From NCBI GenBank assembly GCA_963815215.1, contig CAWFFU010000011.1, forward strand, positions 224,001 through 288,000: a stretch of DNA of 64,000 bases. The letters run 5' to 3'. The notes under the pieces were generated by a model. That model was not told where the DNA came from. It did not search any database and was given only the letters and a program-made list of their open reading frames with translations. This document shows, in pieces, positions 1-64,000 of this stretch. This DNA comes from an uncultured Trueperaceae bacterium. Its GTDB lineage: Bacteria > Deinococcota > Deinococci > Deinococcales > Trueperaceae. Position 1 is the stretch's first letter. Each line of letters begins with the position of its first letter. Both the position numbers and the translations under genes were made by a program.

Positions 1-1
1 C

Positions 2-2416
2 TTCCCCAACGCCACCGCGACCGTGCAGGGCGCTCTGAGCCCCGGCCTCACCGCCTTCCTGCGGCTCTACCGCGACCAGCTCGAGCTCGCCGACCCCCAG
101 GCCGTCGACCTCGACACCGTTACCGAGCTCATCGTGGTCGACACCGCCGACGCCAGCCGCATCCGCCCCTTCGATCGCCTGGTGGGCACGGTCCCGACCA
201 CCCTGTACGACCACCACCCTGCCCCCGCCATACCGATCCCCGCGGCGCGCGGCCTGCGTGAGCAGCTAGGTGCCACCGCCACCCTGCTCACTCGCGAGCT
301 GATGGCCACCGGCATCGTCATCCCCCCGCCGATCGCCAGCCTGGCGCTGCTGGGAATCCACGAGGACACCGGCAACCTCAGCTACGACCTCACGCGGCCC
401 GACGATTACCGTGCCGCGGCCCATCTGCTGGCCAGCGGCGCCAGCCTTCAACTCGTGAGGCGCTTCACCGTCGATGCGATCTCGCCCGAGCACCACGCGT
501 TCAGGGACGCCATGCTCGACGCGGCCCAACCGGTGTCGGTGGCGGGGCGCCGCGTCAGCGTGGCGGCCTTCGACTACCCCCACTACGTTCCCGGCGTCTC
601 CGGGCTCGCCAACGACCTGCTCGAGGTCCACCACGCCGATGCGGCCGTCGTCGCAGTACGCATGCAGGGCAAGACGCTGGTCTTCGCGCGCGCCTCGGAG
701 CGCTTCGACGTCGCCGCGGCCCTGCACGACGCCCTCGGCGGCGGCGGCCACCCCGGCGCCGCCTACGCCAAGGCCGACCTCGACCCAGACACGGCGGCGC
801 AGCGCGTGCTGGACGCGCTGGCGCTGCATGCTACGCCGGTGCTAACCGCCGCAGACCTGATGAGCGCTCCCGTGAAGACCGCACTCGAGAGCGCCACCGT
901 CGCCGAGGTCCAGCAGCAGCTCCAGCTCTACGGGCACAACGGTATGCCGGTGTTGAGCGACCAGGGAGCGCTCGTCGGGGTGGTCTCGCGCCGCGACCTG
1001 GAGCGCGCGTTGCGGCACGGCCTGGGGCGCAGCCGGGTCTCGGGCTTCATGAGCCGGAACGTCGTCACGGCCGGCCGGAACGCGGTCCTGGTCGAGCTCG
1101 AGGAGCTGGTGCTGCGCCATAACATCGGCCGCATCCCCGTCCTGGACCGTGGCAACCTGGTCGGCATCGTCACCCGCACCGACCTCATCGCCGCCCGTCA
1201 CCGGCGGCCCAGCTCGGAGGATCCCGCCCGCGGGCTCCTCGAACGGCTCCCGCCCAGCGCCCAGCAGGCGCTCCGAGCGGCTCGTGCGGTGGCCGGCGAC
1301 GCGTCGCTCTACCTCGTCGGCGGTACCGTGCGCGACGCGTTGCTCGGTGCGGGCTTCAAGGACCTCGACCTGGCGGTCGAAGGGGGCACCGCCGAGCACC
1401 TCGGCTCACGGCTGAACGCCCGTCTGGGCGGCACGCTGTCCTGCCACGTTCCCTTCGGGACCTGCACGCTCACACTGGAAGACGGGCTCGTGATCGACCT
1501 GGCGACCGCGCGCGAGGAGATCTACGACCACCCCGGCGCGCTGCCGGCCGTCACCCCCAGCACGGTCCGCAAAGACCTCTCGCGGCGCGACTTCACCGTC
1601 AACGCGCTGGCCCTGCGATTCCACCCGGACCCGCCGGAGTTGATCGATCCCTACGGCGGCACCGACGACCTGCGCACCAAGCAGCTGCGCGTGCTGCACC
1701 CGTTGTCGTTCATCGAAGACCCTACGCGGGTGCTGCGCGGGGCGCGGCTGGCGGGGAGGCTCGGCTTCCACTTCGAGCCCACCACGGCGGAGCGCGCCCA
1801 CGACGCGCTGGCCCCCGCCATCATCGACAACGTCAGCGGCGGCCGACTGCGCGGCGAGCTGGAGCTCACCCTGGCGGAGCCGAGGGTGACACCGGCGCTG
1901 CGCAGCCTGCACGACGTCGGCGGGCTGGCCGCGCTGTTCGGGCTCCAAGCGGATTGGTCCCTGCTGAAGGCGCTAGACGAGCAGCGCCACGAGCGCGACG
2001 TGCCCGACGAGGCCTACCTGCTGGCGCTGTTGCTGTCCAGCGACGACAGCGCGGCCGCTTCGCACCTCGAGGCTTTCCACTGGCCCCGGCGCTACGGTCA
2101 CCTGCGCGACCGGCTCCGCGCCATGCTGCGAGCAGAGCACGTTCGAGACGAAGATCTCGAGGGGCTCGACGACGCCGCCCGCGTCTTGCTGCGCTGCCTC
2201 TCCCCCGAGCTCTCCAGCCGCCTGACGCGGCTAGAAGAGGGGCCGCCCCGCCGCCGGCTGCGCGGGAGGGACGTGTTAGACTTGGGCTTGGCGCCTGGAC
2301 CGGCCGTGGGACGCGTTCTCGACGAGGTCGCGCGCGCTCGCGCCGACCAACGGGTGCGGACGTTCGAAGACGAGGTCGAGATGGCCAGGCAGCTCGTTGA
2401 AGAGCTGCAGTCGTAA
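2..2416 (+). CDS. DHH/DHHA1-CBS-tRNA nucleotidyltransferase (CCA/A-adding family), 5' partial
   Basis: DHH motifs (VVDT, YDHH, GIHEDTG, GGGH), a CBS pair, and nucleotidyltransferase motifs VGGTVRD..DLDL, RRDFTVN, EDPTR; frame open to the window edge. Confidence 0.9.
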   Translation, partial: FPNATATVQGALSPGLTAFLRLYRDQLELADPQAVDLDTVTELIVVDTADASRIRPFDRLVGTVPTTLYDHHPAPAIPIPAARGLREQLGATATLLTRELMATGIVIPPPIASLALLGIHEDTGNLSYDLTRPDDYRAAAHLLASGASLQLVRRFTVDAISPEHHAFRDAMLDAAQPVSVAGRRVSVAAFDYPHYVPGVSGLANDLLEVHHADAAVVAVRMQGKTLVFARASERFDVAAALHDALGGGGHPGAAYAKADLDPDTAAQRVLDALALHATPVLTAADLMSAPVKTALESATVAEVQQQLQLYGHNGMPVLSDQGALVGVVSRRDLERALRHGLGRSRVSGFMSRNVVTAGRNAVLVELEELVLRHNIGRIPVLDRGNLVGIVTRTDLIAARHRRPSSEDPARGLLERLPPSAQQALRAARAVAGDASLYLVGGTVRDALLGAGFKDLDLAVEGGTAEHLGSRLNARLGGTLSCHVPFGTCTLTLEDGLVIDLATAREEIYDHPGALPAVTPSTVRKDLSRRDFTVNALALRFHPDPPELIDPYGGTDDLRTKQLRVLHPLSFIEDPTRVLRGARLAGRLGFHFEPTTAERAHDALAPAIIDNVSGGRLRGELELTLAEPRVTPALRSLHDVGGLAALFGLQADWSLLKALDEQRHERDVPDEAYLLALLLSSDDSAAASHLEAFHWPRRYGHLRDRLRAMLRAEHVRDEDLEGLDDAARVLLRCLSPELSSRLTRLEEGPPRRRLRGRDVLDLGLAPGPAVGRVLDEVARARADQRVRTFEDEVEMARQLVEELQS

Positions 2417-2437
2417 CGAAGTGGCCGGGAGTTTGCC

Positions 2438-3070
2438 ATGATCCTGAGGTACTACAACGACCCCACCGTGCTGGTGATCAGTGCCGTCGTCATGGTCATC
2501 GCGCTGATCTTCCACAACATCGTGCAGAGCTTCGTCGCGGCGCGTATGGGGGACAGCACGCCCCGCTTCTCGGGCTTCATGGCCTTCGATCCGCAACGCC
2601 AGCTCGATCCCTTCGGGGTGCTGTTCCTGTTCCTCCTCGGCTTCGGATGGCCCAACGCGGTGCCGGTGAACGGCCGCAACTACCACGGGCGCGGCCGCCG
2701 GGAGGCGTGGGTGTGGCTGTCGGGGATCGGCGCCTACCTGGTGATCGGGTTCTTGAGCCTCGCGGCCTCGGTCGCGTTCGTGAGCCTGGGCCAGGTGCAC
2801 CTCGCTGTCGCCTTCCAGGCCGCTGCTGCCTATGCCGTCGTGCACGCCGTGATCAACCTGTTCCCGGTGCTGCCGCTCGACATGGCTCACGCGGCGTTGG
2901 CGTGGGGCAACCCCAGCGTGCGCCGCGTCATCCAGCAGATCGCCGGCTTCGGCGTCCTCGGCTTCATGGTGTTCTTCTTCATCCTGAGCTTCCTGGGCGT
3001 GATCAGCGGGCTGGTGCGCCTGTTCCTTCAGATCTTCCTGAACATCATCGCCGCGCTGACCGGCCTCTGA
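2438..3070 (+). CDS. Site-2 protease (M50) family membrane protein with degenerate metal motif
   Basis: Multi-TM; GDSTPR..G, LDPFG, FGW and NLFPVLPLD motifs; HExxH replaced by HNIVQ. Confidence 0.8.
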   Translation: MILRYYNDPTVLVISAVVMVIALIFHNIVQSFVAARMGDSTPRFSGFMAFDPQRQLDPFGVLFLFLLGFGWPNAVPVNGRNYHGRGRREAWVWLSGIGAYLVIGFLSLAASVAFVSLGQVHLAVAFQAAAAYAVVHAVINLFPVLPLDMAHAALAWGNPSVRRVIQQIAGFGVLGFMVFFFILSFLGVISGLVRLFLQIFLNIIAALTGL

Positions 3071-3115
3071 TCGGCCCTATTCTCCGGCCCCGGACCGGAA
3101 CCCGCACCCGGCCGC

Positions 3116-5169
<2,054 letters not shown>

Positions 5170-5170
<1 letters not shown>

Positions 5171-5934
5171 CAGGCGACCTCGGCGATCACGAGGGTGATG
5201 TTGTCCGGCCCCCCGCGGTCGTTGGCCAGCGAGATCAGGTACTCGACACTGAGCTGACGGTTGGCGGTGCGCTTGATCTCGCCGAGGATCTCCTCGGGTT
5301 TCACCAGCCCGTGAAGGCCGTCGGTGGAGATGACGAACACGTCGCCCGGCTCGACGCCGATCTCGATGACGTCGGGGGCGACCTGAGGGCGGGTGCCCAG
5401 GGCACGAGTGATGAGGTTGCGCCACTCGTGCTGCTCGGCCTCGTCTTCGCTGAGGAGCCCCTTCTCGAGCTGCTCCTCGACCCACGAGTGATCCTTGGTG
5501 AGCTGGTAGATCTTGTTGCCACGAACCATGTAGGCGCGCGAGTCGCCGACGTGGCCGACGTGAGCCCTGCGCCCCAGCACCGCCACACAGGTGAGGGTGG
5601 TGCCCATGCCCCGACGCCCCTGGTTCTTGATGGCAGCCGCGTAGACGCGCCGGTTCGCCAGGCGCATCGCCTTCACGGTCAACTTGTCGATCCCGACGAC
5701 CGGGTTGCCGGCGCGCATCTCCTCGACGTAGCGGCTGAACGACTCGTCGAGAACCTCCATCGCCAGCTTGCTCGCCACCTCGCCGGCGGCAGCGCCACCC
5801 ATCCCATCGGCCACGGCAAGGAGCGTCAACTCCCCATCGGCGAGCGGGAACTGCCAGACGCGGTGGTAATCTTCGTTGAGGGGGCGGATCCGACCCACAT
5901 CTGATCCGTGCCCCACGTTCTGTCCGAGCCGCAC
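5170..5934 (-). CDS. PP2C-family Ser/Thr phosphatase (Stp1/PrpC-like)
   Basis: NED, VADGMGG, HVGDSRAY, TKDHS, STDGL, GGPDNIT; leaderless TAGACT box 6 nt upstream. Confidence 0.95.
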
Positions 5935-6008
5935 GGCGTCAGTCTACCGCGAGCGCATCGTGCCCCGAAAGACAATTCCCACACATGCCGTCAGGCACGT
6001 ACAAGCTG

Positions 6009-6626
6009 TCAGTTCCTCTTGGCTCTGGGGCGCCGCACGGTCTCCAGGTACGGGTAGCTCTCGAGCAGGTGTCGGTAGTCCTGGAACAGCTTCACGGCCT
6101 CGTCCTGCCCGGCCGGGAGCTCGCGGATCCGAAGATAGGCCGTCTCCCCTCCGGGAAGCACGAACGTCGGCGTGCCGAACACGTCGCGCGCGGCGGCGTA
6201 GTGGTGCTCCTGAGCGAGGACGGTGCGGCACTCGGGGTTGGCCAGATCGTCGTTGAAACGCGGCATGTGGAGACCGGTACAGTCGGCGACCTCGTCGATG
6301 ATGCTGCGCGTCAGTGGGCGATGGTCGCGATGGCGCGCCCTCAGCAGACCCAGCCGGAACGCGCCGAAGGCCTCGGAGCCCTGCTTGCGGGCCGCCTGCG
6401 AGGCGAGGAACGGCAGCAGCCCTTTGGTGCCCATGTCGTCCTCCGGGTCGATCGGTTCGTTCCAGAGCTGCCAGCGCTCACGCGGGTCGTGGTTGAACTG
6501 GTAGAGGCTGAAATGGCGCCACTCGAACGCCAGGTCGAGAGGACCGGCCACCCACTCCACCAGCTCCGCTGCGCGCCACGAGTACGGGCAGGTGTAGTCG
6601 AAGAAGACCGTGACCTCTTCCGGCAT
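6009..6626 (-). CDS. DsbA/FrnE-family thioredoxin-fold protein
   Basis: FFDYTCPYSW (CxxS) and VFGTPTF cis-Pro loop. Confidence 0.85.
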   Translation of the reverse strand: MPEEVTVFFDYTCPYSWRAAELVEWVAGPLDLAFEWRHFSLYQFNHDPRERWQLWNEPIDPEDDMGTKGLLPFLASQAARKQGSEAFGAFRLGLLRARHRDHRPLTRSIIDEVADCTGLHMPRFNDDLANPECRTVLAQEHHYAAARDVFGTPTFVLPGGETAYLRIRELPAGQDEAVKLFQDYRHLLESYPYLETVRRPRAKRN

Positions 6627-6746
6627 GGAGCCATTACAAACCGCCCTCCGGCCGGGACGGGTAGCGCCCGTGACAGCCGTCCTGGCCGTGCGCAATGCGC
6701 ACCCCGGGAGGCCCGACAGAGCACCGCCTACCGCTCGGCAGCGCGC

Positions 6747-7016
6747 TCAGTTCGACTCGTCGGGATCCGACCGCGGCGGCTCGGGTATGGGCCCGTGGTG
6801 CTCCTCGAAGCGCCGGATGTTCTCCTCGAGGCTGCGCAACAACGCCTTGGCGTGACGCGGGCTGGTGATCACGCGGGTGGTGACGACCGGCGACTGCTGG
6901 GGGTAGGCCAGCGCGAAATCCACGATGAACTCGTCGTGGGTGTGGGTGATGACGGCGAGGTTCGCGTAGTGCCCCCCCGCCACCTCCGTTGGGATCTCCA
7001 GGTGGAACTCGTTCAC
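6747..7016 (-). CDS. DUF3467 family protein
   Basis: G.YAN...I.HT..EF.VDF, RVITSP.HAK.LL..L..NI..FE..HG.I pattern; TAGGCT box 6 nt upstream. Confidence 0.85.
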   Translation of the reverse strand: MNEFHLEIPTEVAGGHYANLAVITHTHDEFIVDFALAYPQQSPVVTTRVITSPRHAKALLRSLEENIRRFEEHHGPIPEPPRSDPDESN

Positions 7017-7042
7017 GCCCCCAGCCTACCCGTCGCGCGCGC

Positions 7043-7462
7043 TCAGGGCGACTCGAGACGCCTCAGCGCCTCCGCCAGCAAGACCAGGCGCCGCTTGAGC
7101 TGGAAACGCACGCGCCCCAGGTCCGTGACGTCGGCGAGGCCCACCACCAAGACGTGGACGCGGTCCTCGCTCGCCCCACCATCGATGGGGGCGAGCAGGA
7201 CCGGGCCTTCCTGATACTCCACCAGCGTCTGCTGCACCGCACCGTCACCCAGCAGCCCGCCCAGCGCCCGGCTCGACGCCAGCGCGGTCGGCACCAGCTC
7301 CTGCAAGGCCTGCAACGTGTCCTCGCCCGGCATCACGCCCTCGACCGGCGTCATGCCTTCGACCAACGTGCCATCAGCACCTGCGACGGCCACACTGGTG
7401 ACTCCACGGATCGCCAGGAGTTCGCGCAGGACGTCCTGCAAAGTCCGTTCCGGGATCGTCAC
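7043..7462 (-). CDS. Roadblock/LC7 (MglB-like) protein 3
   Basis: L..IRGV....V.G.DG; GTG overlaps the upstream stop (GTGA). Confidence 0.75.
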   Translation of the reverse strand: MTIPERTLQDVLRELLAIRGVTSVAVAGADGTLVEGMTPVEGVMPGEDTLQALQELVPTALASSRALGGLLGDGAVQQTLVEYQEGPVLLAPIDGGASEDRVHVLVVGLADVTDLGRVRFQLKRRLVLLAEALRRLESP

Positions 7463-7824
7463 GCGCCCTCTCCGAGCGCCTCGCGCAACTTCCCGACGGT
7501 CGCCCGCGCGGCGTCGAGCGCGCCGCCGGCCTCGTCGCCCGCCAGCACCAGGGCCAGGGCATGATCCCCGAGCAGCAGACATGTCAGGCGGTAGCCCGGC
7601 GCCCGCAGCGTGACCTCATCGGCTTCACCGAGCATCAGGCGGTTCGCGGCCGAGCGACACGCCTCCGCCAGCGCGCCCCCCTCCGCCGCCAGCACGTCGG
7701 CCCGCACGCCGTGGCCGATCATCTCCACCGGGAGGCCGTCGCGCGTCAGGACCAGCGCAGCGACCACCCCGCCCTCCTCGCCGAGCGGCGCCAGCGCTTC
7801 GCGCAGGCGCGCCTGCACGCTCAT
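7459..7824 (-). CDS. Roadblock/LC7 (MglB-like) protein 2
   Basis: GVVAALVLTRDGLPVE..ADVLAAE motif. Confidence 0.85.
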   Translation of the reverse strand: MSVQARLREALAPLGEEGGVVAALVLTRDGLPVEMIGHGVRADVLAAEGGALAEACRSAANRLMLGEADEVTLRAPGYRLTCLLLGDHALALVLAGDEAGGALDAARATVGKLREALGEGA

Positions 7825-7938
7825 GCGAAGCTCCCTTCGATCTTTCGGGCCGCGTCGCCGGTGAGCAGGCGCGCCTGGGCACTCATGCGAAGCTCCCTTC
7901 GATCTTTCGGGCCGCGTCGCCGGTGAGCAGGCGCGCCT
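7803..7938. repeat. 62-bp-period tandem duplication of a gene junction
   Basis: 57-bp identical direct repeat at 7820-7876 and 7882-7938; 12-mer GCAGGCGCGCCT at 7803, 7865 and 7927. Confidence 0.95.
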
Positions 7939-8245
7939 TGCCGACGTTCCCGTGACGGTTGAGGACCAGCAGGCAGAACAGGCCGCCCTCCAGCAGCCGC
8001 GCGTAGGCGACGCGCCGCTCGCTGGTGACGATCACCTCGTGCAACGGTCCGCCACCGAGATGTTCGCTGACGGTGCTCGAGAGCCCGCTCAGAGCGTTGG
8101 TGAGTTCGGCCACCACACCGGCGAGCTCGACGCTCTCCCGGGGCGACTGCTCGATCACCAGGCCGTCCATGCCGGCGACGGCGGCGGCCAGGCAACCGTC
8201 CACCCCATGAACGAGCTGCGCGAGTATCTCCTCCATGTCCTGCAC
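7883..8245 (-). CDS. Roadblock/LC7 (MglB-like) protein 1
   Basis: VDGCLAAAVAGMDGLVIE, GNVGKAR; TAGACT box 7 nt before GTG 8245 (alternative ATG 8236). Confidence 0.85.
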   Translation of the reverse strand: MQDMEEILAQLVHGVDGCLAAAVAGMDGLVIEQSPRESVELAGVVAELTNALSGLSSTVSEHLGGGPLHEVIVTSERRVAYARLLEGGLFCLLVLNRHGNVGKARLLTGDAARKIEGSFA

Positions 8246-8377
8246 AGGCGGGAGTCTAGCACGCCACCGCAGTACGCTCCCGTTCAACCTTTCATAGTTG
8301 ATCGTTGGCCCCGCTCCGTGTCCACTCGGAGCCGCACCGCGAAGCTCGCGCTGCGCAGCCTCTGGTATCGTGACGCG

Positions 8378-9103
8378 ATGACACCGCTGCACGTTCGCGC
8401 CCGCCAGGACGACGTCGCCCCTTTCGTGCTGCTACCCGGCGACCCGGACCGGGCGCGGCGTATCGCGGAGCGTTTCTTCGACGACGCCCGCCCCATCAAC
8501 AGCTATCGCCAGCTGCTCGGCTTCAGCGGCCGCTACAAGGGCATGCCGGTGACCGTGCAGACCACGGGGATGGGCTGTCCGAGCCTGGCCATCGTGGTCG
8601 AGGAGTTGATCCAGCTCGGCGCCCGAACACTGGTGCGCGTTGGAACCTGCGGCGCCATCGCCAGCAGCATCGCTCCCGGCGACCTGGTGGTGGCCGTCTC
8701 GAGCACCCCCCGCGACGGCACCACCGCGATGTACCTCCACGGCCAGCCCTACGCTCCGACCGCAGATTTCACGGTCACACGCGCGCTGGTCGAGGCGGCC
8801 GAGGCCGCTGGCCGGCACCCTTTCGTCGGCATGATCCAGACCGAGGACGCCTTCTATGCCACCGCGCCCGACGACGTACCCGCCCTCGCGGCGAAGGGCG
8901 TGCTGGCCGTGGAGATGGAGGCCTCGGCCCTGTTCACCCTGGGGGCGTTGCGCGGTGTGCGCACGGGCTGCGCGCTGGTCGCCAGCAACGCCATCGGCGA
9001 CCCCAGCTTCGTGGGTCCCGACGTGCTCGGCCGCGCCGTCGACGCCATGGTGGAGACCGCTCTGGAAGCCGGGCTGGCGCTCAGCTTGCGCCAAGAGGCA
9101 TGA
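8378..9103 (+). CDS. deoD: Purine-nucleoside phosphorylase (PNP/UDP family)
   Basis: LLPGDPDRA, TGMGCPS, RVGTCGA, VEMEAS; TATCGT box 6 nt upstream. Confidence 0.85.
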   Translation: MTPLHVRARQDDVAPFVLLPGDPDRARRIAERFFDDARPINSYRQLLGFSGRYKGMPVTVQTTGMGCPSLAIVVEELIQLGARTLVRVGTCGAIASSIAPGDLVVAVSSTPRDGTTAMYLHGQPYAPTADFTVTRALVEAAEAAGRHPFVGMIQTEDAFYATAPDDVPALAAKGVLAVEMEASALFTLGALRGVRTGCALVASNAIGDPSFVGPDVLGRAVDAMVETALEAGLALSLRQEA

Positions 9104-9194
9104 GGCAGGGACGGCAGATACGCCGTCAGTACGATCGTCGCTGCGTGCGGGGGGCAGGGCGCACGCCCGCCCTCGCGCTGGGAAAGGACAGGCC

Positions 9195-10037
9195 ATGAAC
9201 GTAGCCGTGATAGGAGCGGGAACGATGGGAGCCGGGATCGCGCAGACCTGTGCGGTGGCCGGCCACGACGTGGTGCTGAGCGACGTCGCTCCCGGCGCGC
9301 TGGACCGCGCCGAGCGATCGATCGCCTCCAGCCTCGGTCGGCTCGTGAAGAAGGAGGTGCTGGGCGAGCGCGAGTCCGAAGAGGCACGCGGCCGCATCGC
9401 CATGCGAGACCGCCTCGAGGGACTCGAGGAAGCCGGCGTCGTCATCGAAGCGGTGTACGAGTCGGTCGCCGTCAAACGCGACGTCTGGAGCCGGCTCGCC
9501 GCCGCCACCAGCGAGGGCGCCCTGCTGGCCACCAACACCTCCAGCCTTTCGGTCACCGAGGTGGCCGGCTTCAGCGGTCGACCGGAGCGCTTCTGTGGCC
9601 TGCACTTCTTCAACCCGGTGCCGATGATGGCGCTGGTCGAAGTCGTCCGTGGGTTGCGCTCGTCCGACGAGGCCGTCGAGCAGGCGCGCGCCTTCGCCGA
9701 GGGGATCGGCAAGACCCCCATCGTGTGCGAGGACAAGCCCGGCTTCATCGTCAATCGCCTCCTCGTCCCCTATCTCAACGACGCCGTGCACGCGCTCTCC
9801 GAGGGCGTCGCATCCGCCGAGGACATCGACCGTGCGATGAAGCTCGGCGCCAACATGCCCATCGGACCGCTGGCGCTCTCGGACCTGGTGGGGCTCGACG
9901 TCGGGTTGGCCGCGACCGAAGCGCTGTTCGCCGAGTTCGGTGACCCCAAGTATCGACCCGCGCCCCTCATGCGTCAGATGGTGCGCGCCGGGAAGCTCGG
10001 CCGCAAGAGCGGCGAGGGCTTCTTCCGCTACGATTGA
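9195..10037 (+). CDS. hbd: 3-hydroxybutyryl-CoA dehydrogenase
   Basis: VIGAGTMGAGIA, TNTSSLS, GLHFFNP, PGFIVNR, GRKSGEGFF. Confidence 0.93.
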   Translation: MNVAVIGAGTMGAGIAQTCAVAGHDVVLSDVAPGALDRAERSIASSLGRLVKKEVLGERESEEARGRIAMRDRLEGLEEAGVVIEAVYESVAVKRDVWSRLAAATSEGALLATNTSSLSVTEVAGFSGRPERFCGLHFFNPVPMMALVEVVRGLRSSDEAVEQARAFAEGIGKTPIVCEDKPGFIVNRLLVPYLNDAVHALSEGVASAEDIDRAMKLGANMPIGPLALSDLVGLDVGLAATEALFAEFGDPKYRPAPLMRQMVRAGKLGRKSGEGFFRYD

Positions 10038-10074
10038 GAAGCACCACCGCCCTCTCCAACCACCGGAGGTCCGA

Positions 10075-10878
10075 ATGAGCGACCAGGAACCGTACGAGGA
10101 CGTCACCTTCGAGAACCTGCGCTACGAGGTGGACGACGGTATCGCCGTCCTGACCGTCGACCGCCAGGAAGCCCTCAACGCGCTCAACGACGAGGTGATC
10201 ACGGAGCTGGCGATCGCCTTCGAGATGGCCGAAGCCGACCTCGCGGTGCGCGCGCTGGTCCTGACCGGCGCCGGCCGCGCGTTCGTGGCGGGCGCGGACA
10301 TCGCCGCGCTGCAACGGCTGGCCGACACCTTCGCCGGCCGCGAGGCGTCGCTCGCCGGCCAGGACCTCGCCAACACCCTGGCGGCGCTCCCCATCCCCAC
10401 CATCGCCGCGCTCAACGGCTTCGCGCTCGGCGGCGGGCTAGAGCTGGCTCTCGCCGCCGACCTGCGGGTGGCGTCGCCCCACGCCCGGCTGGGCCTGCCC
10501 GAGGTCGGCTTGGGCCTCATCCCGGGCTACGGCGGGACGCAGCGGCTGCCGCGCCTGATCGGGCAAGGACGCGCTCTGGACCTCATCTTCACCGGCCGCC
10601 ACGTCGAGGCCGAGGAAGCGCTGGCCATGGGGCTCGTCAACCGCATCGCCGACGACGCCCTCCAAGGCGCCAAGGAACTGGCGCGCCTCACCATGCGCAA
10701 GGCGCCCATCGCGCTCGGCCTGGCCAAGGAGGCGGTGGTACGCGGCCTGGACGTGACCTTGAACCAGGGGCTGGAGATCGAGGCCGACCTGTTCGGCATG
10801 GCGGCCACCACGGAGGACATGAAGGAGGGCATCAGCGCGTTCCTGGAGAAGCGCGACCCGGACTTCAGCGGGCAGTGA
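10075..10878 (+). CDS. Enoyl-CoA hydratase (crotonase)
   Basis: AFVAGADI, GFALGGGLEL, PEVGLGLIPGYGGTQRL; SD GGAGG. Confidence 0.93.
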   Translation: MSDQEPYEDVTFENLRYEVDDGIAVLTVDRQEALNALNDEVITELAIAFEMAEADLAVRALVLTGAGRAFVAGADIAALQRLADTFAGREASLAGQDLANTLAALPIPTIAALNGFALGGGLELALAADLRVASPHARLGLPEVGLGLIPGYGGTQRLPRLIGQGRALDLIFTGRHVEAEEALAMGLVNRIADDALQGAKELARLTMRKAPIALGLAKEAVVRGLDVTLNQGLEIEADLFGMAATTEDMKEGISAFLEKRDPDFSGQ

Positions 10879-10985
10879 TGCCCCACCCGTGACGCGCGGG
10901 CAGTGACGCGCGCGCGGTGGCGGCAGCGAGCACGTTGGGACGAGCGCGCGTTGAGTGCTGACGAGCCGGCGGCCGCTCCCCGGCC

Positions 10986-11849
10986 TCAGCCCGGGTACTG
11001 GCGCTCCAGGTGCTCGAGCGCCAGGCGATCGATGCGATCGTCGCGGGTGAGCCGCTCCTCGAGGTTCTCGGCGCCCGCCAGCGCGCGCAACGCGCGCGGC
11101 GCGGCGTCGTCCCAGCCGGCCGCGGCGGAGTGGCGCCCGGACCGCTCCAGCACCGCAAGCAGCCTGGCCAGCACCTCGCCCTCGAGCGGCAGAAGATCCT
11201 CGTCGCGCGGACGCTCGAAGTAGAGCTGGTGGAGTGCGAGCAGGTCCTGCAGGCGCGACACCGGGGTCTCGTGGTCGTCGACCCGCAGATCGATGTAGCG
11301 ATCGTTGAAGCCGCCGTACCCCCCCTCGGCCCGGACCACGAGCAGCGCCGCGCCCTGCCGGCCGCGCCGGTCGCCGCCTGCCGCGTCGCCGGCCGCCAGC
11401 GCGGCCAGCAGGCGCTCCGCCAGCGGGCCGTGGCCGGCCTCGAAGGTCTCGACCAACGCCTCGACCACCTCGGGTCCGGCCAGTAGGTTGCCCTGAGCGG
11501 CCAGGCCCGGGCGTGCCGTGCCACCGGCCCACGGGTGGCAGGCGTCGCCGGTGAAGCTCAGGCTCCGACCCGATGCGTCCACCAGGCCGTACTGGCGCAT
11601 GGCGTGCTGATCGTCGGTCGCCGCGAAGGACTCGTGGATCAGATCGATGGGGATCCCCGCCCGCAACGCGGCGATGGCCCGCGGCCCATAGCTGGTGTTG
11701 GCGTAGCTCTGGGTCGCGACGGCGCCGATTTCGGCCTCCGCGAACGGGACCACCGCACCCACGGCGAGGAACTTCGACGCCACGGCGATACCCAGATCGC
11801 CGCTGTCCGCATCGCGGGCCACGATGGAGAACGTGCTCACGGGTCGCAT
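10986..11849 (-). CDS. DUF1028 (Ntn-hydrolase-like) protein
   Basis: TFSIVARD, GAVATQS, QGNLLAG, GGDRRGRQ, DLRVDDH. Confidence 0.9.
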   Translation of the reverse strand: MRPVSTFSIVARDADSGDLGIAVASKFLAVGAVVPFAEAEIGAVATQSYANTSYGPRAIAALRAGIPIDLIHESFAATDDQHAMRQYGLVDASGRSLSFTGDACHPWAGGTARPGLAAQGNLLAGPEVVEALVETFEAGHGPLAERLLAALAAGDAAGGDRRGRQGAALLVVRAEGGYGGFNDRYIDLRVDDHETPVSRLQDLLALHQLYFERPRDEDLLPLEGEVLARLLAVLERSGRHSAAAGWDDAAPRALRALAGAENLEERLTRDDRIDRLALEHLERQYPG

Positions 11850-11923
11850 GCATGTCAGCCTACCACCCGTTCGTCACGGTGATCGGAGTGCTCGGCAAGC
11901 ATCCAGGCGGTAGACTCGTCGGC

Positions 11924-12967
11924 ATGGAAACTCTCGAACGCCTCTCGGAGCTGGCCGGCGTGCCCGGTCGCGAGGAGCGCGTGCGCGCCTTCATCGAGGA
12001 ACGCATCCGCGACCATGTCGACGCCCTGGAGACCGACGCGCTCGGCAACCTGCACGCGGTCAAGCGCAGCGCGCGGGCCGGAGCCAGAACCGTGATGGTC
12101 GCGGCGCACATGGACGAGATCGGCTTCGTGGTGCGCTTCATCGATGATCGCGGCTTCCTGCGCCTCCAGAACGTGGGCGGCTTCGATCCGCGCAACCTGT
12201 TCGCGCGTCAGGTCACGGTGCACGGCTCGCTCGTCGGGCGCGAGCTCGTCGGCGTCCTCAACCCGGCCGGCAAGCCCATCCACCTCTCCACCGCCGAGGA
12301 GCGCGCCAAGGTGCCGCAGCTCGACACCTTCTTCGTGGACCTGGGCCTCGACGCCGAGCGGGTGCGGGAGCAGGTGCGCGTCGGCGACATGGTGACGCTG
12401 CGTCAGCCCTTCGCCGACCTGGGCGACGTCGTCACGGGCAAGGCGCTGGACGACCGGGCGGGCTGCTGGATCCTGATGGAGGCGCTCGAGCGCGTGAAGG
12501 ATCCTGCCATGGAGCTGCACGCGGTCTTCACCGTGCAGGAAGAGGTCGGCCTACGCGGCGCCGGCACCGGCGCCTTCAAAGTCGCTCCCGACGTAGCGAT
12601 CGCGCTCGACACGACATTGGCCGTCGACACGCCCGACAGCCGCGACGACCTGCGCGTCACCGAGCTCGGCAAGGGCACCGCTATCAAGGTGATGGACAGC
12701 GCCAGCATCAGCACGCGCTGGCTCGTCGACGCGCTCATCGCCCTGGCCGAGCGCCGTGAAGTGCGCTACCAGCTCGAGGTGCTGCCGCTGGGCGGCACCG
12801 ACGCCGCGGCCATCCAGCGCTCGCGCGAAGGCGTTCCGTCGATCACCATCTCCACCCCGTCGCGCTACGTCCACACCGTCACGGAGATGGTCTCCAAGGC
12901 GGACCTCGAAGCCGCCGTCGCGCTGCTCACGGCCGCCATCGAAGAGGGGCTCGACGCCGCCGCGTGA
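11924..12967 (+). CDS. M42 family aminopeptidase
   Basis: AAHMDEIG, KALDDRAG, QEEVGLRGA, GGTDA, RYVH; TAGACT box 7 nt upstream. Confidence 0.93.
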   Translation: METLERLSELAGVPGREERVRAFIEERIRDHVDALETDALGNLHAVKRSARAGARTVMVAAHMDEIGFVVRFIDDRGFLRLQNVGGFDPRNLFARQVTVHGSLVGRELVGVLNPAGKPIHLSTAEERAKVPQLDTFFVDLGLDAERVREQVRVGDMVTLRQPFADLGDVVTGKALDDRAGCWILMEALERVKDPAMELHAVFTVQEEVGLRGAGTGAFKVAPDVAIALDTTLAVDTPDSRDDLRVTELGKGTAIKVMDSASISTRWLVDALIALAERREVRYQLEVLPLGGTDAAAIQRSREGVPSITISTPSRYVHTVTEMVSKADLEAAVALLTAAIEEGLDAAA

Positions 12968-13049
12968 GGCTCCCGGCCGGACGCCGAAGGGGGCGCCGTC
13001 CCCTACCGCCTACCGTGGCAGCGCCGGGACGCGGTGCTAGACTGACGCC

Positions 13050-13787
13050 GTGATCGTCGGCATCATCAGCGACGTCCACGCCAACGTCATCGCGCTGGAA
13101 GCGGTGCTCGAGCAGCTGAAGCTGCGTGGCGTGGAGACCGTTCTATGCCTCGGCGACCTGGTCGGCTACGGCCCGGCGCCCAACGAGACCATCGACCTGG
13201 TTCGCCGCGAGAGTGTGTTGTGCACGCTCGGAGCGGCGGACGAGCGCATCGCCTACGCCTTCGCCCGCCGTAAGCTGCCGCGTCGCGGCGTCGCCGACGA
13301 GATCCTGGAGTGGACGCGTGAGGTCATCGAGCCGCGTCACGTCCACTTCCTGCAGACACTGCCCGTTCAGCAACGCATCCACACTCCGGCCGGCCGCCTG
13401 CGGTTCTTCCACGGCAGCCCCGAGGACCCTTCCGAGACGCTCAACCTGAACCAGGACCCCATCTCGCTGTCGAAGATGCTGCAGCGCCACCGCTGCACCA
13501 TCCTCGCCAGCGGCTCCACGCACGTCCCGTTCTACCGGAAGCTCGCCAACGGGCTGGTGATCAACCCGGGCTCCGTGGGGCTCTCGCTCAACGGCGAGCC
13601 CGGCGCGGACTACGCCCTGCTCACCATCACCGAGGACACCATCGATGTGAAGATGGACAAGGTCGAGTACGACTTCGCCGCGGTCGCCTTCGACATCGTC
13701 GCGTGGGGCCTGCCGGCGATGGTGGCTGAAGCGATCCAGATGGGCCGCCTGCCGGAACCGATGGATTCCGAAGGCGAGGGCCACTGA
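13050..13787 (+). CDS. Calcineurin-like metallophosphoesterase (YfcE/MJ0936-like), degenerate motifs
   Basis: SDVHAN, LGDLVGYG, HGSP, INPGSVG; GNHD->GAAD and GHTH->GSTH. Confidence 0.85.
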   Translation: MIVGIISDVHANVIALEAVLEQLKLRGVETVLCLGDLVGYGPAPNETIDLVRRESVLCTLGAADERIAYAFARRKLPRRGVADEILEWTREVIEPRHVHFLQTLPVQQRIHTPAGRLRFFHGSPEDPSETLNLNQDPISLSKMLQRHRCTILASGSTHVPFYRKLANGLVINPGSVGLSLNGEPGADYALLTITEDTIDVKMDKVEYDFAAVAFDIVAWGLPAMVAEAIQMGRLPEPMDSEGEGH

Positions 13788-13799
13788 GCCGCACTCTGC

Positions 13800-14975
13800 T
13801 CAGGCGATCTCGATCCCCATCGCCAGCGCTTCGCCCCCGCCGATGCAGATCGACGCCATGCCGCGCCGTCCGCCGCCACGCTTCAAGGCGCTCAGCAGCG
13901 TCACCAGGATGCGGGCGCCCGAGGCCCCGATGGGGTGGCCGAGCGCTACGGCCCCACCGAGGACGTTGACCCGATCCTCGTCCAATCCGAACTCCTGGAT
14001 GGCCGCCATCGGCACCACGCTGAACGCCTCGTTGATCTCGTAGGCGTCGACGCTGTCCGGCGTCCAATCGAGGCGGGCGAAGAGCTTGCTCATCGCCTCG
14101 ACCGGGGCGACGGTGAACCATTCCGGATCGAGCGCGTGCCCACTGTAGCCGCGGATGTGCGCCAGCACCGGCATCCCGCGCTCCCTGGCGATCTCCTCGC
14201 TGGTGACGACCAGCGCCGCGGCACCGTCGTTGAGAGTCGAAGCGTTCGCCGCCGTGACGGTACCGTCCTTGTCGAAGGCGGGCCGCAGGCCGGGCACCTT
14301 GTCGAAGTCGACCTTGGTCGGGCCCTCGTCCTCGCTCACGGTGGTGACGGCGCCGCGCCGGCCCGGGACGTCGACGGCAACGATCTCCCCGGCGAAGGTG
14401 CCGTCGGTCATGGCGGCCTGAGCGCGCCGGTAGGAGCGCACGGCGTAGGCGTCCTGCTGCTCGCGGCTGAAGTGGTAGCGGCCGGCGCACAGCTCGGCGC
14501 ACGCACCCATGTGGCGGTCGCTGTAGACGTCCCATAGCCCGTCGAACACCATCGAGTCGATCAGGCTCTGGTTGCCCATGCGCAGCCCGCCGCGGGCGCC
14601 GGGGAGCAGGTAGGGGGCGTTGGTCATCGATTCCATGCCGCCGGCCACCACCACCTCGGCATCGCCCACGGCCACCGCCCTGGACGCCTGGATGACCGCT
14701 TCCAGACCGCTGCCGCACATCTTGTTGAGGGTGACCGCCGGCGTGCCCTGGCTCAGGCCGGCATACAGGGCGGCCTGGCGCGCGGGCGCCTGGCCCATCC
14801 CGGCGGGCAACACGTTGCCCATCAACACCAGGTCGACGGTATCGGCCTCGATCCCTGCACGCTCCACCGACGCGCGCACGGCCGCGGCCCCGATCTGCGA
14901 GGCCTTGAGCGGCGAGAGGGCGCCCTGGAAGGCGCCCACCGGCGTGCGTACGGCGGATGCGATGACGATTCCCAT
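13800..14975 (-). CDS. Acetyl-CoA C-acetyltransferase (thiolase)
   Basis: NKMCGSG, NEAF, GHPIGASGAR, CIGGG; SD GGAGGT. Confidence 0.95.
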   Translation of the reverse strand: MGIVIASAVRTPVGAFQGALSPLKASQIGAAAVRASVERAGIEADTVDLVLMGNVLPAGMGQAPARQAALYAGLSQGTPAVTLNKMCGSGLEAVIQASRAVAVGDAEVVVAGGMESMTNAPYLLPGARGGLRMGNQSLIDSMVFDGLWDVYSDRHMGACAELCAGRYHFSREQQDAYAVRSYRRAQAAMTDGTFAGEIVAVDVPGRRGAVTTVSEDEGPTKVDFDKVPGLRPAFDKDGTVTAANASTLNDGAAALVVTSEEIARERGMPVLAHIRGYSGHALDPEWFTVAPVEAMSKLFARLDWTPDSVDAYEINEAFSVVPMAAIQEFGLDEDRVNVLGGAVALGHPIGASGARILVTLLSALKRGGGRRGMASICIGGGEALAMGIEIA

Positions 14976-15128
14976 GCTTGACCTCCAACGTCCGGCGTCG
15001 GACCCGACATCGGCCACTGCGCCGGTCTCGACTCCCAGTATAGGAAGGGCCGGCCTCCCGCCCGGGCCGCCGCGGACCGCTTGCCGACACTGCGGGGGCG
15101 GGGCTCGGGACCCGCGCTGGCGCACGCC

Positions 15129-15983
15129 TCAGCGCCGGAAGGTAACGGTGGCGCGAACGCCCTGCCAGCCGATGGTGATCGGACGATAGAGGTCGAACCA
15201 GGACGGCAGCAGCAGGACCGCGGCCGCCGGCGCATCGGGACCGACGCGACTGCTGGACCCCTGCACCATACGCATGCGGTAGGGGTAGCGCACCACGAGG
15301 CTTCGCCCCCCCTGCTCCAGCGTGAACGACGCTTCCCAGGTGCCGGCCTCCAACGACGACACCAGCACCAGCAGCGGTTTGTCGCTCCCGATGCGCTCGA
15401 GCGCGCCGTCGATGGCGTCACGCTGGGCCGGCTCGATCAGGGGCAGCAGGTCTAGATCGGCGATCGCCACCGCGACGCCGTCACCTCCGGAAGCGTTGGC
15501 CGCGAACAGCCGCAGGGCGGGCACGCCGTGGCCGAGATCGTCGATCTCGCTGCGACCGTCGCTCCCCGCCACCGGCGGCGCCGGCACCTGCAGCGTCAGG
15601 GTGCGCCCGTCCCGCAGGCGCAGCACGTCACCCTCCAGGCGTATGCCCAGCGTGTCGAGCGCGTCCGCCGGGAGGTACCAGGCGCCGTCGCGAAACAGCG
15701 CGGGCGCCGACAGGTTGAGATTCACCGAGCTCGCCGCCCCCGTAGCCTGCCACAGAGCATCGGGCGACCCCGCGAAGACGGTGAGCGTGCCCGTCGCGGC
15801 GCGCCAGGTCAGGCTTCCCTCCCCCGCCGTCAGGATGTCGCCCAGCGACCGGGCCACCGGAGCGGCCGGCGTGTAGAGCACGCCGGCCACCCGGATCGCG
15901 GACACGGGATCGGCCTGCGCGACGCCGAACGCCGCGCCCGCCAGCAACGCCAGCACGAGGGAAGCGAGCCGGAACGGGCCCAC
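15129..15983 (-). CDS. Hypothetical secreted protein
   Basis: Signal peptide (AQA); TACGCT box 7 nt upstream of GTG; no family recognised. Confidence 0.6.
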   Translation of the reverse strand: MGPFRLASLVLALLAGAAFGVAQADPVSAIRVAGVLYTPAAPVARSLGDILTAGEGSLTWRAATGTLTVFAGSPDALWQATGAASSVNLNLSAPALFRDGAWYLPADALDTLGIRLEGDVLRLRDGRTLTLQVPAPPVAGSDGRSEIDDLGHGVPALRLFAANASGGDGVAVAIADLDLLPLIEPAQRDAIDGALERIGSDKPLLVLVSSLEAGTWEASFTLEQGGRSLVVRYPYRMRMVQGSSSRVGPDAPAAAVLLLPSWFDLYRPITIGWQGVRATVTFRR

Positions 15984-16080
15984 GTCAGCGAGCGTAGCAC
16001 GCGCCCGAGACGGCCTCCCACCGCGCCAGGAGGTGCCCCCGTGGGGCGTGCCGCGGCCGCTGCCGCCGGCGTCGATGCGC

Positions 16081-16301
16081 TAGAATAGGGGCCTGTGAGC
16101 ATCGTTCGAACCTCACCGGGCACGGGCGGCGGTCTCCTCTGAGACGCGGCACGGCCACCTTGCGAGCCCCCCACTCGACAACCTTCGCCGGCCGGGTTCC
16201 GGTCGTACCCCCTGCGCCAAGTGGCTGGGGCCGGACGGGCTCAGCTACCGGCCGTCACGGCGCGCCGACGCTCGACGCCCTCGAGGAAGGGAGCCGCCGC
16301 C
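16081..16301 (+). promoter_or_regulatory. hflX promoter and structured 5' leader with uORF
   Basis: TAGAAT 16081-16086; uORF 16095-16142; long-range helix 16096-16108/16232-16243 plus inner hairpins. Confidence 0.5.
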
Positions 16302-18005
16302 ATCGACAAGGTCCACGGTAAGCTCTCCGGCCTGAAGGTCGGACAGGTCAAACGCCTGGGGAACCTCTACCGGCGGCGCGTCCCTCCGGACGCAGTCGTC
16401 ACTCAAGAGTTGGCGCGGGCGTTGACGGAGCTCAGCGCCGATCTCGGCCGGCAGGTGAGCGTGCTGGTGGACCGGCGCGGCCGGGTGGTCACGGTAGCCG
16501 CAGGCGACGCCGCCGATACGCCGTTGCCACCGCCATCGGGGGAGGCCGCGTCGCGGCTGTACGGGTTGCGGCTCGTCCACACCCACCTCAAACCCGTCGG
16601 CCTCAGCGGTGACGACCTGACCACGCTGTTCCTCAACCGTCTGGACGCCATCGTGGCGGTGGAAGCGAGGAGCGACGGGCTCCCGGGGCAGGCGCACATG
16701 GCACAGGTCGCCCCCCCGACGAGCGCGGAGGAGGACTGGATCCTCGAACCGCCGATGACCGTTCCCGAGCTCGAGCGCATCGACTTCGGCGAGCGCCTAC
16801 GGGCGCTCGAGGAGGAGCTGGCACGCCAGGTCCGCGCCCGCGAGGTCACGCGCAGCAGCGCCGAACGCGCCGTGCTGGTGGGGCTGGAGTCGGGCGAAGG
16901 GCTGCTGGAGGCCGAGTCGCGCCTGGAGGAGCTGGCGGAACTGGTCCGGAGCGCCGGCGCGACGGTAGCCTGGAGCAGCCTCCAGCAACGCCACCACGCC
17001 GACCACAAGACGGTGATCGGCCGCGGCAAACTCAATGAGCTGGTCTCCAAGGCCTACCACGAGGACGCCGATCTGCTGGTCTTCGATCGCGAGCTCTCCC
17101 CCGCCCAGGCCCGCGAGATCGAGGGCCTCACCCAGCTCAAGGTGCTGGACCGGACCCAGGTCATCCTCGATATCTTCGCCCAGAACGCGCGCGGCCGCGA
17201 GGCACAGGTGCAGGTCGAGCTGGCGCAGCTGCAGTACCAGCTCCCGCGGCTCGCGGGCCGCGGTCGCGCGATGAGCCGGCTCGGCGGCGGGATCGGCACG
17301 CGGGGGCCCGGCGAGACCAAGCTCGAGGTCGACCGGCGCCGCATCCGCGACCGCATCGCCAGCCTCGAGAAGGCCGTCGACGAGATCAGCCAACGCCGCA
17401 CCGAAACCCGCAAGAGCCGCACCGGGTCGAACACCCCGGTCATCGCCCTGGTCGGTTACACCAACGCCGGCAAGTCGACGCTGTTCAACGCCCTGGCGAA
17501 GTCCGACGCCGTCAGTCGCAACCGCCTGTTCGCCACGCTGCGGCCGACGACGCGCGAGGGCTGGCTGCCAACGCTCGGCCAGTGGGGCGGCAAGGCGTTG
17601 TTCACCGACACGGTGGGGTTCATCCGCGACCTCCCCGAGGAGCTGGTCAACGCCTTCCGAGCCACCCTGGAGGAGCTGCACGACGCCGACCTCTTGCTCC
17701 ACGTGGTCGACGCGGCGGCACCCGGCGCGCCGGAGCGAGTCGACGCGGTTCAGCGCATCCTCGACGAGCTCGGCCTGGAGCCTCCTCGCCGCGTAGTGCT
17801 GAACAAGATCGACACCGCGGACCGGCAGGTGCTCGATGAGCTGGTGCGACGTTTCGACGCCACCGGTGTCTCGGCGCGGACCGGCGAGGGGCTCGACTCG
17901 CTCAAGGCGTCGCTGGCGTGCGCGCTCGAGGGCGATGGTGGGACGGTCCTCCCCGAGGACGCGGCGCTCGCCTTCGGCCTGGCCGGCGTCCGGCAAGGCG
18001 ACTGA
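16302..18005 (+). CDS. hflX: Ribosome-splitting GTPase HflX (long N-terminal form), probable ATC start
   Basis: TRGPGETKLEVDRR, GYTNAGKSTL, LFATL, DTVGFIRDLP, NKID; SD-like AGGAAGGGAG 8 nt before ATC 16302. Confidence 0.93.
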   Translation: MDKVHGKLSGLKVGQVKRLGNLYRRRVPPDAVVTQELARALTELSADLGRQVSVLVDRRGRVVTVAAGDAADTPLPPPSGEAASRLYGLRLVHTHLKPVGLSGDDLTTLFLNRLDAIVAVEARSDGLPGQAHMAQVAPPTSAEEDWILEPPMTVPELERIDFGERLRALEEELARQVRAREVTRSSAERAVLVGLESGEGLLEAESRLEELAELVRSAGATVAWSSLQQRHHADHKTVIGRGKLNELVSKAYHEDADLLVFDRELSPAQAREIEGLTQLKVLDRTQVILDIFAQNARGREAQVQVELAQLQYQLPRLAGRGRAMSRLGGGIGTRGPGETKLEVDRRRIRDRIASLEKAVDEISQRRTETRKSRTGSNTPVIALVGYTNAGKSTLFNALAKSDAVSRNRLFATLRPTTREGWLPTLGQWGGKALFTDTVGFIRDLPEELVNAFRATLEELHDADLLLHVVDAAAPGAPERVDAVQRILDELGLEPPRRVVLNKIDTADRQVLDELVRRFDATGVSARTGEGLDSLKASLACALEGDGGTVLPEDAALAFGLAGVRQGD

Positions 18006-18061
18006 GGGGCGCACGGACCCGCTCGCAGCGAACGGTACGCGCCCGGCAGTACCATGGGCCC

Positions 18062-19951
18062 ATGGATGAAGGCCACCTCCGCGAGTTGCAGGGGCTGAAG
18101 GATCTGCGTGGCTTCCTGGCGTTCCTGGAGAGCCGCGGCGAACTCCTGCGTGTCCAAGAGCCCGTGTCCGCCGCGTTCGAGATCACCGAGATCGCAGACC
18201 GCGTCGTGAAGCGGGGTGGGCCGGCGTTGCTGTTCGAGAACGTCGAAGGCTCGGACATCCCGGTCGCCATCAACCTCTTCGGCAGCCGCCAGCGCACCGC
18301 CTGGGCCCTGGGCGTCGACTCGCTCGACGCCATCACCGACCGCATCCGCAACCTGCTCGACGTGCGCCTCGGCGGCGGCCTGATGGGGCTCATGTCGAAC
18401 CTGCCGAAGTTGCGCGAGGTGGCCTCGCTGCCGCCGAAGCGGGTACGCAACGCCCCCGTCCACGAGGTGGTGTGGCAGGGCGACGAGGTCGACCTGACGC
18501 GGCTGCCGGTGCTGACGTGCTGGCCCAACGACGGCGGTCCCTTCGTGACGCTCCCCCTGGTCGTGACCCGCGACCCGGAACAGGGCGACGTGAACGTCGG
18601 CATGTACCGGATGCAGATCTTCGATCGCGCCACCACCGGCATGCACTGGCAGCGCCACAAGACAGGCGCGCGGCACCTCGAGAGCGCCCGCCGGGCCGGA
18701 CAGAAGTTGCCGGTGGCGGTGGCCCTGGGAGGCGATCCTGCGCTCACGTACGCGGCCACCGCGCCGCTGCCGCCCGTTCCCGGTCTCAACGAGTACTCGC
18801 TGACCGGCTTCCTCCGGGGCCGGTCGCTGGAGGTCACGCGCGGGATCACGGTCGACCTCGACGTCCCCGCTCACGCCGAGTTCGTGCTGGAGGGTTACGT
18901 CGATCCCGAGGAGCCATGGCGCCCGGAAGGGCCCTTCGGGGACCACACCGGCTTCTACACGTTGACCGACCTCTACCCGACCTTCCACGTCACCGCCATC
19001 ACCATGCGCCGCGACCCCATCTATCCGGCCACCATCGTGGGCCGCCCCCCGATGGAGGACGCCTATCTCATCGAGGCCAGCGAACGCATCTTCCTGGTTC
19101 CCGCCCAACTGGTGATGCCCGAGCTGATCGACTACCACATGCCGCCGGCCGGCATCGCACACAACCTGGTCAACGTCCGGATCGACAAGCGCTACCCGGG
19201 CCAGGCCTACAAAGTCGCCAACGGGCTGCTGGGCCTCGGCCAGATGATGTTCGCCAAGGTGCTGCTGGTGTCGGACGAAGAAGTGAGCGCGACCGACTCG
19301 CTGGCCTTCTGGCGCACGGTGCTCGCGCGGGCGTTGCCCGGTCGCGACGAGCAGTTCGCGCGCGGGCCGATCGACGTGCTGGACCACTCCAGCCGGTCGT
19401 GGAGCTTCGGCTCCAAGATGATCATCGATGGCACCCGCAAGCATCCGGAGGAGGGCGACGAGGTGGCCTGGAGCCCGAACGTCGAGCGCCCGGCGAGGGT
19501 GCTTCCCCACCATGCCGAGATCGCCGATCAGCACCAGGTCGCTGGGGGCTTCTGGTTCATCACCACCCGCAAGACCCGGGCCGGCCAGGGACGACATCTG
19601 GGCGAGTGGGCGGCGCGCCAGGCGGCGTGCCGCGGGGTGCGGTTGATCGCGGTGCTGGACGACGAGACCGATGCTACCGACTTCGACGACTGCATGTGGA
19701 CGCTGCTCAACAATATCGACCCCGAGCGCGACGTGCAGGTGGTGGAGGGCGGCTTCGGCGGTGCCCCGGTGTACGTCATGGACGGGACCCCCAAGCTGGC
19801 CGAAGAGGGCTTCACGCGCGCATGGCCCCAGAAGATCCGCATGTCGGACGACGTGAAGCGCCGCGTGGACGCCATCGCCGAGCGCCTAGGGCTCCCCTCC
19901 GAGACGGCCACCCCCGGCCGCGACGCCGTTGCCCTGGAACGCGACGCCTGA
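18062..19951 (+). CDS. UbiD-family menaquinone biosynthesis decarboxylase (futalosine pathway, MqnL-like)
   Basis: EITEIADR, NVGMYRMQ, MHWQRHKTG, EGPFGDHTGFY, GRPPMED; TACCAT box 6 nt upstream. Confidence 0.88.
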   Translation: MDEGHLRELQGLKDLRGFLAFLESRGELLRVQEPVSAAFEITEIADRVVKRGGPALLFENVEGSDIPVAINLFGSRQRTAWALGVDSLDAITDRIRNLLDVRLGGGLMGLMSNLPKLREVASLPPKRVRNAPVHEVVWQGDEVDLTRLPVLTCWPNDGGPFVTLPLVVTRDPEQGDVNVGMYRMQIFDRATTGMHWQRHKTGARHLESARRAGQKLPVAVALGGDPALTYAATAPLPPVPGLNEYSLTGFLRGRSLEVTRGITVDLDVPAHAEFVLEGYVDPEEPWRPEGPFGDHTGFYTLTDLYPTFHVTAITMRRDPIYPATIVGRPPMEDAYLIEASERIFLVPAQLVMPELIDYHMPPAGIAHNLVNVRIDKRYPGQAYKVANGLLGLGQMMFAKVLLVSDEEVSATDSLAFWRTVLARALPGRDEQFARGPIDVLDHSSRSWSFGSKMIIDGTRKHPEEGDEVAWSPNVERPARVLPHHAEIADQHQVAGGFWFITTRKTRAGQGRHLGEWAARQAACRGVRLIAVLDDETDATDFDDCMWTLLNNIDPERDVQVVEGGFGGAPVYVMDGTPKLAEEGFTRAWPQKIRMSDDVKRRVDAIAERLGLPSETATPGRDAVALERDA

Positions 19952-20005
19952 GCCGCGGGCCCGGGCCGACGCGTTACCCGGCCGGCGCCTCGCCGGCCGC
20001 GACGA

Positions 20006-20857
20006 TCATCTCCGGGCCACCACCGCGGCGACCAGGAACAGCGCGGCCTGCGTGAGCACGATGGTCGAACCGCTGGGAACGTCGGCCAGGTAGGACAGTC
20101 CCAGTCCGACGACGGTTGTGACCACCGCCAGCACCACGCTCAGGACCGTCATCTGCGCCAGCGAGCTCGCCAGCAGTCGGGCGCTCGCCGCCGGGATCAC
20201 GAGGTACGCCGCCATCAGGATGATGCCGACCACCACCGAGCTCACGGCGATGACCAGGGCGGCGCACGCGAACAGCAGGTACTCCAACAGTCGTGCACGG
20301 ACGCCGTCGGTGCGTGCCAGCTCGTCGTCGAAGGTGGCGTAGGCCAGGCGCCCCCACACTCCGAGCAGGAACGCCACCGCCACCACCGCCACCACGGCGA
20401 TGGCGGCGAGGTCCGGCCTGGTGACGGCCAGGATCGAGCCGAACAGCAGGTCCATCAGCGACAACCCGAGGTTGACGTCGGGCGGGATGAGCGAGAAGAA
20501 GAGCACGCCCAGCGCCACCGACACCGCGAAGAACACTCCGATGGCGGTATCGCTGCTGAGTCGCGTGTGCTCCCGCACCCAGGCGATCGCCAGGGCGGCG
20601 AGCAGACTGAACGGCGCCGCGATCCACAGCGGGTGCTGCAAGAGTCCCACGCCGCTCGCCAACAATCCGCTCGACACGATGATGAACGCGCCCAGGCCCA
20701 TCCCCCCGAAGGCGGCGTGCGCGAGCCCTGCCCCCAGGAACGACAGCCGCCGCTGAACCACGAACACCCCGAGCAGACCCGACATCACGGCGATCAGCAC
20801 GCCCGCCGCCAGAGCGCGCTGCATGAACGCCAGGTGCAGGGCGTCGAGCAGGCTCAC
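20006..20857 (-). CDS. Zn/Mn ABC transporter permease (ZnuB-like)
   Basis: FMQRAL, GLAHAAFGG, LFGSILAV, multi-TM. Confidence 0.9.
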   Translation of the reverse strand: MSLLDALHLAFMQRALAAGVLIAVMSGLLGVFVVQRRLSFLGAGLAHAAFGGMGLGAFIIVSSGLLASGVGLLQHPLWIAAPFSLLAALAIAWVREHTRLSSDTAIGVFFAVSVALGVLFFSLIPPDVNLGLSLMDLLFGSILAVTRPDLAAIAVVAVVAVAFLLGVWGRLAYATFDDELARTDGVRARLLEYLLFACAALVIAVSSVVVGIILMAAYLVIPAASARLLASSLAQMTVLSVVLAVVTTVVGLGLSYLADVPSGSTIVLTQAALFLVAAVVARR

Positions 20858-20884
20858 CGGGCGCCCGTCTCGCCGCGTGGGGAC

Positions 20885-21640
<756 letters not shown>

Positions 21641-21694
21641 CGCTGCGCGCTCCGGTGCAACGCCGCCGGGCGCGGGATGCCGGAGGCGGCGGCG

Positions 21695-21729
21695 AATCGA
21701 GAATGGGTTCTCATTAGGGGATCACTCTA
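21695..21729 (-). promoter_or_regulatory. Candidate Fur/Zur-family operator plus -10 box
   Basis: AT-rich imperfect palindrome TAATGAGAACCCATTCTCGATT (- strand, 21695-21716) just downstream of TAGAGT (21724-21729), upstream of the znuCB-like genes. Confidence 0.55.
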
Positions 21730-21861
21730 CCCGGACACACCCTCGCTGCCAAGGCCTGACGACACCGGGCGGCCCCGACCGAGCCCATGGCAAGGCGGCG
21801 GCCGCCCGGATGTCCGGGCGGCCGCCGCTCGAAACGCCGTCCACGGCGTCGTCTGCTCGCG

Positions 21862-22107
21862 TCAGATCTTGTTCGGGTTGACGAAGACGGTGGGGTCGAG
21901 CTGCCGAAGGGCCTTGGCGCTGATCCACACCTTCTGGGGCTTGCCGTCGACCCATAGGGTCTTCTTCTGCAGGTTGGGCTTCAACTGGCGCTTGTGCACA
22001 CCCACCTGCTTCACACCGACCCCGCCCCGCTTCTTGGGCGAGCCCTTGCGCTTGCTGGTGGTGGTGCTGTGCGTCTTCTTCCCTGTGATGGCACACACAC
22101 GCGGCAT
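21862..22107 (-). CDS. rpmB: 50S ribosomal protein L28
   Basis: MPRVCAITGKK..GGVG..KPNLQ..ISAKALR; SD GGAGG. Confidence 0.93.
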   Translation of the reverse strand: MPRVCAITGKKTHSTTTSKRKGSPKKRGGVGVKQVGVHKRQLKPNLQKKTLWVDGKPQKVWISAKALRQLDPTVFVNPNKI

Positions 22108-22268
22108 GTTCACGTCCTCCGTCGCGTCGGTCTGGCGTTGACGTCGCGTTCGATTCCGGGGGTCGCGCGCCGCCGACGGGCGCCGCGCCTACCCAAACAC
22201 TGGATAGTAGCACAGACCCTCCCACGAAAGCCACCACCAAGGCTCCCGCAACCCCATAGAATGCCCGC

Positions 22269-22802
22269 ATGACGCGCGACGAACTGGCCGCCCTCATCCA
22301 CCGCCGCTCGCTCCTGCACGGCCACTTCGTGCTGCGCTCGGGCACCACCAGCGACCGCTACTTCGACAAGTACCTGTTCGAGTCCGATCCGGAGCTGCTG
22401 CGGGCCATCGCCGAGGCCATGGCGCCACTGGTCCCGGACGGCATCGACGCCATCGCCGGGCTCGAGCTCGGCGGCGTCCCGCTGGCGGTGATGCTCTCGC
22501 AGCTAACCGGCCTGCCGACCCTGTTCGTTCGCAAGAGGGCCAAGGAGTACGGCACCCGCCGACTGGCGGAGGGCGGCGACATCGCGGGCCGGCGCCTGCT
22601 GGTGGTCGAGGACGTCATCACCTCCGGCGGCCAGGTGGTGCTCTCCACCCGCGACCTGCGCGAGCTCGGCGCCAGTGTCGAGCAGGCCCTGTGCGTCATC
22701 GACCGGGAGGCCGGCGGAGCGGCCAACCTGGCGGAGGCCGACGTGCGCCTCACCCCGCTGTTCACCATGAGCGCGCTGGAGCGCGCCGCCGATCCGGGCT
22801 GA
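22269..22802 (+). CDS. pyrE: Orotate phosphoribosyltransferase
   Basis: [34 protein letters not shown] box 6 nt upstream. Confidence 0.9.
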
Positions 22803-22836
22803 GCCCACGGGCCGGGGCCGGGGGCTATCCTCGGCT

Positions 22837-23199
22837 ATGGCAGACTCCGAGCGTCCCACAGACACCCTGTTCGAGAGGATCGTCCGGCGCGAGGTGCCCG
22901 CCGACATCGTCTATCAGGACGAACGCGTCACCGCCTTCCGAGACATCCGGCCGCAGGCGCCGGTACACGTCCTGATCGTCCCCAACGAGCGCATCCCCAC
23001 GGCCGCCGACGTCACCGACGACGACGAGGCCGTGCTCGGCCACCTGTTGGTGGTGGCCGCGCGGGTGGCCGAGCAGGAGGGCCTGCAGAAAGGTTACCGC
23101 CTGCTGGTGAACTGCAAGGAGCACGGACACCAGGAGGTCTACCACCTCCACGTCCACCTGCTCGGCGGCCGGCCGCTCGGTCCCATGCTCTGCCGCTGA
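22837..23199 (+). CDS. Histidine triad (HIT) nucleotide-binding protein
   Basis: [24 protein letters not shown]. Confidence 0.95.
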
Positions 23200-23252
23200 C
23201 GCGACGGCGCCCGACACGCGGGACGGAACCGAACGCGTGTTAGCTTCGAACC

Positions 23253-23861
23253 ATGCACGGCCTCGCGCTCGTCGGGAACGCGCTCACCCTCGACCGGCAG
23301 GCCTTCGTCCTGCTCGACCAGGGAGTGACCGGCCTGCGCCTGTCGCTGGCGGTGGTGTTCGTGGCGGGCGTCTCCGCCGCCATCGGGCAGAGCGTCGTGC
23401 TGTTCGCGAACCGCGTCTCGCAGCGCCGCTTCCTGTTCAGCCTGCTGCTCTCGGGCGCCGTGTACGTGCTGGTCTTCCTGTTCTGGTCCACATCGGCGTG
23501 GCTGATCGCGGTGTACGTCTTCGGTCACCCGCGGCCCTACCTCAACGCCCTGCGAACCGTGGGGCTGGCGTACAGTCCGCAACTCTTCGGTTTCCTGGTC
23601 CTCACCCCCTACTTCGGTTCCTTCATCGCGGCCGCCCTGTCGGTATGGAACCTGCTGGCCATCGTGGTTGCGACGCGCGCCGTGTTCCACCTCACCACCC
23701 TCGAAGCGGTCGCCAGCGCCGCACTCGGCTGGGTCCTGCTGCAGCTCCTGCAGCGCACCATCGGGCGGCCCGTGATGGGCCTCGGCCGGCGCCTGCGGAT
23801 CGTCGTGGCAGGCCGGCGCCTGGTCCCCTTCAAGGAGGCGGTCGAGGAGGGCGAGGGCTAG
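23253..23861 (+). CDS. Yip1-like multi-pass membrane protein
   Basis: About 5 TM; GQSVVLFANRV, GLAYSPQ; TAGCTT box 6 nt upstream. Confidence 0.65.
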   Translation: MHGLALVGNALTLDRQAFVLLDQGVTGLRLSLAVVFVAGVSAAIGQSVVLFANRVSQRRFLFSLLLSGAVYVLVFLFWSTSAWLIAVYVFGHPRPYLNALRTVGLAYSPQLFGFLVLTPYFGSFIAAALSVWNLLAIVVATRAVFHLTTLEAVASAALGWVLLQLLQRTIGRPVMGLGRRLRIVVAGRRLVPFKEAVEEGEG

Positions 23862-23862
23862 C

Positions 23863-24828
23863 ATGCGTCTGTTCGACGTCTGGCTGCTGGTCGGGCTGGC
23901 GTTCCTGGCGCTGCTCCTGGCCGGGGCGCTGGCACCGCTCGAAGCGCTCGGTTGGTGGGCTGGCTGGTACGGGCGCCGTTCCGAGGAGCAACCCGTGCGG
24001 CTCGCGAGCAGCGCGCCCGCGCCGCAGCATTTCATCGTCTTCCTGTCCGGGATCCACAGCGTCGCCGAGCACGCGTTCGCGCGCCGCGAGGTGGTGCTGC
24101 TGGAGCGCCTGCGCGAGCGCCTGCCCGACAGCCGCATCCTCGAGGTCTTCCCCTACTCGGTGACGAACAACGCCCTGACCGGGCAACGCGCCTTCGCACG
24201 CTTCTGGCGTTGGGCGTTGCGCATGAAGCTCAGCCGCCGGACGCTGGCCAACATGGCGGGCATGCTCATCAACTTGCGCAATCTGTGGCAGGTCGCGGTA
24301 TCGGCCGACCGGCGCTACGGCCCGATCTACAATCACGGCAGCGCCGAGCTCATCACCGAGGCGCTGCTGGCGGCGGGCTACGTCCCGGCCAGCGGCACCC
24401 GCGTCACGCTCATCGGCTACAGCGGAGGGGGACAGATCGCGCTGGGCGCTGCGGGCCACCTCGACGAGATCCTGGGCACGCCCGTCGACGTCATCGCCCT
24501 CGGCGGCGTGATGGCGTCGGATCCGGCCGCCTTGCAGGTGAGGCACCTCTATTACCTCTACGGCGATCGCGACGGCATCCAGCGTGCCGGCTTCATCTTC
24601 TTCGCCGGTAGGTGGCCGTTGCTACGCTACTCCCCCTGGAACCAGGCCCGGGCCAAGGGGCTGATCACCCGCCTCCGTCTGGGTCCGATGGGGCACACCG
24701 GGCGCGACGGCTACCTGTCCACCACCGCCACGCTCCCCGACGGCCGCAGCTACCTCGACGCCACCGTTGACGCCATCGCGGCGATCGTCGAGCGCGGCGC
24801 CAGCGCGGCCGAGCCCTCGGCCGCCTGA
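23863..24828 (+). CDS. Membrane-anchored alpha/beta-hydrolase-like protein
   Basis: N-terminal TM; nucleophile elbow GYSGG; C-terminal GH. Confidence 0.6.
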   Translation: MRLFDVWLLVGLAFLALLLAGALAPLEALGWWAGWYGRRSEEQPVRLASSAPAPQHFIVFLSGIHSVAEHAFARREVVLLERLRERLPDSRILEVFPYSVTNNALTGQRAFARFWRWALRMKLSRRTLANMAGMLINLRNLWQVAVSADRRYGPIYNHGSAELITEALLAAGYVPASGTRVTLIGYSGGGQIALGAAGHLDEILGTPVDVIALGGVMASDPAALQVRHLYYLYGDRDGIQRAGFIFFAGRWPLLRYSPWNQARAKGLITRLRLGPMGHTGRDGYLSTTATLPDGRSYLDATVDAIAAIVERGASAAEPSAA

Positions 24829-24856
24829 CGTTCGCTCCCTCGCCCGGACCCGGGCC

Positions 24857-26389
24857 TCAGCGGTACTCGCCCCACTCGTTGCGGAGCACGCCGGCGATCT
24901 CCCCCAGCGTGGCGTGGGCCCGGAAAGCGTGGAGCACGGCCGGGAACAGATTCTCGTCGGTCCTCGCCCGCTGCGCTACGGCGTCCAGCGCCGCGGAAGC
25001 GGCGGCGCCGTCGCGACGCTCGCGGAACGCACGCACTTCGGCCACCCGTCGCTGCTGCAACCCTGGATCGATGCGCTGCACCGGCACGGCGTCTCCGGCA
25101 CTATCGTCGACGAAGCGGTTGATACCGACCACCACGCGTTCGCCGTCCTCGACATCACGTTGCTGCCGGTACGCCGACTCCTCGATCTCGCGCTGCACGT
25201 AGCCTGCCTCGATGGCTTCGACGGCGCCCCCCAGGTCCTCGATGCGCTGCATCAACTCCTGCGCCTCGGACTCCAGCGCGTCGGTGAGGCGCTCCAGGTA
25301 GAAACTGCCACCGAGCGGGTCGATCGCGTCGGGGACGCCCGTTTCGTGCGCCAGGATCTGCTGCGTGCGCAGCGCCAGCCGCGCCGAGCTCGGCGTGGGC
25401 AGGCCCAGCGCCTCGTCGAGCGCGTTGGTGTGCAGGCTCTGGGTGCCGCCGAGGACTGCCGCCAGCGCTTGGAACGCGGTCCTGACCACGTTGTTGTCCG
25501 GCTGCTGCGCCGTCAGCGTGCTGCCGCCGGTCTGGGTGTGGAAACGCAGCATCAGGGCCTTGGGCTCGGTGGCGCCGAACTCTTCGCGCATGATGCGCGC
25601 CCACATGCGCCGCGCGGCCCGGAACTTCGCCACCTCCTCGAACAGATGGCTGTGACAGGCGAAGAAGAACGACAGTCGAGGACCGAAGGCATCGACCTCG
25701 AGGCCGGCGCGCTGGGCGGCGCGCACGTACGCACGCGCGTTGGCGAGCGTGAAGGCGACCTCCTGGGCCGCGCTCGCGCCCGCTTCGCGGATGTGGTAGC
25801 CGGAGATGGAGATGGTGTTGAAGTTCGGCAAGCGCTCGGCACAGTACGCGAACAGGTCGGTCACCAGCCGCATGCTGGGAACGGCCGGATAGATGTAGGT
25901 CCCGCGCGCCACGTACTCCTTCAGGATGTCGTTCTGCACGGTCCCGCCCAGGCGCTCCCCGGACACCCCCTGCTCCTCGCCCACCAACTGATAGAGCGCG
26001 AGCAACATCATGGCCGGCGCATTGATGGTCATGGAGGTGGTCACGCGCTCCAGCGGGATCCCCTCGAACAGGCGGCGCATGTCCTCCACCGTGGCGATCG
26101 ACACGCCGACGCGTCCGACCTCCCCCGCGGCCAGCGGATCGTCCGGGTCGAGGCCCAGCTGGGTGGGCAGGTCGAACGCCACCGACAGACCGGCTACGCC
26201 CTGCTCGAGCAGGTAGCGGTAGCGCTCGTTGGACTCCTCCGCGGTCCCGAAGCCGGCGTACTGCCGCATGGTCCACAATCGACCCTCGCTGTACATCTGC
26301 GGGTAGACGCCGCGCGTGAACGGATAGGCGCCGGGACGCCCGAGCCGCTCCGGGAGCCCGTCGGGAGGACCGTCGTAGATGGGCTTCAT
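24857..26389 (-). CDS. Methylmalonyl-CoA mutase, large (substrate-binding) subunit
   Basis: [42 protein letters not shown]; no B12 domain; TATCAT box 6 nt upstream. Confidence 0.92.
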
Positions 26390-26473
26390 GCCGCGATGAT
26401 AACGGAGCCGGGCGCACCGGACGGTGGGGCGGCGGCCCCCCGGGCGCCGCCAGTGCGGCGTTAGACTGACGCT

Positions 26474-27958
26474 ATGAGGCTCTACAGCGCAGCGCAGATG
26501 CGCTCGGCCGACGCCGCCGCGGCCGCTGCAGGCATGCCGACCCAGCTGCTGATGGAGGCCGCCGGCCGCGCGGTGGCCGAGGCCACGCGCGAACACTACC
26601 CGAACGCGCGCCGTGTGCTGGTGCTGTGCGGCACGGGCAACAACGGCGGCGACGGCTACGTGGCCGCGCGCTTCCTGCTGGCGTCCGGCGCCTCCGTCGA
26701 CGTGCTGGAGATGACCTCCGAGCCCTCCGGCGACGACGCCGCCGGCGCGCGGCGCGCCTTCCTCGCGCACGGGGGCCGGCCGGCCGCGCTCGATGGCGAC
26801 GGGCTGGACGCCGCGCTGGCGCGCTGCGACGTGGTGTTGGATGCGCTCCTCGGCAGCGGACTGGATCGCCCTCTGCACGGTGTGCTGCAGCGACTCGTCG
26901 AACAGGTGACGGCGAGCCGCCGGCCGGTGGTGGCGGTCGACGTGCCCACCGGAGTCTCCGCCGACGCGGCCACGCCCCCCGGCGCCCACCTGACCGCCGA
27001 GCTGACGGTCCAACTCGCCGGGCCCAAGCGCGCCAGCGCCTTCTACCCCGCCCGAAGCGCGTTCGGCCGTAGCGTGGTGGTCGACATCGGCGTCCCGGGC
27101 TCGGTGCTGGAGAGCGCGTCGCCGGTGGTGCTCCTCGGCGCCACCGACGCGGCGCGTTGGCTGCCGGCTCGAGCTCCCGACGCCCACAAGTACAGCGCCG
27201 GCACCGTGCTGGTGGTGGCCGGCTCGGAGCGCTACCTGGGCGCGGCCGAGCTGGCGTGCCGCGCCGCCTACCGGGGCGGCGCCGGGCTGGTAACGCTGGC
27301 GGCCGCGGCGCGCGCGCCCGCCGCCTGGCCCGAGGTGGTGTTCGAGCCGCTGCGCTGGAGCGACGACGATCCACTGACCGCCCTCGAGGGCATCGACCCG
27401 AAGCGGGCTCAGGTCGCCGTGGTCGGGCCCGGCCTCGATCCCGCGGCGCTGAGGTGGCTTCCGCGGCTGCTCGAGGGCCTGAAGGGCCCGCTGGTGCTCG
27501 ACGCCGGCGGGCTCGAACCCGGCTCCGAGCTGCGGGATGCGGTACGGGCCCACGGCCGCGCCGTCCTCACGCCGCACATCGGGGAGGCTTCGCGGCTGCT
27601 GGCGACGCCGGCCGGGGAGGTGCTGGCCGACCCGCTGGCTGCGGCAGCGACCCTGGCCGAGCGCTACGCCGCGGTCATCGTGCTGAAGGGCTCGAGCACC
27701 GTGGTGGCGGCGCCCGACGGCCGTCAGGCGGTATCGACACGGGGCCACCCCGGCATGGCCGTCGGCGGCACCGGCGACGTGCTGGCCGGGCTGCTCGGGG
27801 CGCTGTTGACGGGCGGAGATCCGTTCGAGCGAGCCTGCACCGGTGTCTACCTGCACGGGCGGGCGGGCGAGCGCGCCGCCGCCGAGCGCGGCGTGGGCCT
27901 GGTGGCCGACGACGTGGTGGATGCGCTGACCGGCGCCGTGGACGAGCTAGCGTGCTAG
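26474..27958 (+). CDS. nnr: Bifunctional NAD(P)H-hydrate epimerase/dehydratase
   Basis: [36 protein letters not shown]. Confidence 0.93.
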
Positions 27959-27968
27959 ATTGCGGCCT

Positions 27969-28865
27969 ATGCTGCAGGTCCGCGTCCCCGCCACGAGTGC
28001 CAATCTCGGGCCCGGGTTCGACGCGCTGGGCATCGCGCTCGACCTCGACCTGACCGTCCGCGCTCTGCCGAGCGAGCGCGACCGTTTCACCTACCGGGGC
28101 GACGGCCACGTCGCCGATTCCCCCCATAATCTCGTCCACCAGGGGTTCCGGGCCGCCTACCACGAGCTCGATCTCGATCCTCCGGGGATGGCGTTCGAAG
28201 CCGACAACCCGATCCCATTGGCACGCGGGTTGGGCTCTTCGTCGGCCGCGCTGGTGGCGGGCGCCGCCCTGGCCGACGCCATGCTGGGCGAGCGCCTGGG
28301 CCGCGAAGCGGTGTTCCGGCTGGTGGCCCGTCTCGAGGGGCACCCCGACAACGTGGCTCCCGCGGTCTTCGGCGGCTTCACGGTGTCGGCGGCCGACGAG
28401 GCCGGAGCCTTCGTCAGCGCCAGCCTGCCGCTGCCGTCGAGCTGGCGGCTGCTGTTCGGCGTGCCGGACTTCGAGCTGCCGACTGCCAAGGCGCGCGCCG
28501 TGCTGCCGTCGAGTTATCCGCGCACCGACGCGGTCCGGACCTCGGGCCGGGCGGCGCTGTGGGCGGTCGCAGTGGCGACCGACCGCCCCGAGCTGCTGCG
28601 CGTGGCATCGCTGGATGTCGTCCACGAGCCCTATCGCGCCCCACTGGTGCCCGGCCTCGACGAGTGCCGCGCGGCGTTGCGCGCCGAAGGCGCCTTCGCC
28701 GCCTACCTCTCAGGCGCCGGGCCCACGCTTGGAGTGGTGGTCGACGACGCCCGTGCCGAACCCTGTCGTGTGCTGCTGGAGGACTTCGCCGGCGAGGGCG
28801 GGCGCGTGCTCGACCTCGGCGCCGGGTTCGGCTACCAGGTGGGGACCGCTCCCGAGCTCGACTGA
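27969..28865 (+). CDS. thrB: Homoserine kinase
   Basis: PATSANLGPGFD, PLARGLGSS, EGHPDN, SGAGPT; TAGATT box 7 nt before ATG 27969. Confidence 0.95.
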   Translation: MLQVRVPATSANLGPGFDALGIALDLDLTVRALPSERDRFTYRGDGHVADSPHNLVHQGFRAAYHELDLDPPGMAFEADNPIPLARGLGSSSAALVAGAALADAMLGERLGREAVFRLVARLEGHPDNVAPAVFGGFTVSAADEAGAFVSASLPLPSSWRLLFGVPDFELPTAKARAVLPSSYPRTDAVRTSGRAALWAVAVATDRPELLRVASLDVVHEPYRAPLVPGLDECRAALRAEGAFAAYLSGAGPTLGVVVDDARAEPCRVLLEDFAGEGGRVLDLGAGFGYQVGTAPELD

Positions 28866-28953
28866 GCCCGGCAGGGTCCATCCTGCCGGGGCCCGCCACA
28901 GCTACGCCCGCGACACCGGGCCGGGACTCCCTCGCCGGCGATGCCGGGCAGCG

Positions 28954-30135
28954 CTAGACCCAGGCGCGCAGCACCTTGAAGCCGGCGTCCAGCCGCACGG
29001 TCTCGAAGCCCTTCCAGGCGTCGAGCTCCCGTTCGTACGGCAACGCGCGGTTGGCGACGATCCAGGCGCTCCCGCCGGCGCGCAGCCGCTCACGGGCTGT
29101 CCCCAGGAAGGCGCGCGCCAGCTCCAGGCGCACCTGCTTGCCGAGGTGGAAGGGCGGGTTGACGAGGAACGCGTCGAAGCGCGCTTCGGGCGCCAGAGCA
29201 GCATCGAGATCCGAGTGAAGGACGGTCGCCCGGTCCGGGAGGTTGCGCCGCGCGCTGCGCACGGCGCCGAGATCGTCGTCGAGAGCCGTCACCTGCGCCG
29301 CGCCGGCGCGAAGCGCGGCGTCCGCGAGGATGCCGGTACCACACCCCAGGTCCGCGACGGCGGCGCCATCGAGCTCCCGTCCGGCCCCGGCGTCGAGCGC
29401 CGCCAGTAGCAGCGCCGTGCCCGGGTCGACGGCGCGGGCGGCATGGACCCCCGGTAGCGACCACCAGCTCCTGCCGAGCGCCTCGAAGCTGCGCCAGGGA
29501 TCGGATTCGGGCGCGCCGCCGCCGGGTCGTCCGTCGTCGCGCGCCTCCGCCTCCGGGTCGACGCCCGGCTCCCGCGCTCCCTCCAGGCGAACCACCCGCC
29601 AGCCCCGGCTCCTGCGCACCACACTCACCCCGTGGAACCAGGCTGCGGCGTCGCGCTCGTAGCGCTTCGCGCCCTGGTCCTTGTGCATGGCGGCGTAGAC
29701 GACGCCGCCCGGCGCCAGTGCCCGGGCCGCGGCCGCCAGCTCGACGCGCACGCGGTCGTTGCCCCGGTCGGTGGGGGGCAGCAACAGCACGGTCCGCCAG
29801 CCGCCCCGCTCCAGGTCCCAGGGAAGCCCGGCAACGACGTCGATGCGTTCGTCGTCCTCGAAGCGCGCGTGGGCAGCACGCGCGGCCGCGAAGGAAGGCT
29901 CCAGCACCGCGACCCGGGTCGCGGTCGGAGCCGCCAACGCGCCCCCGCCGGCGCTGCCGGTCGCGTCGGCGACCTCTCCGACGGGGGCCGGGTCCTCGGC
30001 GGCGACCGCATCGAGCAGCTCGCCGAGGCCGGCCGCCGGCCCTGGGAAACCGCGCACGCCGGCCGAGCCGAGCAACTCGCCGTGCCCGTCGACGCCGAAG
30101 CGGACGAGGTGGTGGTGCGAGGTGGTGACGCTCAC
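28954..30135 (-). CDS. RsmC/MTS-like SAM-dependent methyltransferase
   Basis: VDPGT.LLL, DLGCGTG, NPPFH, IVANR.LPY. Confidence 0.85.
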   Translation of the reverse strand: MSVTTSHHHLVRFGVDGHGELLGSAGVRGFPGPAAGLGELLDAVAAEDPAPVGEVADATGSAGGGALAAPTATRVAVLEPSFAAARAAHARFEDDERIDVVAGLPWDLERGGWRTVLLLPPTDRGNDRVRVELAAAARALAPGGVVYAAMHKDQGAKRYERDAAAWFHGVSVVRRSRGWRVVRLEGAREPGVDPEAEARDDGRPGGGAPESDPWRSFEALGRSWWSLPGVHAARAVDPGTALLLAALDAGAGRELDGAAVADLGCGTGILADAALRAGAAQVTALDDDLGAVRSARRNLPDRATVLHSDLDAALAPEARFDAFLVNPPFHLGKQVRLELARAFLGTARERLRAGGSAWIVANRALPYERELDAWKGFETVRLDAGFKVLRAWV

Positions 30136-30185
30136 GAGCCGCAGTCTACCCGCAGCCCGCCTCCCCCCGGTGGTAGCGTTGGGGC

Positions 30186-31199
30186 GTGCCCCTCGTGCTC
30201 GGGATCGACACCTCCTGCGATGACACCGGCGTCGGCGTGGTCGACGGCGGTCGCGTACTGGCCAACGAGGTCGAGTCGCAGACGGCGCTCCACGCGCGCT
30301 TCGGCGGGGTCGTTCCGGAACAGGCCAGTCGCGAACATCTCAGCGTGATCGACGCCGTGGTTGAGCGCGCCCTGGAACGAGCCGGTGTGAGCGTCGGCGA
30401 CCTCGACGCGGTGGCGGCCACGCGCGGACCCGGCCTGGTCGGTGCGCTGCTGGTCGGACTGGGGTACGGCAAAGCGTTGGCCTGGGCGCGGGGCGTCCCC
30501 TTCGTGCCGGTGCACCACCTCGAGGCTCACATCGCCGCGGCGGTGGCAGGCTCCGGCCTGACCCCGCCCTTCCTGTGCCTGATCGCGTCCGGCGGCCACA
30601 CGGCGCTGTTCGCGGTGCGCGCGTGGGACGCCATCGAGCAGCTCGGCCGCAGTCGCGACGACGCGGCGGGCGAAGCGTTCGACAAGGTGGCGCGCCTGAT
30701 CGGTCTCGGCTACCCGGGCGGGCCGGCGCTGGCCGCGCTGGCCGAGCACGGCAACGACCGCGCCGTGACGCTGCCGCAGCCGATGCGGCGCCAGCACGGC
30801 TTCGACTTCAGCTTCAGCGGTCTGAAGACGGCAGTGGCCATCGCGCTCGAGCGCGAGCCCGGCCTGGCGCCCGAGGACGTGGCGGCCAGCTTCCAGCGCA
30901 CTGCCGTCGAGGCCCTGGTCGACGTCACGCGCAGGGCGGCACAGCACACCGGTTTGGAGCGTCTGGTGGTCGCAGGGGGCGTCGCCGCCAACGCGCGCCT
31001 GCGTTCGGCCATGGCGGCCGCCGGCCTGCACGCCACCTTCCCACCGCCGGCACTGGCGACCGACAACGGTGCCATGGTCGCGCTGGCGGCCGAGCGCCGG
31101 TTGCCCGACGCCCGCCGCCATCAGGCGCAGGCGCTCGCCACCGACGCCGTTCCCTACCTGCCCCTGGCCGCCACCGGCGAGCCCAGCGCGTCGGCGTAG
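30186..31199 (+). CDS. tsaD: t6A37 threonylcarbamoyltransferase subunit
   Basis: GIDTSCDDT, GGVVPE, HHLEAH, DDAAGEAFDK, FSFSGLKT, TDNGAM. Confidence 0.95.
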   Translation: MPLVLGIDTSCDDTGVGVVDGGRVLANEVESQTALHARFGGVVPEQASREHLSVIDAVVERALERAGVSVGDLDAVAATRGPGLVGALLVGLGYGKALAWARGVPFVPVHHLEAHIAAAVAGSGLTPPFLCLIASGGHTALFAVRAWDAIEQLGRSRDDAAGEAFDKVARLIGLGYPGGPALAALAEHGNDRAVTLPQPMRRQHGFDFSFSGLKTAVAIALEREPGLAPEDVAASFQRTAVEALVDVTRRAAQHTGLERLVVAGGVAANARLRSAMAAAGLHATFPPPALATDNGAMVALAAERRLPDARRHQAQALATDAVPYLPLAATGEPSASA

Positions 31200-32317
31200 G
31201 CGCGCGCCACCAGCGGCATCACCCGCTCCTCGGAGAACTCGCGCACCGCGCGTTGGCGGGCAGCCTGCGCGTAACGCGCGTGCTCTTCGGGGTCCGACAG
31301 CAGCTCCACGGCGGCGCGCGCCATGCCGTCGATGTCGCCGGGCTCGAGCAGACGCCCGCTCACGCCGTCCTCCACCACCTCCGGCAGCCCGCCGATGCGG
31401 CTGGCCACCACCGGCACGCCGCTGGCCATCGCCTCGAGCGCCGATAGGCCGAACGACTCCTGGATGCTCGGCAACACGAAGAGGTCACCGACCGCCAGCA
31501 CGTCCTCGATGCGCGGGAAGCTGCCCAGGAAGGACACGCGACCGGTCAACCCGAGCTCCGCGGCGAGCGCCACCGCGGCAGGCCTGTCGGGCCCGTCGCC
31601 GACCATCAGCAGCCGTGCACCCAGCTTCTGCGACACGACTCCGAACACCCGGATGACGTCCTCCGCCCTCTTCACCGGGCGGAAGTTGGAGATGTGCACC
31701 AGTAGCTTCTCATCGCGGTGCGCGAAGCGTTGCCGCCGGTCGAGCGCGCCCGGGAGCGGCACCGGCGCGGGGTGGAAGCGCTCGTGATCGATGGCGTTGG
31801 GGATCACCCGGATGGGCGCTCGCACCCCCATCTCGCGGTTGGTGTAGTCCGCCAGGTAGCGGCTCACCGCGGTCACCACGTCGGAACGCTCGATGCTGTA
31901 CTGCGTGGCGCGGAGGTACGCCCGGTCGAGCCCCACCAACGTCACGTCGGTGCCGTGCAGCGTGGTGACGACCACCGGTCGCCGCGCGCTGTGCACCATG
32001 TCCCGCGCGAGCACCGCGGCGGTGGCGTGCGGAACGGCGTAATGCGCGTGGATGACGTCGATGCCGACCTCCTCGATGACCTCCGCCAGCTTCGATGCTT
32101 CGGCCAGCGTCGTCAGCGGCGCGTCGAACAGCGGGTAGGTCATCGCCTCGACCTGATGGAAGAAGACGTTGGGCAGCGAGGGCTCGGTGAGCCGGAACGG
32201 GAGGCGGTCGGCCACGAAGTGGACCGCGTCGCCGGAGCGAGCGAAGCTGAGCCCGAGCTCGGTGGCGGCCACGCCACTGCCCCCCGCCCCGCTGTGGAGC
32301 AAGACCGCGATGTTCAC
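31154..32317 (-). CDS. bshA: N-acetyl-alpha-D-glucosaminyl L-malate synthase (bacillithiol)
   Basis: GGSGVAATELG, HAHYAVPH, TTLHGTDVT, HISNFRPVKR, ESFGLSALEAM. Confidence 0.92.
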   Translation of the reverse strand: MNIAVLLHSGAGGSGVAATELGLSFARSGDAVHFVADRLPFRLTEPSLPNVFFHQVEAMTYPLFDAPLTTLAEASKLAEVIEEVGIDVIHAHYAVPHATAAVLARDMVHSARRPVVVTTLHGTDVTLVGLDRAYLRATQYSIERSDVVTAVSRYLADYTNREMGVRAPIRVIPNAIDHERFHPAPVPLPGALDRRQRFAHRDEKLLVHISNFRPVKRAEDVIRVFGVVSQKLGARLLMVGDGPDRPAAVALAAELGLTGRVSFLGSFPRIEDVLAVGDLFVLPSIQESFGLSALEAMASGVPVVASRIGGLPEVVEDGVSGRLLEPGDIDGMARAAVELLSDPEEHARYAQAARQRAVREFSEERVMPLVARAYADALGSPVAARGR

Positions 32318-32468
32318 GTAGGGACCGCGCCGAGTACCGGGGGATCGAGGATGTCGCGCACGCCGCAGTCTATGGGGGGCGCTCGTCCCGGAGCCGTGTT
32401 CGAGGCTACCCCGGTGACGGCGCGTAGGCCGGCGCTGGCGCTCAGCCGCCCGTGGGGCCCCGTGGCGT

Positions 32469-33098
32469 TCAGCCCACGGTCCCCCACAGCCCGGCCAGGT
32501 ACATCTCCTGGGTGATCACGCCGTGCACCGTCTCGTCCTCGCTCACCACCACCACCAGCTGTTCATGGGCCAGCACGCTCCGTAGCTCGGTGACCGCCAC
32601 CCCCGCGGGGACCTTGACGAGCTCCTCCCAGGAGGTGATGCTGTCGCGCCGCAGCCCGGTGACGCCCACCGGGACGCCCGCCTGCTTCACGATGACGACC
32701 CGGTTCTCGGCGAGGGTGTGGACGACCTCGCCGGCATCCACCTGAGGCACGCGCCCGGCCGCGCGACCCGCCGTCGGCGGCACCAGCACCCCGAAGCTCA
32801 GCAGCGTCGGGCTGGGCAGGTGCAGCGCCGAGCGCGCGTACACCAGCGCGCCGCTGTACGCCAGCACGAACACGATGCCTTCCGCCAGACCGGCGGCGTT
32901 GAAGCTGGCGAAGCCGAGCCTACCGGCCCGCCCCAACAACAGGAACACCAGGAACGAGATCAGCAGCGCGAAACCGAACGACGCCACCCCGCCCCAGAAG
33001 GCGGCGCTGCGGAGTTGACCCGGCCGCCTCATGCGCGGCTCCGGGACGCGGCCGCGGCGCTCACGCGTCCGCTCCCGGGAGGCCCGGACGTCGCTCAT
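32469..33098 (-). CDS. Hypothetical membrane protein with CBS-like C-terminus
   Basis: Two TM segments; C-terminal VVVSEDETVHGVIT. Confidence 0.55.
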   Translation of the reverse strand: MSDVRASRERTRERRGRVPEPRMRRPGQLRSAAFWGGVASFGFALLISFLVFLLLGRAGRLGFASFNAAGLAEGIVFVLAYSGALVYARSALHLPSPTLLSFGVLVPPTAGRAAGRVPQVDAGEVVHTLAENRVVIVKQAGVPVGVTGLRRDSITSWEELVKVPAGVAVTELRSVLAHEQLVVVVSEDETVHGVITQEMYLAGLWGTVG

Positions 33099-33846
33099 CG
33101 AGGGCCCCCGGCAGATGTCGCGGCCGGTCGACGTCCGCGGCCAGGGTGGCGTCCTCGGTCACCAACGCGCACGCACGGATCCCGGAGATCCGCTGAAGGC
33201 GCCGCTCGAGCTGTCCGATGCCGACTCGCCCGACGAGCAACGCCAGGAGCACGTCGAACCCGAACAACCCCGCCAGCGCCAGCGGGTTCTTGCGCGCCCG
33301 GAAGGCGGCGTCGATCACGGGCAGCAGCTTCGGCACCGCCGACGGCGTGATCAGCACCGCGTTCCCACCCGTCAACCGGCCCTCCCGGAGGCGGACGTAG
33401 GTGCGTCGCTGATGCGGGAACTGCGCGGTCGAGGAGGCTTCGGTCACCGCGGGGTACACCAGCTCCGCGTCGGGCTCGGCGTCGATGAACGCCGCCAGGC
33501 CCTCCGGCGTCACCCACGGGATGTCGGCGGTGAGCACCAGTAGACGCGCCTCGGGAGCGTGCGCCAGCGCCGCTCCCATTCCGAGCGCCAGCGAATCGAC
33601 CAGGCGCCGGCCCGACGGCACGTTCACGTCGTACAGTCCCCGCAAGCGGACGTTCACCGGGCCGACGTACACGATGCGTCCCACCGGGGCACAGCCGCGC
33701 AGCGCCTCCAGCACGTAGGCGCCCATCGGCTTGCCGCCCAGGGGCACCAGCGCCTTGGCCTCCACGCCGGCGTCCCGGGCGAGCCGGTCGCCGGCTTCGC
33801 CGCCCGCCAGGACGACGGCCGTGATGGCGGTTCTGGACGGCCTCAT
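33061..33846 (-). CDS. MobA-like NTP transferase domain protein
   Basis: AVVLAGG, KAL..GGKPM, TADIP, TGGN, DVD; TACAAT box 6 nt upstream. Confidence 0.85.
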   Translation of the reverse strand: MRPSRTAITAVVLAGGEAGDRLARDAGVEAKALVPLGGKPMGAYVLEALRGCAPVGRIVYVGPVNVRLRGLYDVNVPSGRRLVDSLALGMGAALAHAPEARLLVLTADIPWVTPEGLAAFIDAEPDAELVYPAVTEASSTAQFPHQRRTYVRLREGRLTGGNAVLITPSAVPKLLPVIDAAFRARKNPLALAGLFGFDVLLALLVGRVGIGQLERRLQRISGIRACALVTEDATLAADVDRPRHLPGALDERRPGLPGADA

Positions 33847-33893
33847 GCGTCGATTGTAGCGCGCTCGTGGGTCCGTCCGGTGGGCGTGCAGCG

Positions 33894-33930
33894 ACGCCTG
33901 GGCGGGACCGGATCGGTCCCGCCCAGGCGT
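33894..33930. terminator. Perfect 17-bp GC hairpin, likely terminator of the PEGA gene
   Basis: ACGCCTGGGCGGGACCG-GAT-CGGTCCCGCCCAGGCGT; no U-tract. Confidence 0.6.
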
Positions 33931-33976
33931 GGGTTCGCAGGTGGAGGAGCCGCACCGTGGTCGGCTGCCGCCCCGT

Positions 33977-35203
33977 TCAGAGGTGAGACTGGCTGGCCGA
34001 GAGCTGCGCGGTGCGGCCGGACACGATGCTGAAGCCGCTGACGTAGGTGCGGAAGCCGGGGGCCACCAGCGTCAACTCGTGCTGCCCGGGATCCAGGTTC
34101 GGTACCGAGAGCCGACCGCTGCCGCTGGGGATGGTCCCGGCCTGCTGCCCGTCGATGAACACCAGCGCTCCGCCCACATTGGCCTGGATGACCAGCGTCC
34201 CAGAGGCGCGCTGCAGGCCGGTGGAGACCTGGCGATCCTCGCCGGGCGACAGCGCGAAGTTCACGCTCGCCTCCTGGTAGCCGGGCAGGGTGAAGCGGGC
34301 GGTGTGGCTGCCGGCATCGACGCTCATGCGGCCGGTGGGAGTCGTCCCGACGTAGTTGCCGTCGAGGTAGATCTGCGCGCCGCGCGGGGAGCTGTCGAAC
34401 GACACCGTGCCGGTCCGTTGGATGGGCTGGAGTTGCGCACTGACCGACTGCGTTCCACCGGGCCCGAGGTTCACGCTGGTCTGGAACGCCTCGTAGCCGT
34501 CCTTGGTGATCCTGATGTCGTGGCGGCCGGGGTGGGTGCCGAAGTCCGTCGGCGTGTAGCCCACGAAGTCACCGTCGACGAAGGCCTCCGCCTGGCGGGG
34601 GTTCGAGTCGATGCGCAGGTTCCCGAACGCGGGCTGCTGCGGCTCGTTGCCGACGTTGTAGAGGACGGTGCTGGTGACCCAGTCCTGTTGCGGGACCGGC
34701 TTGACGACGATGGCGAAGCCGTGGACGAAGCCGTCCTGACCACCCGTACCGCTGGCGAAGGTATCGCCCGACTTGAACTGCGCGATCTGACCAGTGTCCA
34801 GCTGCCGTTTGCTGGCGACCGCGATGACCTTCGAGAGCCCGCGGGGCGGCGCGATGGTGAAGCTGTAGCGCGCGTTCGCGGGCGGGAACGTGCGGGACTC
34901 CCCGGCCTTCATCAAGTTGCTCTGCCCGGCCGGGTCGTACCGATTGGGCAGGATCTGCGTGATCTCGCCGTCGGGCTTGACGCTGAACAGGTAGACGTAG
35001 GCCGTCTGGCTCACCCGCACCGAGATCTGGACGCTCTCGCCCATCTGGTAGACGGGGCGGGAACCGGACTTGTTGAGCGACACCGTGACGGTGAAGTTGG
35101 GAGCCGGGTTGGGGTTGACGACGATCGCCTCGGGGCTGATGACGATCCTCTGTGCAAAGGCCAGCGGCAGAGCGAGAGCGAGAAGGGCAAGGAACTTTCT
35201 CAT
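33977..35203 (-). CDS. Secreted DUF4384 + PEGA-repeat envelope protein
   Basis: Signal peptide; Y..GE...I.V...AYVYLF..PDG...ILPN; three PEGA repeats; SD AGGAGG. Confidence 0.85.
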   Translation of the reverse strand: MRKFLALLALALPLAFAQRIVISPEAIVVNPNPAPNFTVTVSLNKSGSRPVYQMGESVQISVRVSQTAYVYLFSVKPDGEITQILPNRYDPAGQSNLMKAGESRTFPPANARYSFTIAPPRGLSKVIAVASKRQLDTGQIAQFKSGDTFASGTGGQDGFVHGFAIVVKPVPQQDWVTSTVLYNVGNEPQQPAFGNLRIDSNPRQAEAFVDGDFVGYTPTDFGTHPGRHDIRITKDGYEAFQTSVNLGPGGTQSVSAQLQPIQRTGTVSFDSSPRGAQIYLDGNYVGTTPTGRMSVDAGSHTARFTLPGYQEASVNFALSPGEDRQVSTGLQRASGTLVIQANVGGALVFIDGQQAGTIPSGSGRLSVPNLDPGQHELTLVAPGFRTYVSGFSIVSGRTAQLSASQSHL

Positions 35204-35455
35204 GGCCGGCCTCCTTTCCTAAGACCGAGGCTAGCACGCACCCCGACGAGCACGTGATGATGGGCTTGAACCGCCCTTCATGGAGGTTCCTTCATGTACC
35301 ATGGGCACCATACACACGCCGGGATGCGCCGCTGGGACGCTGTTCCCACCCGCCATCACCGGCCGGCGCGGCGCGGCGCCGCAACAGAAGCGGGTCGGGG
35401 GGGCCCCGCTCTCACGGTTCTAGGCCGGCAGCCACCCATACTCCAGGAGATGACC

Positions 35456-36166
35456 ATGCCCCGACCCCTCCTCCGCCGTCTGGCCCTCCTCGGCGCCCTG
35501 CTCGTGGCGGCGACGGCGAACGCTCAGCAACCGGACGTCTCCAGCCTGCTCGACAACATCAAGAACGCGGCGAACGCCATCCAGGACGCCACCTTCACCG
35601 TCACCGGCAAGCTCGTGGACGCTGACGGCACGGTGATCCCGCTGGACGTCGACATCCAGACCATCCCCCCGCAACACCTCGCCAGCGCCTACATCAATCA
35701 ACCCGACGCGCTGGCCGACAACCAGATCGTCCTCGACGGCAACGTGGTCAAGAACTACACCTTCCTGACCAACCAGATCACGCTGTTCGACGCCAACGAC
35801 CCCGACGCACTGGGCGGCCTGCTACCGGCGAGCCCTACCGGCCAGGGCGCTCCCCAGATCTCGTTCGACCTCGGCGCGATCTTCGCCGGCTACGACGCCA
35901 GCATCAAGGACGTGAAGCAGACGGGCGGAACCACGACCTACGTACTCGACTTCACCAACAAGGATCCCAAGGCGAGCATCCTCAACGTCGAGGCGACGGT
36001 GCCGTCCAGCGACTGGCTGCCCCGCCGGCTGGTCTTCCTGCAGAAGGGGGACCGCGTCGTCGCCGATCTCAACGTGACGAACCTGAAGCTGGACCAGGGT
36101 CTCGACCCGAAGAAGGTCGCCTACCTGCCCAAGGACGCCGAGGTCATCGACAACCGCAAGAAGTGA
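35456..36166 (+). CDS. LolA-like outer-membrane lipoprotein carrier protein
   Basis: Signal peptide ANA-Q; PDALADNQIVLDG..V.NY.FLTNQ; SD AGGAG. Confidence 0.7.
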   Translation: MPRPLLRRLALLGALLVAATANAQQPDVSSLLDNIKNAANAIQDATFTVTGKLVDADGTVIPLDVDIQTIPPQHLASAYINQPDALADNQIVLDGNVVKNYTFLTNQITLFDANDPDALGGLLPASPTGQGAPQISFDLGAIFAGYDASIKDVKQTGGTTTYVLDFTNKDPKASILNVEATVPSSDWLPRRLVFLQKGDRVVADLNVTNLKLDQGLDPKKVAYLPKDAEVIDNRKK

Positions 36167-36206
36167 GCCGCGCGCCGCTCCGCCCTGCCGCGACGGCCCG
36201 TGACGA

Positions 36207-36247
36207 GGGCGCCCGCGTCCCCACGCTCGAGGGAGACGCGGGCGCCC
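36207..36247. terminator. Hairpin between convergent genes (bidirectional terminator candidate)
   Basis: 13-bp stem GGGCGCCCGCGTC...GACGCGGGCGCCC. Confidence 0.55.
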
Positions 36248-36253
36248 GACGCC

Positions 36254-37648
<1,395 letters not shown>

Positions 37649-37739
37649 GGTTCCTCCACAGCGGCGGCGTCGGCCGCCTGACGCGTTCATGCTAACGCCG
37701 GCCACCGCCGCGCCGCGCCTGTGTCAGGCCGCGTCCGGG

Positions 37740-38714
37740 TCAGGGCCGGAGCGCGAAGCGCAGCGCGTCCGCCAGGCCGTTGCGCCAGTTGGTCCAGTTG
37801 TGGCCCGCATGGCTCTCGACGTAGCGGTGCTCGACGGCGTGCCCCTGCAACGCCCGGGCCGTGCGCCGGTTGACGTCGGTGAGCCACTCCAGCGTGCCGC
37901 ATGCGGCGTACCAGCGCAGCCCGGCCGCGCCGCGCTCCTCGAGCGTCTGCGCCACCCAGCTGCGCTCGCTGCGGTAGAAGTCGCGGTCGTCGGGGTGCCC
38001 GAGGAAGGCGCCGGAGAACGTCACCACGCCGCTGACCAGGTCCGGGCGCTCGAGCGCCAGGGTGGCGCTGAACAGGCCACCGAGGCTGGCGCCGAGCGCC
38101 ACCAGCTCCCCGCTGGAGGGGTAGCGACCGGTCAGCTCCTGGTACAGCTCGCGCTCGACGAAGCGGCGATAGCCCGGATGGAAGGCGTACTCGCGCGAGC
38201 GCTCCACCGGCTCCACGAAGGCGATCCGCGCGGGCCGCGCTTCGCCGGCGGCAACGAGTGCGGCCAGCACGTCTGCCAGACGGGCCAGCCGGTAGAAGGC
38301 CACGCCGTCTTGAACCAGCAGCCAGGGCAGCGTGGCCTCCTCGAAGCCCGCCGGGGTGGCGACGATGACCCGACGCTGCTGATGGAGCTCGGCACTGGTC
38401 ACGCGCAGCCGGTCCACCGTCGGCGCCGGCGCGGGCTCGGGCGGATCGGCCAGTGGGTCGGCGCGGTAGTCCGGACCGGTCAGCGCGCTGAGCTCCCGAT
38501 ACCAGGGGTTCTCCGCCCGGCGCGGATTCGCCGGGTCGGCCCGCATCCTCCCTTCGCCGTCGAGGAAGCCATACTCGAAGTAGACGTCGTCCGGTAGCTC
38601 GAACGCGAGCGACGACGACCCCACCGGGTCCACCGGCCGCGGCGAGCGGTCCATGTCGGTCAGGTCGGAGGCGAGACGTCTCGCCCACTCGGGAACGTCG
38701 AGGGAGACCTGCAT
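37740..38714 (-). CDS. Enterochelin-esterase-like alpha/beta hydrolase
   Basis: ADPANP, QDG, GASLGG, GHNWTNW; TACACT box 7 nt upstream. Confidence 0.8.
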   Translation of the reverse strand: MQVSLDVPEWARRLASDLTDMDRSPRPVDPVGSSSLAFELPDDVYFEYGFLDGEGRMRADPANPRRAENPWYRELSALTGPDYRADPLADPPEPAPAPTVDRLRVTSAELHQQRRVIVATPAGFEEATLPWLLVQDGVAFYRLARLADVLAALVAAGEARPARIAFVEPVERSREYAFHPGYRRFVERELYQELTGRYPSSGELVALGASLGGLFSATLALERPDLVSGVVTFSGAFLGHPDDRDFYRSERSWVAQTLEERGAAGLRWYAACGTLEWLTDVNRRTARALQGHAVEHRYVESHAGHNWTNWRNGLADALRFALRP

Positions 38715-38803
38715 GCCGTCGAGTGTACCCGCACTGCGCAGGCCGTGCCCTACCAGCACGCGCCCGTTCGGAGAGCGTCGAGAGCCTTGGTAGACTCGGC
38801 GCC

Positions 38804-39973
38804 ATGGCCGAACACCCTTACGACACCCTGTCACTGGACACGCTCCGGCACCGAGCCAACGCCAAGTGGACGCACTTCGAGCCCGACGTCCTGCCGCTGT
38901 GGGTGGCCGAGATGGACTTCCCCGTCGCCGACGCCGTGAAGGACGCCATCGCGGCCCAGATCCGCGACAACCTCGGCTACGGCCTCGGGCAGGGTCTGCC
39001 CGGACTGGTCGAGGCCCTGCGGGAGCGCCTCGACACGCGCTACGGGCTACGTCCCGAGGCCGACGACGTGACCTTGCTCGGGAGCACCGTGCAGGGGCTC
39101 TACCTCGCCTCGCTGGCGTTCGCCGGCCCCGGCGACGAAGCGCTCCTGCTGACGCCCCTGTACCCCCCCTTCCGCGCCGCCCTGGAGAACACCGGCCGGG
39201 TGCCCGTGGAGGTGCCGATGATCGACGCCCCCGACGGCTACGCCATCGACTTCGACGCCCTGGAGGCCGCCGTCACGCCGGCCACCCGCCTGCTCATGCT
39301 GTGCAACCCGCACAACCCCGTGGGGCGTGTGTTCCGCCTGGACGAGCTCGAGCGCCTGGCCGAGCTGGCCTTGAAGCACAACCTGTGGGTGATCTCCGAC
39401 GAGCTCCACGCCGACCTCGTCTTCACCGGGACGCACCGTCCGATCGCTGCGCTCGGAGCGGAGATCGCTCGGCGTACCCTCACGCTCTACGGCCCGACCA
39501 AGGCCTTCAACATCCCGGGCCTCAAGATCAGCTTCGCCTATAGCGCCAACCACGCCATGCTGGAGCGCCTCGCCCACCACGCGCGCGGCGTGGCGCCGGG
39601 TCCCAACGTGCTGGCGCAGGCGGCGACGCTCGGGGCCTACAACGACGCGGGCGGCTGGTTCGATACCACCCTGGCGTACCTGCGGGCCAACCGCGATCAC
39701 GTGGCCCGGCGGGTGGCCGCCGATGTGCCCGGAGTACGCATGCACGCGCCGGAGGGAACCTACCTGGCATGGCTCGACTTCCGGGACGCCGGGTTGGGTG
39801 ACGATCCGGCCGCGGTGCTGCGAGAGGAGGCCGCCGTGGGGCTCAACAGCGGCCACGCCTTCGGCCTGGGAGGCGCGGGATTCGCACGGTTGAACTTCGC
39901 CACCAGCCGCGCCATCGTCGATGAGGGACTGGACCGCATCGCAGCGCGCGTCGCATCCGGAGTCGGCGCCTGA
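38804..39973 (+). CDS. MalY/PatB family PLP-dependent C-S lyase
   Basis: LPLWVAEMDF, LCNPHNPVG, SDELHADL, PTKAFN, EGTYLAWLD. Confidence 0.92.
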   Translation: MAEHPYDTLSLDTLRHRANAKWTHFEPDVLPLWVAEMDFPVADAVKDAIAAQIRDNLGYGLGQGLPGLVEALRERLDTRYGLRPEADDVTLLGSTVQGLYLASLAFAGPGDEALLLTPLYPPFRAALENTGRVPVEVPMIDAPDGYAIDFDALEAAVTPATRLLMLCNPHNPVGRVFRLDELERLAELALKHNLWVISDELHADLVFTGTHRPIAALGAEIARRTLTLYGPTKAFNIPGLKISFAYSANHAMLERLAHHARGVAPGPNVLAQAATLGAYNDAGGWFDTTLAYLRANRDHVARRVAADVPGVRMHAPEGTYLAWLDFRDAGLGDDPAAVLREEAAVGLNSGHAFGLGGAGFARLNFATSRAIVDEGLDRIAARVASGVGA

Positions 39974-39981
39974 GCCGCCGC

Positions 39982-40674
39982 GTGCCGGGTGCGCCGCCGG
40001 CCCGCTTCTACCCGGCCGAGCTCGAACGCTGCCGCTCATGCCCTCGCCTGGCCGACTGGCGGGAGGAGGTCGGCCGGGTGAAGCGCCGCGCCTACCTCGA
40101 CCAGACCTACTGGGCGCGGCCGGTACCGGGCTTCGGCGATCCCGAGGCCACCATCGTGCTGTTGGGGCTGGCGCCTGGCGCCCACGGCTCCAACCGGACC
40201 GGCCGCATGTTCACCGGCGACGCCAGCGGCGGCTTCCTCTACCCGGCGCTACACCGGGCGGGGCTCGCCTCACAGCCCGGTGGCACCACCGCCGACGACG
40301 GCCTGACCCTTCGCGGCGTGTGGATCACGGCCGCGTTGCGCTGTGTGCCTCCGGGGAACAAACCGCGCCGCGACGAGCTGGAGAGCTGCCGCCGCTGGTT
40401 GCGCCACGACCTGGTCGGCCTGCCACGGCTGCGCGTGGTGGTGGCGCTGGGGCGCATCGCCCACGACAGTTACCTCGACCTCCTGCGCGCCGACGGCACC
40501 GCCGTCGTCAAGGCGCGCTACCCGTTCGCTCACGGCGCCGAGCATCGCCTGGGTGGGGGGCCGGTGCTGCTCGACACCTATCACGTGAGCTTCCAGAACA
40601 CCAACACCGGCCGCCTCACCGCCGCCATGTTCGACGCGGTGCTGGCGCGCGCCGGGACGCTCGGCGCACGGTGA
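39982..40674 (+). CDS. Family 5 uracil-DNA glycosylase (UdgB-like)
   Basis: CRSCPRL, GLAPGAHGSNRTGRMFTGD, RCVPPGNKP, YHVSFQNT. Confidence 0.9.
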   Translation: MPGAPPARFYPAELERCRSCPRLADWREEVGRVKRRAYLDQTYWARPVPGFGDPEATIVLLGLAPGAHGSNRTGRMFTGDASGGFLYPALHRAGLASQPGGTTADDGLTLRGVWITAALRCVPPGNKPRRDELESCRRWLRHDLVGLPRLRVVVALGRIAHDSYLDLLRADGTAVVKARYPFAHGAEHRLGGGPVLLDTYHVSFQNTNTGRLTAAMFDAVLARAGTLGAR

Positions 40675-40708
40675 GAGCCGCGACCTGCGTTCGCGTTAGA
40701 GTCACGGC

Positions 40709-41863
40709 ATGACCCTGGCGACACTCAACCTGGGCCCCACCCTGGAATCGGCTCTGGTATCGGGCCACCCCTGGATCTACCGCAACCACCTGCCGCACCA
40801 CCGCCTTACGACCGGGCAGTGGGTGCGCCTCGAAGCGGGGCGCGCCGTGGCGCACGGCCTCTACGACGGACACGGCGCCATCGCCGTTCGCCTGTTCAGT
40901 CGGGAGTCGGTGCCCGATGACGCCCTGCTCAAGCGGCGCGTGCGGGAAGCGCTGGAGCTACGCCGTTCCCTCTCGCAGCGCGCCGACACCGACGCCTACC
41001 GTCTGCTGTACGGCGAGGGGGACTTCCTGCCGGCGATCGTGGCCGACCGCTACGGGCGCTTCGCAGTGATCAAGGCCTACGCCTCCAGCGTGCGGGCCCT
41101 ACTGCCCGTCGTGGCGCGCGAGCTCGGCACCGCGCTGGGCCTCAAGGGCGTGGTGCAACGGATCGAAGGCGATGAGCTCGAGGCGCTGTGGGGCCAGCTC
41201 CCGCCGCCCGAGGAGAGCGTGCTGGAGAACGGCCTGCGCTTCCACGCCGATCTCCGGCGCGGCCAGAAGACCGGCCTGTTCCTCGATCAGCGGGACAACC
41301 GCATGCTGGTGCGCGAGCTCGCCGCGGGACGCCGGGTGCTCAACCTGTTCAGTTACACCGGCGCGTTCAGCGTCTACGCTCTCGCGGGCGGCGCCGAGCT
41401 GGCGGTGAGCGTGGATGTGGCCGAAGGAGCGGTGCACGAGGCCGAGCGCGCCGTCGAGCGTAACGGATTGCCGGTCGAGCGCCACCGAGCCGTCGCCGCC
41501 GACGTGTTCACGTTCCTGCCCCAGGCCGCCGAGCGCGGCGACCGCTACGACCTGGTCGTCCTCGATCCGCCCGCGCTGGCGCGCAACGCCGAGCAGCGTC
41601 GCCGTGCGCAACGCGCCTACCTGAAGTTGAACCGGGCGGCGTTCCGAGCCGTCGAGCCGGGCGGCTACCTTGCGACTGCTTCCTGCACCTCGCAGATCTC
41701 CCCCGAGGCGTTCCAGCGGCTGGTCGCCGAGGCGGCCCGCGCCGCGGGGGTGCGGGCCCAACTCATCGCCGAGCGCGGTCAGCCGCTCGACCACCCTGTT
41801 CCTGCCAGCTTCCCGGAGGGGCGCTACCTCAAGTTCCTGGCGTATCGCGTGCTGCCGGAATGA
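40709..41863 (+). CDS. RlmI/RlmK-like SAM-dependent rRNA methyltransferase
   Basis: GHPWIY, GQKTGLFLDQR, NLFSYTG, LDPP, EGRYLK. Confidence 0.9.
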   Translation: MTLATLNLGPTLESALVSGHPWIYRNHLPHHRLTTGQWVRLEAGRAVAHGLYDGHGAIAVRLFSRESVPDDALLKRRVREALELRRSLSQRADTDAYRLLYGEGDFLPAIVADRYGRFAVIKAYASSVRALLPVVARELGTALGLKGVVQRIEGDELEALWGQLPPPEESVLENGLRFHADLRRGQKTGLFLDQRDNRMLVRELAAGRRVLNLFSYTGAFSVYALAGGAELAVSVDVAEGAVHEAERAVERNGLPVERHRAVAADVFTFLPQAAERGDRYDLVVLDPPALARNAEQRRRAQRAYLKLNRAAFRAVEPGGYLATASCTSQISPEAFQRLVAEAARAAGVRAQLIAERGQPLDHPVPASFPEGRYLKFLAYRVLPE

Positions 41864-41894
41864 GCGCGCCCGCGGCGAGCGTCCGGGCCGCGGC

Positions 41895-42749
41895 TCACGA
41901 CGAGGCCGGCGGCAGCCGTTCGTTCAGCCACGCCAGCAGGTCGGCTGTTACGGTGGCGCGATCGAGATCGTTGAACAGCTCGTGGTACCCGCCCGGGTAG
42001 GACGTCAGGGTGACGTCGCGGCCGCCGATCCGCGCGGCCAGCTCGCGGCTGGCCTGGGGGTCGTTGAGGCCGTCGGCGGCACCGTGCACGATCAGGGTCG
42101 GGACCTCGAGCTCGGGCGCGCGTTCCAGTAGCGGTGGCCCCGAGCGCACCAGCTCGTGCCCCATGCGGGCCTTGATCCAACCGGTGTAGGTCAGGGGATC
42201 GTTCCGGTAGGCGGCCACCTCGGCGGGATCGCGCGAGAGCACGGCGGCGTCGAGGCGCTGGACGGGGAGCTGCGGCACCAGACGTGCCAGCAGCGCCGCC
42301 ATCGGCTTCATCCACCCCGGTGGGGGAACGGTAGGTCTCAGGAAGGGCGCGCTCAGCACCAGCAGGCTCACCCGCTCGGGGTGGTCCAGGGCGAAGCGAA
42401 GCGCGATGGTGCCCCCCACGCTGTGCCCCAGCACCACGCACGGTAGTTCCGGCTGCTCGGCCCGGACGAGGTCGCTCAGGCGCGCCAGGTCGTCGACGTA
42501 GTCCGCGAAGTGCGCCACGTCCGCACGCCGGCCCGGGCTGCGCCCGTGGCCGCGCAGGTCGGGAGCCCACACTTCGAGTCCCTCGGCGCTCAAGGCGCCG
42601 GCCAGCGCGAGGTAGCGACCCGCATGCTCGGCGTAACCGTGCACCAGCAGACAGGTGGCACGTGGCGATTCGGCCCGCCAGCGGTGGACGACCAGCTCCA
42701 GCCCGTCGCGTGTGGGTAGCGAACCGCGTTCCGGGGGCACCGGGCTCAC
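41895..42749 (-). CDS. Lysophospholipase/monoglyceride lipase-like hydrolase
   Basis: VHGYAEH, DLRGHG, GHSVGG, YHELFND; GTGA-coupled to purS. Confidence 0.88.
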   Translation of the reverse strand: MSPVPPERGSLPTRDGLELVVHRWRAESPRATCLLVHGYAEHAGRYLALAGALSAEGLEVWAPDLRGHGRSPGRRADVAHFADYVDDLARLSDLVRAEQPELPCVVLGHSVGGTIALRFALDHPERVSLLVLSAPFLRPTVPPPGWMKPMAALLARLVPQLPVQRLDAAVLSRDPAEVAAYRNDPLTYTGWIKARMGHELVRSGPPLLERAPELEVPTLIVHGAADGLNDPQASRELAARIGGRDVTLTSYPGGYHELFNDLDRATVTADLLAWLNERLPPASS

Positions 42750-43003
42750 GCCTCCTCGAGCGTGACCTCGACGTCCTCCATGACAGGGTTGGACAGCACC
42801 TTCTCGGCGATCTCACCGAGCTGACGCTCGACTTGCGCGCGCTCGCCCTCGAGCACCAGCTCGATGCGCTTGCCGACGCGCACCCCCGAGATGTTGTCGT
42901 TGCCCAGGCGGTGGAGCGTCGCTTCCACGGCACGCCCCTGCGGATCGAGGATCGAGCGCTTGAGCAGAACATCCACGACGGCGCGGTAGCGGGGCACGCT
43001 CAC
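42746..43003 (-). CDS. purS: FGAM synthase subunit PurS
   Basis: [22 protein letters not shown]; start may be 42997. Confidence 0.93.
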
Positions 43004-43758
43004 TCCCCGGCGCCTTCGGTGACGATGGGGCGCGGCTCGCCGCCCTCCACCACCCGGTGGAAGATCTCCTGGTATGCGTCCTCGACAGCGCCGAGGTCGC
43101 GTCGGAAACGGTCCTTGTCGAGCCTTTCCCCGCTCGCCAGGTCCCACAGACGGCAGGTGTCCGGGCTGATCTCGTCGGCCAGCACCAGGTCGCCGTCGGC
43201 GGTGCGACCGAACTCGAGCTTGAAGTCCACCAACTCGATCCCGCGCTCCTCGAAGTACGGGATCAGCATGTCGTTCACGGTCGACGCCATCTCGAACAGC
43301 GCCTCCAGGTCCTCGGGCGTGGCGAGCTCCAGCGCCACCGCGGTGGCGTCATTGAGGGGCGGATCGCCCAGCTCGTCGTTCTTGTAGCACCACTCGATCA
43401 CGATGGGATCGAGGTCGAGGCCCTCGTCCACGCCGTAGCGTTTGGCGAAGGAGCCGGCTGCCCGGTTGCGCACGATCACCTCGATGGGGATGATCTCGAC
43501 AGCCTTGACGAGCTGCTCGCGCTCCGAGAGACGGGAGAGGAAGTGCGTCGGCACGCCCTGCTCAGCCAGGAACTCGAACAGCACCCCCGACACGGCGTTG
43601 TTCACCACCCCCTTGCCGCGGATGGTGCCGCGCTTCAGGGCGTTGAACGCCGTGGCGTCGTCCTTGTACTCGACGATGTAGAGCTGCTCATCGTCGGTGT
43701 CGAACACCTTCTTGGCCTTGCCTTCGTAGCGCATCGCGCCTTTTCCGGGAGCGGTCAC
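43000..43758 (-). CDS. purC: SAICAR synthase
   Basis: [41 protein letters not shown] box 6 nt upstream of GTG. Confidence 0.95.
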
Positions 43759-43829
43759 GCCCGGATGATAGCAGGTCGCGGCGGACCGCCGAACGTGCTG
43801 CAGACGGGCGCCGGCCCCGTCATGGAGCG

Positions 43830-45134
43830 CTACAGCCCGAAGCGGCCGTAGATCGCGTCGACGTGCCTCAGATACCAGTCGGGCTCGAACGCCTCGTCGA
43901 GCTCGGCGGCTCCCAAGCGGCAGTCCGGATCGTCGGCCAGCAGCGCCCGCAAGTGCGTCCCCTCGTCCCAGCTTCGAAGGCTGTTGCGCTGCACCACCTC
44001 GTAGGCCGCCTCTCGGCTCATCCCCTTGTCGACGAGGAGGTGGAGCACCCGCTGCGAGTAGACCAAGCCGTGCAGCAGATCCAGGTTGGCCTCCAGACGG
44101 TCCTCGTACACGACGAGATCGCGCAGCACGCGAGCCAGGCGGCGCACGGCGTAACTGGCCAGCGTGGTGGAGTCCGGCAGGATGACGCGCTCGACCGCGC
44201 TGTGGCTGATGTCGCGCTCGTGCCACAGCGCCACGTTCTCGAGCGCCGCCTGCAGGTTGCTGCGCAACAGCCGCGCCACCCCGGCGAGGTTCTCGCTGGC
44301 GATGGGGTTCTTCTTGTGCGGCATGCTCGAGCTGCCCGTCTGCCCCTTACCGAAGCCCTCCTGCGCCTCGCGCACCTCGCTGCGCTGCAGGTGCCGGATC
44401 TCCAGGGCGACCCGCTCCACGGTGGTGCCCAGGATGGCCAGCGCGCTCATCAGCTCGGCGTGGCGGTCCCTCGCGACGGTCTGGTTGGTGACGGCGTCGA
44501 CGGCGAGCCCCAGCCGCTCGGCCACGCGGGCCTCGACCTCGGGCGGCACGTGCGCGTAGGTGCCCACCGAACCCGACAGCATGGCCACCGAGATCGCCTC
44601 GCGCGCCCGCCGTAGGCGCACCTCGTCACGTTGCAGCGCAGCCAGGAAGTTCAGGAACTTCAGCCCGAACGTCATGGGCTCGGCGTGGATCCCGTGGGTA
44701 CGCCCCACGCAGGGGGTGTGCCGGTAGCGCACCGCCTTCTCGCGGAGCGCTTCGGAGAGCGCCGATACGTCGGCCAGCACGATGTCTAGGGCTTCGCGCA
44801 GCAGCAGGTTCTGGGCCGTATCGACTACGTCGGTGCTGGTCAGGCCGTGGTGCAGGAAGCGCGCCGGCTCCCCCACGCGCTCGCCGATCGCGCGCGTGAA
44901 GGCCACGATGTCGTGCCGGGTGGTGGCCTCGATCGCCTCGACCCGCTCGGCGAAGGCGTCGTCGAGCGGGCGCTCCGCCAGCGCCTGAACGATGGCCCCG
45001 GCCGTGCCGGCCGGCACCTCACCGAGCGCCTCCCAGGCTTCGGTCGCCGCGAGCTCGACCTGCAGCCACGCTCGGTAGCGGGCGGCGCCGCCCCACAGGC
45101 GCCGCATCTCGGGCGTGGTGTAGCGGTCGATCAT
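43830..45134 (-). CDS. purB: Adenylosuccinate lyase
   Basis: [36 protein letters not shown]. Confidence 0.96.
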
Positions 45135-45197
45135 GGCTAGAACGCTACCACGCTGTCGCGACGCGCTCGGGGCCCGCCCGCCGGTATGCTCATGGCC

Positions 45198-45521
45198 ATG
45201 GAACGACGTCCTTGGGGCCTGGTCGCAGGCCTGGCCGTGCTGCTCGTGGTGGCGCTGGCGATGACCAATCCCGACAAGAAGGCCTTCGCGGCGGCCTACG
45301 CCGACCGCCTGAACAACCAGGTGGTGAGTGCGTCCGACCCCATCGGCCGGCTCCTGGGCGGGCTCACCCAGAACGCCATCGAAGCGGCGCTCGAAGCTCA
45401 GGCGCGGAGGCAGAACTACCTGGTGGCGAGCGTGTACACGGTGCCGATGGCCGGACCCGACCTGCGCGTGCTCGGCATCCTGGGCCACTTCGTCCCGCTC
45501 CAGACGCCGACCGCGCACTGA
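45198..45521 (+). CDS. DUF4359-like small membrane protein
   Basis: TM then TNP; R.NY..AS.Y; GILG.F; TATGCT box 7 nt upstream. Confidence 0.65.
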   Translation: MERRPWGLVAGLAVLLVVALAMTNPDKKAFAAAYADRLNNQVVSASDPIGRLLGGLTQNAIEAALEAQARRQNYLVASVYTVPMAGPDLRVLGILGHFVPLQTPTAH

Positions 45522-45757
45522 CGGCCGGGGCGCGGCTGCGGGCGCCGACGCCGGGCTCGAACCCAGCCCCCCTGGCGAGGACCGGTGGAGCACCGCGAAT
45601 GCCGCACTGGACGGCGCTTCGGCCACCACTCGTGGTTTGCGCGGGGGCCGCGCCGGGTGGTAGACTCGTGCGTTGGCCCGATGTCGGTTGACGCCGCTCC
45701 TGAGCCGTTTTCTGGAGCGCTTCCCGGTGCACGGGCGTGTCCACGAGGAGGCAACCC

Positions 45758-48226
45758 TTGAACGAAGGCCAGGTCGTTCCGGTCCAGATCACGGACGAGA
45801 TCAAGACGAGTTTCATCAACTACGCCATGTCCGTCATCGTCGACCGGGCCCTCCCGGATGTACGCGACGGACTGAAGCCCGTGCAACGACGCATCCTCTA
45901 CGCGATGCAGCGCATGGGGCTGTCCTCGGACCGGAAGCACTCCAAGAGCGCAGGCGTCGTGGGCGAGGTCATCGGTAAGTATCACCCGCACGGCGACATG
46001 GCGGTCTACGACGCCATGGTGCGCATGGCACAGCCCTGGAACCTGCGCTATCCGCTGGTCCACGGCCAGGGCAACTTCGGCTCCATCGACGGCGATCCGG
46101 CAGCGGCCTACCGCTACACCGAGGCGCGGCTGACACAGATCGCCGAGGCCATGCTGGCCGACATCGACAAGGAGACGGTGGACTTCCGCGAGAACTACGA
46201 CGGCACCACCGTGGAGCCCAACGTCATGCCCGCCGCCGTGCCCAATTTGCTGATCAACGGCGCATCGGGCATCGCCGTCGGCATGGCGACCAACCTGGCA
46301 CCGCACAACCTGGGAGAGATCGTCGACGGCCTGATCGCGATGATCGACGATCCGGCGGTCCCCAGCGAGCGATTGATGCAGCACGTCAAGGGGCCCGACT
46401 TCCCCACCGGCGGCATCATGGGCCGCGAAGGCATCCGGCAGGCCCTGGAGACGGGGCGCGCCAGCATCCGGGTGCGGGGCCGCGCGCGCATCGAGGAGCG
46501 CGGCAATCGACACTCGATCGTGGTGACCGAGATCCCCTACCAGGTCAACAAGACCTCCCTCATCCAGACCGTAGCGGGACTGGTGCGCGCCAAGAAGATC
46601 GAGGACATCGCGCAGCTCCGCGACGAGTCCGATCGCCAGGGCATGCGCATCGTCTTCGAGCTCAAGCGCGGAGTGGTCCCCGAGCTGGTGCTCAACCAGC
46701 TCTACAAGTTCACGCAGCTGCAGAGCACCTTCGCCGTGAACAACGTGGTCATCGTCGAGGGCTCGCCGAGGCTGCTGCCGCTGCGCGAGATGCTGCGGCT
46801 CTATCTGGAGCATCGCGCCGGCGTCGTGCGCCGCCGCAGCGAGTTCGAGCTGCGCAAGGCGCGCGAGCGGGCGCACATCCTCGAGGGCTACCTGATCGCG
46901 CTCGACAACCTCGATGCCATCATCGCGCTGATCCGCTCGTCGAAGGACGGGCCCGAGGCGCGCGCCGGCCTGATGCGCGAGTTCGGCCTCAGCGAGGTGC
47001 AGGCCCAGGCCGTGCTCGACATGCGCCTGCAGCGCCTGACCGGGCTCGAGCGCGACCGCATCCAGGAGGAGTACCGCGACCTGCTCGAGGAGATCGCTCG
47101 CCTGGAGCTCATCCTCGCCGAGAAGGAGGAGCTCTGGCGCGTCATCCGCGGCGAGCTGCTCGACGTCAAGGGGCGCTTCGGCGACGTGCGCCGCACCGCC
47201 ATCGCGGACCTCTCCGACGACATCTCCAAGGAGGACCTGATCGCCGAAGAGAACGTGGTGGTCACGCTGACGCGCGGCGGGTACATCAAGCGCACGCCCA
47301 TCACCAGCTACCGCGCGCAGGCACGCGGCGGGCGCGGCGTCTCGGCTCAGCGAGCCAAGGAGGACGACGTCAACTCGCTGCTGCTGGTGGGCTCCACGCA
47401 CGACTTCCTGCTGTTCTTCAGCGACCGGGGGCGTGTCTACCGCGAGAAGATCTACGACCTCCCCGAGGCCGAGCGCGGCGCCCGCGGCAACCACATCCGG
47501 AACATCCTGCCGTTGGAGGAAGGCGAGGTGGTGCAGACGGTGCTGGCGCTCAAGGCGTTCGACATCGCGGGCTACTTCGTCTTCGCCACCCGGCAGGGGC
47601 TCATCAAGCGCACCGCCATCCGCGAGTACGGCAACATCAACAGCTCCGGCCTCATCGCCGTCAACCTGGTCGATGGGGACGCGCTGGTCTCGGTGCGTAT
47701 CACCGACGGCCACGCCGACATCGTGCTCGGCACCCGCGGCGGTCACTCGATCCGCTTCGCCGAGGAGGACGTTCGCGAGACCGGTCGCGCCACCCAGGGC
47801 GTCATCGGCATCCGCCTCAAGGCCGACGACCGGGTGGTCAGCCTGGCGGCCATCTCCGACGGCGAAAAGGAGACCGCGGAGCTGCTCAGCGTTACCGAAC
47901 GCGGGTTCGGCAAGCGCACCGGCCTCTCCGACTACCCGCTGCAGGGACGCGGGGGCCAGGGCGTGATCACCCACAAGCTCACCGACCGCACCGGCGCCCT
48001 CGTGAGCCTCAGCCACGTGGTCGGTGAAGAGGAGCTGTTCGTGCTCTCGCAGGGGGGCATCCTGATCCGCACCAAGGTCGACCAGGTCAGCAGTTACGGG
48101 CGCTCCTCGCAGGGTGTCACCATCATGCGGCTGGGCGCGGGCGACGTGGTGGTAGCGGCCCTCGTCATGCCCGACGAGGAGGATCTGGAGCGGGGGATGG
48201 ACGAGCGCAAGGGCACCAAGGCGTGA
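45758..48226 (+). CDS. gyrA: DNA gyrase subunit A
   Basis: [28 protein letters not shown], GyrA-box QARGGRG; TTG start after SD GAGGAGG. Confidence 0.96.
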
Positions 48227-49182
48227 GCGCGACGGAGGGCTCGGCCGCCGCGTCCTCCAGACCGGCGGTGCTGCTCGACTGCGATCCCGGGCACGACGAT
48301 GCGTTGGCGATCCTTCTGGCCGGAGCGACCACCGAGCTCGTCGGGGTGACGGCGGTGAGCGGCAACGCGCCCCTCGATCGCACGCTGCACAACGCCCTGG
48401 TGGTGATCCAGATCGCGGGGCTCGACGTGCCGGTGCACGCCGGCGCGACGCGGCCGCTGGTGGCCGAGCCCCGGCACGCCGCCTTCATCCACGGGAAGAG
48501 CGGTATGGACGGCCCGACCCTACCGCCTCTCGAGCGGCAGCCCGCGGCGGGCTCGGCGGTGCGTTTCTTGCTGGAATCCGCCGAAGCTCGGGACGGCCTG
48601 TGGCTGGTGGCCACCGGACCCCTCACCAACGTGGCGCTCGCTCTGCTCGAGGACCCCGGGCTGGCGCAGCGCCTGCGAGGCATCAGCCTGATGGGCGGGA
48701 GCTACGGACCCGGCAACGTCACCGCCACCGGCGAGTACAACATCGTGGCCGATCCCGAAGCCGCCGCGGTGGTGTTCGCGTCGGGGGCGCGGTTGGTGAT
48801 GGCGGGCCTCGACCTCACGCACCGCTTCCGCATGGGGCCGCCCCGCGTGGCCGCGCTCCGCGCGCTCGGCAACGGCCCCGCGACCTTCGCAGCCGAGCTC
48901 CTGGAGGCCTATGGCGCCGCCTACGCGCGCAGCTTCGGTCCGGAGGTCGGAGTCCCCCTCCACGATCCCTGCGCAGTGCTGGCCGTGACGCACCCCGGGC
49001 TGTTCGCCTCCGAGCAGCGCCATGTCGAGGTCGAGCTCGCGGGCCGGCTCACGCGCGGCATGACTGTGGTCGACCGGCGCGGGGGCGGCAGGGGCGGCCA
49101 GCCCAACACCACGGTGCTCACCGATGTCGACGACGACCGTGCCTTCGAGGCGTTGCGCGACGCGCTCGCGGGCTATCGCTGA
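48223..49182 (+). CDS. Nucleoside hydrolase (IUNH family)
   Basis: [29 protein letters not shown]. Confidence 0.92.
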
Positions 49183-49239
49183 GGTGCACGGTGTGATGCG
49201 GCTTGTGTACAGTGGCGGGAGAGGCCCGGGCAGAGAGCC

Positions 49240-49920
49240 ATGATCCAGTTCCACCACGTCACCAAGACCTATCCGCGGACGCACACGCATGCCCTCAGAG
49301 ACGTCGATTTCGGGGTCCGGAAGGGCGAGTTCGCGTACATCACCGGGCACTCCGGCGCCGGCAAGTCGACGCTGCTGGCCCTGTTGCTCCGTCGCATCAC
49401 CCCCACCGAAGGGCAGGTCTACGTCGCCGGTCAGGACGTCACCCGGTTGCGCGAGGGCCGGCTGCCCCACCTGCGGCGGAGCATCGGGATGGTCTTCCAG
49501 GATCACCGCCTGCTCGGCCACCTGTCGGCGTTGGAGAACCTGACGTTCGCCCTGCGCGCCACCGGCAACCGCGGCAACATGGAGCAGCGGGCCCTGCTGG
49601 CGTTGCGCCAGGTCGGTCTGGCGCACAAGCGCAAGGCGTTCCCCATCGAGCTGAGTCTGGGGGAGCAGCAGCGCGTCGCGATCGCCCGCGCCATGGTGAC
49701 CAGCCCGGCCCTGCTGCTGGCCGACGAGCCCACCGGAAACCTCGACCCCGACACCGCCATGGAGGTCGTCGAGCTCCTCAACGACGTGAACATCAAGGGA
49801 ACCACCGTGATCGTCGCCACCCACTCGCGTGACCTGGTCGACCGCTTCAAGCGCCGCACGCTGGTGCTGCGTAACGGCGAGCTGGTCCGCGACGACGATC
49901 GCGGTGGCTACTCGCTCTAG
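49240..49920 (+). CDS. ftsE: Cell division ATP-binding protein FtsE
   Basis: GHSGAGKST, LRRSIGMVFQD.RLL, ADEPTGNLDP, GTTVIVATH. Confidence 0.88.
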   Translation: MIQFHHVTKTYPRTHTHALRDVDFGVRKGEFAYITGHSGAGKSTLLALLLRRITPTEGQVYVAGQDVTRLREGRLPHLRRSIGMVFQDHRLLGHLSALENLTFALRATGNRGNMEQRALLALRQVGLAHKRKAFPIELSLGEQQRVAIARAMVTSPALLLADEPTGNLDPDTAMEVVELLNDVNIKGTTVIVATHSRDLVDRFKRRTLVLRNGELVRDDDRGGYSL

Positions 49921-49964
49921 CCAGATGGTCCCGCGCAGCTTGGGCCCCGACGGATCGAGCCGGG

Positions 49965-50714
49965 TCAGAGGGTGGTGACGGAGTAGTCGAGTCGCTCCTC
50001 GGACAGGATCATCTCCAGGAACTGGAGCTGGCCGAGGGCGTCGATCATCGCGAAGCCGTGGTCCTTGTCGATATAGATGCCGTCCTTCATGACGGTGTGG
50101 CCGTACACGCCGAAGCGGTGGCCCGCCTGCTGCACCAGCTCCGGCTTGTTGAACCACCAGGTCTTGGTGTCCCCGTCGTGATAGAAGAAATCGTCGAAGT
50201 ACTGCATGCCCGGGAGCGGCCCGGCGTGGGCGAAATGCACGCCGAAGAACACACGCTCGCGCGCGAAGGACCTGAACCAAGCGACCAGGTCGTCGGGCAG
50301 CGCTACACCGCCCAGCTCGGGGTTGAACTCGTCGTGACGCAACCCACCGCGAGTGGTGATCTCGTAGTTGTGCTCGACGGCCACTTCGTCGTGGTTGCCC
50401 AGGATGATGGTGACGTTGCCCCTGGCCTGGTCCACGAAACGCTTGAAGCGGTAGAGTTCGCGGATCTGCGCCTTCGCGGCGCGCCGCAGGTGGTCGGGAT
50501 TGCCGGGATCGTACGGCTCGACGCCGACGGCGTTGGCATAGGCGCGCTCGTCCTTGTAATGCACGAGGTCACCCACGCACACCACCTGGTAGCGGCCCTC
50601 GATCACGGCCGACGTAGGCTCGTAGGTGGGCGTGCACGCCGCCGACGCCTTGAGCACGCGCCACAGCTCCGGCCACTGCCCATGCACGTCGCCCATCGCG
50701 ATGACCTTGATCAC
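49965..50714 (-). CDS. PPP/ApaH-like metallophosphoesterase
   Basis: GDVHG, GDLVH, GNHDE, HAG, GHT; GTGA-coupled to the upstream gene. Confidence 0.85.
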   Translation of the reverse strand: MIKVIAMGDVHGQWPELWRVLKASAACTPTYEPTSAVIEGRYQVVCVGDLVHYKDERAYANAVGVEPYDPGNPDHLRRAAKAQIRELYRFKRFVDQARGNVTIILGNHDEVAVEHNYEITTRGGLRHDEFNPELGGVALPDDLVAWFRSFARERVFFGVHFAHAGPLPGMQYFDDFFYHDGDTKTWWFNKPELVQQAGHRFGVYGHTVMKDGIYIDKDHGFAMIDALGQLQFLEMILSEERLDYSVTTL

Positions 50715-51520
50715 GGGGCTGCGCCTCTGTCCAGCAACAGCTCGCGGAGCCTTCGGTAGAGTTCGCGGGCCTCCTCCGGGCTGCGACCGTATCCGCCGTG
50801 CTCGACGACCAGGGTGGCCGCCTCACGGCCGAGCCCTTCCGCCCTCAGGCGCTCGACGAGGCGCTCGATCACCTGCTGGCCCTCGCTGCGGCCCGGGCCC
50901 GTTTCGGGCGCCGGAGCCGAGCCCGGCCGCGGATCGGATGCCGCGACCGCCCCGCCGGGGACGTCTTCGGCGGGGACGTCCTCGGCGGGGACGTCCTCGA
51001 TACCATCGCTCTCCACACCACCGATCCCCACACCACCCGTCTCCACGCCACCGTCCTCGCGCTGGCCGTCATCGTACCGGCCGATCTCGCGATCGACCGC
51101 ATGACCGTCCTCGACACCGATCTCAGGCACCACCACGGGTTCCCCTGTTTCGAAGTCGAAGTCGACCCAGGCGCCACGCTCGCTCGGCGGCCGCATCCCG
51201 CACAGGCTCGCCGCCCTGCCCAACGCCCAGGCGCACACCCGCTCCACGGCGAGCTGCCCGCCGAACGAGCGGGCCACTCCGGTCTTGTGAACACCGAGCA
51301 GCTCGAGCTCGCACACCACCGCGTCCGGCCCCAGCGGCACCAGTCGCGTGGACCATCCTTCGACACCGAGCACCTGGTTCAAACGCTCCACCACGGCCGG
51401 CCCGCTCACCACCGGCTCCAGACGCGCGGTGCTGCCCTCTCGATCGAGCTGGGCGACGCACCAGTCGAGGGCGTGGGCGGGGAACGGTAGCGAGAGTCGA
51501 GCCCATTCGTCGCGCCGCAT
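50711..51520 (-). CDS. Rad52/Rad22-family DdrA-like DNA repair protein
   Basis: L..PFP...L.W, V.ERLN.V.G..GW, C.L..LGV.K; C-terminal LVERLRAEGLG..A..GGYG..PEE...LY; TATACT box 6 nt upstream. Confidence 0.75.
   Translation of the reverse strand: MRRDEWARLSLPFPAHALDWCVAQLDREGSTARLEPVVSGPAVVERLNQVLGVEGWSTRLVPLGPDAVVCELELLGVHKTGVARSFGGQLAVERVCAWALGRAASLCGMRPPSERGAWVDFDFETGEPVVVPEIGVEDGHAVDREIGRYDDGQREDGGVETGGVGIGGVESDGIEDVPAEDVPAEDVPGGAVAASDPRPGSAPAPETGPGRSEGQQVIERLVERLRAEGLGREAATLVVEHGGYGRSPEEARELYRRLRELLLDRGAAP
50957..51052. repeat. 15-bp coding repeats (EDVPA x3; GGVxx x3)
   Basis: GGGGACGTCYTCGGC units in the linker of the DdrA-like protein. Confidence 0.8.
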
Positions 51521-51689
51521 CAGCGCAGTATATCAGCGCCGCCGCCACGCTCAGGATGAGGTTTTCCTCGTCCCGAAGGGCCCCGGGGCGATCATCGGAG
51601 GAGCCGCCGGGGAACGCCGTCCAACGGCCCGTGCGGTAAGCTGGGGGCATGCACAAGTGCCTCGCTCGACGCGCAGCGGACGTGTGGAC

Positions 51690-51860
51690 CCCTGTGACGG
51701 GGAGTCGCGTGAGCGCGAACCTGTGAGCGCAGACCCGTGAACGCAGAGCTGTGAGTGGGAACCTGTGAGTGGGACCTGTGAGCGGAGACCCGTGAACGAA
51801 CTCGTGAACGAACCCGTGAACGAACCCTTGGACGACACTGGGGGTGGACCTGTGACCCGA
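51690..51860 (+). repeat. Degenerate 12-15-nt tandem array, core ACCYGTGA
   Basis: GTGA at 51694, 51709, 51723, 51737, 51751, 51765, 51778, 51792, 51804, 51816 and 51852. Confidence 0.9.
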
Positions 51861-51979
51861 CCCGAGAACAGACCGGCGCGCAACCTTGCGAGTGGACCCG
51901 AAGGTGGCACCGTGACGACCCCGCTCGCACGGACGTACGCTCGTGGCGGTTCCGCCCGACGCGCCTTACGCTCCCGATC

Positions 51980-54511
51980 GTGCTCATCGCGCTTCTCGGG
52001 CTGACCCTGGCGCCCGCCTTCGCGCAAGGTACCCCGGCCCAGCCGAGCCCCAACCCGCCCTCCCCCACCGTCACGCTGAGCGGGAACGTGCTCCGCTCCG
52101 GCGCAACGGTCGCCCTCGACGGCAGCGGCTTGCAGGCGGACACCGCCTACACGGTCACGGTCACCTCGCCCGACGGTTCCAGCGAACCGACCACGGTGCG
52201 CTCGGACGGCTCGGGAACGGTGCACTTCGAGCGCGTCCTGAAGCAGGCAGGAAGCTGGACCCTGCGGCTGAGAGGGCCGGGCATCGACGCGCCGCTCTCG
52301 GTCGAGGTATCGCAGCAACCCGACGGCGGATCGAGCTCCGGCACACCCAGCACGCCGGCGCAGCCGAGCGCCCCGACGCCCCAGTCGCCCACGCCCCAGT
52401 CGCCCGCACCGCAAACGCCCGCACCGCAAACGCCTACACCGCAGGCCCCCGACACGCAGGCCCCGGCGCAGACGCCCGACGCGGGCACCCTCGGCCTCGC
52501 CATCGAGCAGGGCAGCCTGATCGCCCGGCGCGCCGGGCAGGAGGTGTGGCACCTCGGCTTCGCCGCCGGCAGTGGTGACACCGCGGGCGTGCTCGAAGCC
52601 AACGGCAACGTCTACCTTGGCCACGGCAACAGCGTGCTCGTGCTCGATCCCGCGAACGGCCGGGTGAGGCAGCGCTTCGCGGTCCCCACTCAGGTGACGG
52701 CGCTCGCCGCCGGCGCGGCCGGAGTATCGGTGACGGTCACCTTCCGGAGCGGCACCCAGCAGACGCTCGAGCTCGATCCAGGCGGCATCCGCGGCACCGT
52801 GCGCTTCGGCTCCGATCCCGCCATGTTCGCCTGGCTGCACAACGAGGCCGTCATCGCCGACCCGGCCACGCGCCTCGAGCAGGACCCGACCAACCCCTGG
52901 CTGTACGTGGCCGTTGCCCAGCAGAACGCCGACGTCCAGGCAGCCGCCGCCGACTACCAGCGTGCACTGGCCCACGCCACGACCTTCTACGAGCGGGCTC
53001 AGCTCGCGCGCGTGTTCTATCGCGCGGGCCAGACCGACCTCGCCGGGCAGGCCATGGACGGCGCGCTGCGCGACTTCGTGGATCGCGGCTACGCCGCCGA
53101 GCTGCTGACCGATCCGCAGCTTCGTGAGGCCTACGGCTTCGCCCTGCCCGAGCTCGTTGGTGCAGTGCAGCACGGTGATCTCCAAGCCGCCGCCTTCTGG
53201 GCGCCCTGGGCGTATCGCATGAGCACGCCGGCCGTGCCGGCCACCCAGGCCGCCCTGCTCGACTACAGCCGTGCCCTGCGCTCCGACGGGCAACGCAGCG
53301 AGGCTTCGCTGTGGCGCGCGCGCGCTCACGAGGGCAACGGGTTCAGCCTGGGACGCGCCCTCGACCGGGCCGCCCTCGACCTGGGGCGGGCCGGTTGGTA
53401 CGGAGTGGCGGCGCTGCTGGTGGCGATGCTCTTCCTGCACTTCACCCTGATCGCGAAGTACTGGCGCCCGCAGAGTCTGGCCATGAAGCAGCGCAAGGAG
53501 GCCGGTCGCGGCATCGGCCGCGTCCCCAGGCTGTTCGCCATCCGTTACTACAGCTTCACGGAGAAGCTGGTGCTGGTGCTGATGTTCGCGGCCGTGCTGG
53601 CGCTGGCAAGCCTGGCCGGCTGGGCCGATCGCGGGGACCGACTGCCGCCGTCGTGGCGGACCGGGACCCTTGCCGCCGTGCCCGCGCGCGACGCTATGGC
53701 GACCGCCCTGGGAACGGGGACGGTCGCGGACTTCGTGCGCGGCTACGGAGCTCAAGTGGCGGGGGACGGGACCGCGGCTGCTGCGGCCTACCAGGCAGCC
53801 GGCGCCTACGCTCCCGCTCTGAACAACCTCGGTGCCCTGCAGGGCACGGACGCCCTCTACCAGCAGGCGCTCGACGCGGCTCGCGACCTGCCCGCGGCGC
53901 TCTTCAACCTCGGCCGCGGCACCGACCCCTCACAGCTGCATGCCAACTACGCCGCCAACGCGCCGCTGTTGGCAGTGCCGAGCGAATCGGTGCTGCGTTC
54001 GGCCGTCGCCGGTCAGTTCCAGGACGCGCTCGGCGCGGCGTTCACCAACCCCTGGGCGGAGCTGACGGGCTTCAACCCGCTGGCGACCCCGCTGTGGCTG
54101 TGGGACGCCTTCGTGGTGCTCTTCCTGGCGTGGGCGGCGGTCACCGTCATCTACCTGGTGATCCCCGGACCGCGCCTGGCGCGCAACGCGCCACGCACCG
54201 CGGCCTACCATCTGCTGGCTCTGCTCATCCCCGGCAGCGGCCTCAGCGACGAGCTGTGGGGCGTGCTGCTGCTGGTGCCGTGGGCGATCTTCGGCATCGA
54301 CACCCTGCTCCACTTCCTTGCGCTCGGTGCGCCCGCCGGCATCCCCCTCGCCACGGACTACACCGCGCTGGCGGTGATCTACGCCCTGAACATCGTCTCC
54401 TTCGTGGTGGAGCTCACCTCCTACCGTCGCCGCATGGCGACATTGCGCCGCTCCCACCCGGAGACGGCGCGGGCCTACGGCATGCGGGTGCCCGAGCGTC
54501 CCGCGGAGTGA
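51980..54511 (+). CDS. Large secreted/membrane protein (Ig-like domain, PQT linker, TPR-like helices, multiple TM)
   Basis: Signal peptide AFA-Q; 15-bp PxPQx repeats near 52370-52475; ALNNLG; C-terminal TMs; start uncertain. Confidence 0.75.
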   Translation: MLIALLGLTLAPAFAQGTPAQPSPNPPSPTVTLSGNVLRSGATVALDGSGLQADTAYTVTVTSPDGSSEPTTVRSDGSGTVHFERVLKQAGSWTLRLRGPGIDAPLSVEVSQQPDGGSSSGTPSTPAQPSAPTPQSPTPQSPAPQTPAPQTPTPQAPDTQAPAQTPDAGTLGLAIEQGSLIARRAGQEVWHLGFAAGSGDTAGVLEANGNVYLGHGNSVLVLDPANGRVRQRFAVPTQVTALAAGAAGVSVTVTFRSGTQQTLELDPGGIRGTVRFGSDPAMFAWLHNEAVIADPATRLEQDPTNPWLYVAVAQQNADVQAAAADYQRALAHATTFYERAQLARVFYRAGQTDLAGQAMDGALRDFVDRGYAAELLTDPQLREAYGFALPELVGAVQHGDLQAAAFWAPWAYRMSTPAVPATQAALLDYSRALRSDGQRSEASLWRARAHEGNGFSLGRALDRAALDLGRAGWYGVAALLVAMLFLHFTLIAKYWRPQSLAMKQRKEAGRGIGRVPRLFAIRYYSFTEKLVLVLMFAAVLALASLAGWADRGDRLPPSWRTGTLAAVPARDAMATALGTGTVADFVRGYGAQVAGDGTAAAAAYQAAGAYAPALNNLGALQGTDALYQQALDAARDLPAALFNLGRGTDPSQLHANYAANAPLLAVPSESVLRSAVAGQFQDALGAAFTNPWAELTGFNPLATPLWLWDAFVVLFLAWAAVTVIYLVIPGPRLARNAPRTAAYHLLALLIPGSGLSDELWGVLLLVPWAIFGIDTLLHFLALGAPAGIPLATDYTALAVIYALNIVSFVVELTSYRRRMATLRRSHPETARAYGMRVPERPAE

Positions 54512-54515
54512 GCGT

Positions 54516-55538
54516 CTGACCACCGACGCCCCCCGGCAGCCTGGCGAGGCCGCCGGAGCGGCCACGGGGTACCTGCTGGTCGTCATCGCAGCGGTGCTCT
54601 GGGGGCTGCTCGGGGTGTTCGCCAAGGGCATCCTTGCCGCAGGGGTGGGGCCGTTGGAGATCTCGTTCTGGCGCGCCACCCTGGCGGGTTCGGCCTTCCT
54701 CATCCACGGCCTGGCGCGCGGCCGGGTGCGACTGGCACGCCGCACCGACCTGTTCCCCTTCGTCGGCTTCGCGATGGTAGGGGTGACGCTGTTCTACGCC
54801 TCCTTGAACCTCTCGATCGCGGCGGGCGGCGTGAGCCTGGCGATCGTCCTGATGTACAGCGCCCCCGCATTCGTAGTGGTGCTGGCCGCCCTCCTTCTGG
54901 GCGAGCGCCTCACCGTCGCCAAGGTCGTGCTGGTGGTGCTGGCCACAATCGGCGTGGCGCTGGTGGCAGGCGGGGGCGGGACGGGCATCGACGTGAACGC
55001 CCGCTCGGTGGGCTGGGGCCTGACGGCCGGCCTCTCCTACGCCAGCTACTACCTGTTCGGCAAATGGGTGCTGGCGCGCTACGCCCCCGTCACCATCTAC
55101 GCTCTGGTGTTGCCGTTGGGAGCGTTGGGGCTGCTCCCGCTGGTCCACTTCCACGCCAAGCGGCCGGAGACCTGGCTGCTGCTGGCGGCGCTGGCGCTGA
55201 TCAGCACCTACCTCGCCTACCTCGCCTATTACAGCGGGCTGAAGCGGGTAGAGGCCTCGCGGGCGGTGCTGGTGGCAACGGTGGAACCGGTCGTCGCCGC
55301 CAGCCTGGCCGCGGCGCTGTTCGGTGAGCGTTTCGGCCTGCAAGGTCTGGCGGGCGCCGGCCTGATCCTGCTCTCAGCACTGCTCTCGGCGCTGCCCGCC
55401 CTGCGCCGCCGGCCGTTGGAGCGGCGCGCGCTGGCGGCGCGCAGGCGAGGCCGGGACGCACCGCGCCCGGACGCCGACGAACCGGACGCGCGCCGTGACC
55501 CCGACCCGCCCTCGCAGGACGGTGTCGAGGCGCCTTGA
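54516..55538 (+). CDS. EamA/DMT family transporter
   Basis: GYLLVVIAAVLWG, YSAPAFV, ERLT, EPVVA..GE; first TM lies upstream of GTG 54594, so a CTG start at 54516 or an indel is implied. Confidence 0.88.
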   Translation: MTTDAPRQPGEAAGAATGYLLVVIAAVLWGLLGVFAKGILAAGVGPLEISFWRATLAGSAFLIHGLARGRVRLARRTDLFPFVGFAMVGVTLFYASLNLSIAAGGVSLAIVLMYSAPAFVVVLAALLLGERLTVAKVVLVVLATIGVALVAGGGGTGIDVNARSVGWGLTAGLSYASYYLFGKWVLARYAPVTIYALVLPLGALGLLPLVHFHAKRPETWLLLAALALISTYLAYLAYYSGLKRVEASRAVLVATVEPVVAASLAAALFGERFGLQGLAGAGLILLSALLSALPALRRRPLERRALAARRRGRDAPRPDADEPDARRDPDPPSQDGVEAP

Positions 55539-55600
55539 CCGCCCCCCGACCCGGTGCTAGAGTTGCATCGTTATCGGTAGCGTTGAATAATGCTGCGCTG
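55535..55600 (+). promoter_or_regulatory. Sigma-70 promoter of the arg operon with tandem ARG-box-like sites
   Basis: TTGACC (55535)-17 nt-TAGAGT (55558) with TG extension; TGCAT (55564) and TGAAT (55584) half-sites 20 nt apart. Confidence 0.7.
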
Positions 55601-55615
55601 CCGCAACGGAATCCG

Positions 55616-55654
55616 ATGCGCAACGCCCTGACCCACCCCCGCGCCCGACGCTGA
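55616..55654 (+). CDS. Putative Arg-rich leader peptide [12 protein letters not shown]
   Basis: 12-codon ORF in the argG leader ending CGC GCC CGA CGC TGA; alternative helices follow. Confidence 0.45.
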
Positions 55655-55731
55655 GCCGCTCTCCGGAGCGGATCCCAACTCGTGGCGACCCCCGGGGGTC
55701 GGATCGGGGCAGTGCTTTGCAGGAGGAACGC

Positions 55732-56970
<1,239 letters not shown>

Positions 56971-57004
56971 GCCGGCCGATCGCCCGGCCGTCGGCGGGAC
57001 CGCG

Positions 57005-57496
57005 GTGAGCTCGGTGGCGACCCTACCCTCCGTATCCGGCCGGACCGCCGCTACCGGCAAGGCGCGGCTGCGCTGGGCGGGGCTTCGAGATCTGCAGGCG
57101 CTGTGCACGCTGTTCCGCGCGGCGCGGCCCGAGCAGGCCAACGACGAGGCGGAGATGGCGTCATGGCTCGAGCACGGCGGTGCCATCGTCCTCGAAGCGG
57201 AAGGCAGGCCGCTGGCGGCGCTGCGCTGGCGCGAGGAGGGGCCGGGCTGGCGTGTGGACCCGGTCGCCAGCCTCCCCGAGGAACGGGGCATGGGGTACGG
57301 TCGCTGGCTGATGACGAAGGTCGAAGCGCACGCCATCCGCTCCAACATCCCTATCCTGACGGTCGAGCTGCCCTCCGGCGAAGCGCTGGCGTACTACCGC
57401 CGGATGGGCTACCGCAGACCCGATCCGGAGCGCGAGCCGACCACGCTGGTCAAACGCGTGGGGGGCACCTGGCAAGTCCAAGAGGGCGAGCGTTGA
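57005..57496 (+). CDS. GNAT N-acetyltransferase
   Basis: [13 protein letters not shown] motif A; AYYRRMGY. Confidence 0.85.
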
Positions 57497-58932
57497 GCGA
57501 CGATCCGTCCCGGGACCGGCAGGCCGGCGCCTCGGCGGCCAGCGACCGGCGCATGTGGGGCGGGCGCTTCAGCGAGCCGACCGACGCTCTGGTGCAGAGG
57601 GTCAACGCCTCGGTCGGTTTCGACCGTGCGCTGGCCGAGGAGGACATCGCCGGTTCGCTCGCTCACGCCGCCATGCTGGCCGACCGGGGCATCCTGAGCG
57701 CCGACGATGCCGACGCCATCCGCGCCGGCCTCGAGGCCATCGGCGAGGACATCCGCACCGGCGCCTTCGCGTGGCGCGAGGACCTCGAGGACGTCCACAT
57801 GAACATCGAGTGGGCGCTCACCGAGCGCATCGGGCCGGCCGGCGGACGGCTGCACACCGCGCGCAGCCGCAACGATCAGGTCGCCACCGACTTCCGGCTC
57901 TATCTGCGCCGCCGTCAACACAACCTGGAGCGTCTGCTCCACGCCCTTCGCGCCACCCTCGCCGACCTGGCCGAGCGCCACATCGATGTGATCATGCCGG
58001 GCTACACCCATCTGCAGGTGGCCCAGCCGGTGCGGTTGGCACACCACCTGCTGGCCTACGCCGAGATGCTCGGGCGCGACCAGGGTCGCCTGCGCGACGC
58101 CCGCGTCCGCATGAACGAGAGCCCCCTGGGGGCCGGCGCACTGGCCGGCACGGGCTTCCCCATCGACCGGCAGGGCACCGCCCGCGCGCTGGGCTTCGAC
58201 GCCCCCAGTGCGAACTCGCTCGACGCCGTCTCCGACCGTGACTTCGCACTGGAGACGCTGTCCGCGTTAGCCGTACTGATGATGCACCTGTCGCGGCTGA
58301 GCGAGGAGCTCATCTTGTGGTCGAGCCAGGAGTTCGGGTTCGCGACGCTCCCCGACAGCCACACCACCGGGAGCTCGATCATGCCGCAGAAGAAGAACCC
58401 CGACGTGTGCGAGCTGGTGCGCGGCAAGACGGGGCGCGTCTACGGCGCGTTGATGGGCCTGCTCACGGTGATGAAGGGTCTACCGCTGGCCTACAACAAG
58501 GACCTCCAGGAGGACAAGGAGGGCGTCATCGACGCCGCCGACACCGCCGAGGACGCGCTGCGCCTCTACCTCGACATGCTCCCGCGCGTCGCCTTCCATG
58601 CCGATCGCATGCGCTCCGCGGCGGCCAACGCGTTCAGCAACGCCACCGATCTGGCGGATTACCTGGTACGCAAGGGCCTGCCGTTCCGCGAAGCGCACCA
58701 TGTGGTCGGCGAGCTGGTGCGGCGGGCACTCGACGCCGGGCTCACCCTGGAGCAGCTGCCTCTGGAGACCCTGCGGGCCGCCAGTGACCGCATCGAGCCA
58801 GACGTCTATCCGGCGCTGGCGCTCGAGAACGTGGTGGATGCGCGCCAGAGTTACGGCGGGACCGCGCGGTCGCAGGTCGAGCACCAGATCGCGCGGCTGC
58901 GCCAGGCATTGCAGTCGGAGCCCGAGCCGTGA
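57493..58932 (+). CDS. argH: Argininosuccinate lyase
   Basis: [40 protein letters not shown] overlap start. Confidence 0.97.
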
Positions 58933-59507
58933 GCGTGCAGCAACCCCGCGAGGATCGTTCGCAGGCCGCCACCGTGACCGTGCGCCACGCCACCTCCGAG
59001 GACGTGCCGCTGATCTTCGACAACATCCGCCACTGGGCGGGCAAGGGTCGCATGCTGGTGCGCCCCATGCAGAACATCTTCGAGAACCTGCGCGACTTCT
59101 TCGTCGCCGAGATCGACGAGGGCGACGGTCCGACGTTCGCCGGCAACGGCGCCATCCACGTCCTGTGGGGCGACATCGCCGAGGTCCGCGGTCTGGCCGT
59201 CGCTCCGGGTATCCAGGCGCGCGGCGTCGGGCGGCGTCTGGTCGAGGCGTGCGAGGCCGAGGCCCGCCGCGTCGGCATCCCCGTGCTCTTCGCATGGACC
59301 TACGAGGTGGGCTTCTTCGAGCGCTGCGGCTTCGGCCTCATCGACAAGAGCCGCGACCTCCACCCCCGGGTGTGGTCGGAGTGCCTGCGCTGCCCGCTCT
59401 ACCAGGGCTGCAACGAGAACGGCGTGGTGAAGCGCCTGGACGGCGTGCCGATGCCGCGCAACCTGCCCGAGCCGCCGCCCGCGCAGGTGCCGCCCGGCAT
59501 CCTCTGA
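58929..59507 (+). CDS. Short ArgA-like GNAT N-acetyltransferase
   Basis: [33 protein letters not shown]-terminal ECLRCP..GCNE. Confidence 0.75.
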
Positions 59508-59639
59508 CGCCGGCCCCGTCCCCCGACGCAGGGGGCGGCCCACAAGCGGCGCCGCGCGGGCACGCACGGCGCCGCCGAGCTACACCACCCCCACCACCCT
59601 CCGGCACGCGCGGGGGCCCGCAGACCGTACAATCCCGGC

Positions 59640-60656
59640 GTGAGGCGTGACCGGCACGTAGCACTCATCCATACCGGCGGGACACTCGGCATGCGCCGCG
59701 GCCCGCGTGGCTTCGAGCCCGCCCGGGGCCATCTGGCGACGCTGCTCGAGCGCATGCCGGAGCTGGCGGACACGACCCTGCCGAGCTTCGAGCTCGTCGA
59801 GTTCGAGCCGCTCCTCGACTCCGCCGACGTCGAGCCGAGGGACTGGGAGGGCATCGCCCGCGCCGTCCGGGCGCGCTACGACGCCTTCGACGGCTTCGTG
59901 GTGGTGCACGGCACCGACACCATGGCCTACACCGCCTCGGCGCTCTCGTTCCTGCTCGACGGGCTCGCCAAGCCGGTGGTGCTCACCGGCTCGCAGATCC
60001 CGCTCGCCGAGCCACGCAGCGACGCGAGAGAGAACCTCGTCACCTCGCTGCTGCTGGCCGCCCGCGACGACCTGACCGAGGTGTGCCTGTACCTGAACGG
60101 CGTGATCCTGCGCGGCAACCGCAGCACCAAGATCTCGGCCAGCGGCTTCGACGCCTTCACCTCGCCCAACGAGCCACCCCTCGGCACGGCCGGCGTGACG
60201 TTGGCCCTGCGACGCGAGGGGTTGCGGCCGCCCCAGCCCGGTCCCCTCACCGTTACCCCTCTCGCCGACGTGTCGGTCGCCGCCTTACGACTCTTCCCCG
60301 GAGTGCGCTCGGACCTGCTGCGCACGCTCCTGGCGGCCCCCGTTGCGGGGCTGGTGCTCGAGACCTACGGCTCGGGCAACGCGCCGCAGCGCGACGAGGC
60401 GCTGTTCGAAGTGCTCGGCGCCGCCACCGCGCGCGGGACCGTGGTGGTCAACTGCACGCAGTGCCTGCGCGGCCGGGTCGACATGGGCGGCTACGTGGGC
60501 GGCGACCGCCTGCGCGAGGCCGGCGTCATCAGCGGGTTCGACATGACCGCCGAGGCCGCCCTGACGAAGCTCATCTGGCTGCTCAGCCTGGGGCTAGACC
60601 GCCCCGAGATCGAGCGCCGCATGCAGCGCGATCTGCGCGGCGAGCTCACCCCCTGA
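59640..60656 (+). CDS. ansA: L-asparaginase type I
   Basis: TGGTLGM, HGTDTMAY, TGSQ, RGNRSTK, YGSGN; TACAAT box 6 nt upstream. Confidence 0.92.
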   Translation: MRRDRHVALIHTGGTLGMRRGPRGFEPARGHLATLLERMPELADTTLPSFELVEFEPLLDSADVEPRDWEGIARAVRARYDAFDGFVVVHGTDTMAYTASALSFLLDGLAKPVVLTGSQIPLAEPRSDARENLVTSLLLAARDDLTEVCLYLNGVILRGNRSTKISASGFDAFTSPNEPPLGTAGVTLALRREGLRPPQPGPLTVTPLADVSVAALRLFPGVRSDLLRTLLAAPVAGLVLETYGSGNAPQRDEALFEVLGAATARGTVVVNCTQCLRGRVDMGGYVGGDRLREAGVISGFDMTAEAALTKLIWLLSLGLDRPEIERRMQRDLRGELTP

Positions 60657-60694
60657 GCCGCGCCGGACGCCGTGACCGGCTGTATGCTGACGCC

Positions 60695-61012
60695 ATGGAA
60701 ACGGTCACCCTCGCCCACAGACGCTCCTTCGGCGACGCCTTGAAGAAGGTCCCGCTGTTCGACAGCGAGCGCCTGTTGTTCGACCTCTACTGCCTGCAGC
60801 CCGGGCAGAGCCAACGCGTCCACAGCCACCGGGACGCCGACAAGGTGTACGTGGTGCTCGAGGGCGAGGCCCTCTTCGAGGTGGGCGGCGAGCAGGAGCT
60901 GCTGCCCGAGGGGAGCGCCGTCATCGCCCGCGCGGGCGAGGCTCACGGGGTGCGCAACGACTCCGCCGCCAGCCTGGTGCTGCTGGTGACGATGGCGCCG
61001 AGGCCTGCATGA
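60695..61012 (+). CDS. Cupin domain protein
   Basis: PGQ....HSH...K.Y.VLEGE, HGVRN; TATGCT box 6 nt upstream. Confidence 0.85.
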   Translation: METVTLAHRRSFGDALKKVPLFDSERLLFDLYCLQPGQSQRVHSHRDADKVYVVLEGEALFEVGGEQELLPEGSAVIARAGEAHGVRNDSAASLVLLVTMAPRPA

Positions 61013-61440
61013 ACGCCTCGCCCCGGCTGCCCGCACCGCTCGGCGATCTGGCCCTGGACCACGTCGCGATCGCCGTCGAGACGCTGGACGCAGCCACGGA
61101 CGCCTATCTGGCGTTGGGGATGCGGCCGGCCGGCGACGACGAGACCATCGTGGAGCAGGGCGTCCGAGTCCGACCCCTGCGCCTGGGCGACACCCTGGTG
61201 GAGCTCATGGAACCGATCGCCCCCGAAGGACCGGTGGCCCGCTTCCTGGCCACGCGCGGGCCGGGCCTGCACCACATCGCGCTCAGGGTGCCCGCGCTCG
61301 AGCCTGTGCTGGCCCGTCTCCGGCAGCTCGACGCCCCCCTTCTCGACGAACACCCCCGCACCGGGCGCTCGGGGACGCGCATCGCCTTCGTCCATCCCCG
61401 CTTCACCCACGGCGTGCTCATCGAGCTCGTCGAAGCGTGA
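61009..61440 (+). CDS. mce: Methylmalonyl-CoA epimerase (VOC family)
   Basis: DHVAIAV, EQGV, GPGLHHIA, AFVHP..GVLIEL. Confidence 0.88.
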   Translation: MNASPRLPAPLGDLALDHVAIAVETLDAATDAYLALGMRPAGDDETIVEQGVRVRPLRLGDTLVELMEPIAPEGPVARFLATRGPGLHHIALRVPALEPVLARLRQLDAPLLDEHPRTGRSGTRIAFVHPRFTHGVLIELVEA

Positions 61441-61570
61441 GCGCCGGCCGCTACCTCGCGGCCGGCCTGTGGCGAATACCCGACGGCGCGGCCGACGCCG
61501 ACGGATAGAATGGCGCCGTGACGCGAACCACCAACCCCAAGGTCCGCGCCACCGATGCGGAGTCGGCGGC

Positions 61571-62365
61571 GTGAGCACCATCCGACTCGCCATCGTGGGC
61601 GCCGGCAAGATGGGGGGCGCCGTACTGCAGGGAGCCCTGCGGGCCGAGGTGCTGTCGGCCGACGAGATCGGCATCTTCCATCCCAACCCGCGCCGCCTGG
61701 CCGAGCTCTCCGAGCGCTACGGCGTGACCGGCCTGGACGATGACGCGCTCCATCACGCCGAGCGCGTGCTGCTGTCGGTGAAGCCGCAGTCGTTCGACAG
61801 CGTGGCGCCGCTGGTGGCCCAGCGCAACGCCTCGTTCCTGTCGATCATGGCGGGCGTCACCGCCCGCACCATCGCCCGTCGCGTGGGCTCGCAGCGGGTG
61901 ATCCGCGCCATGCCCAACCTGGGAGCGAGCATGGGCGTGAGCGCCACCGCCCTGGCACCGCTGCCGGAGGCCACGGCCGAGGATCTGGCGATGGCCCGGA
62001 CCCTGTTCGGAGCGGTCGGTCGCGTCTACGACGTGCGGGAGGAGCTCTTCGACGCCTTCACCGGCCTCGCCGGCTCCGGTCCGGCGTTCGTCGCAGTGGT
62101 GGCGGAGGCTCTCGCCGACGGCGGCGTGCGTACCGGGCTCGACCGCGACACCTCGCGCGATCTGGCTCGGCAGGTGCTGCTGGCGGCGTCGCGGCTGCTC
62201 GAGTCCAAGCGCCCCAGCGAGCTCAAGGACGAGGTGGCGAGCGCAGGGGGTACGGCCATCGCAGGCATACGGGCGCTCGAGCGCCACCGGCTGCGCTTCG
62301 CCCTCATCGACGCCGTCGAGCAGGCGGCGGAGCGCGCAGCGGCGTTGAGTCGCGAGGACGCCTGA
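61571..62365 (+). CDS. proC: Pyrroline-5-carboxylate reductase
   Basis: GAGKMG, SVKPQ, RAMPN, GSGPA, VASAGGT. Confidence 0.95.
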   Translation: MSTIRLAIVGAGKMGGAVLQGALRAEVLSADEIGIFHPNPRRLAELSERYGVTGLDDDALHHAERVLLSVKPQSFDSVAPLVAQRNASFLSIMAGVTARTIARRVGSQRVIRAMPNLGASMGVSATALAPLPEATAEDLAMARTLFGAVGRVYDVREELFDAFTGLAGSGPAFVAVVAEALADGGVRTGLDRDTSRDLARQVLLAASRLLESKRPSELKDEVASAGGTAIAGIRALERHRLRFALIDAVEQAAERAAALSREDA

Positions 62366-62967
62366 TGACAGGGACGTCGGCGCCCGGCCGTGCGCGTTCC
62401 GCGGCGCTCGGGCTGTTGAGCGTCGCGCTGCTGGTGCTGCTGTCGGTCGGCCTCGCGGCCGATCCGCCCGGCTACTTCCCGGCCCGCGCGGGCATGAGCT
62501 GGACCTACTCCAGCGGCGAGACGCAACAGCTCGCCGGGCCGCGGCAGGTCGACGGCCACCAGGTCATGGTCCTCACGCACTACTTCAACGGCGTGCCGAT
62601 CTCCGAGGACTACCTGCAGTTCGGCCCGGACGGGGTGAAGACGCTCGGGACCGCGGCGGGAGGCAAGGTGACGCTCTACCCCACCCCGCTGACCGTCTAC
62701 CCCGCCGCGCCCCTGAAGCCGGGCGCACAGTGGCAGAGCACGACCAAGCTGCCGTCGTTCGACATCACGCTGTCGTCCGAGGTCCTGGGCGTGCGCGGGG
62801 TCAAGACGCAGGCGGGGCGTTTCAACGCCCTCCAGATCCGTCAGCGAACCCTCACCAGCAACGGCGCCAAGACCGTCATGGATCTGTTCTTCGTGCCCAG
62901 CGTAGGCATCGTGCGGTTCGTGACGCAGGACGGAACCACCATCGACCTGATCGACAAGAACTTCTGA
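62365..62967 (+). CDS. Hypothetical secreted beta-rich protein
   Basis: Signal peptide; YFP..G.SWTY; V.T.AG.F; F.P.VG.V. Confidence 0.7.
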   Translation: MTGTSAPGRARSAALGLLSVALLVLLSVGLAADPPGYFPARAGMSWTYSSGETQQLAGPRQVDGHQVMVLTHYFNGVPISEDYLQFGPDGVKTLGTAAGGKVTLYPTPLTVYPAAPLKPGAQWQSTTKLPSFDITLSSEVLGVRGVKTQAGRFNALQIRQRTLTSNGAKTVMDLFFVPSVGIVRFVTQDGTTIDLIDKNF

Positions 62968-62974
62968 GGCTCGC

Positions 62975-64000
62975 TCAGCCGCGCCCCAGCAGCTCCGCCT
63001 TGAAGGCCGCGAAGCGATCGTCGGCCAGGCTGGCGCGGATGTCCTCCATCAGACGCGCCATGAAGCGCAAGTTGTGCACGCTCACGAGTTGCTGGGCGAG
63101 CTGCTCGTTGGCCTTGAACAGATGCCGCACGTAGCTCCGGCTGAAGCCCGTGCAGGTCGAGCAATCGCACCCCGCCTCCAGTGGCCGCAGGTCCTCGACG
63201 AAGCGCGCGTTGCGCAGGTTGAGGCGGAAGTTGGCGATCGGCTCGCCGTCGTCTCCGCGCCGCACGAATGCCGCGCCGTTGCGGGCGTTCCGGGTCGGCG
63301 CCACGCAGTCGAAGGTGTCCACACCCCGCTCGACGGCCTCGAGGATGCTCGGCACGTCGCCGATGCCCAGAAGATGCCGCGGTTTGCCCTCGGGCAACTC
63401 GGGCACCGTCCAATCGAGCACCGCGTACATGTCCTGGAGGGTGCTCCCCAGGTTCCCGCCGATCGCCATGCCGTCGAACGGCATGGCGGCGATGGTGGCG
63501 GCGCTCTCCCGGCGCAACCCCTGGAAGGCGCCCCCCTGCACCACCCCGAACAGGGCCTGCGGGTGAGCGTGCCTGGGCCCGGAGCTCTCGAACGCGCGCA
63601 GGCTGCGCTCGGCCCAGCGGTGCGTGCGCTGCATCGAGCGGCGCGTGTACTCCTCGTCGTGGAGCGGGCTGGTGCACTCGTCGAAGGCGAGCACCATGTC
63701 CGCGCCCAGGGCACGTTGCACGTCGATGGAGACCTCAGGCGAGAAGGTATGGAGGCTGCCATCGATGTGGCTCTTGAAGCGCACCCCCTCCTCGCGAATG
63801 CGCACCATCGAGCGGCCCCCTGGCAGACGCGGCGGCGCCTCGCCGGGGAAGATCGACGCCACCTTGCCGACGCCGTGCTCGATGGACGCGCCCAGCGAGA
63901 ACACCTGGAAGCCGCCCGAATCGGTCAGGATCGGGCCGTTCCAGTTCATGAAGCGGTGGAGCCCGCCGTGCCGCTCGACGACGTCGGCTCCCGGCCGCAG
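62975..64000 (-). CDS. tgt: tRNA-guanine transglycosylase, 5' partial
   Basis: TDSGGFQVFSL, FDEC, VQGG, RHLLG, DTFDCV, Zn site CDC..C..H. Confidence 0.95.
   Translation of the reverse strand: MRPGADVVERHGGLHRFMNWNGPILTDSGGFQVFSLGASIEHGVGKVASIFPGEAPPRLPGGRSMVRIREEGVRFKSHIDGSLHTFSPEVSIDVQRALGADMVLAFDECTSPLHDEEYTRRSMQRTHRWAERSLRAFESSGPRHAHPQALFGVVQGGAFQGLRRESAATIAAMPFDGMAIGGNLGSTLQDMYAVLDWTVPELPEGKPRHLLGIGDVPSILEAVERGVDTFDCVAPTRNARNGAAFVRRGDDGEPIANFRLNLRNARFVEDLRPLEAGCDCSTCTGFSRSYVRHLFKANEQLAQQLVSVHNLRFMARLMEDIRASLADDRFAAFKAELLGRG

Follow-up and report, generated by a model that had tools for sequence, protein, structure and literature searches.

A tandem GTGA repeat in the ancestral coding tail of a leaderless Trueperaceae gene and its possible passage by termination-reinitiation

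The window, as the whole stretch analysed is called here, comprises 64,000 nucleotides from an uncultured Trueperaceae bacterium (contig CAWFFU010000011.1). On its forward strand, a -10-like box (TAAGCT, 51637-51642) is followed by an ATG at 51649 that opens a 25-codon ORF (51649-51726), by an array of tandem GTGA-bearing units (51694-51827), by a final ORF of 79 aa (51765-52004) and by a main ORF of 843 aa which, as callable in the window assembly, starts with GTG (51980-54511). All the coordinates that an earlier note had given for the array, the ORFs and the -10 box check out on the sequence. The main protein begins with a hydrophobic, signal-like stretch, continues through a linker rich in Pro, Thr and Gln and ends in a multi-span membrane part. 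Searches of Pfam and NCBIfam with this protein and with the divergently encoded 269-aa protein returned no family, a single chromoprotein match being rejected as far below its cutoff, and the only lead from Atlas, at 0.89, pointed to a Deinococcota 'TPR protein' cluster. Relative to the orthologue in the sister species G008, the second array-bearing lineage, the dN/dS ratio of the main ORF is 0.187 at a dS of 0.155; because the ORF is thus under purifying selection, it must still be expressed and reached by ribosomes.

The TAAGCT box lies 6 nt 5' of ATG 51649, as the earlier note had claimed, and this leaderless promoter geometry proved to be the norm of the genome. The TANNNT-6 nt-start signature was found genome-wide, with TANNNT at a spacing of 6 nt in front of 112 of the 2019 long ORF starts, an enrichment of about 18-fold, while spacings of 10 nt or more gave counts of 1-12. 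Moreover, alignment shows TAAG[GC]T-N6-ATG, together with the first ~45 nt, to be conserved in 12/12 loci. In this comparative sense the leaderless start at ATG 51649 is real, and transcription would be expected to begin at 51649. A consensus scan of 51400-52100 for sigma-70 promoters and intrinsic terminators yielded 0 sites, such consensus being uninformative for the promoters of this phylum. A separate conserved palindrome near the array, at 51554-51573, was taken as the sign of a regulated region.

The array lies entirely 3' of ATG 51649. It consists of 10 consecutive GTGA units of 15, 14, 13 and 12 nt (51694-51827), beyond which are two further GTGA sites, the full set of positions being 51694, 51709, 51723, 51737, 51751, 51765, 51778, 51792, 51804, 51816, 51852 and 51912. 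TRF confirms the tandem, head-to-tail arrangement and resolves it into 6.3 copies of period 14 (51709-51795, 75% matches) and 4.0 copies of period 12 (51788-51835, 88% matches). A run of four GTGA motifs spaced 14 nt apart is present twice in the window, each time inside the array, against an expectation of 0.00 from 100 dinucleotide-preserving shuffles. The seven units of 15, 14 and 13 nt (51694-51791) form a zone that presents TGA in all three frames and in which alleles differ by unit-sized indels. They are followed by three 12-nt units (GTG AAC GAA CyC; 51792-51827; four units in one allele), which are in frame with the final ORF and place TGA in the +1 frame, and the period changes from 14 to 12 nt at the very point where the final coding frame begins. 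The earlier note had described the GTGA core as invariant and the intervening bases as variable; this holds within the array, except that the G of column 7 is equally invariant. When the two array-bearing lineages are compared, conservation of the GTGA cores does not significantly exceed that of the remaining array positions, with substitutions at 2/48 and 15/174 positions, respectively (p=0.24). The predicted RNA fold of 51649-51990 has no special structure (z=-0.05), and Rfam (evalue mode, 50500-53000) gave no match above the gathering score. A Guanidine-II match at 50953-50999, at 19.9 bits for a gathering score of 32, falls inside a coding 15-nt repeat and was taken as chance.

Read from its 5' end, the region forms a chain of overlapping ORFs. 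The first ORF encodes the conserved ancestral N-terminus of the large protein (MxKxLARRA...), now cut off by TGA 51724. It leads into the five-codon mini-ORFs VSADP (51723-51740), VNAEL (51737-51754) and VSGNL (51751-51768), each with a start that overlaps the previous stop and a stop that overlaps the next start in GTGA, and then into the final ORF, giving a chain of 25-5-5-5-79 codons. This chain, as far as the main ORF at GTG 51980, was borne out coordinate by coordinate; it is continuous in the window, with GTGA at every junction. The small ORF of each unit overlaps the start and the stop of its neighbours (-4 spacing), and each stop codon of the array is a TGA within a GTGA, hence overlapped by a restart codon. 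A further five-codon mini-ORF, VSGDP (51778-51795; MSGDP in the earlier note), holds a GGAG (51784-51787) 4 nt before GTG 51792 and forms part of the chain in the X1-, X2- and G008-type alleles. It indeed re-enters the 79-aa frame, since it ends on GTG 51792, which sits in that frame. Each 12-nt unit, like the two GTGA sites beyond the units (51852 and 51912), has its TGA in the +1 frame, so that ribosomes in two of the three frames would be returned to the main frame.

In the window's own allele the last link of the chain is broken, since the final ORF stops at 52004, 22 nt past GTG 51980. The break is due to two bases (51950-51951) that shift the frame of the final ORF relative to the main ORF in the window assembly and are absent from the contigs of runs X2 and X3. 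In the X1 and G008-type alleles, the frame is restored instead by a longer segment near 51950 (28 nt inserted behind 51946), and the final frame runs on into the main protein in the X1, X2/X3, G008 and L021 alleles. Neither the 2-nt frame break nor the 51751-51778 unit pattern of the window was reproduced by any of three contigs (0/3 covering contigs for the former and 0/3 for the latter). Therefore, although the coordinates of the claimed overlap between the 79-aa ORF and the 843-aa start at 51980 are correct, the out-of-frame overlap itself is probably an artefact or a rare allele; a MAG frame error near 51950 would shorten the called protein.

Five alleles were observed, in a comparison that includes two contigs with a depth under 5. 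Unit number differs between strains, by unit-sized indels of 12, 13 and 15 nt, and the GTGA chain is kept by different unit paths in the four other natural alleles, each ending in frame in the main ORF: 25-5-5-15-5-main in G008, L022 and L023, 25-5-5-10-5-main in L021, 25-5-5-9-5-main in the X2-like allele and 25-5-5-5-5-main in the X1-like allele. The array itself was found in independent assemblies, namely the sister species G008, L021-L023 and contigs of four runs from two studies. None of the 20 runs listed was an RNA run.

Comparison with relatives indicates what the array has replaced. It is confined to the window genome and one sister species (L001 and L002), whereas in 9/9 array-free orthologous loci (L003-L011) the same conserved ATG opens a single ORF (482-928 aa) that continues into the large protein. 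In all of these, the ORF behind TAAGGT-N6-ATG is in frame with the large protein despite differing tail lengths. Because the conserved ATG opens the large protein in all nine array-free loci, the array must sit in the gene's own ancestral N-terminal coding tail and not in a spacer. Instead of a dedicated leader that precedes a separate gene, the array is thus a lineage-specific insertion into this coding tail. The units resemble, by eye, the ancestral tail sequence found at the same place in L003 and L009. Tail repeats also exist in relatives, with in-frame periods of 9 nt (L009) and 15 nt (L008), and among the tail repeats compared the GTGA-bearing one alone has a period not divisible by 3.

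We propose, with a probability of roughly one half, that a slippage-made repeat is tolerated in the coding tail of this leaderless gene and that the protein is still made by termination-reinitiation from the 5' AUG. The gene codes for a membrane protein of ~900 aa, and in a single lineage slippage within its N-terminal coding tail, where constraint is poor, would have generated a tandem repeat of variable copy number with related units of 12-15 nt. Because 14 nt is no multiple of three and each such unit carries a GTGA, the ancestral single ORF has been cut into a chain. The 5'-terminal ATG ORF of 25 codons comes first, three to four mini-ORFs follow, each 5-15 codons long, and the last member is a final ORF, which is the reading frame of the main protein in all alleles seen but the window's own assembly. 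Ribosomes would load at the leaderless 5' AUG and be handed along by termination and reinitiation, possibly assisted by the G-rich SD-like stretches of some units. Such a relay is plausible but unproven, and both the translation of the mini-ORFs and reinitiation between them are things that we infer from sequence. It would entail four or five successive reinitiations with a loss of ribosomes at each, which speaks against it.

In simulations the relay survived 19 of 20 unit indels, and when the zone was shuffled the main ORF was still reached in 208 of 1000 cases; in silico, 212 of the 218 single-base deletions were absorbed. Since a relay follows automatically from any unit that holds GTGA, as the indels and shuffles indicate, its integrity is weak evidence of selection. 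A stronger version, in which the array is a selected, frame-resetting translational rheostat whose copy number sets the number of reinitiation steps and tunes, through slippage, the level of the membrane or surface protein without ever turning it off, is put forward as unlikely. The presence of GTGA in each unit, together with the +1-frame TGAs of the 12-nt units, may in that event render the start of the gene tolerant of frameshifts.

The most serious competitor of the relay is ordinary internal initiation. The array would then be an inert relic, the main protein being made by SD-dependent initiation at an internal GTG (51852, 51912 or 51792), the 25-codon ORF and the mini-ORFs representing meaningless uORFs in a leader of ~200-260 nt and the chaining by GTGA a mere by-product. 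Two candidate internal starts, both within GTGA, are indeed preceded at 4 nt by SD-like motifs: GGGGGTGG before GTG 51852 (51840-51854), which is identical in G008, and GAAGGTGG before GTG 51912 (51900-51914). Their pairing with the anti-SD presumably follows the general bacterial 16S 3' end. Together with the GGAG located 4 nt before GTG 51792, these motifs would allow internal initiation of the usual kind; those before 51852 and 51912 would provide a route as workable as the relay and could make the latter unnecessary. A start at 51912 would also be followed by a textbook signal peptide in the X2/X3 reading. The 30-nt and 12-nt in-frame indels between alleles indicate coding constraint only from 51792 onward, the cores show no excess conservation, and about a fifth of the shuffles described above yield a relay by chance, all of which fits an inert leader. 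However, the motif before 51912 is weaker in G008, where it is degraded to GAAGGCGC, and the organism makes wide use of leaderless starts. As the leaderless ATG and its promoter are retained unchanged, the 5' end would go on being loaded with 70S ribosomes, which would then run into the chain. Moreover, reinitiation is promoted by SD motifs as well (Huber et al., 2019; PMC6728339), so that their presence is compatible with either reading. Altogether we consider an inert leader a tentative but substantial possibility.

Two further explanations appear much less probable. That the 5' end is decaying, as in a pseudogene in the making, or that the array is an artefact of MAG assembly might be suggested by the TGAs in all three frames and by the two features of the window allele, the 2-nt break and the 51751-51778 pattern, that no covering contig reproduced. 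It is nevertheless very unlikely, given the recovery of the array from independent assemblies and a main ORF that is intact, with a dN/dS of 0.19 over a dS of 0.155. The earlier note had also offered an iteron-like array between divergent promoters, i.e., a protein-binding site on DNA, operator-like perhaps, or on RNA, in which the repeated GTGA would be recognised and one or both divergent genes controlled. Its appeal lies in a short core repeated 10-12 times in what looks like a divergent intergenic region, with the conserved palindrome nearby. Nevertheless, the array is 3' of the conserved start codon and is coding sequence in 9/9 array-free relatives, its spacing varies from 12 to 15 nt, off the helical repeat, and both the number and the sequence of its units differ between close strains. 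The other NTGA arrays of the genome have unrelated unit sequences, and the absence of an unusual RNA fold or of an Rfam match within the regions given above does not favor recognition as RNA either. A binding array is thus highly improbable.

Among known systems, the relay and the array that might support it can be compared with the MIRU (MIRU-VNTR) repeats of mycobacteria. MIRU units measure roughly 40-100 bp and belong to a dispersed family, apparently mobile, whose insertions fall at start codons between the genes of operons. In a review, they are described as head-to-tail repeats in which the small ORF of one unit is coupled to the next by a -4 (NTGA) overlap, with a copy number that varies between strains and an insertion thought to affect downstream expression little (Supply et al., 1997, cited in PMC12548453). 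The present array similarly has tandem head-to-tail units, small ORFs with -4 overlaps and copy-number polymorphism between strains, as in a VNTR. In contrast, its units of 12-15 nt are much shorter and arose locally, it is located inside the ancestral coding tail of one leaderless gene and not between two operon genes, as judged from the 9/9 array-free relatives, and no dispersed homologous family is apparent among the other NTGA arrays of the genome, whose units are unrelated in sequence. By its features it therefore resembles a MIRU-like kind of repeat that differs in position, unit size and origin.

Phase-variable contingency loci carry simple-sequence repeats in 5' coding regions. The array is like them in having a unit length not divisible by 3, a strain-variable copy number and a location in 5' coding sequence, here that of a gene for a surface or membrane protein, but no ON/OFF switching is apparent here, and no allele restores a single ORF. 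A phase-variable locus was rejected, as TGA is present in all three frames and the relay is kept in 19 of 20 simulated indels and in all four non-window alleles.

Termination-reinitiation at -4 overlaps is established and is enhanced by SD motifs (Huber et al., 2019; PMC6728339). The junctions of the array are comparable, with a 4-nt NTGA overlap at each and SD-like motifs before some of the restart codons. In known cases, coupling joins two real genes once, whereas here ribosomes, starting from a leaderless 5' AUG, would have to pass as many as five couplings in succession by way of throw-away ORFs 5-15 codons long. A literature search at listing level, covering sources other than subscription journals, found nothing on such arrays in Deinococcus or in leaderless contexts. 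If the relay works, 70S ribosomes that enter at a leaderless 5' end would, in a natural setting, be carried to a distant ORF by several reinitiations in succession, and the locus would show how a repeat whose period is not divisible by 3 can invade a coding region and the gene survive. The allelic series at this locus, with three or four mini-ORFs of 5-15 codons and one fewer or one more unit, could then serve to measure the efficiency of reinitiation per step, in a phylum rich in leaderless mRNAs. If it does not work, the locus is an example for annotators of a leaderless start displaced about 140-260 nt downstream by a VNTR.

Comparable arrays exist elsewhere in the window genome (G000), which contains at least four clean 14-nt NTGA arrays, each forming three 5-codon mini-ORFs between long high-GC3 ORFs. 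NTGA was found in 8/35 of its arrays with a period of 2 mod 3 as opposed to 1/26 with a period of 1 mod 3, and four DTGA motifs at fixed period occur at six loci for period 14 and at two for period 13. Both in this genome and in the family, surveyed over 61 genomes including the unpublished G057, enrichment of relay-compatible NTGA arrays is weak, and selection for coupling is not claimed because arrays of 14-nt period abound in both whether or not they contain NTGA. The period-14 pattern was found in 26/61 genomes, with about 180 matches versus about 119 for the reversed-pattern control (totals summed by hand), while the period-13 pattern, present in 17/61 genomes, gave 74 matches versus 116 for its control, of which 70 were in one genome.

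The window (G000:C11:224001-288000) belongs to a draft genome of 3.3 Mb and 70% GC in 14 contigs, in which positions 51521-51979 have the appearance of a 460-nt spacer separating two divergent genes. A 269-aa ORF (50711-51520) lies on the minus strand, and on the plus strand an 843-aa membrane-protein ORF, hereafter the main ORF, is callable from GTG 51980; the nearest clusters of its product are in Deinococcota (Atlas; a lead only). On the plus strand of the apparent spacer, a TAAGCT box (51637-51642) is followed after 6 nt by ATG 51649, which opens a first ORF of 25 codons ending at TGA 51724-51726. Five-codon ORFs overlapped through GTGA start at 51723, 51737 and 51751, and a 79-codon ORF (51765-52004) comes next; a side unit (51778-51795) ends on GTG 51792, in the frame of this last ORF. 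TRF delineates a 14-nt array of 6.3 copies (51709-51795) and a 12-nt array of 4.0 copies (51788-51835). The sequence and the ORF calls bear out each of the elements named in the earlier note, and its observation is confirmed. When the window was shuffled 100 times, the expected number of runs of four GTGA motifs spaced 14 nt apart was 0.00. Each TGA in the array lies within a GTGA. The 14-nt period brings TGA into all three frames, and three 12-nt units together with the GTGAs at 51852 and 51912 carry TGA in the +1 frame and GTG in-frame, relative to the final ORF; the 14-nt period gives way to the 12-nt one where the final coding frame begins.

Orthologues of the main protein are present in 31 of 41 related genomes, and in all nine other genomes of the same genus. 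Upstream DNA was taken from the 11 best loci, and reading frames were traced from the conserved TAAG[GC]T-N6-ATG. The array had been regarded as a dedicated leader or spacer element, a view that fails because in 9/9 array-free loci (L003-L011) the same ATG opens a single ORF reaching the large protein itself. This ORF crosses a variable Arg/Ala/Pro-rich tail of ~40-85 residues and then a hydrophobic, signal-like segment, and where complete it measures 879-928 aa (L009 is broken further downstream, L011 stops at the contig end and L008 contains a run of N). Since all nine loci preserve the frame despite differing tail lengths, the N-terminal tail is translated. In L014, a more distant locus, this promoter and ATG are followed by a short tail, and the TAAG[GC]T-N6-ATG motif was not found in five further loci (L012, L013, L015, L016, L018). 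Only one sister species (G008, locus L002; 93-95% protein identity) shares the GTGA array with the window genome (L001), and in both, TGA in all three frames makes the ancestral single ORF impossible. By eye, the array units resemble the L003 and L009 tail sequence at the same position. As judged from these comparisons, the array is a lineage-specific tandem repeat within a former coding region. Tail repeats of other species have in-frame periods of 9 nt (L009) or 15 nt (L008), and the tail is a repeat hotspot genus-wide. The L009 repeat consists of four 9-nt copies at about 660-705 of the oriented locus, and the 15-nt repeat of L008 is followed by the run of N.

TANNNT stands exactly 6 nt before the first start in 112 of the 2019 long, high-GC3 ORFs of G000, against counts of 1-12 at spacings of at least 10 nt; the TAAGCT-6 nt-ATG 51649 arrangement, previously described as leaderless, matches this leaderless signature of the genome. 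Alignment of the related loci shows the promoter and the start codon to be strongly conserved, along with the first ~45 nt of the gene. Within 51649-51693, conservation is genus-wide at the nucleotide level and includes synonymous positions, which points to a putative constraint on the leaderless mRNA 5' end besides the peptide. The same segment has three A/T-ending codons (GCT, CGA, GCA), unusual at 70% GC, and an AUGC...GCAU that could pair. The divergent 269-aa gene, for which no Pfam or NCBIfam family was found, is also leaderless in form on its own strand (TATACT at 51532-51527, 6 nt, ATG at 51520-51518), and this arrangement is conserved across the aligned loci. Between the two starts, an imperfect inverted repeat, GGATGAGG-TTTT-CCTCGTCC (51554-51573), precedes the minus-strand -10 box by ~20-45 nt and ATG 51649 by ~75-95 nt. 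Of the 12 aligned loci, 11 have it in almost invariant form, the exception being L014; in G000 it is unique, the next best site carrying 3 mismatches, and a locus-specific operator is its probable role.

Between G000 and G008, the main ORF has a dN of 0.029 and a dS of 0.155 (dN/dS 0.19 over 838 codons), which shows purifying selection on the main protein. Despite the cut in the ancestral route, then, ribosomes must still arrive at the main ORF. On leaderless mRNAs, 70S ribosomes begin at the 5' AUG (PMC9031893); they would thus load at ATG 51649, terminate after 25 codons on a TGA overlapping a GTG, and restart. A restart codon is in place at each termination because every array TGA belongs to a GTGA, and the +1-frame TGAs with in-frame GTGs thus funnel two of three frames into the main frame. 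Termination-reinitiation at -4 overlaps is a documented process that Shine-Dalgarno (SD) motifs assist (PMC6728339). The change from 14 to 12 nt at the final frame fits translation and is unexpected for a binding array. The iteron-like or operator array proposed as an alternative in the earlier note is rejected, as the repeat follows the conserved start codon and falls in what is coding sequence in the relatives, and its 12-15-nt spacing is off helical phase and variable among close strains; in addition, other NTGA arrays in G000 have NTGA alone in common. The interpretation given there is partly supported: the leaderless geometry and the unbroken GTGA chain stand, and the separate leader and the iteron alternative do not. 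A structured RNA was also rejected (no Rfam family; fold z-score of -0.05), as was classical phase variation, since no allele restores a single ORF and unit changes leave the path on in silico.

SD-like stretches lie at workable spacing before three internal GTGs, namely G-rich GGGGGTGG before GTG 51852, identical in G008, G-rich GAAGGTGG before GTG 51912, and GGAG before GTG 51792, and ordinary internal initiation could therefore yield the protein, the mini-ORFs being inert upstream ORFs. The chain itself survives 19 of 20 single-unit deletions or duplications and 212 of 218 single-base deletions in silico, and none of 120 2-nt deletions of the 12-nt zone. Such robustness is inherent in any repeat with GTGA in its unit and does not prove that ribosomes are handed on. 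Shuffling the zone 1000 times still left a path to the main ORF in 208 cases, because GTGA 51912 remains, and between G000 and G008 the GTGA cores show no significant excess of conservation over the other array positions (2/48 versus 15/174 substitutions, p=0.24), two results that suit purely SD-led initiation; against it, the GAAGGTGG motif is weaker in G008. The SD motifs do not discriminate between the two readings, as they favor reinitiation too. We consider purely SD-led entry a tentative though serious possibility, and assign a probability of about 0.5 to the reading that termination-reinitiation along the GTGA chain, alone or together with SD motifs, carries ribosomes to the main ORF.

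Unit number varies among strains, a comparison for which the earlier note had called, and a series of five alleles is available. Expressed as codons per successive GTGA-overlapped ORF from the conserved ATG, the G008 path is 25-5-5-15-5, followed by the main protein as a 919-aa ORF; two of the G008 units lack GTGA and stay in frame because they are 15 nt long. The 36-nt 5' end, used as a query, recovered the G008 allele in L022 and L023, and in L021 an allele with one 15-nt unit fewer (25-5-5-10-5-main). Window-type alleles came from Logan contigs of four metagenome runs (X1-X4) in two studies, aligned to 51400-52400; these are contigs rather than reads, X3 and X4 have a depth below 5, and one of the runs may be the window's own source sample. 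In the X1 contig (1004 nt, 51503-52400), the 13-nt unit at 51761 is missing, and one 12-nt unit behind 51802 and 28 nt behind 51946 are gained, the latter open, in-frame, Arg-rich and G008-like by hand translation; the X4 contig, which ends at 51884, has the same 13-nt loss and 12-nt gain. The X2 contig (586 nt, 51503-52091) matches the window without substitutions and is shorter by 1 nt at 51757 and by 2 nt at 51950, and the X3 contig (51859-52050) shares the 2-nt loss. With these indels applied to the window by coordinate in a script, the paths are 25-5-5-9-5-905 (X2-like), 25-5-5-5-5-909 (X1-like array) and 25-5-5-5-914 (2-nt change alone). Four alleles thus have a chain that leads into the main ORF. 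The out-of-frame ending of the window (stop at 52004) is reproduced by none of the three contigs covering 51950, and its unit pattern at 51751-51778 by none of three. The indels at 51757 (1 nt) and 51950-51951 (2 nt), the second of which cuts ~70 residues off the callable main protein, are missing from otherwise identical contigs of other runs, and each is probably an assembly error or a rare allele.

The closest described system is the MIRU repeat of mycobacteria, reported to insert at start codons, each unit carrying a -4-coupled ORF, and thought to spare downstream expression (PMC12548453). Tandem build, coupled mini-ORFs and copy-number variation recur in the present array. In contrast, it has neither the dispersed homologous family nor the position between two genes that define MIRU, since here one leaderless gene is split by the array. 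No account of arrays of this kind, whether in Deinococcota or in leaderless genes, came up in a limited literature search. What is new is the position in the N-terminal tail of a leaderless gene, the inferred ancestral state, the five-allele series and the switch of period where the final coding frame starts.

Four further NTGA arrays of G000 have the same build and are flanked by long, high-GC3 ORFs: C10:178798-178842 (upstream ORF of 540 codons, mini-ORFs 5-5-5, downstream ORF of 195 aa), C10:164598-164642 (326 codons, 5-5-5, 574 aa), C12:44720-44764 (299 codons, 5-5-5, 252 aa) and C3:697879-697982 (267 codons, 5-5-5-20, 766 aa). The upstream frame is doubtful at C7:12021-12108 (11-nt units, four 4-codon ORFs) and at C14:70393-70451 (NTGA in 14-nt units, 3-4 mini-ORFs). 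Unit sequences of these further arrays are unrelated to each other. Among the 228 TRF arrays of G000, 17 have a period of 13 and 19 a period of 14, whatever their NTGA content, and short arrays of these periods are unusually common both in G000 and across 61 family genomes, with or without NTGA; G016 and G066 have dozens of matches. NTGA is weakly enriched in relay-compatible periods, in G000 as in the 61 genomes (the family tallies take in the unpublished genome G057). Because this enrichment is weak and arrays of period 13-14 are abundant regardless of content, we would describe a slippage-prone genome that tolerates NTGA-bearing arrays, not a selected relay system. Elsewhere in the window, a small chain at ~10819-10905 (G000:C11:234819-234905) comprises an ORF end, two 5-codon GTGA-coupled mini-ORFs at 14-nt spacing and a 106-codon ORF. 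The 269-aa gene contains two adjoining 15-nt in-frame tandem repeats (50953-51053) encoding acidic motifs such as EDVPA; a Guanidine-II Rfam match on the first (19.9 bits, below threshold) was taken as chance. The window's strongest TRF row is a 62-nt tandem repeat at 7803-7938, with 2.2 copies and 95% matches.
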